This document shows positions 1-41,376 of a stretch of 41,376 bases of DNA, in pieces. The notes under the pieces were generated by a model. It saw only the letters and a list, made by a program, of their open reading frames with translations, made no database searches and was not told where the DNA came from. Every line of letters starts with the position of its first letter. Position 1 is the stretch's first letter. Source of the DNA: Hyphochytrium catenoides (lineage: Eukaryota > Protista > Hyphochytriomycota); contig FLMG01001810.1 of the NCBI GenBank assembly GCA_900088475.1, forward strand, positions 1 through 41,376, in the 5' to 3' direction. The position numbers and the translations under genes are program-made.

Positions 1-44
1 CCTAACCCTAACCCTAACCCTAACCCTAACCCTAACCCTAACCC
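1..44 (+). repeat. Telomeric repeat array (CCCTAA)n = TTAGGG-type telomere, chromosome end
   Basis: About 7 perfect CCCTAA units begin at base 1 with the C-rich strand 5', the expected orientation at a chromosome end. Confidence 0.97.
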
Positions 45-59
45 ATCTAAGTGCTAAGA

Positions 60-1240
60 TACGCGTACAGTGTTCTTTCCATGCTCTTTCTAGCTCATGC
101 TCCCTAAAGATTGCCCCTACAAACGTACTACCCGTACTCGAAATTTCTCCCCCTTCTCCACCACTTCTCTATCCCTTCTCGCGAGCTCTAACCTCTGTAC
201 AATTTGTTTTAGTGCTCTTCGTCCCCTTGCTCCTAATTTTTATTACTTTCTCTTTTCCCTGAAATGAACTCCTTTCCCACTTATCTTTCCCAACTTCTAC
301 ATACTCCCTTTTTGCGGACAAGTGCCGTCCGCCTGACTCCTTTGCTCGTGTCCTATATGCTTCTTATTCTTTCTAAGCCATTTTACGCTTTGTCAGTTTC
401 TCCTACTTCACCGCCCCTGCTTTCTATGCCATTTTACGCTTTGTCAGTTACTCCTACTTCACCGCCCCTGCTTTACTCTGCTTATTCTCACGAACGTCAT
501 CTTCTGTACCACCCCTCCTTCTGAGATGTTCCCTCTCCCTTGCTCTTAGTCCTTATCTCTCTTTCTCCCATATGGAAACTGCTCTTCCCATTCTCTTTCC
601 GAACCCTTAAAGTCCTCATTTTGTCTTTTCCCGTTGGCTTAACTCGTTTTCCTGACCAACATACTTCCCAACTTTCCTCCGATATCTCAACTTTGTCGTT
701 CACCTAACTTCCCTGCGCCTGCTTCCCTCACATTCTCGCAAATCCGTCCTGTGCACCATCCCTTCTAATAGTGTTTGTCGCCCTTGATGTCATCTTTATC
801 TCTCTTTGCTATCTATGATTACCATCTGCACTCCAAAATTCCTCTTAACCTCTAAATGATCCTTTGGTCATTTCCCGTCGGCTTGACTTACTTGCTCCTG
901 ACGTACATGCTTAAAATTCATACTCCAGGACCCCAGCTTTTTTACCCTCACTCCGATGCCCCGCTCCTGCTTCTCTGTACCGCTCTTCTCCACCTTTATC
1001 CTCTGTACAAAATCCTCTTTTTATTCTTTTTCTCTCCTTCCTCTTCTCCTCTTCGTCTATATCTCTCTTTTTTTACCCTGTTGGCGACTGCTCATCCATT
1101 CCCTTTCCTAATTGATACATTCTTCACTACGCTTTTCCCGTCTCCTTTACTGTTTTGCTCTGTCCCATATGCCTTTAGTACCCGTACTCCAATATTTTCA
1201 CCTTGTTGTCCCTCATTTCTACTTTTGTCTCTCCTGCAGG
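60..1240. repeat. Degenerate subtelomeric tandem array, ~250-bp unit, 4-5 copies
   Basis: Related cores ccgtccgcctgactcctttgctcgtgtcctatatgctt (325), ccgttggcttaactcgttttcctgaccaacatactt (631), ccgtcggcttgacttacttgctcctgacgtacatgctt (875) and ccgtctcctttactgttttgctctgtcccatatgcct (1138). Strongly C/T-rich. Confidence 0.65.
370..474. repeat. 51-bp direct tandem duplication
   Basis: tttctaagccattttacgctttgtcagtttctcctacttcaccgcccctgc is repeated immediately at 421 with 2 substitutions. Confidence 0.95.
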
Positions 1241-1586
1241 CAAAGAAAAAGGAAGCAGTAGGGAAGATGAAGCGGGAGTAGAAGCCTGGAGCATGCTCCG
1301 TGCCTTGGTTGACTAAGAAAAAAAGGTTGACAGACCGCTTTTTCCTTAGTTCCTTCTTCTACTCTTCTTGCAACTTTTTATTCGTCTATTCAAGCGTCCT
1401 CTATCCCTCTTCACTATCTCTGTAACGCTCGTCCCGGTGACAAGCGTCAAACAAGTTGGCAGATGACTGGAGGAAGAAGACAGGACAGGTGAAGTGTCGC
1501 CGTATTGGAAAGAATATAAAACTTTGGAGCGAGAGGAAAAGGAGAAGCGGAAGAAAGAGAGGAGGGAGCTGCATCGTCATTGTTGA

Positions 1587-1608
1587 TTCTCTCTCTCTCT
1601 CTCTCTCT
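1587..1608. repeat. (CT)n microsatellite
   Basis: About 10 CT units, read directly. Confidence 0.9.
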
Positions 1609-4600
1609 TAACGTTCCTTTGATTTCTTTGTCTGCCAAAACTTGGATCTCATGATCCCCTGCACTCTCTCACAATTTCATATACGATAGACGGACAAGAG
1701 GAGAAAGACATCAAAGAGCACCTGAAGGAGAAACAATAGAGAAACAGAGAGAAGGAATAAAAGAGAACATCCTCTGTGTATCCTGAGTGGTATCGTTAGA
1801 GGAGCAAATAGGTGCCTCAGGAAGACTTAAAACAAGGAGGAGACCTGCTCTCTGACAAGGTGGCACACGAGAGCAAAGAAACACTACCCGACTCTCTCTT
1901 CATAGGGCAAAAGAGCTTCTTGTCTCTATTCTCCTGTTCTTCTTTCTCCTTCATAGCTCTGTTGCTCTTCTCATTTTCTGCCTCGGAGTTCTTCATTTCC
2001 TTCAATAGTTGTCGCTCTCTTCGGTCCTCTTCGCTCTCATTTGTCTTCCTCTATCGCGGTTTTTTTGCTATTGTTAGCTTTAGCTTACGATTAGAAATCC
2101 TTCCAACACCGGAGAACGAGAAGGTGGGGGTTCAGTGCAAAGGCAACTGAAGAAAATGCCGATGGGATATTGAGTCTTGCTTCGCCCTCCCCCTTGCCTG
2201 AAGCCCTCTAGGTAGAGCAGATCTCTTCCGCCGTCCCGATTTTAACTGCTTGCAGAATTCCTGCTAAAGCGGCCTCTGTTCCTGCTTCCCTACTACAAAT
2301 CAGAATTCAGACTAGCACATAAACTTCCTCAGTTGTGGTCCTGATATACCGCAATCACTGACTCACAGGTGAAGAAGCAGCCTGACAGCATTAGTCAATC
2401 CTTCCTCTTCACCAACTGTCTTCTCTGCTTGAGCAGGCTACAAAGTGTGACCTCGTTGTTATTGCTTTAAGCGAAGCCAGACTGATTTTGCTTCCGAGAG
2501 CTCTAATAACTCCGTCGTCGTGCTGTAAAATTCCAACCCTCGCAGCACTAACGGGAGGAGAAGAAAACACGTATGAGGAAGTAACCTTACCAAAGCTCTC
2601 GTATAATGGCTCGGACCATCATCACCCAGTAGTAGCAGAGGAAGTAGAAGACGCTAATAACAACGACATAATATGTCACCCTGAGCACCAAAATTGATGT
2701 TGTCTTCTTGCGTTTTCCTTAGTCTCAAGCCCTTGATGTTATGAACTATAGCACAGTCTTTACTATACTGAACGTCAAACCCAGCATTTGAAGCAGATAT
2801 TTTGCTTGGCTTGCCTGCAATACTCTTCCAAAAGAAGATATTATTCTATGTTGCCCGACTGACCATGAATGACTGCTGCGAGGCGGTAACAACAAGCACA
2901 CAACGCATGGCGGTGAACCATGCACATCTCTTCCTTTTTTTTTAACTCACTGCAAACCCCTCCATGCTTGCCTCTTCTGCACGTTGCTTCTCCTTGCCTA
3001 GAATCACCCCTTTCTTTTTTGTGTCCTTATCTGCTACTCATCCATCTGTACTCCTTAATAGATATTCCGTCTTTGATGGCTTCCTGTTTCCATTCCAGCC
3101 TCGCCTCCGTTTCTCCGATAACGTCTGTTACCTACTATCCGTATCATCATGCCAGATGCTCTTTCCTTGATTCTTTCCTGCCCACCATTTCTACTCTACT
3201 TTTCTGATATTATCGCCGCTACACAATGACTTCCTCGCTCTCAGCCTAAACCTAAAGCCGCTGTTTGCCCTGACTGTCAGTTGAAGCACTATTTTTTTTG
3301 TTCGATCCGTGCGTCTTTCGTACCCCTCCTTCTTGTCCCTCTATAGTGTCATTCTTCTTCTCCCTCTCTTCTATGTCGCTTTAACCCGGTTTGGTTGTTC
3401 AGTCATCACTCCTTTCTCTTTGCGATCTGTCGGCTTCTCTCCTCTCCGTGAGTTTGGCGCTTTGCTGCTCTAGTGAGATTCTCTTCTCGTGATCTCCTCC
3501 CCTTTATCCCTTGCTCCTGCTCTGACTAAGAGAGAGAGATATAATCTCGCTTGGCTCCCATTGGGTCATGTTCCCTTCTTATTCCTTCTCGCGTCCCTGC
3601 GTCTACAAGTCGCTCATCCATTTCCATGGGCTTCTTCCTGCTTCTCAGTCGCTCTCTGTTATTTCCTGCACTAAAGGTAGGAGGGCGATCCGCCCTTTCC
3701 TGCATTAAAGGTAGCAGGAGAGCGAGATGAGAAGTTACTTCACCGGAATAATAATAGAAAAGTAAGGTAGGCTGAGAAAAGGAATAGGCCACTACTAATC
3801 TCTTGATCATTACAAAGGCGAGAACAACGAGCTTGAGAGAGTTCAGTTGATGACTGTCAGAACAACCTCGAGCGAAGGGAAGAGATGAACCTTAGCCGAA
3901 GAGGTAAAGCGTTTCCCCAAACATACTTCAAATAAGAAACGTATCACAACATTGGGATGGCAGAGCTCTCTATGTACCCATGCTGCCTTGCTTCCCACGC
4001 TCCTACGTGAGACAAACTGATGGATTACTTTTATTCCTCATTGGAAAGCTGACGCTGGAAGCCAGTCGTGGGCAGCGTCAATTAACATCTATAAAGTACA
4101 GGTTATCCTCTGGCTGCATAATAACTTTCCGGCTGCCATATAGATTATTACCAATCCACTAAAAGGAAGCCTCCTCTCCCTTGCTTTTTCTATATCCTTG
4201 ACATCATGAAGTGACGCCTCAGCCACTACTACGTGTCAGATGTATTATTGAGAGCGTTGGACTAGCGCCGCGTTGCCTATCGCACCTCCCCTGTCTTCTG
4301 TGCCTCTCGTGATCCAAGGCACAGTCGCCCATCATTAGATCCATCGTGCTTCTCTCACCCTGCCTCTTAGTTTTTGTTGAGCGTTCACGACCTGCCTGGT
4401 AGTGGGCAACCACAAGCCAAAGCGACATACACTTTAAGCACATAATCACTCAGCTATAGAGCCTGACAGCGACAAATGCCACCATGAGCTAAAAGACATG
4501 CTCTGTTGCTTCCAGAGTCCGCAACTACTGAGGTCATAAATTATAAGATTACAATCATTGCGTGGAAAAGCGTCAGCCGAGAGCTTCAAAGCAGAGAATC

Positions 4601-4778
4601 TGCTTGGTCTGCAAGAAGTCTCGGAATGATGCTATCCTTCTTGAATGTTGCTTGCGCTCTTACGTATTATTATTATAAATATGCTAAACTCAAAGAAGGT
4701 CTCCCTCTGTTCTTGGTGTTGGTCTATATCTGTCTTCCATCCCTCTTTGATGTGGCTGATGAAAACGTACCACCGCGT

Positions 4779-7700
4779 CTATGATGTCGCTTGTCTTCCA
4801 GCAAACCTTGCCCAACCAGGCGCCGACTCACAAAGTGCGGCAATGAGCCCCGTCCGCTTATCTTTATCATGCAGAAGACGGGCCAGATCTGGTACCAGCC
4901 GCCCCACCAGCTCTGGGTCAAACGTCTGCATTAGGTAATCGTAGAACTGCTTTGCCGATATTTCTTCCGTACCAAATCGGCGGGTTTGCTTAAGGAAGCA
5001 GAGATGTTCAGATGGCGGTGATGACAATTAGGGGTGTAGAGAGATAGGTCATTGTCAGTGGCGTGCAGCTCAGCGAGTATGGAACTCTTAAGGGAGCATG
5101 ATCATGGACCGGTTTTGCAGGAAAGTGCAAGGAAAGCCATATGCGCAGATATTGATCGCACCTTTTTGAAGGCATCAAGTTTCTTCTTGTCACCACCAAA
5201 GGCGTCTAGAACAGTCTGAAGAATGGCACGGTGCAGCTTCGCGGCCTCTTCACCTTCAAGGGGTTGCACATCTCCTGTAGGAGGCGAGGGAGTTTAGTGC
5301 TTGGCTTCAAAAGTTCTGTTCGGGGCCTACATTTGAGCTTACCTAGGGCCTTCAGCCGTCTCGCTTCCTTAGCTCCCGCCTCACTTTTATCAATAGCAGA
5401 CAGTCAGCGACGGCGTCAGAAAGTTTTGAAGACTGCACAACTATAGGGATTAGACTCCATGAAACAAAGCGAAGACTTACAGTTTCCGTTTCTCCTCTTC
5501 TTCTCTCTTTTGCATTTCCTCTGCTTCTCTCTCTCGTTGCAGCTCTGCCTCTCTTTCCCGCGCCTCTCGCCGTCGCTGTCTCTCAACTTCAAGTCGATCT
5601 ACAAAGTCCTTGTGTGCCTGGAGCAGACTACCGCGCTTTACCTCGTCTGTCATATCTCAGGTCAGCAACCATATAGACAGAAGAGGTGAGGAGCCACCAG
5701 CACGTGAAGGGCCGCGTTGCGACGACATTCACAGCGTTTGCGACACAGGAAGAAAGAAAAATTGTAAAGCATGGTCCCGTCTCTCTTGAGCCTCGGACTC
5801 GCAGCGAACTAATTGCCTACCTGGCAGCAGCTTGGCCATGTCTGGTACCAGAGAAACAGTAAAGCTATTTCCAAGTATCTAGAAGCAACATCGTTTAGAA
5901 AACGTTAGCTGGAAAGGATAAGTATGGCGTAGTCGTCGCAGATGTGTCTATACTATACGCTGGCGAAGACGGTTTGTCAAAACTGAATGACAACACAAGC
6001 GGATGGACATATGAAGGCTGTCTCGGTATCTCCCTACCTGCGCAAGATGCCTAATCAGCTGCTCCGCCGACGTTTCTCCGGACCCGTACTTGCGAGACTG
6101 AAATCGAAATTCCTCAGCAAGATTGCCTTTACCCAGCTCATCACCCCGGCGGGTTATGCGCTCGATAAGCTGGGAAGAAGAAAGAAAGAGTCGTAAGGGC
6201 ATGGGCCATGAGAAACAGGGCTACAGCAGACGCCAGCTAGGCAGAGTTGGGCTGCGCCAATCTAGTGCGGGACACTACCTTAGAGTAGAGAGCTTTTGCC
6301 TCAGGTCCCGTAACATATCCTGCCTGCCGTGCCTTCTCCGCAGCAATACGCGCTAGGAGAACAAGATAGTTTAGAGATATTGCCAGCGCTAACTAATAAG
6401 TATGGAGTGATCAACTATCAATTCGAGCGTGAAGTACGTCCGTCTTAAAGAGACTTCCGAGATGAACTGAACGCAACCTTTCTCTTCTTCCTCTGCATCC
6501 CTCTTGGCCGCCCGTTGCTCTTCTATCGCCTTGGCAATTTGCGGAGACCTATTCATCTCGATTGCGCTCTAATCATTTTAAGGAAGCGAGAAGATCAGGT
6601 AGGTTAGACAGGGTCATAAGTGGCAGTTTAGGCTTCTTAAGCTCATGAATTGGTAAAAAAGAAGGCCAAGATGGCCTATTGCCAGCGGACTTCACTGAGG
6701 TCTACTTTCCCTCTGAATGAATCACGTTCTTTTGCCTGGTAGCAAACGAATTGGCTAGATAGGAGACAGCGGCCGCGGCAGAGAAGATGGGCCGCAAGAA
6801 GGACAGCGAGGGTTTGAAGTCCGTACCTTGAAGGCCGAGGTGAACTGATCAAAAATTCCAAAAAACTCTTCTGAGGTCAGGATTTTTGGGTCTTCACCGA
6901 AGGAACCAACAATGGCCTTGTAAGAAAATTCCAAAGTGGTAAAGTCGGTTTCCAGCTCAGAAACCACCTGTCCGAAATGTAGTGAGGCAACAAATCAGCG
7001 CCAAGTTCCATGAGGAATCTACGAAAGAGTAGGAAAGAGCAGTGCCCACGCAAGGAGAGCTCCACTTGTGAGTCTCATTACCGTTTGGCAACAAGATGGT
7101 ACATAAAATCTAACAGAAATGTATCTCACGACTTAGGAGCCAAGGCGAATCGAAAACGGCCAGGGGTTCCCACAGTGTTTACCTGAGCTGCCTCCAGAAC
7201 AAACGGCTCCATAACCTCTGTAAAGCGATCCCCTTCTTGCGGTTGCTGCTTAGCAGCAGTCAACTGTGCTTCTGTCAATCTAAGATCTGCAGAAAGGCGT
7301 TGCAGCTCCGACCGTAGCGAAGGAAGGGAGATGGCCTTGGCAGAGGAAGAGTGCGACAACTGCATATGACCATAACAGATGTGGTCAGTCCAGGCTACGT
7401 CCGAAGACATCATGGGGGGAGGCAATTACGCATGCGCTGTTAAATCATGGTCGCGTACAGTTCCCGCATCGGGCGCATCCCGAATACAGCCCAAGATTCT
7501 AACTGCCATGACTTTGTCTGCAATCTCTATTCCGAAACAGCACTGCCTTACCTCAGCTGGCAGAGAGCTTGCCTCTGGAGATTTCTCTTCGATCACTAGT
7601 GCTAGATAATTCATCTGAAGATAAGAGGCACAAGGAGTCATCTTAACCAGGGGCGTCTTTCCTTCATGAACGAGATGGGAGACTAATAAGCAGTGACGGA

Positions 7701-10700
7701 TGTTCGGCGCGTCTTGCATAGGGCACAAGGGTAACGTGCAGTAGGTGAAAGAGTAAGGGCGAGAGTTCAATCGATAACACATCCAGCTGTCAATCTCATC
7801 ATACCAGAGACGTTTTGTTATCTACTGCTTTTAAGTTGGAGAGCTTCGAAAGAGTGTCCAACTTAAACCCGTAAGCTTGGCCTCTAGGCGTTGCAGCGTT
7901 CAAATAATTGCCGATGGCCAGCACAGCCTAACATGCGTTTCAAAGGTCCGTAAGCATTCTGGCGAGGTCCTCCAGCGCTGTACGCTACGAAAAGAGAATA
8001 GCACTAGACGGACCCACTCTACCCAGGCAATTAGCGAATAACAAGGCCCAGTTAAACAAGTCAAAATATTTCAAAACCATCCCATGACCATGGCGCTTCC
8101 TCGCGGCTGAGCGCAGACTCAAAGGGTCTTCCCTACCTCTAAGACTTTTCTTAGGCATCTGCTGTTCTTGATCTCATCTGTTGCTGCTAGTAGGGTATCG
8201 ATTTGATCTTGCACCTCAATAGCCTGATGGGATAGAAGAATTGAGAAGAAAAAAGTTAGATCGAGGCCCACATTAAAGCCCGCTTCTATCTGACAGTGGA
8301 CAGCAAGGTAGGAAGGGATCAAGACATGCAGCACTACATGAAAGTGCATACGATAGCTCACTGACCCTGTTTTCAAACTGCAGTCGAAATAGAAAGCTCT
8401 TGAGCCGCGGGATGTAGCGAGGAATAGTGAGTAGCTCACGCAGATACCTGCAGCGTGCAAGATCAGTAAGGATAAGACTATACGCACTATTGGCAAGTGA
8501 GTCGAGGCGGCATTGTCTGCCAAGAGAGACTGTCGATATGGACTACACCAGAGACTTTTTTCAAATGGCATTTAGGACACTTCGCTTCATCTTGGCTTAT
8601 GAATATTCGGGAAAGAGGATGACAGACCAACCACCATCTTACTTTTCGACGCTTCCAAGAGTATTCGGGTCTCCTTCAAAATTGCTTAATTGATCCATCT
8701 CCTCAGTGGTCGGCGCCTGTTCTATCAAGCTTGACACAATTTCCGGTGCTAAGAGGAGAGCAAAGAAAATTAAGAGTTAAGCAAACCCCTGATGTTAGGC
8801 ACGAGCCTTTACAACGTGAGAGCTGCCGCTCGCAAAGGTAAGCTCTAGATCGACTGGCGATAGAGAAGTAGCCTCAGTCTAGTCAAAAATACAGTCATGT
8901 AGCAGATGGGACTTTCTCTTACTCAATTTGGACTCATCCAGCTCAAAAATCGCTCTCTTCAGTTCAGATGCGGGCATTCTGTATCGAGCTATGGCTATTC
9001 CAATATTCTGTTGCCGCTTAGGGTCAAGGAGGAGAACGCTGGAAGGCTTCTTTGTACTTCCGCTCTCCTTCGAGTCACCAGCGGACGCGAACTTGTTAGA
9101 GGCTGAGCCAAAAGCGATAGATCAGTTCATTAGGATGAAGCCCATTGTACAGGAAAAGAAGCTACTTTAGTGCACCCGCATCAATCTATATATATATATA
9201 TACTGCGGTGTAAATAAACCAACCTGGCTTCTTCCTGAAGAACCATTCCAGGTCTGAAGCATCGAACTGGAACCTTTCATCGTTCATCTCAGTCCAAATC
9301 GTGTTGTTTAGCTGCAATAGCAAGTTGTTACTACTCCTGCTGCTTCCAGCGACCTGAGGACTCATGGTCACAGATGGTACTTCGGGTTATACCCCCACCT
9401 CTGCAGGAGCAACTTTGCTCCAAAACAAGCCTTTAAGCTCTACATTAGGCTTCAATTCCTTCTTCGGAGGCAGTTTCGGCTCAGGAGCTACATACAAAGC
9501 AGGGAAAGGTCAGCTGCCAGCAGAAGTGGGAAAGAGTTTTATGCTCCAGTCGGTATTATGCACAGCGAGCAGCGAAGACGGAATAGAAGCAACTGTGGTA
9601 ATGGCCTACTGCGGGACACCAAGGTTATCGGAAACAAGGCCTCATCAGCTGCAGCACAAACGTAAGGCAGCCAGTTTCGTCTTCCAGCTAAACCTGTTGC
9701 GGACAGTATGCAAGAACACCATAGAGAGAAGACATCCAAACAGATATGAGACGGACGTTTTGGCTTAGGCGGAGGTGCCGCTGCGCGAGCGGCCAACATT
9801 GCAGCAACCGGATTGGCCGGAGGTCGTGGCTCCACGCTGCTTGCAGTTGCCTGAGGGACCGCGGTGGCAGGAGACGAACGCGACGAAACCATCGCCCCGC
9901 TAGGGGAGTCTGCCTCCGGGTTATCCAAGAGTGATGGATCTAGGCCCTCTGTTTCATAGTGGTGGACAAGAAAGGTGGGCAGTCATCAGCAAAGTGGTAA
10001 CAATCAACTAAAGATTGAGGGGGTCGCAACAGGATCATCAGCCCCCGTACGCAGAAGGTACTTTTGTAGATATGTGCATAATTGACAGACATGGTGTAAG
10101 GAAGTTGAGAGTCAATGAAGCAAAACCTGCAGTCATCTTGAGTTTAATCTGTTCTACGGGCATCCCCATCTTCTGCAGTTTAAAAAACTTCGCAAACGAA
10201 GGATCTTCCCGAACGGTCATCTTTCTGGTCCCTGCACATCAAAGTATGGAAGGATTGGCGGTCATGGTCGCCGTAGAGGTCCCCAAAAGCACAACGTCGC
10301 TACCTGCTGATACAGCTGATGCCGTAGCATTCGGAGACGGAGCGTCTGGGGTGTCAAGTAGATCTGGATTCAGGCCTTCTGCACTCATTTTGAGCTTGAT
10401 CTGAGGGGGAGGCATCCCCATTTTCTGCAGTTTAAAAAACTTCGCATATGCTGGGTCATCCTATGGATGTTGAGATGTGGGTCCACACAAAAGTTTGAAA
10501 GGTGATAAGTCACAAGCATGAAATCGGAAACGGGAACGGGATGGGATGCGACCACGATGACACGACGAGCATATGGCACGGTAGTAGCAGTGGGGACCAC
10601 GTAAGGAGATCGAGGAAAAGGAGCATGATAGGTATGGTGATTGAGCATGCCCAGCAGACCAAGTGCAACATGGTTACGCCTAAACCAAGACAACTATACT

Positions 10701-13154
10701 ACCGATAAGAAGCACCTTTACTGTGAGAGAGCTGGAGAGCGGTGCAGACGAGATTGAGGACGCAGATGAAGCGGGAACGTTGGGAGAAGGGGCATCCGGT
10801 GTATCCAGTAGGTCGGGATTTAACCCTTCGGCGCTCATCTTTAATTTAATCTGCTCCGAAGGCATTCCCATCTTCTGGAGCTTGAAGAATTTCGCAAATA
10901 GCGGATCGTCCTAGAGGGAATGGCAAGCGGAAAATGTCAGGACGATCTACGTGGAGCTTTCTATTAACCTTCTAACGTAGGAAAGAACAAGCCAGGGCCA
11001 CACCAAAAAATTTAGACAAAGCTGGAAGAACCAGTAAGGAGTAAACTTTTGTAGCTCTCCAGTCCTTATCAGGAGCTAGACTGAGGCCAAGCTCAGGTCG
11101 TAAGGATTCTCTAGATGATTGCCTTCAAATACCTTTACTGTTAAAGCCGACACTACGGAACTCTCAGAGGGAGAAGGACCAGGCGGAGGCTGAGGACGGG
11201 TAGTTCCTGTCGTGGACGCAATTGTAGCTGCAGCGGCGTGAGCCTGTACGTAAACAGCAGTTAGTATTGGAGGACAGAAGCTCGGACAGAAACACTGAAG
11301 GGAAGTCATCGCCGCAGCATATCCAGTATAGAAAATGTCCCTTACCAGTCTTAACTCCTCTTGCAGCCTTGCCACCTCTTCTCTCAGCAACATGTTCTCC
11401 TCTTCAAGTCTTTGGTCCTCTTTGGGCGAGGGTTCCGGAGCCGGGGTTAGGGGTGGTGGTTGGCTTGGGGGTTGAGGAACCAAGTGTGAAGGAGGTTGGG
11501 GAAGGAGGGATGGGGGCGCAGGCGTAAGAGGAGGCGCCGGTGTGCGGGGAGGAGTAGGTCCGGTCGAAGTTGCTCGTGCTCTGGAGTCATTTGGGCTTTC
11601 TGGATAGCTAGTTGGCGGCCGAGGGCCAGAAACTATGGAGAGGTTCGGAGAGTCATTGGACAGCTAAGTATTGAGGCCTTCTTCCAAAAGTAAGTAATAG
11701 AGATAGCAGATTGATACAAACGACACCAACAAGGATCAGGCAGCCAAGAACAGACGTTGCGAGCCACCTCAGAGGGAGTCCTAATCAATAAAATGACCCA
11801 GAGCTGAAGAAAATTTGCAGTTTGCAGTGAAGAAGGCTGCAGTATCCAAACCTGAAGCGGGTGGTGTGGGTGTCAGCTTGGGCCCTGTGATTGTTCCCAC
11901 TGTCGGTGACGGCAGAAGGGACTGAGATGAATCGGAACGGGTCGAGCTTCCAGAGAGGCGCTGACTGGGAGGAGGTTGATACCGTCGCCTTCGCAGTCTG
12001 TTCAGCAAGCATTTTGGCTTAGCAAGAAGCATTAATCACACGTCCAACAGGAATAACAGGTCACGGAGAGTCGATTTCCAGCAAGCAACTGGGTCTTATT
12101 AAATCATCCACTCTAAACTCCAAGAATAAAACACGTTATAGACCCAGGCGACAGGCTTAACAACCACCATATCGCGGACCACTATATCGCTCTAAGGGAT
12201 CTTCCTACCTGATGCCCAGAATGCTTCTGCCCTTAGGACCATTCAGGGAGTTGCTGGAAGCCTGCCTCTTCACCTCAAAAACCTAAACGGAGACAAGCCT
12301 GGTCAATCCATGCATCTTTCCTACTCCGTCCTCTTCATTGCTCATAGCCAGTTCGGCCACTCTTACCTTCTCTCTTCTCCTAGTCCATCGTCTGCGTCTA
12401 ACCATGTCAAAGGTAGACGGTGTGGCCTTAGACTCACCCTTGAAGAGCTTCTTGTCCAAGCCACTCCAGCTCCTGGCATAACTCCAACCTAATAAATAGC
12501 CACATTTGTTGGCAGGGACGATGGATTGAAAAAAGCGGTTAGCGTTGACTGGACCAGAAGAGTCAAATGCTAATAGGTTTGCTTTAGAAAGTTGGGCCAG
12601 ACAAGACGATGAAAGACCCCGACGGGACGCCTTGGACTTAAAGAAGGGCGAGGAGGAGGACAGAGTGTCCTCCTCAAAAAATGTAAGCGACTCAAAGGAT
12701 AAGAACAAGCAGACTTCAGGGGCCATTCTTTAGTCTGCCGTTGAAAGTATGCGCGAGGAGTCAAGAGGACAAAGAAGAAAGTGTTCGGATGCTCCACCTT
12801 CACTGTCGCACTCTGTGTACGAGTAATCTATCTCCCAGTCGGAGATCCACCGCCAACCTTCAGGCAAGGGGAGACTCAGGGCAAGATCTTGCTCTCCTGG
12901 TGCTCTGCTTCCACCAGGCGGAACAGCGTGACGGAAACATGGGGGAAGGTTAGGGAATCTTCGTCATGATAGAGCTGAAGGATTGACTGTGTCTGTTGTC
13001 GCTCGACCCCAGCGCGTTCTCACCTGGAGATGCCCTCTCCTGCTCTGTCTGTGTAGGGTTCTCTGTCTACAATGCCCATCTTATCCGACCACTTGCCCCC
13101 CAGCGTCTTGCGCTGGTTCTCAAAGATCTCGTCCACATAAGTTTCAACCGTCAT
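4779..13154 (-). CDS. Multi-exon (~29) formin: DysF domain, Pro-rich region, coiled coil, 3x WASHC3/CCDC53-C-like motifs, FH2 domain, two PAH-like helical repeats
   Basis: Manual GT-AG splicing keeps one frame from ATG 13154 to TAG 4779. FH2 hallmarks: LKGLFWSKV..NNTIW, LLDPKRQQNIGIAI, IPRYIPRLKSFLF, VLAIGNYLNAATPRGQAYGFKLDTLSKL, FGEDPK..SEEFFGIFDQF. DysF hallmarks: EIFENQR, LPEGWRWISDWEID, CDSEGWSYA, VRRRRWTRRR. Confidence 0.88.
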
Positions 13155-13967
13155 CCCTCCCGCACAACTGGCAAATGCCAAGGAGACAGAGCGTATAACT
13201 CTTGTGGATACTAAGAGCCCTCCGAGCACCTTAGGGCCCCTCGCTGATGGGCAAGACAGCAGGCTGTGCGCAACTGCTTTGAAAGAAGAGCGGAGGTGGA
13301 AGGGAGACTACAAGGCATCAAGGACTACAACGCAACCAGGATCGGTAGGTAGCCTCATGCGTGCGGGACTACTGCTAGTCCTGCCCTGTTGCCGTCAGCC
13401 CAACTTCTTCTGATAGTGCATTGAAGCCGTTGTCGGCTGCTGCAGCCTACTTTTCTCTCTTCATGCTACAAGTAGACTGCTGCTGTTGAAAAAAGCTGCG
13501 GGCAGTCAGAGGAGAAGCCTGAACGACTGAACTATCTCACTGTCTGAAGGGCTGAGTGCTGAGTGGAAGGGATCCTAGGAACTAGCTTGGCAGCAAAGCA
13601 GGAGTAGGAGAGTGGCGGGAGGGAAGAAGGCAGCACGAGGAGTGAAGCTTGCAAGCCCTCGAACGGAAAGAAAAAGTTTGGGCTCCCTTGCGAGCATCAC
13701 GAGGACAACGTCGGCGGTTAAGGATAAGGTAAGATGGCATTCTGGCAGTATTGATTTCAACTAGAAAGGACTAGCAAAGGGTTAAGGTTTGAGGCAAAAG
13801 ATGCGCCGTAATGTCCAGCCCAAGATTGAAGTCCCACCCACCGAAATATCGGAGTATGAAGATGAAAAATCATACAGAAATAGTGAAGAAGTACCGGCTC
13901 GGGATCCGCTATTGTACCTTCAGAGTGAGGGTGCTTGCGAATCATGAGTAACCTTTTTCACAGCAGC

Positions 13968-14160
13968 GGAGAGAGAGAGACACACAGAGAAAGAGACAGA
14001 GAGACAGACAGAGAGAGAGAGTGAGAGAGAGAGTGAGAGAGGGAAAGAGAGAAGGGAGACCAGAAGCGGGACGAGGAAGAGCATGAGAGGCCAGAGAGGG
14101 AAAGACTTCTTATTAGAAGATAGTGACTGAGCAAGGCAGTTGGAGAGAGAGAGAGAGACG
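13968..14160. repeat. GA-rich simple repeat tract between divergent genes
   Basis: Interrupted (GA)n runs at 13968-14060 and 14143-14158, between formin ATG (-) and the ATG at 14289 (+). Confidence 0.85.
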
Positions 14161-14288
14161 GTTGACAGCTTAGAGTTGCCCCTTCTTCCTTGCTGGTCTT
14201 GCCCAGTGGCTTTGGTTAGGGTCAAAAGGCACTTTTAACCTCTCTTGCGCGCTTCTCCCTCCTCAAGCCTGCAGCCGCTGCTGCTGGC

Positions 14289-16086
14289 ATGGCGGCAGCT
14301 GGAAGAACTACCCCTCCTCTGCTTAATGGTCTGCTGCGTCGCGTGTCGTCGCTGTGTATGCTGCGGACGCTGGACGATGCGGTTTATGAGGAGTCCTTCA
14401 AAGCACATCTGCTCTCTGTAGCGCATGGGACAGAAACTACAGGGAACCATAGTCAGAGGAGAAAGGAGCGGAAAGACGTTAAGGACCCAGCTATCTGCTA
14501 CCCGGAACTCCTGCAGGTCCAAAGAGCTTTAGGGGATGAGCTTTGTCTTCACCATAACTGGCTTCGGCCTTGCTCTCCAATCTCATCACCTGTCGCAAGA
14601 GTCGAAAATCACCTGGGTCCGTCCTTCCATCCTATTCTGGACCCTCTGCAGCCTGAGGATGAGAAGAGAGTACAAGTTCAGCTGGCCCATCAGCTTTTGA
14701 CAGGCGTTGCTGAAGAGGAACAGGAAGAGTTGGGGTGCCGCGGCGAAAAAGGTAGGACAAGATGTGACTCTGTGATTGCGCCATTCTGGAGGTGGGGAGA
14801 GGCCGCGCGATACAAGGTTATCGCCAGAAATCTTAGAGGGAGGTGAGCGTACGCATAGAAGAGGATGAGATATAAGAGAGTCATTGACCCTGATTTCTTG
14901 CTTCTCGCGCTTCTGTCAGCCTGATAGCAATCGAACAGGAAAGTACAAATGCAAGCGTAGAGGCCAAGTCACACAGGGGCAGGCGGAGTAGGAAGCCACA
15001 AATGGAAGGCATCGGAGACCTGACGGAGACTGTGAAGCTGGAGACTGAGTCTACACTTAGAGAGTCCTTACGGCACCTGCCGCGGCTAACAGCGGAGAAG
15101 TCGGGAAGTTTAGACGATGAGACTGCTCTTTCGCTTCTCTCTAACATATGGAGGCAAACGAAGGCGAAGACCTGGCTCCTGTTGATGGGTTGCAACTTCA
15201 CGGTAAAGGGAACCACTTTCTCTGTCCTAAGCACCTCCTGTGTCCTATGCTACAAGGTTTCTTCCTTTGGCCCCGCATGACAATTCTCCGGGATCTAACT
15301 AAACAGTGGCTAACCTTTAGGTAGGAAGTGTCTACTGCATGCCTCCATCTCGTGGCGCCTGCCTCTCTTCCTTCAGGCACTGGCACCCGAAGGCTTCAGG
15401 AAGGCTAACAGTAGGTGCTCGAGCCTTTGCGAAACATTGTCACAGGGACTCTGATAAATTTTGGGGAACCCTAAAGGTCACTTTAGCCTTGATTGCCTCT
15501 CCCTCTCCTCTGCCATCTGCGGTTGGTCTGCGACCACATTCTCTGCCATTATCAGCTCCAACAAGCTCTTGCTTTGCCAGAGCCCTCTTTGCCTTTTCTA
15601 ACTAACCTCGGTACCTTCCCCAACTGGCTTTCACTGCAGGGTAATGACTCAGTCATCAACGCAGCCGCTGAAGAAAAAGTCCTGTCCATGTTGGCCTCTT
15701 TCAGCTGGGTAAACGTGCATCTACTTCCCCATCAGGAGCCCGTCCTAGAGATCAGAGGTACGTTTTTACGTTCACATAAGGTATCAAAGAGTGCAACTAT
15801 GGCATCTGTTCCCCAGAAAGTCCATGTATAAGGAGGAGAGGAGCAACAAAGCTTGTTGTTAATATCGTGTATTCTATCGTCTAAGATCAAAGCGTTGGCC
15901 TCTCTTTCTAATAAGATCTCTGCTGTCTCCCTTGACCTCTGGCTTTCCCGTCTCTTTGCTTTTCGTTCCTTGTGTTCTGCAGTGCCCGAGGGATATGGCG
16001 CACGGTGGTGTGCGGATGGGAGAAGGTTCCGAGGCTTCTTAGAACCCCACCGTATAGACGGGCATGATAACCGGTGGCGACACTGA
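14289..16086 (+). CDS. 5-exon conserved protein whose C-terminal domain resembles that of plant ASCH-domain proteins (putative toxin-like RNase fold)
   Basis: Approximate exons 14289-14842, 14920-15202, 15321-15476, 15641-15757, 15983-16086, all GT-AG and in frame. Motifs LTVGARAFAKHCHR..FWG, WVNVHLLPH..VLEIRVPEGYGARW..DGRRFRGFLEP..DGH..WRH. Confidence 0.85.
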
Positions 16087-16157
16087 GGAACAGTCGCTAC
16101 GGGGATAGGTCTGGTGTTAGTGGTAGATAGGAGCTACACTCGATGCAGGTAGCCGCG

Positions 16158-19014
16158 CTAAGTATTCTGGTGAGTCGACGATAAGTTGAAGAACCGGAGA
16201 ATAGCGCAAGAACCAACAATAGACCCCATAGGTAGGATGAGAGATTCAACCCTGATGGTAGACTTTCCAGAGCTGCATGCCTGGTGATGCAGCCCTACCA
16301 AAGCCGCGGCCAATATGACTGTTCAGCCCTTTTCCGCTGGATAGCGCCAGGCACACACGACATGGCGGCCAAAGGTTGAAGGGAAGGCAGCACGAGCATG
16401 AAAATCAGTTCCTCGCTGAAAAGCAAGCAGAGTCGCGGTAGACCTCATTCCTGTCATCATTCCACCTTCCCTGACCTTAACCCCTCTCGCTTACCTTCAC
16501 GAGCTCAACTTCTTGGGGAGAGAACTGCAATACTGTTGCGATGGCTCCCTCCATATGCTCCTTGACCTCCATCTCGGAGGCACTCATATAGTTTAGCACA
16601 ATATTTTTCAGGTACTCGTAGCGTTTCTGCTCCTCCAGCGATAGAGCATTGAAAGCAGAAGTCGAAGTACGCCGCCCAGCTTCCTACGTAGGTCCATGAG
16701 AAGGGAAGAGGGAATAAGATGGCAGTTCGTTAGCGACTGACCCATATAAGTTTAACCCTCCAACCTCGTGCGTCTTCTGGCGCACGGTTGAGAGTAAGAG
16801 CGAGAAACAATACAGCGGCGCTGACCATATGACTCCCACAAAGTTATGCATTGCATTGTACGGCTAAGCTCGTCAAGTTTAGTTTCTGCAACTTACCGGC
16901 GCCGGGGCTGCTGGCTGTACGAACTGCAGGCCTGCACTTTCTAGTTGTCGCTTGGCTGCCTGCAAAGCCTCTTCACGTTCGCGGATCACATCCATCGCAT
17001 TCTTCCGGTACGAATCTAGATGGGTTTCACGAGGTGCAATGATAAGAACGGGCATGAAATGCCACCATCAGAAGGAGAGCGCAAACAGTTGTATCTTACT
17101 ATATTCCCGTCTTAACCGATCCAGTTTCTCTTCCGCTGATTCTGCCCCGACCGAAGTCGAGGCATTGAGGTGTCCAACCTTTGCCAGCAGGTCGTCGCGT
17201 TCTTTCTGTAGATTCTCATATCTACAGAACAAAATGCTCAGGTCAACTGGGACAAATAAATGAGGCGAAAGAAAAACCCTGAATTCAACTGACCTTTCTC
17301 GCCATTCTGCAGCTAAAGACGCCTCCCCAGCTGCTGATTTCAACCTCGCCACTTCTTGCTCTGATCTTTCCAATCTTTGTTTCCATGTCGCCTCCTAGAG
17401 GTAAACGTCAGCCATTCCTCACTGAGGCTATCAAACATCCTTCTCTCATGTTCATACCATGTCGTCGAATTCATCCTGGAGTTTAGCAAGCCGCCGAATC
17501 TGTTGCCGCGCACTTTCCAGCTCCGCTGTCAAATCTGCCCCCGCAATTTTCTGCTGAGCCGCCGCCATAGTGCTGGCCTGGATCTGAAAGCCCGAAATGC
17601 CGTGCATGATCAGAATGGAGCGCATATCGACAAGAAGCAAGGAGGTGGAACGAAGCCAGCAGAGTGGTTAAGTTTCAATTCTAGTAACGACGAACCTTCT
17701 GGATCTCAGCCTCCTTTTGTTTTCGAAGAATCTCTGGCGGCAGAGAGCGCAGGCAAGAGGAAGTTAATTCCAGGCTTCTGGAGCCTGATGCTAAGCGCAA
17801 GGTACAAAGATTACCTGCCCGCACCCGATATCGGCGAAATTCCTCCTTCACTTTATCAACTTCCTTCTGAGCATTGGCTCGCTGAGTCCCCAAGGAAAGA
17901 GTGGTTAAACTGTGCAGTTACGGCGCCTTCCCAACTTAGAACATTATAACACCACTCACCACTTCCTCTGCTTCCGCTACCGTGAGGGAAGGAGGCGGAC
18001 AAACGAGAGGCTCCCCGCTTTTCTTCTTGCCAATAAAGGCCTCAAGCTCCGCCTCAGTCGAGAATTTCTTCCAGACCAGCTCGGGTTGCACTCTGCAGAA
18101 ACTTACTTAATGCCCATACTTTCTCACTTGCATTGCCATCGCCCACGTATCTCCTTCCCTAGAGGTTGGCCTATCCTTTTGTTCTCTTACCTTCCCGCCG
18201 CCTCACTATCTATATATTCAATCAGACACCACAGTGCCCCAGCATGCTGAACTCGCTGGTGAATTTTTCTTGGCTCTAAAGCGGCAGAACGATCTCTCGC
18301 TTGTATAGTGGCTGCGGCCTTAGCTGCTTGAATCTAAAGAGTGGGAAATTGACTGTCAGATGGCGCCTTTCATATGACGAGCATTGAATTCTTTTGCAGC
18401 CCGTCGAAGTCTCTAGTGACCGCTATGGAAGCGCAAGGAACCTGCGTTCGCAGTTCCTTTCTCTCGCAGGACCTCTCAGACATGTCGCAGGTGACTCAAG
18501 ACCTACTTCTTCCCGATGCTTCTCAATCACTCGATCCTTTTCCTGGAGCTCGCGCTTGCTGTTTTCAATGCTGCGCTTTGCTAGCTGGAGCAATCTTGTC
18601 AATTTGCTCTCCTATGTTGACACGGACGGCCACAAGGGTTACTTTTATATGTGGTAAACGAAGCTTGCCGGCAAGTGAGGAGAGAAGGGACATAGATGGG
18701 AGATTTGAAGATCAGAGAGCTCTCTGCCGTACCGTGGCCTGGAGCTCTTTGACCTTGACAGACAGCTCTTGTATCGTCTTTCTCTGAGTTTGGGCTTCTT
18801 TTGCAGGATCTTCAACCACAGCTGCCGAAGGCTGCAGTGCTGGAGATTTACTCTTCTCTGCATCACCAAGAGCATCACCGTCCACGGTAAGGCTCCCTGC
18901 TTTGCCGCTTAGCGCAGCGGACACTGTATCATCCTCAACGGCTCCTCCTGCAACAGCTTTCTCAAACGTGTCCAAGCTGCTAGTAGACGCAACCTCATCA
19001 CTGCTTGGGTCCAT
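16158..19014 (-). CDS. GRIP-domain coiled-coil protein (trans-Golgi golgin)
   Basis: Several coiled-coil exons; exon ~16495-16684 encodes YEYLKNIVLNYM..EHMEGAIATVLQFSPQEVELVK (GRIP consensus), followed by RKRAEQSYW. The terminal exon structure is approximate. Confidence 0.88.
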
Positions 19015-19499
19015 ACTCCTCCTTCGGAAACGCTCGGAGGCTTTTGGACCAGTGATGGGTCTAAGTGTGGCTCCTTAAAGTTAGTCTAGGGTACCGACAT
19101 TTGAAGCTTCCCTGAGCGCTCCGCATCGGCAACTGCAGATGTCATGGTCATCGTTGGAGTCAATAGAGTAACTTCAGACAAAGCGGTGGAAAATAGTGAT
19201 GACGGTACAGATCTCCAACGGTCTTGCATCTCAAGGGCACCTTGGCCTTGGACTCCGTGTCCTTGCACCCGTCTGTCCTCATCACTTGGGCGGCGCTCAG
19301 CACGACACACAGCGTCGACGTTGCTGAAGATTCACCTTCGCACTCTTCCGATAACCTTTATCCTAGTCCTGGATCTGGGCAGGTGAGACGGAACCTGCAC
19401 TGTCATGGTGATCGCCTCAGTCTGACTTGTGCGTTCGTGTACCGCCTGTCAGTAACTCGAGCAGCTCCCGCTTCCAGCCGTTAGCGGACGGCACACCGT

Positions 19500-20200
19500 A
19501 CAATCATCATTACAATCATCATAAAGACTACTTGTACTTGGTTGATGATGTTGTTTGTTTGGTCATCATCATGATCATGATGATCATCAGTCAACTGTCC
19601 GCGCCGATGGCCGCCTGCTGCCGTTTATTATTATCATGCTCCAGGCGCCAGTCTCTTCTGCTTCTCTTCTTTCTCCCTTCACTTTTCTACCGTCCTTTTC
19701 AGGCCCCTATTTCTTCTCATCATTTTGCTCCTCTGTCTTCTCTTCTTCTTTTCCCTCATCATCATCCTACTACTACCCTCCATCATCCTCTTTCTTTCTT
19801 TACGTTGCGTCCTTCTTCTCCCACCATTCATATGCTGCTGCATCGTCCATTTCCATCATCCTACTACTACTAGAGGGCGGCGGGCGGAAAGAGGATGCAC
19901 CCCTACCACCTTCTGCAGCTGCTGATGATTATTACTGCTGGGTCTTCTTCTTGTTTCTTCCTTCTTAATAGGGTGGTGGCGAGCGGCGAGGTATGTAGCG
20001 GGGTGACTAGATAAAAGATAGAAGGAGAAAAAGAAGAAAGAGAAGAAGAAGCATGAGGACGGAGCGGCGCACGGCGAGGAGCAGCAGAAAATAGATGTGG
20101 GAAAAACACGAGCTGCAACCTAACTCATCTTTCTTGAAATGTAAGCTTCTCTCTCTTTTTTCTTTGTCTCTTGCAAGCGTCATCATGGCCATCACCATCA
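19500..20200. repeat. Low-complexity (CAT/CTT/GAA-rich) intergenic tract
   Basis: Runs of catcat, cttctt, tactac and gaagaa; ORFs here are compositionally biased. Confidence 0.7.
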
Positions 20201-21011
20201 GCGCACCAAAGGCAGCAGCTGCGTTAACCTCCTACTAATGCACTATGATGCGCCGCAAAGGGAGTGATGAAGAACATCTCCGTCACTGGAGTGCAGTGGT
20301 AAGTTCCACTTCTTGGTTGTTAGACTGTTATGAGGACGAGAAGAGAGTCAACAATACTAAATCACGATACAAACAACTTACACGTGCTCCTCCAGCCGGA
20401 AATATATAGGCTATCGGCGCCACCTTTGCATGTTTGTGGCAGCAAGTAATGATGGATGAAAGGCTCACACACGTTTAGTCGCAGAAGGGTGTCTTGAGGA
20501 ATGCGTCGATTTGAAGGCACAACGGCCATAATTACGTCAAATCTTTCTCTAGTCCTTATAAAAGACCTACTTTTTTATAGGCAAATAATGCATTATTACA
20601 ACATATTGCGGCGATATAAGGACAGCAGCAAGCAGACTGCGCTGACGCTGGGCTGACTGACTGACTGTCAAGATGGCGCTCAACTTCAAGGATTGCACTC
20701 TTTTCTTCATCAGATCAACTCAAGGAGCAGACGCCGCTCATTATCTCAGTCACGGTCTACTACCAGTCAACAAGCAGTCCTCCTTGTCTCTCTTTGCCTT
20801 TGAGATCGCCACCCGCTTGAGACTCTCCAGACGAAGCTGAAGACGAAGACTTGTTGGTGGGCTACTCCTCCATCCGTTTCTCAATCGTTTACTCTTCGAT
20901 TGTCTTGGAGGAGCCTAGGATTGTGTTGAAGGTTCGCACCGGTGCTACGTCATACCCAATAGCGATAAAAGAAAATAGTTCTCATCGAGCTGACTCAGTT
21001 TCCCTGGAAGT

Positions 21012-22612
21012 ATGAGTAGCACAAGTCACATCGCGCTGCGGTTCGTGCAGCTGCTGAAAGCTGCAGCTTATGTCTACACCACGGCCTCAATTTTAATGGC
21101 TCTCAGAAAGTTCATGAGGCTTAGGCACACCAGAGCACGGCTAACCGGCCCAGCAACGACGGATCCGTGCCAGCATTCTCTCTTCTGCAACCACTATGTC
21201 ATGAGTAAGAAGGTGGGAAAACAGCTCTTCTACGGGGTATCCTGTTGTGTCTTCCTCTCATTGTCGCATGTGTCTAATCCATTCTGCATCTCTAGGGTCT
21301 TTGGCTCTTTACTCGTTCATGGGTGCCCACAAGTGGCCCCATCCGTGGTGTCATTTTTATCATTCATGGAATGAACGAGCACATTTTGCGGTACGAGGCC
21401 GTCGCGGAGATGTTGAAGGCGAATGGCTTCGCTGTCTTCGGCATGGACAACCAGGTATAGACCTTATATAGTGACTTCCAAGCAGGTGGATTTTCAAATG
21501 GACCGCATTTCTCAAAGGAAAACTGTGTCATTGGGAGAAGAGTTCTCTCATTCGATTTACCTTCTTAGCACATTTTCTGCCTTCTATATGTCTTTGAATC
21601 AGCTCTTCGTCACTAACTCATGTCCTATGCCTAGGGGATGGGCCGAAGTGAGGGCGATCGCCTCCACGTGGAGCATTTCTTAGACTATGTGGAGGACTAC
21701 TTGGACTTTATGCGCGGCGTACTGGACGAAAAGACCATCAAGAGCCCGGGCAAGCCATTTATAAAGCTGCCTCGCTTCATTTTAGCCCATTCGATGGGCA
21801 CTGTCATTGGCATTCGGTTGAGAGAGGTAAGTTTGGGTCAGGTGCAAGGAGTCAATAGAGCGACGAAGGACTTCATAAAATAGATGGAGAGACTTATGAT
21901 GGTCCTTACCTGCTTCTGCGGCGTCGGCATACGGGCTGCTTCTCTCATGTCCTGCCTGGCTCTTGATTAGGCTTGTGAAGCTGCGAACATCCCTTTGGAT
22001 GGTATTATTTTGTCAGGAGCAGCTCTAATGGTGGATCCTGGCCTGGACAACCCTGTCATGAGAATCGTCTCCAGGGTCCTTAGTTCCCTATTCCCGAAGA
22101 TGCCGGCCCCCAAAATCGATGCTCGTCTGATCTCAGAAGACGATACCGTACGTCTGTCTGTACTTGTTTCCCATTCTTAGCGTAACTCAGAAGACTATCG
22201 GGCCCAGCAGGCGGAGCATGGATCACCTTTATTAGTTGCTGAACAAAACGTCGTCCTCTGCCCTTTGCAGGTTGTCGAGCATTATCTGAGGGACCCGTTG
22301 GTCACTGTGGAGAGACCGACCATGAAGTTTGGAAAAGAGGCCGTGGACAGCATCCGATACTGCCAGAGCTACTGCAAGCAGCTGACAGAGCCACTTCTTA
22401 TTGTGCATGGCGCAGACGATAAGCTGTGCTTCCCTCAGAGTTCCAATCTCATCTACGATCAGGCAGCGTCTAAGGACAAGACTCTTAAAATATACGACGG
22501 GATATCCCACGAACTCTTTAACTCTCTCAAGCGGGATAAGGTGCTCTCTGACATTTTGCAGTGGCTGAATGTTCATCTTCCACCGTCCAGCCCCTCAAAG
22601 AAAAGTAAGTAG
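21012..22612 (+). CDS. Monoacylglycerol lipase / lysophospholipase-type alpha/beta hydrolase (Hydrolase_4 family), 5 exons
   Basis: Spliced protein has LFTRSW, IIHGMNEH..RY, GFAVFGMDNQGMGRSEG, nucleophile elbow AHSMG, GIILSG, Y..DPLV, PLLIVHGADD (Asp) and KTLKIYDGISHEL (His). N-terminal hydrophobic segment. Confidence 0.93.
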
Positions 22613-23635
22613 ACCGGTGCACGAAGCAGCCATAGGAAGTGGTGATACAGTCACTCAGGCGCTAAACAGGCAATAAAAGACTGGTCCTAGCTCTTTCAAT
22701 GTTATCAAAGCTGAGCGTCTACCAGCGATCGAAGATTAATAGCCACCTCAGGTCCTGGGCTCTTTATCTTCGATTATATATAATGGGTAACAGCTAAGAC
22801 AAGAGGCTCACTCTGGTTTGAGCGGTGGTGAGGATTGAGCAGCCCATGCGTAGTACTCCGTCGCCATATGGACGTAAGAGCGGCATGACGGAAACTGTCG
22901 TCTTGAAGACACAGACTTGCGGTGACAGGAGATACGTTTGTCTAGACCTTTTCCATTGCCATCGCCAACTCTTTGTCCTCATCCTGTGCCCTACCAACCT
23001 GATGTTTATAAGTACAAGTAGTACTGAATGACCATTATCATAAACTGATAAGTACCACATGGTTAGGATATTAACCTAAATAGTTAGATTTAAGTGAGTT
23101 ACGTGACCGTTCTCACCATGTACTTGATACTTGCATTTGTACCCAGCATAACCTCTGCTTGTTATACTGTACGAAAGCGCGGACGACAATGATGATAGAA
23201 GGCCAAGAGCTAGGCCAAGCAAGGCCTTTCATCAGTAGGAACAGTTCTCATCCTCTCACAGGCTGACGGACAGGCAGGTGCACAGGTCTTCAAAACGTTG
23301 CTGATGGCTCGGTGACGTTATCTAGCTACCAAGCCCTTGCCCTCAGCTCATCCTCACCTCATCAGCGATCAGCGTTGTGACAGTGGAGCCCTCTGAGCCT
23401 GGGCTTGCTGCACCTTAAGACCATTCCCCGGTAGACCTATCACAACCGACCGCAAGACGCAGACGATTCCAGATGTGTTGGTTCTTAAAGGAGAGGTTGC
23501 GCTCTCGTTGCTAGCTCCTATTCCACATTGCTTGTGTATGGCCATAATGATCAGTGGTGCGTGAGCTCTGAAATCTAGCTCCGGCGATCTGTCCCAGGCT
23601 TGAGTCTTTCTGGAGTAGTGGCAGCTGTCATCAGG

Positions 23636-25285
23636 ATGGTAGAGAATGCTGATGCGACGCCAAGGGCACTTGGTGTCCGCGCCACTATTGTGTCGGAGCA
23701 GCAGGATTGGGATTATCACTATCTCATCAAGCGCTATGAAAGCTTAGCCAAAGATACAAAGCAGCTCTTCGACGAATATAAGGTCGTCGCCAGTGAGGAA
23801 TTGCGCCTGAAGAGCGAGAAAAAGTAGGTCTAATCCCATAGCACCTTTACAGCTTCATATGACTGCTTAAGCAATGCCTTGCCAACCTTTCTATGGAAAA
23901 GGTTCTTGATGGAGCGATTAGCCACCCTCAGACGTCGGAGAGCACTATCATTTGCTCCTGGAAGGCGAGGAGGAAGGACCCCGGGACGTGGAGTAAGCAA
24001 GCGTTCTCTCCTTTGCCATCTTCCTTTGAATCTCTCCCTCACTCGTCTACTCCCATTGCTTCTCCCTTCTGTTGTTCGTGTCCGTCGATCTCTGACGGAT
24101 TTCCTACGCATACAATAGGGTAGAGGCGGCGGCCGGCGGGGTCGAACCGAGACCCCGAGAAACCGCCCATCGCCGCTGACACCCACGCCGTCGGGCGCAG
24201 CAGGGAGACTGCCTGATGGAACAGCAGATCGGAAGCGAACCCCGCGCGGTAGAGGCCGCGGGACCCCACTTGGAAGTCGTCACCGAGCAGGAACTGGGTC
24301 CCCGAGATCCCTAAGTTCGTCAGAAGTAGCGCAGGTCCGGCGAGCCGCTAGCGCAACGGTGCAGGAAAAGGGGCTTGCTCGCGGTCCCCCAACACCATTC
24401 ATCCTGTTCTGTGAAGAGCAGCGGCAGAAGCTTGAAGACCATAATAAGCCGGTACGAGACTCTCCGGCTTTGTGGCAGTGCAATCCTCGCGAGAGTCAGA
24501 TCCCCTGATTACCTGGGTCATGCAGATACCAGCAGATTTCTCAAGGCTCATGGCTGACCTCTTTGACGATCTTTCGGAGAGTGAAAAGCAGGTAAATTTA
24601 GCGATTGCCCAAAGAATATAACCGTCGTCGATGGAAAAAGTAGGGCAGCGCATTCGTTGTCTAAGGAGTTAATTGGTTTGCTTGATAGGTGTACCAAGAT
24701 AGGCATATGGAGCTCACGAGACAGCATAAAGCCAAACATCCTGACTACCAGACGGAGCAGGTCAGGAAAGGGCGCGTCCAGGCCATCAACACTGCCAGCA
24801 GCCATTGACCCTTTTACCTTCTCTCATCTGTGCCCTTCCTTCCCTGCAACTCTTATGTATACTCCCTCTTCTGACTCCATCTTTATCCTCCTCCGGCGCT
24901 AAATCCGCCATAGCATGCTGCGCCGAGCTTCATCAGCCCACAACCACCAAGTTTGCCACAGCCGAGTCGAAAGTCTTTCCTATCCCACGTTATCCTGAAT
25001 CCAGACAGCGGCCCGTTTTCGAGCTCGTTGTTGCTGCACGATGAAGATGCAATGGAGGTCAGTGTCTAATGACTAAACATCAATTTTGACCTCCAGATCG
25101 CCGCCTCTTCCCCACCGGGTGTTCCGTCTCTTCTATCTATACTATCGGTTCCCTAATGGATGCGTACTGGTTCTCTGACGCAGAAACGAGACAGCGGGAT
25201 GATGGAGGAGGAGGATGAAGATGATGACGAAGACGAGGATGACGACGAGGATGACTTTACCCTTCTTAACAACCGCTATATGTAG
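23636..25285 (+). CDS. HMG-box protein with N-terminal coiled coil, RG-rich linker and acidic tail (Nhp10/INO80E-like)
   Basis: Spliced: YESLAKDTKQLFDEY..ELRLKSEKKFLMERL; GRGGGRRGR linker; HMG box GPPTPFILFCEEQRQKL..ADFSRLMADLFDDLSESEKQVYQDRH..HKAKHPDY; EEEDEDDD tail; TAG at 25283-25285. An extra exon in 24770-25180 cannot be excluded. Confidence 0.82.
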
Positions 25286-25650
25286 AACAACCCGTAGCTC
25301 TCCCTTCTCTCAAGCTGAGATGTCCCTCCTTACCTCGCCTCTAATTTGTTATACACCTTCAGCCAGGCTCTCTATTCTTATCTTATTGTACATGCCGAGC
25401 TATCGATTGTAGGGCTCAGGCTCCGGTTAACTTTATGCATGGAGCTGCTTTTGCTTTCATTTAAATACATCTATTGGTACTTCTACGTCTGAGGTGTGCC
25501 CCAGCTTACGGTAATTGGCGTCCAATGTAGCGGTGAAGGACTAAGATCATCAGCTCTTGGTGTCTCGAGTGGTGTGGTCCGACGAATCATGGTCTTCCCA
25601 TGCAAATGCACCTTGGTCAGGCAACTTCTCCTCTCCTCATTCTTGTGGTC

Positions 25651-28600
25651 TCAAACAGCTGTCATCCCTGATTCTTCTTCCTGTCTCAACGGGGAGCTCC
25701 ACAAGGCGTACCGCAGTCCAGCGTGCAACCCTTTGTCGGCGCTTTTGTCGTGGGGCCCAAGATCGGAGCCACCCTTAGCTTCGTGTGGCCTACCTTTCCC
25801 TTGTGAGAAGGACACCTGAGAGTCTATAGACGAAGTGAAGTTTCTGCCTGAAGGCTTCTGATTAGTGTCGCCACCCTGTCTAGTTACGTGGCCCTGTCCA
25901 CGCGAACCGCTAGCAAGATAGGCGACACGTGCAGCGTTTGGCGGCCTTTGCGGTAAGCCCCATGGAGGACTAAAAGGCATCTCCCCAAGCCGGCTCCCTT
26001 GAAAGTCCCGAAATGTACTTGAATGGACACTCGTGGGGACATGAGGAGGAGTAATGCTGGCGAACTCGGGGTTCCTGGACAACCTAGAGCGGGCTTCTTC
26101 TCTAAGACTGCGGAGCTGCAGTAGAAGTCTCCTAGTTCTCTCCTGTATATCGTCCTCTTCCGCAGCCTTCAATAAAGAGCTGCGAAGCCATTGAGGCGAA
26201 AACGCCGAGTCAGTGTTTAACCTCCTGCCCTCACCCGCCTTATCGCCTGTTAATTTTAGCTGTCCTGCTTGCTGATCACCAAACGACTCTGAGCGATCTG
26301 ACATACTGCTCAGGTGCACATCCGACGTGACAAAGTCAAGCCTTTCATGAATCTTGTGCCGGTCGTTTTCTGAAGCCATTCCCGACGGCCCTTCAATAGG
26401 TTCTTCGGCAACAGAAGTCCCGGCGCGGAGCTGAGGTTTAGGGTTGCGCCTGTCTATCTCTCCACTGCTAAAATTTGAAGGAACTGGCTCGTGCTGGACA
26501 TGCACCAAGCCATGGGGAGAAGCGGATTGTATTGTCCTTTGGAGCTCCTCTCTTCTAGTCTGCCCAACCTCTTCTCTACTTGATGGCAAGCAATTTGAAC
26601 TCCAATGCTCTCCTTGTTCTGCAGTATGGCCATCAGGGCCATTCGTTGACCTATCGCTGCCCATACAGTCTCCTTTCTCCTCGTCCGTTTCTGCTTCTGT
26701 TTGATGAGCTTGCGCGAGAGTAGCGTCCTGAAACATTGAACTCTGTTCAGCAGTCTGCTCTTGAGTCGATTGCGCTACTTGACGACTTCCCGTTTGAGCT
26801 GGTACCGCGGCCTGACTACTCGTATCACTGATGTGACTCCGATCCCGGTCTTGGCTTGGTGCTTCGCCCGACTGTGCAGGAGGGTGCTGGAAGTTGGGTC
26901 CGGTCGTCGTGCCCTCACGTTCTTTATCCGCCAGACTTGGGCTTGTGCAGTTCGATTCCAAGATGTCTGGTGCTCTTGCAGTGCCCGGGTGATGAGAGAG
27001 CGAGACGACCAAGGAGGCCAAAATCCTCTCTATGCTCTCTATTCGCTGCTGCTTTTCCTCCACCCGAGCGGAGAGAACCAACTCTGCAGGACTGGAGGGT
27101 AAAGATGGCCTAGGCGTACGTGCCACGGGAGTAAGGTTGCTTATAACCTGAGGCCGAGGGGCGGCTGCCGGTTGAAATCCTTCAGTACGCTGCTGCTGAT
27201 ATTGAGAAATGGGACCGTCGCTAGCAATGCAGACACCGTCGTCCTCGTCCACTTCTGGAACTTGGCTGCCTTTCTCGCTTTTTGTGACCTGGATGTGATT
27301 CCCGGCTCCGGTCAGATATACGCTACTTGCAGGCTCTGGTCTTCCTTCTAACCGCTCCTCAGGAATGGACAATGGGATCCCTGAGGCGCTGGAAGCGCCA
27401 CGGTCAACGGCTGTTGGGCGATACCCAGTTAGGTCAGGCCTAGAGGTCAGCTCGGGGGAGAGTCGGAACGGCGACGGCGGGGCTGACGGAAGTTGCTCTA
27501 TATCTAAGAAGATTGCGAGTGTCAGAATGCGAAACATCCATTCAAGACTATGAACTTTGGTGCCTACCCGGAGGTTGAAAAGGCTGGATCTCCACTCGGA
27601 GGCCACTCCCTTCCTGCCCTGGTGTTCTGCCGTCGTTGATCGTCAACCCCGCGTGCACCACCTTATTCTTTTCCCCGTCTACAGGGCCTGTGCCCTTTAA
27701 CCTGAATGTTTCGAATCAAGTTAGGATAAGATGAGGAAGAGGTCCATACTGAGGAAATCGAACCGAGTGATTTCTCTTTATCTACAGATTAGTCGGCCGT
27801 ACCTGTCCAGCCTGCTTCGTTCCCTATCTCTCAGCAGTCGAGATAAGCGCAGATGACTCTCTGGCAACTCCTCATCCGACGAGTCGCTGGCAGTAACAAG
27901 AAGAAAGCGGGAGGAATAGGGTTAAAGGGAAGGTTTGGCCCGCACGTGTTTGTGTGAGGGCAGGGCATCTCACCTATGCCATGCACTTGAGTTCTCCGGC
28001 TCCAGCCACAGTTTCCGCCGCTGCCGGCTCCGCGCACGCTATGAGCAGTTTTAAAGAGTGCTTAGGGTGCAGTTTTCTGCCAAAGGATATCAGAATGCCC
28101 TCCTACCATTGTGACGACCTTGGACAGTGGACTACTAGGCATGTCAGCTTTTAGCTTTCGCCACCAACCTAACTGTCTATGATCTAAGTCATCGCTGCTG
28201 TCGCTAAATGCCGACGAAGAAAGGGACAACGACGGAAAGACTTCATCCTTCGTCGCCGTCCGAGAACCTTGAAGATTTATGCGGGCGCAGTGCGGCGTTT
28301 CTGTGATAACGTCTAAAACGTCAGCCTCTGGGCCCTCTCTGACAATATCAGAAACGCCAGCATCCAGGCCTTCTACCTAGCCATTGGCATCAAACGTCTT
28401 AGGAGCGGAGTGACCAAGGAGAGAGCATTGGATGCACGAGAAACAGAGTTGAAAGCTGTGAGGGTACTGGCAAGGACCGAAAAAGCCCCTACAATAGCAT
28501 GCACTAGGGAGGTAAACACAGCGGAGTAGAGCAAACCGAAGATTGAGAAAGCGGCAAATATTCACACATCTCGCAGGTTTGCGTCTATGGAACCAACTCC

Positions 28601-29487
28601 AAGGCCGCTGTCTTCCAAGTCGTAGAGCACGCCTCGAGGATACAGATCAGGCCATTCCTCCAGTCCAGAAGGCGCAGAGCCTGCGTGCTTCTTCGTCTTC
28701 CGCTTTTCAGGCTTCCCATAGCTCACCGAGTGTCTGGAAGAATCGTGACGGCGAAGATAGGCATCCAGCTCGGATCTGGGCGAGGGCTGATCGCTTCGCA
28801 GCCACGGCGACAGGTCATCTTGTAGCAGCGACGTCCAGGGGAGTGTCATAGACAAGCACGGAGGTGATAGGATGAAAAAGGCCAGCCAACTTTATCACAA
28901 AGATGGATTACTTATGCGACATGACTCGAAGAAACTCCCTTACCTCTAAGAGAAGCGTCAAAAGAGTTTGATGAGGCTTTCCAAGGTGACCATCCTTCCT
29001 GTCCCTGCGACCTGCCTTTGCGGTCGTGGGATGGTGGTGTGCCAGTCGTGGTAGAGGAAAGCGGTAAGTGCCTACTTCCTTCCGCCCCTCGGCCACGGAG
29101 ATGAGAGCGGATGTGAGTGGGAAAGGGACTTGGAGAGCAGGAACTTTGTCGATTCATGTCCGCCTCCTCTAACTGGGAAACCTCCACTTTTGCTGGCCTC
29201 CCGTGACGCTCAGAACGATTACCACTTCTCATTGTGGAGGCAGAGGACGCCCCACTTGCGTCTGCCCTGCTCTCTTTTCCAGTACGAGGTGGTTCGGATA
29301 GAACCGTTCCGCTATGCGGTGGCTTATAGCTCTTGGCTAGGCTTGCTCTGGGTAGTGGACTTCTGCTTTGGCCACGTGTCATGCCTCGCGCGGGTGCCTC
29401 GCGTTGTTTTCCCTCTACGCCTGAGGCTCGTCGAGGACTGTAGTGACGCAAGCCCGCGGTCCAGGAAGTACCTGTCCTTCTATCCAT
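25651..29487 (-). CDS. Large, mostly disordered S/P/Q/E/R-rich hypothetical protein, multi-exon (ends uncertain)
   Basis: A ~1.85-kb open exon (25651-27505) joins in frame to upstream GT-AG exons near 27570-27701, 27803-27886, 27975-28376, 28600-28820 and 28944-29487. No recognisable domain apart from short coiled-coil segments. Confidence 0.65.
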
Positions 29488-31538
29488 CCTAAGGGACGCG
29501 GCCGATCTGGTTCTTCAGGGCCTTGCACCTGCCATATCCGGCCACTGCTGCTCATACAAGGTTGCTGGGTTCAGTGTGTTAGCGTTGGTATTAGCGGCGC
29601 CATTGACAGACGGTCCCAGAGCAAGCGAATATGTACTTTTTTCCATAACGTGGCAGCTCTGGGACTTAGTGGCCAGTGCACATACTGCGATGGTTCTCGC
29701 TCAAGCGTCTGGGGTACTCAAGGCCGCTACCTTCGCTCCCGCAGAGCAGGTTTCTCCTCGCAGACCCGGACTTGAACCCTTAGCTGGTCTTTCTTGCTTC
29801 TGATTGCTTTAGAGCCATGATGCAAGCAGCGGTCCGGCCTAGGCAGACAGAGGCGCCAAGCTTCCAACCAAATCTGCCATTTCACCACCGCAGACGCCAA
29901 GGCAGCCGAGCACCGAGCAGCAGTCCTGATCTTGATGATGAGGAGATATGACGATGGCGATGACAGAGGTGGCTCGGAGATCGGAACATCAGGAGAGGAA
30001 GAAGAAGAGAAGGCTCGATCTCTGGTCTCTCCGGACCAGCTGACCCTGACCCGGCAGCACCAGCAGAAAAACGCAATCTTGAAAAACCAACGCCCTCAAT
30101 GTTCCGAAAATAATGCGAAACTGTACATTGGTCTTCCCAAAATAACAAGGGAACCTTTCTAACTTCCTCCAGTTCTATAGAGGTTACCCAAACTACCCAC
30201 CTTTCATCAGTTAGACAGACCTCACAAAGAAAATAACATCATAGATCGCCATAACAAAGCGGTGTGGATCTTTGACTTGCAGATTCTACAGAGGTTGGCG
30301 ACGAAAGCAGCAGCCACCACCAGCAGCAGCAGCAAGCAGGCAGGCAGAGAAGGACGTCACCCCATTGAAGGAAACCCTTCATCGTTAGAAGGAGGAGGTG
30401 CGGCTGCTGCTGTTGGGGAGAGGAGGGTGCTAGACGATGCTACGTTATCCTCGGGCGGCCGCTTAGCATTGATTAGTAGAAAGCAAGTTTATCGGCTTTA
30501 GAAGAGTTGCTGCTGGGCTTCTTCTCGAATAAGCCTATACTACGACTTCTAAATAGTTAGTACGTAGATAGCGAGTAGCGTCGTTTGTTCATTCTTATCA
30601 TCATCTCAAGCTCAGGAGGGGTGGCTTAGGAACGACAGCAATAGTTGGTGCGACAACGACATAATAGTATTATGAGAATCCTCTTCTCGTCGAGCATCAC
30701 CATCCCATCGACGAACGCTACAACAAGAAAAAAGGAGGTAATAGTCGGGAAAACAAGCAGCAGTCAGCGCCTTCCCTCCGCCTTCTGTTTGTTTGTTCTC
30801 ACTATCAAAGAAAGGAGAAATAGCGACAAAGGTAACAACCAACGAGCTCTACGTACAGTATCTGACAGGAGGAAGGTAATAACTCCGTCGTCGTCCTGAA
30901 GCAAAGAAGGCTGCTGCGTCCCACGTTAGTCTTCTGTTCTACAAGCCGAACAGAAGCAGAAAATAGTAGAGGGCCGGCGCATCATCTTCTACTAGCTTTT
31001 TCCATCATCAAACTAAAGTTCTTTGGGCATGTTATTATGTAATATGAGAAGAGGACGCCGGCTGCCCCTCTTCCAGTTCACAAACCATAGGACCACCACC
31101 ATGATGCTAGCCCAAGGAGAGTTGTCTCACCCTTCATACGCGGCATTTGCCCTGAATGATGTAGAAGAAGGCAGCAAGTAGTACGCAAGACGACTGTCGT
31201 CGCGCGGAAGGGACCCAAGTGGACACTTTGCATTGCAGGGACGACAACACAATTTGAGAGCCCGTCGTCGTAGTACATCCATCCAGTGATAGCAGATGAC
31301 GCTGCAGCTGGTCATCCTCCGGATGTCGTAGCGACAAGCATACATTACGAAGCCAAAGAGAAGTTGAAACGTAATTGACTTTGACCGTTATTAGGAGTCG
31401 TCTACTAGTAGACGGAGCGTGGCCGGCCGCCACCATCAGGGACCATCATCAGTAACAATAATTGATGAATTCCTTCTTTCGACTTAGGACCCAAAAGAAT
31501 GAAGCAGCAAACAAAAGCCCCAATAACACTTGGGCCAG

Positions 31539-31556
31539 NNNNNNNNNNNNNNNNNN
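31539..31556. other. Assembly gap (18 N)
   Basis: Run of n in the sequence. Confidence 1.
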
Positions 31557-34500
31557 AACCTCGCAGCAGTCGTCTTTGGTGGTGGAGGTAGTAGCAGGGG
31601 AGCACAACCTCACAGCAAGAGGCAACTGGGCTTTGTATCACACGGTACACGGCGGTGAAAGAGCAAGCTAGTGGGCAGTAAGCCTTCCAACAAGCTAATA
31701 CTCTTAAAAAATAGATTATGAGGGGTTTAATGTTCTGCAGCCAGTCCCCCGATGGCGGAGCGAGAGTCGGATACCGGAGCGCTTACTTCAATTATGCACC
31801 GTGGTGTCTCTCAGGAGCAGAACCTTGAACGTACCGTGCGTGCCCCGTTTGTGTGGACCACTGGAATTTGCGTCCCTTATCTGCACGCTATGGAGGTGGA
31901 TTGTGGCTTGCTTATCTGCATGCTACGGAGGTGTCTAGTGATGATATAAGTAAGGAAGTGAATTTCAACTTCTTGCCGCCGACGCTGCTGATGTCACCAC
32001 TGCTGGACGGACCCGATGCTTGTCAACTCAAGGTCATTTGGCTCGGCTACATGCCTACCTGTATGGAGAGGGGTATTAAGTTTGCTAAGAAAGCGTCACA
32101 CAGACACGCTCATAGGTGGAAGGCATTATTTCGGCATGGATAACGATGCTTCCCAATGAGGCTTTCCAGACAGCCGGTCACAGGGTCCTTTCTTATAATA
32201 GGCCATCCGCAAAACAGCAGCGGACTCGAGTGGTGCGGGATTTAAGAGAACCGCTAGGCTACTACATAAGTGAATTGACATCAGACTACTAGGGAGATCG
32301 TATAACCTCACCGGTAAAGCACCTAGTATCCCTGAACCTAAAGAAGGTCACTCTTTCAACATTTTGTCTTCAAAAAGCGAGGTTAGGTGGTGCACTTCAT
32401 AACATATCAGTGATCACAGCAGCACTGATTCTTGCTAATGTTTGGAAACACCCTTCCTAAGAGGAAAGGCCACACAATCTCACACATCATCTCTTCAATG
32501 AGCTGCTGAATAAAGGTGTCCTGGTTCTGGCCCTTCTGGTTTACCCCCAGAGACAGCTAAGTACATCGTTCTCCCTCTTCTTCTCTCTCGTCTTCCCTTA
32601 TTAGAAGCATATTGGCACGACGCTTTATCTTAACACGGTCATTAAAGTAACACGCCGCCATTAACATAGGCGCGTTGGGGAGGTAAAGGGCCAGGGCCAC
32701 ATCATACAAGGGAAAGCAAACTTTGAGCCGTCGAGTTCGGGCAAAATAAAACATAGGAGCGAATGTAGTGCTGGACGGGAGCAACGTACATAACCAGGCG
32801 TCCTGGTAGACTTTACTCTTCTTGTGGGTGGCCAGTCAGTGGAAAGCGATACGTCGCTAGCCTTCTCTGACATAGAGGGCGGTGTGAGAGCCGGCGACGA
32901 TCATCGCAGGACTCGCGTTGCGTCCTAACCCTAGCCCTAAGCAGGAGGTATTTGTAACTGACAAACTTTTTTATAGAATAGATAGGGTAGTAACGGCGAC
33001 GCAAGAAGCACAAGAGAGAGAGCAGTAGTGTCACGAGTAGTTCAAATGCCACAATAACCGACAGCGACCGATAAAACTAATCAGGGTGTGTTGTGCGACA
33101 AATATTATGCATAAAAAAGAAAGACCAAAGAGTGGCAGTACAGTAGTCAGTAGTAGCCTTAGTGTAACAACGAAGTGGCAAAGAAAAGAAGTTATTATTT
33201 ATTGATGAACGAAAGATAGGAGACAAATATATTGTTTACTTAGAACGTAGTATTGTGAGTTCAGCTAAGACTGTTCCGTGTTAGTGCACACCACCTCCTC
33301 CCCGCAGCACCTTGGGACCGTCAAGGACTCTGGACTACCTGCATTTTGAGTATAGAACTTCCTTTATATAGAAAGCGAAAACAGGGTAGAGAATAGAGTT
33401 GCAAATCTAGTCCTCTGAACATTATATCCTCCGTGTTTACTGGGGCGGCCCGGATGACTCCAGTCCTTATGTCTAAATGTGGCAAGAACCGTGGGCATTC
33501 GGCTGGCAAAAGTCGAGAGGCGGGAAGCAGCAGATCGGTTTTGGAGAAGCCTGCGGCTCGGAAAGGCCCATAGATAACATTCGTTCTCTCCCATAGCCTT
33601 AGGGTAAAGCCTAAGACGGTACTCTACAACAGTGCCTTCGAGCAGTCCTCCTATTGATTGACTTCCTTGTTTTTTTACCGCATGACATTCATGATGACTC
33701 TATTGATCCCCCCAGGGGATGATGGAAAACAGTAGTAGCTGTCCATCTAAGCCCTACATGTTAAGAGTCGTTCAAGGTACAGTACTACTTTTGGATCCCC
33801 AGTGAATGCACCTGGCACCATCTGGGTGCTACAGCATCATTTGTTAAGGGCTCGCGGGAGAAGAAGGCGACTGCAGGAGACGTGTGCGTAGACTGCTGGG
33901 CGTGGATCGGAGCTCTTCCAAGAATAGAACTAAAGCGGGATGACAGAGACACTCCCACTCCACATCTATCACGAAGGGGATCCGCTGGCACAGCGTAGCG
34001 TGCCATCAACCTCGTCAATTGCGCCACCACCCACTACTGTGGAAAGCCCATACTTCTAGCCGACAGAAAAAAAATGATGGACTTATTTATTTCGACGATT
34101 TTCAAAAACAATACATCACTGCTACCGCACCTTGCTGTTGGCGCTGGGCAGGCAATCGGACCCGTTCAGCAAAAAAGCATACTCGTTACCACCATCATGG
34201 CATAAGGTTTTACGGAGTACTATAGAAGTGGACGACAAAGACGACACAACTTTTTTAGAGCAGGTTGACTGAGAAAGGTAAGGCCTAGCCATAACATTCC
34301 TTCGTATCTCACCTGGGTCGCCCTAACCGAGCATCTACTGTCAAGGTGGAGGACGTCGTCATCAATAGCTCCACGAAGGATGAAGGTCACCCTGGGTAAA
34401 GGCTTTATAAAAGGAGTACTTGTACGCTTGGGCTCGAGAGGCTTCGACCTGAGCTGCCGCTTCTTTACTGTTCATCACGGAAGTGAACGAACTACCGTTA

Positions 34501-35269
34501 GGGTTTACAATAATCAAGATTAGCCGCTTTAGCTGTCTTTATCACCCACTGGAGGAAGCTTGATAAAAGGATTGGGCGCTGATATGGAGCAGTTACGCTC
34601 ACTTGATACTCTTACTAATTCAGCTCTTAGCCTGATGAGGATGTCTCTCGAAGAGGAAGAGGAGGGAAGGAAGCGGCGGTGGAGCTCACAGTAGGAGAAC
34701 TACCGAGTGCTACCTCTCCAAGCCTGAGCACTGCCAGCTCAACATTATTGACCAATAGCCAATAGCACCTGGATGAGCGTGAAAGGACTCCATACAACTC
34801 CCGGACTAGTATAAAGACCTTGGCACCCGCAAGATAGAAAGCTAGCAGCTCGTACTACTACTATAGTTTATTAGAGTACCAGCTTCTATTTTTACTCACA
34901 TTCACATGTTATTATTACCTCACTTTCTTACGCCGAGCGTGAAACATGAGCACAATCCACCACTAGTCTACATCACTGAAAAGACAGCAATCAAAAGCTT
35001 TCCCTAGAGTCTTCAGTAGTAGTGCAACGGTAGTAGTAGTAGGGCTTTTGTTTCAACCTTGCCGTTACAAAGAGTAAAAGATAAAGACAGAAGGCGGCGG
35101 CGCCAGCGCTGCCTGTCCAACTTATTACCGCTGGCGCCGGGTGATGTGTAGTTAGTAAGTAGTGTAACCTCCCGTATGTTTATATGTGTAGAGAGGATGA
35201 TATCCACCCGCGTCCTAGCCAGTGGAGCAGAAACTCCTATAACCCCATCGGCAGCTCATGGTAGTAACA

Positions 35270-36228
35270 AGGATGCCAATGTTAGTAGCAAGGACCAACA
35301 AAGACTTGAGAAGGAAGACGACTCCTTGCATAGGTTGGTCTTCTTTCCCGCGATGGTACTGACAGGAGGCAAATAGGACCAATGAGGATCTGGAGCCTCG
35401 AAATAGAATGGCACTTGTGAATCAGGGCATGCACCTGTTGACATTGCCACCAAAGCTATATCCCTCAAACAGCAAATGGTAGAATAGAAAGAGCAGCTGG
35501 CAAACTCTAGAGGATCCACCCAGCCTGCCCTCAATATGTAGAAATATCCAGCGACAGGAGTTACGTTGGTAACGTGGTGAGATGAACGATTAGAGTTCGC
35601 AGAGCTTTGGTGCCTAATTTTTCCCCAAGTGAGGATGAGTCCCACTTTGATCAGCAGCCTCGCGACATTAGCTTCTTGTCGTGCCTACCACCGAAAGGCA
35701 CAGCGCAGACTCAGGGCCCTTGTAATACACTCTCCCACGCATCAAAGACCTAACAAGTAGAAAGAGTCGACGAGGATGCCAATGGTAGTAGCAAGGACCA
35801 ACAAAGACTTGAGAATAAAGATTCCTTGCATAGGTTGGTCTTCTTTCACGTGATGGTACTGACAGGAGGCAAAATAGGACCAATGAGGATATGGAGCTTC
35901 GAAATAGAATGGCACTTGTGGGTCAGGGCATGCACCTGTTGACATTGCCACCAAAGCTATATCCTTCAAACAGCAAATAGAGAGAGCAGCTGGCATACTC
36001 TGGAGGATCGACCCAGCCTGCTCTCAATATGTAGAAATATCCAGCGACAGGAGGTACGTTGGTAACGTGAGGTGAACAATTAGAGTTCGCAGAGCCTTGG
36101 TGTCTAACCTTTCCCCAAGTGAGGATGAGTCCCACTAGATCAGCAGTCTTGCGACATTAGCCTCCGCGTCGTGCCTACCACCGAAGGCACAGCGCAGACT
36201 CAGGAGCCTTGTAATACACTCTCCCACG
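35270..36228. repeat. Tandem duplication of a ~470-bp unit (35270-35739 and 35773-36228)
   Basis: Both copies run from aggatgccaatg..tagcaaggaccaacaaagacttgag to ccttgtaatacactctcccacg. Roughly 90% similar by eye, with small indels and a 33-bp spacer. Confidence 0.95.
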
Positions 36229-36403
36229 TCTGCCAGAAGGCATCACATGTCCTGCTCATTTTGCTAATCGGCCACCAGCCTTCGTTTGGCAATGACGCGT
36301 CCATTAATACTTTTGCTCAATCTCCCTGACACAATCGCGGCTTTGATTCAGGTTAAATACAGCCCGAGAGAAGTGTCCCTTGACAGGCCGGGATCAAACA
36401 AGT

Positions 36404-37534
36404 ATGAGTCCATCACCAGCGTGCAGATGTTGGAGATGGCTGCACCAGCTAACTCTCTTAGCTTTACTAACTGCCTTCATGATAGGACTTCTAGCTGGTG
36501 CCACAAATGCGGAGGCACCTACAGAGGCTCCAACTGAAGCACCTACTGCAGCACCAACTCCTGCACCAACTGCACCACCTACGGAGGCACCGACAGCAGC
36601 ACCTACAGCGGCCCCTACTGCGGCTCCAACTGCACCACCTACGGAGGCACCGACAGCAGCACCTACTGCGGCCCCTACTGCGGCTCCTACTGCAGCACCA
36701 ACAGCGGCACCAACTGCAGCACCAACTGCAGCACCAACAGCAGCACCTACTCCAGCACCAACAGCAGCACCTACTCCAGCACCAACAGCAGCACCTACTC
36801 CAGCACCAACAGCAGCACCAACTGCAGCACCAACAGCGGTACCAACTGCAGCACCAACTGAGGCACCTACTCCAGCACCAACAGCAGCACCTACTCCAAC
36901 ACCAACAGCAGCACCTACTCCAGCACCAACAGCAGCACCTACTGCAGCACCAACAGAAGCACCAACAGTAGCACCAACAGAAGCACCAACAGTAGGACCA
37001 ACAGAAGCACCAACTGCAGCCCCTACTCCGGCACCGACAGCAGCCCCTACTCCGGCACCGACAGCAGCCCCTACTCCGGCACCGACAGCAGCCCCTACTG
37101 CGGCCCCTACTGCGGCTCCTATCGCAGCCCCAACAGCGGCACCTACTGCAGCCCCTACTGCAGCACCAACAGCGGCACCAACAGCAGCACCCACTGCAGC
37201 ACCTACTGCAGCACCAACAGCGGCACCAACAGCGGCACCAACAGCAGCACCTACTGCAGCACCTACTGCAGCCCCAACTGAAGCTCCAACTGAGGCACCT
37301 ACCGCGGCACCTACTGCAGCACCAACTGCGGCACCTACTGCAGCATCTACCGCATCTGCTACCCCAGCGCCAACACCTGCACCAAGTAATGAGACTACGA
37401 CCTCGGCACCAACACCAGACGTCGTTCTTGGAGGAACGAATTCAGGATCCGGAACTAGTTCGACTTTGATGAGCGGAGTGACAACTTTTGTGGCTATTAT
37501 TGTGGGAGCCCTAGGTATTCTTCTCGTTTCCTAA
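36404..37534 (+). CDS. Mucin-like surface glycoprotein with PTAA/PTPA/PTEA tetrapeptide repeats; signal peptide and probable GPI-anchor signal
   Basis: Intronless. ATG at 36404, hydrophobic leader LTLLALLTAFMIGLLAGATNA, ~70 PTxA units, an NET sequon, then a small-residue stretch (NSGSG) and a hydrophobic C-terminus with no cytoplasmic tail. Confidence 0.9.
   Translation: MSPSPACRCWRWLHQLTLLALLTAFMIGLLAGATNAEAPTEAPTEAPTAAPTPAPTAPPTEAPTAAPTAAPTAAPTAPPTEAPTAAPTAAPTAAPTAAPTAAPTAAPTAAPTAAPTPAPTAAPTPAPTAAPTPAPTAAPTAAPTAVPTAAPTEAPTPAPTAAPTPTPTAAPTPAPTAAPTAAPTEAPTVAPTEAPTVGPTEAPTAAPTPAPTAAPTPAPTAAPTPAPTAAPTAAPTAAPIAAPTAAPTAAPTAAPTAAPTAAPTAAPTAAPTAAPTAAPTAAPTAAPTAAPTEAPTEAPTAAPTAAPTAAPTAASTASATPAPTPAPSNETTTSAPTPDVVLGGTNSGSGTSSTLMSGVTTFVAIIVGALGILLVS
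36503..37385 (+). repeat. 12-bp coding minisatellite with higher-order 24-bp and 60-bp duplications
   Basis: ccNacNgcNgcN units; near-identical 60-mers at 36571 and 36631; 24-bp PTPAPTAA blocks near 36745 and 37020. Confidence 0.95.
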
Positions 37535-39084
37535 GTGCCTGGCTGTACTTAGACGTAATGGACGCGGATGGCTATCTGAAAGGCATAGAGATAAGCATCG
37601 ACTAATGTAAGACTCTCCGCTGAAGGAGGTCCCTTTCTGTCATGCATAACTTAAGAGTGCGGTTTAGCCCGAGGTAATGGGGCTTCACCGGATCCATTGT
37701 CGTGCATATTCTATTCCTTGGTAGTCACTATGTGGCCAACAACAGACTCTCTAGTTTCCTTACAAAGGAGCTAAGCAAGGTACTCGAGCCATCAGACCAA
37801 GTTAAGGGTAGTGTTAGGAAGGACAGAACAGCTATTATGTTACTTTCTAGATCTATATAAGTGCTGCCGACAATGTGTCACCACGGTTTTGGTTGGTGCT
37901 GCTCTATGCTTTCCATTTGGCAGAGAAGAAGCGTTCTTTCTCAGAACCATACCAGCGCCATGCTCCTCATTCTTGGTTGCAACTGGCTAATGGAGGACTT
38001 TGGAGACGGTAGGGAGAAGGTTACTTCCGAACGGCTTAGATCACGGACGCCTTCTATCTGATTTCGTCTGCCGAGGATAAGCAGCTTTTTCTCCGTCATT
38101 ATAATGACAAAGCATCAAGATCACATCGATGAGATGCCTCGCGGAGCACTGCCTTCTACTCTTCAAATGTCAAGCTGAGAGACAATAGCAAGCTTGTCGT
38201 ACCTCTAAAGCTAAACTTTCAGCTCTTCACTCATTGGGAGTGTGGTGTGTGTGGTGTGAAAGAGAGAGCTCCTCGACCCGAACCCTGGATAATGCAGGCA
38301 AAGCCAACAACAACAGGTACTTTAACTCTAAGAGAACGCGAGCACAGCAGAAGACGCAGGTGAACAGGATGACTGACGATAGGAGTAGAGGAAGAAAAAG
38401 AGCAGAACCAAAGCCAATTGAACGCGGATGAGATGATGGGACAAAAAACAATCCTGTGGTCCTGCTGATTCTTTGTAAGACCATCCTCATCGTCAAGGAA
38501 GAGGTCCCATCTTAAAAGAGAGAGGGGGCCAGAGCGTGCCCATCATCGCCAGTTATCCAATAAATCTACTCGGTCGTTTCCTCCGATCATATCATGGTAC
38601 GGAGGGCAGTGGTTTCAAGAGCCAGAGGAGAAGAATTGCCTCTTTTTTCCTGCAGACTGCCATGGTTCTATTAGAACAGCACCACCACGACAGCCTCTTC
38701 TCATTCTTCTCCTTGGGGCCTGTACACCATGATCCCAGCAGAGGAGGAGGATGGGGTGGTTGTCGAACTGGAATCATGGCAGCAACAAGAGGATGATGAT
38801 GGGTACTTCCTCCCATCGGAAGTAGAGCTACTCAGTTATTGTCTTTGTCGTTATCATAATGATGGTCTATGATGAAGGTTATTAGTGGAAGGAGACCCGA
38901 CTGCCATCCTCATATTCTTCACTATACTTCCCCAGAGACAACTGGTTCTTCTCTTGTTGTCACAAGCTCTCATAGAGCTGGTGCATGAAGACATCACTGA
39001 TCAAGGAAGGACGCCAGGGCAGGGAGGAGTGTGATTAAGAGCCATTCTTACCTTCTTAACTCTCATTAGTCCATGCTCTCCATA

Positions 39085-39280
39085 CAAACGACCTCTGATT
39101 GGACTCTCTCTCTTCTGTCATCCCTCTCTAACTCCTCCTGCTCTCGCTGATCTCTCTCCTCCTCCTCCCTCGTCTCCCTCTCATTCTCTCTGGCACTATT
39201 TTCTTCCCTCTCTCTCTTCCATCCTTGATTTTCTTTCGTTTTTGACTGTCTCATGTTTTAGATTTTTTTTCTTTGTATCT
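39085..39280. repeat. CT-rich low-complexity tract
   Basis: Polypyrimidine tract with ctct and ctcctc runs. Confidence 0.75.
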
Positions 39281-40860
39281 CTTCTACAGTTTGCATCTTC
39301 TAACCTTTCCTCCGTCGCGCTAGGAGTCGTTGTCCTTCTTGTCAAGTAACACCAACGATCAGCTTCCCATCTCTCTCCTCTTCACCATCTCAGGTCACCA
39401 CCACCACCTTTCAAAGCCACGTTAAGACAGTCTCCGTCCCCAGTAGCACCTTCGCTCGATCAACACGGACTGACTTCCTCTATGTAATTGCTGAGCCTCA
39501 CCGCCATTATCACCGTTAAGTCTGCTGGTCAACGAGGAAGATCGTTCATTGACCAACTTCGCCACCCTACCCGGCGAAGGTTTAGCTCATTGTTCCAGTC
39601 ACGTTGGAGGATAGATCAACGCAGAGGACTATCTTTTGGTCACTTGAGTGTAACTCCCCAGCGAGCGGTTATGGTCTCTTTGCCTGAAGTGCGAACGGTT
39701 ACTGCGGCGGCGCCACTGGATATCTTGGTCGGGTCTTGGTCGCCCAGGATCGGGATGACAGTCAAACAGAGGAGTAGAGGAGCAGCACATGTCCGAGTAG
39801 CTGTAGAAGGCGACATCGACCGCCTTACTATTACCAAGGCCTCAGGCGGCATGAGAGGCTGGGTACCCGATCTCCCTCACTGTGCTGCCTAACCTATGAG
39901 GCGGTTAGGTACGGTCAACAATGACCAGAGAACAGTAGCTTCGTGCCTCCCCTCGGTGGTCCAAATGCCAAGTGCGCCGGTGTGGGTCGTTCTTTCAGGC
40001 TACTAAACGACCTCCAATGGGTTTTCAGTAGCGACTCCACGGGAGAGCGATGAGGTGCATGGACGACCTACTCTCTCTCGCGCTTTAGGATGGACTATCT
40101 AGGTGTTGTGGTGCCTATAGCCCTATGCTTTGTTCGCTCCTGAGAGTGTAGCGAGTGCGAGACCTGGCCTCTTCCTGTTCAGAGGCCTGCCTCGTGGGGT
40201 TCTTCCTTGTCCTTACTTGATTTACTTTTCACCATCCTCCTGTCAAGAGATAGGCAGCATGGGCTTTGATGCCCTGTCTCCATCTTCTCTGTCTGGCCCT
40301 ATAACGTTATCTAATAAACCTTGCGGCCTGTCTGGCTTCTCTCCTGCCTCGCTTACATCCTGTCCGCCCGTTATATAACTACTGTCCAGCAACCTTTCAG
40401 TTGCTGCCATTGAACTCACGAGAGGAAGTAGATGGGTATCACATAGAAAGCTCGCTTAGGGTCAGTAATAGAGCACAAGTTGACACAGCGTCCTGATGGG
40501 CCCTACTCTGCTCAGCCTCGGTCGTTCTGGCTTCTTCTCTACCTTGGTATCGTGAAGGATAGCCCGGTAGCCGTGGAAGAAGCGGAGAACCATGGCCTAG
40601 GCTAGCCACAGATCAATATGGCGAAGCTGAGGTGTCTCTGACGGCGGCGGCGGCATTCTCGAAGCGGTCATTGGCGGCGACAGGTCCAATATTTCCTGGG
40701 TGGACCAAGAAGTACGCCTCACTTTCTCTTGTGGGTGGAGCGCACAGAGATCATCTAAGTGAAGTTAAGGCCCAACAAAAAGAGTTTTTACTTTGCTGTA
40801 AGAGCTAGCTGGCGCATTGCGAATTATCAAGTCAGGGGAGTCGCGAGTAACACTCCCACC

Positions 40861-41376
40861 ATGAGCCGAACAACACCCATTCGCCACCGACGATGGCTGC
40901 GCTTGCTGGCAGTAGTGGCATTGCTAATCGTCGTGTTCGGCATCAGCCTTGCAACGGCGCAGGGGCCGACAGAAGCTCCAACTGAGGCACCAACCGAGGC
41001 CCCAACAGAAGCCCCAACTGAGGCTCCTACTGCGGCTCCTACTGCGGCCCCAACTGAGGCTCCCACTGCAGCGCCAACTGAGGCTCCTACTGAAGCTCCT
41101 ACGGAGGCTCCAACCGAAGCCCCAACTGAGGCACCTACCGCGGCCCCTACTGCAGCGCCAACTGAGGCCCCTACGGAAGCTCCAACTGAGGCACCGACCG
41201 AGGCACCTACTGCAGCGCCAACTGACGCCCCAACTGAGGCACCTACCGCGGCACCTACTGAAGCCCCAACTGAGGCTCCCACTGCAGCCCCAACTGAGGC
41301 ACCTACCGCGGCACCCACCGAAGCCCCAACTGAGGCACCTACTGCCGCACCTACTGCAGCGCCAACTGAAGCTCCA
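40861..41376 (+). CDS. Second mucin-like surface protein (PTEA/PTAA repeats), 3'-truncated by the window end
   Basis: ATG 40861: MSRTTPIRHRRWLRLLAVVALLIVVFGISLATAQGPTEAPTEAP..., open to the end of the window. It is absent from the ORF track because there is no stop. Confidence 0.9.
   Translation, partial: MSRTTPIRHRRWLRLLAVVALLIVVFGISLATAQGPTEAPTEAPTEAPTEAPTEAPTAAPTAAPTEAPTAAPTEAPTEAPTEAPTEAPTEAPTAAPTAAPTEAPTEAPTEAPTEAPTAAPTDAPTEAPTAAPTEAPTEAPTAAPTEAPTAAPTEAPTEAPTAAPTAAPTEAP

What the first reader, a model, noticed from the sequence alone, without database searches (positions are those of the whole stretch)
4779..13154. Formin fused to a dysferlin (DysF) domain: a possible membrane-remodelling actin nucleator
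Seen: ~29 short GT-AG exons, invisible as one unit in the ORF track, splice into a single frame from a DysF domain to the FH2 domain and beyond. Known: DysF occurs in ferlins, Pex30/Pex24-family proteins and TECPR1 (membrane repair and contact sites); typical formin N-termini carry GBD/FH3, PTEN-C2, PDZ or TM modules. Inference: the DysF domain targets actin assembly to damaged membranes or organelle contact sites. I do not recognise this architecture as described, but cannot search to confirm novelty.
Basis: partly seen in the sequence, partly recalled or inferred. Interest (0 to 1): 0.8.

Follow-up and report, generated by a model that had tools for sequence, protein, structure and literature searches.

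The report
Formin gene with DysF lipid-binding head
This is a real 29-exon gene for an actin-filament-building protein (a formin) that starts with a DysF lipid-binding domain; relatives in water moulds and in soil and water samples share this undescribed layout, so it is an old but unstudied family, not a one-off.

Summary
Observation confirmed. On the minus strand, 29 exons with GT-AG introns (ATG 13154, stop 4781-4779) give one open frame of 1,215 aa. The order is DysF, basic/Pro-rich linker, coiled coil, three WASHC3/CCDC53-C-like motifs, a complete FH2, then two ZNF598-type PAH domains.

The DysF domain is genuine. The closest relative's DysF ORF passes Pfam Pex24p (49 bits). A profile that includes the window exons finds TECPR1, myoferlin and dysferlin DysF structures. 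All eight Trp/Arg stacking residues are kept.

The fusion is supported by relatives, not by RNA; no RNA run was listed. In one environmental relative, a single 1,102-codon ORF runs from the DysF C-half through FYVE and FH2 to the stop. Its only intron sits at the same codon and phase as the window's intron 2. In Saprolegnia, DysF, FYVE and the first CCDC53 motifs share one exon.

The gene belongs to a stramenopile formin family. Relatives carry DysF+FYVE (Saprolegniales and three environmental lineages) or FYVE only (Peronosporales, Albugo). The window gene has lost FYVE and the zinc ribbon. Exon 5 and the 5' edge of exon 6 are uncertain.

Membrane targeting is plausible. Damage or contact-site specificity is untested. 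No paper found describes DysF+FH2, although such proteins sit unrecognised in public databases. Verdict: new variant of a known kind.

The parts
4779..13154 (-). Whole gene: 29 exons, 1,215-aa DysF-formin (ATG 13154, TAG 4781-4779)
   Evidence: Model with all introns GT-AG and one open frame. Both protein ends match the orthologues.
12367..13154 (-). DysF domain, aa ~4-120, in exons 1-3 (13154-13024, 12904-12798, 12488-12367)
   Evidence: Pfam Pex24p on E1 (profile 250-279, E 0.022) and E2 (296-317, E 0.008). 50% identity, E 1e-35 to the DysF ORF of L001, which itself scores 49 bits on Pex24p. HMM of relatives without window rows: E 1.9e-18 / 4e-36 at Z=100000. Profile against PDB: TECPR1 DysF 8p5p at 1.7e-6, plus myoferlin and dysferlin. 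Intron 2 position and phase are shared with L007.
12209..12282 (-). Exon 4, basic linker (aa 121-144)
   Evidence: Flanked by the best acceptor and the second-best donor of the region. Codon-usage score 0.35, typical of an exon and held out of training. No Pfam hit.
11852..11997 (-). Exon 5, Ser/Pro-rich linker (aa 145-193); the least certain exon
   Evidence: Good donor (7.5) but weak acceptor (3.9). Codon score -0.01, ambiguous. An in-frame route from exon 4 to an acceptor at 11580 skips it.
11346..11632 (-). Exon 6: Pro-rich stretch, then a conserved coiled coil (aa 194-289); 5' boundary uncertain
   Evidence: From aa 269 on it aligns with the coiled coil of the relatives. The acceptor is weak (1.2).
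9900..10910 (-). Three WASHC3/CCDC53 C-terminal-like motifs (exons 8, 9, 10-11)
   Evidence: Pfam CCDC53, profile ~107-147: 7.9e-10, 5.7e-11, 1.1e-7. The same triple is present in all orthologues.
6827..9487 (-). FH2 domain (aa ~545-925), exons 12-21, preceded by a short PPPKPKPPEP stretch
   Evidence: Colinear Pfam FH2 hits at profile 58-372 on exons 14-21. Full-length alignment to orthologue FH2 domains, which score 2-372/372.
5821..6169 (-). First ZNF598-type PAH domain (exons 24-25)
   Evidence: Pfam PAH_ZNF598 at 1.6e-3 on exon 24. Orthologues show two PAH stretches.
4782..5274 (-). Second ZNF598-type PAH domain (exons 28-29) and C-terminus
   Evidence: Pfam PAH_ZNF598 at 7.9e-11 on exon 29. 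The C-terminal motif is shared with all orthologues.

Best explanation
One intact gene encodes a formin whose N-terminus is a compact, TECPR1/Pex30-type DysF domain. It is the orthologue, in an unidentified soil stramenopile lying outside the crown oomycetes, of an unstudied stramenopile formin family. That family's layout is [DysF]-[FYVE]-[zinc ribbon]-coiled coil-3x CCDC53-C motif-FH2-2x PAH. The window lineage has lost FYVE and the zinc ribbon, so DysF plus the Arg-rich stretch after it is the only recognisable membrane module left.

How it most likely works (inferred, not shown): the DysF finger binds a membrane lipid and places the protein on an endomembrane. The FYVE partner in relatives suggests that ancestrally this was a PI3P-bearing endosomal or vacuolar membrane. 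The coiled coil and FH2 dimerise, and FH2 nucleates and elongates unbranched actin at that membrane. The CCDC53-like helices and the tandem PAH tail stand where FH1 and DAD stand in classical formins. They probably supply partner binding or regulation.
For: Gene structure: the 29-exon GT-AG open frame. FH2 exons are colinear with Pfam FH2.

DysF identity:
- Relative L001 scores 5e-13 / 49 bits on Pex24p, and L007 exon 1 scores 3e-11 / 43 bits.
- The spliced window N-terminus is 50% identical to L001, E 1e-35.
- A profile including the window exons finds TECPR1, myoferlin and dysferlin DysF structures as the six best PDB matches.
- The AlphaFold model of L001's DysF (pLDDT 71) has DysF structures as its top 13 Foldseek hits, then a gap from E 5e-3 to E 2.
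- The Trp/Arg stack is conserved: W61, W63, W67, W81 and R110, R112, R116, R118 correspond to TECPR1 W116/118/122/138 and R159/161/165/167 (alignment, PMC10476172).

Fusion is real in the family:
- In L007, one 1,102-codon ORF runs from the DysF C-half through FYVE, zinc ribbon, CCDC53 x3, FH2 (2.9e-103) and PAH x2. Its single intron is at the same Gly codon and phase as window intron 2.
- In S. parasitica, aa 1-479 (DysF-like, FYVE, zinc ribbon, first CCDC53 motifs) lie in one exon.
- L001 and L005 are colinear with this layout.

Orthology: the FH2 tree places the window inside the family clade (100/100), apart from the oomycete DRF-type formins.

Lipid binding by DysF: TECPR1 binds sphingomyelin (PMC10476172). 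Pex30 binds phosphatidic acid (PMC12101077, PMC12101078).
Against: There is no transcript evidence for the window gene. The exon 3 to exon 6 link rests on splice-site scores, an open frame and orthologue architecture. Exon 5 is ambiguous, and many in-frame paths exist.

No lipid-binding, localisation or actin-assembly data exist for any family member. TECPR1's sphingomyelin-site W77 is Lys here. The window FH2 sits on a long branch (1.38). There is no canonical FH1 next to FH2. I could not fold the window's own DysF, because spliced sequences cannot be passed by reference.
Confidence: 0.6

Rival explanations
1. These are two adjacent genes wrongly merged. A small DysF-only protein (exons 1-3 or 1-4, ending in a retained intron) would be followed by a separate formin starting at Met274 in exon 6.
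For: There is no RNA evidence. Read-through after exon 3 or exon 4 reaches a stop quickly. Exon 5 has an ambiguous codon score and weak acceptors. An earlier scan note found another apparent DysF fusion in this genome to be probably unfused (s1-331080).
Against: Strong donors at 12367 and 12209 require downstream exons, and the only ones on this strand are the formin's. Only 735 nt separate exon 3 from exon 6. Four related lineages have DysF and FH2 in one gene, and one has them in a single ORF. Met274 would cut into the conserved coiled coil.
Confidence: 0.08
2. DysF is a damage sensor like TECPR1, or a contact-site adaptor like Pex30, so actin is assembled at wounded membranes or at ER-organelle contacts.
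For: The best PDB match is the TECPR1 N-terminal DysF, which senses sphingomyelin on damaged endolysosomes. Pex30 DysF binds phosphatidic acid at contact sites. The FYVE neighbour in relatives places the family at endolysosomal membranes.
Against: TECPR1 W77 aligns with Lys15 here, and the loop carrying W154 is different and longer. According to PMC10476172, TECPR1's N-terminal DysF is the only human DysF domain that recognises exposed sphingomyelin, so the property is not general to the fold. The protein has no reticulon or transmembrane part like Pex30. No experiment bears on this.
Confidence: 0.15
3. DysF is mainly a regulatory or protein-binding head, a functional stand-in for the DID of Diaphanous-type formins. 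It would act with the C-terminal PAH pair or the CCDC53-like helices to autoinhibit FH2, and would not act as a lipid anchor.
For: The family has no GBD/FH3 or DAD; it has PAH x2 at the C-terminus and amphipathic CCDC53-like helices in front of FH2. Peronosporales do without DysF while keeping the rest of the protein.
Against: Every DysF domain with a known ligand binds lipid. DysF sits next to a lipid-binding FYVE finger in relatives. No data show DysF-PAH contact.
Confidence: 0.1

Closest known systems
Oomycete FYVE-CCDC53-FH2-PAH formins (for example Saprolegnia parasitica SPRG_00061, Aphanomyces invadans H310_12319, Phytophthora ramorum 'Pr1' of Grunt et al. 2008)
   Same: They share the coiled coil, three CCDC53-C motifs, FH2, two PAH domains, and the same N- and C-terminal ends. 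The FH2 tree groups them at 100/100. Saprolegniales also begin with a degenerate DysF.
   Different: The window protein lacks FYVE and the zinc ribbon and keeps a well-preserved DysF. It has 28 introns, against few or one in relatives. It sits on a long branch outside the crown oomycetes.
Environmental relatives L007/P0057, L001 and L005+L002 (metagenome and Logan contigs)
   Same: Their DysF is 50-54% identical to the window's. They begin with the same N-terminal Met-x-x-Y-T-D-E-I/L-F-E-N motif. L007 has the same intron position in the Gly codon before WSY. The downstream domains are the same.
   Different: They carry FYVE and the zinc ribbon and are almost intron-less. They share local synteny with one another (zf-TAZ / formin / zf-PARP / bromodomain) that the window lacks.
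TECPR1 N-terminal DysF domain (PDB 8P5P)
   Same: It is the best sequence-profile and fold match. It is a contiguous, non-nested DysF with the conserved Trp/Arg stack (PMC10476172).
   Different: The protein context differs (tectonin propellers and an ATG5-binding region, against a formin). The sphingomyelin-site residue W77 is Lys here, and the loop carrying W154 differs.
Formins with other membrane-targeting heads (plant class II PTEN-formins, class I transmembrane formins)
   Same: The logic is the same: a lipid or membrane module replaces GBD/FH3 in front of FH2 (PMC2386819).
   Different: The module is different (DysF). There is no clear FH1. CCDC53-like helices and a PAH tail are present in place of the usual flanks.

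Membership tests
Formin (FH2 protein) | Complete FH2 domain | tested here: met
   Exons 14-21 hit Pfam FH2 colinearly at profile 58-372 (best hit 56 bits, E 4e-15). Spliced aa 545-925 align over the full length with orthologue FH2 domains that score 2-372/372.
Formin (FH2 protein) | Proline-rich FH1 directly before FH2 | tested here: inconclusive
   Only a short PPPKPKPPEP stretch abuts FH2. A longer Pro-rich segment (aa ~185-262) lies about 280 aa upstream, and three CCDC53-like motifs occupy the usual FH1 position.
Formin (FH2 protein) | Nucleation and processive elongation of actin | not testable with these tools
   This needs a pyrene-actin or TIRF assay.
DysF (dysferlin/Pex24-Pex30/TECPR1) domain | Significant profile match to DysF | tested here: met
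   Single window exons are sub-threshold on Pfam Pex24p (14.2 and 15.6 bits, colinear). The spliced N-terminus matches HMMs built from relatives at 1.9e-18 / 4e-36. Those relatives pass the Pex24p gathering score at 49 and 43 bits. A profile including the window exons hits the TECPR1 DysF at 1.7e-6.
DysF (dysferlin/Pex24-Pex30/TECPR1) domain | Stacked Trp/Arg residues that hold the long loop on the beta-hairpin | tested here: met
   W61, W63, W67, W81 and R110, R112, R116, R118 stand at the positions of TECPR1 W116/118/122/138 and R159/161/165/167 (alignment, PMC10476172).
DysF (dysferlin/Pex24-Pex30/TECPR1) domain | DysF fold (two long antiparallel strands wrapped by a loop) | tested here: inconclusive
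   This was tested only on the 50%-identical relative L001. The model has pLDDT 71 and pTM 0.64, and its top 13 Foldseek hits are all DysF (TM 0.5-0.68). The window's own spliced domain could not be submitted.
Sphingomyelin-sensing DysF of TECPR1 | Exposed Trp77 and Trp154 at the finger tip | tested here: not met
   The W77 position is Lys15 in the window protein and Arg in relatives. The loop carrying W154 is longer and aligns poorly (residues from PMC10476172).
Stramenopile DysF/FYVE-CCDC53-FH2-PAH formin orthogroup | FH2 groups with the family; three CCDC53-C motifs; two PAH domains | tested here: met
   The clade has 100/100 support. CCDC53 x3 and PAH x2 are confirmed by Pfam.
Stramenopile DysF/FYVE-CCDC53-FH2-PAH formin orthogroup | FYVE finger and zinc ribbon after DysF | tested here: not met
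   No FYVE or zinc-ribbon coding sequence exists anywhere in the window by tblastn. The linker exons have no Pfam hit.
Diaphanous-related formins | GBD/FH3 head and DAD tail | tested here: not met
   No Drf_GBD, Drf_FH3 or Drf_DAD hit on any exon. The oomycete DRF-type formins form a separate clade.

The most novel reading that the evidence does not exclude
DysF and FYVE together form an ancient stramenopile two-lipid coincidence detector. It would switch on formin-driven actin assembly at endolysosomal membranes whose lipid make-up has changed, for example after damage or at a contact site. This would parallel TECPR1's damage sensing but have actin as its output. The window lineage then simplified the detector to DysF alone. 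The many other DysF fusions noted in this genome (flippase, Beclin-1, PLD, sterol glucosyltransferase; unchecked scan notes) would make DysF a general lipid-state sensor of this group.
Probability: 0.15. Interest if true: 0.75.

Novelty: new variant of a known kind. Interest (0 to 1): 0.5.

Why it matters
Formins are placed in the cell by their N-terminal heads. A DysF head has not been described in any paper I could find, although stramenopile formins are known to be the most varied in architecture (PMC2386819).

DysF itself is a poorly understood fold. Only two lipid specificities have been shown, both recently: sphingomyelin for TECPR1 and phosphatidic acid for Pex30. A conserved DysF-FYVE-formin family gives a simple setting in which to ask what DysF reads on a membrane. 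The domain is small, N-terminal and soluble, and it sits next to a PI3P reader. The family includes intron-poor genes in culturable water moulds such as Saprolegnia and Aphanomyces.

The finding also shows that public oomycete annotations miss this domain. For the scan, it is a confirmed multi-exon architecture call made from raw sequence.

Tried and rejected
- **RNA evidence.** No RNA run was listed for 9300-13200. With kind 'any', only DNA runs of the source organism, two soil or rhizosphere metagenomes and three tiny runs appeared. Laying four of these gave only short DNA contigs and no joints.
- **Hidden FYVE or zinc-ribbon exons.** tblastn of orthologue N-termini against the whole window found none.
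- **More relatives in JGI metagenomes.** A 43-aa exon was too short to use.
- **Synteny.** The neighbours of the environmental loci (zf-TAZ, zf-PARP, bromodomain) are not in the window.
- **Plus strand.** The two ORFs of 129-134 aa have no Pfam hit. There is no Rfam family in 4500-13500.
- **An in-frame path as evidence for the linker.** Rejected, because more than 30,000 stop-free GT-AG paths exist under lenient thresholds.
- **The window's own protein in the databases.** It was not found. The best hits to exon 29 were 52-68% identical.
- **Pfam, folding or whole-protein searches on the spliced protein.** Not done, because a spliced sequence has no reference. I worked per exon and through relatives instead.
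- **Literature.** No paper combines formin with dysferlin domain, DysF or Pex24p in the sense sought, and none combines DysF domain with oomycete. FYVE-formin appears only as a table entry in Grunt et al. 2008.


Full report
**1. What is in the sequence**

- It has 29 exons, and every intron is bounded by GT...AG. Introns are 68-309 nt long.
- The CDS is 3,648 nt and the protein is 1,215 aa with no internal stop.
- The ATG at 13154 is the first in its frame after an upstream stop. The TAG is at 4781-4779.

Nothing else is evident on either strand. No Rfam family reaches threshold, and the two longest plus-strand ORFs have no Pfam hit.

**2. Domains, exon by exon**

A spliced protein cannot be passed by reference, so I scanned codon-trimmed exons.
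- Exons 1 and 2 give weak, colinear hits to the DysF part of Pfam Pex24p: profile 250-279 (14.2 bits) and 296-317 (15.6 bits).
- Exon 3 has no Pfam hit. Its nearest Atlas clusters are 'Peroxin/Ferlin domain' and Pex24p, which is a lead only.
- Exons 8, 9 and 10 each carry the C-terminal motif of WASH subunit CCDC53 (E from 1e-7 to 6e-11).
- Exons 14-21 hit FH2 in strict order across profile positions 58-372.
- Exons 24 and 29 hit the ZNF598-type PAH domain (1.6e-3 and 7.9e-11).
- Exons 4-7 and 11 have no domain. They are basic, Ser/Pro-rich or coiled coil.

**3. Relatives**

A search of 1.84 billion representative proteins with exon 29 gave 13 hits. The full-length ones are oomycete formins from Saprolegnia diclina/parasitica and Albugo laibachii. 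Their layout is FYVE, zinc ribbon, three CCDC53 motifs, FH2 and two PAH domains.

The spliced model aligns with the Saprolegnia protein from residue 5 to 1191 at 35% identity. A family search returned this architecture throughout the oomycetes. One member, Aphanomyces invadans H310_12319, also carries a precomputed Pex24p hit.

Inspection and alignment show that the Saprolegniales proteins begin with a degenerate DysF that lines up with window exons 1, 2 and 3 in order. An HMM of the DysF region finds no match in Peronosporales or Albugo members.

**4. Environmental relatives settle two points**

*DysF is genuine.*
- L001 is an ENA metagenome scaffold. Its first ORF scores 5.1e-13 / 49.2 bits on Pex24p, above the 26.8-bit cut-off, and is followed by FYVE at 1.1e-11.
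- Spliced window residues 1-107 are 50% identical to that ORF (E 1e-35). The alignment runs straight through both exon junctions.
- A profile of these N-termini that includes the window exons finds DysF structures as its six best PDB matches. TECPR1 (8P5P) is first at 1.7e-6, followed by myoferlin and dysferlin.
- An AlphaFold model of L001's DysF (pLDDT 71, pTM 0.64) has 13 DysF structures as its top Foldseek hits. E-values then jump from 5e-3 to 2.
- The eight Trp/Arg stacking residues described for TECPR1 (PMC10476172) are all present in the window protein: W61, W63, W67, W81, R110, R112, R116 and R118.

*The fusion is real in the family.*
- In L007 (ENA and Logan contigs), exon 1 is the DysF N-half (Pex24p 3.3e-11). 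After one 45-nt intron, a single 1,102-codon ORF runs from the DysF C-half through FYVE, zinc ribbon, three CCDC53 motifs, FH2 (2.9e-103) and two PAH domains to the stop.
- That intron interrupts the Gly codon before Trp-Ser-Tyr in phase 1, exactly as window intron 2 does.
- In Saprolegnia parasitica, residues 1-479 (DysF-like, FYVE, zinc ribbon, first CCDC53 motifs) are one exon.
- L005 shows DysF, FYVE, zinc ribbon, coiled coil and the first CCDC53 motif up to its contig end. L002, from the same sample, starts in the CCDC53 repeats and continues through FH2 and PAH.
- Shared flanking genes (zf-TAZ upstream; zf-PARP and a bromodomain gene downstream) link L001, L005/L002 and L007.

**5. Place in the family**

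An FH2 tree puts the window protein inside the family clade (100/100), away from the oomycete Diaphanous-type formins. It lies outside the crown oomycetes, together with the environmental sequences, on a long branch of 1.38.

The simplest history is an ancestor with both DysF and FYVE. DysF then decayed in Saprolegniales and was lost in Peronosporales and Albugo. FYVE and the zinc ribbon were lost in the window lineage; tblastn finds no trace of them in the window. This history is an inference from a partly unresolved tree.

**6. The weak point**

No RNA run was listed. Laying reads gave only soil and rhizosphere metagenome DNA contigs, one of them identical over 272 nt. Those contigs do show that the organism lives in soil.

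The link between DysF (exon 3) and the conserved coiled coil (exon 6) has no homology support, because relatives have FYVE and the zinc ribbon there.
- With splice-site matrices trained on the other 25 introns, the four donors used (12367, 12209, 11852, 11346) are the four best in the region.
- The exon 4 acceptor (12282) is the best acceptor. The acceptors of exons 5 and 6 are weak.
- Held-out codon-usage scoring makes exon 4 look like an exon (0.35) and leaves exon 5 ambiguous (-0.01).
- Many alternative in-frame paths exist, including exon 4 to 11580. The existence of a path is therefore no evidence in itself.

The strong donors after exons 3 and 4 still require a downstream exon, and only formin exons follow on this strand. 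I put the single-gene reading at roughly 0.85-0.9, with the exact linker exons unsettled.

**7. How it probably works**

What is shown: the protein has a DysF head, a complete FH2 and the family's flanking modules. What is inferred: DysF acts as a lipid-binding anchor. The grounds for the inference are as follows.
- The DysF domains with known ligands bind lipids: TECPR1 binds sphingomyelin (PMC10476172) and Pex30 binds phosphatidic acid (PMC12101077, PMC12101078).
- In relatives DysF stands directly beside a FYVE finger. From general knowledge, FYVE is a PI3P reader of endosomal membranes.
- An Arg-rich stretch follows the domain.

The likely output is formin-made actin on an endosomal or vacuolar membrane. 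The ligand cannot be read from the sequence. TECPR1's W77 is Lys here, and the loop carrying W154 differs. A regulatory role for DysF, possibly with the PAH tail, is a live alternative.

**8. Novelty**

Grunt et al. 2008 catalogued a FYVE-formin in Phytophthora ramorum and noted that stramenopile formins are the most varied (PMC2386819). Their tables list no DysF. No paper in the library joins formin with DysF or Pex24p, or DysF domain with oomycetes. Atlas formin clusters near the family do not list Pex24p among their common families.

DysF-formins are nevertheless already present, unrecognised, in public oomycete proteomes. This is a new variant of a known kind (formins with lipid-binding heads) and a divergent member of an existing family. 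It is not a new class.

Unchecked scan notes report DysF fused to several lipid-handling enzymes in this genome, and other unusual formins. That suggests DysF is a mobile lipid module in this lineage. I did not test those notes.

Noticed in passing
window 9900-10910 (-): The three CCDC53/WASHC3 C-terminal-like motifs stand where FH1 normally is. The same motif precedes FH2 in oomycete Diaphanous-type formins and in labyrinthulid proteins, including a kinase-FYVE-CCDC53-FH2 protein of Hondaea fermentalgiana (P0112).
   Followed up: partly
window 4782-6169 (-): Two ZNF598-type PAH domains replace a DAD tail. They are conserved in the whole family, and the last ~60 residues are the best-conserved part outside FH2.
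   Followed up: partly
window 12489-12797 (-) and L007:3619-3662: The intron position and phase (phase 1, in the Gly codon before Trp-Ser-Tyr of the DysF C-half) are shared between the intron-rich window gene and an otherwise almost intron-less environmental relative.
   Followed up: yes
L001, L005/L002, L007/L008: The environmental relatives share local gene order: zf-TAZ gene (opposite strand), formin, zf-PARP gene, bromodomain gene. None of these neighbours is in the window.
   Followed up: yes
window 11317-11588 and 12418-12686: Contigs from a soil metagenome (identical over 272 nt) and a rhizosphere metagenome (5 differences in 269 nt) match the window, so the organism or a very close strain occurs in soil.
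   Followed up: no
P0090 (EukProt transcriptome protein, 394 aa): A DysF domain close to this one (E 6.6e-25 to the L001+L005 HMM) heads a different protein that carries PF07059. This is another sign that this DysF type moves between architectures.
   Followed up: no
P0014-P0018, P0021 residues 1-110: The Saprolegniales DysF is degenerate. Tyr/Phe replace two stacking Trp residues, the segment between the two halves is shortened, and the Arg run reads R-W-R-K-H. Pfam misses it in all but one member.
   Followed up: partly
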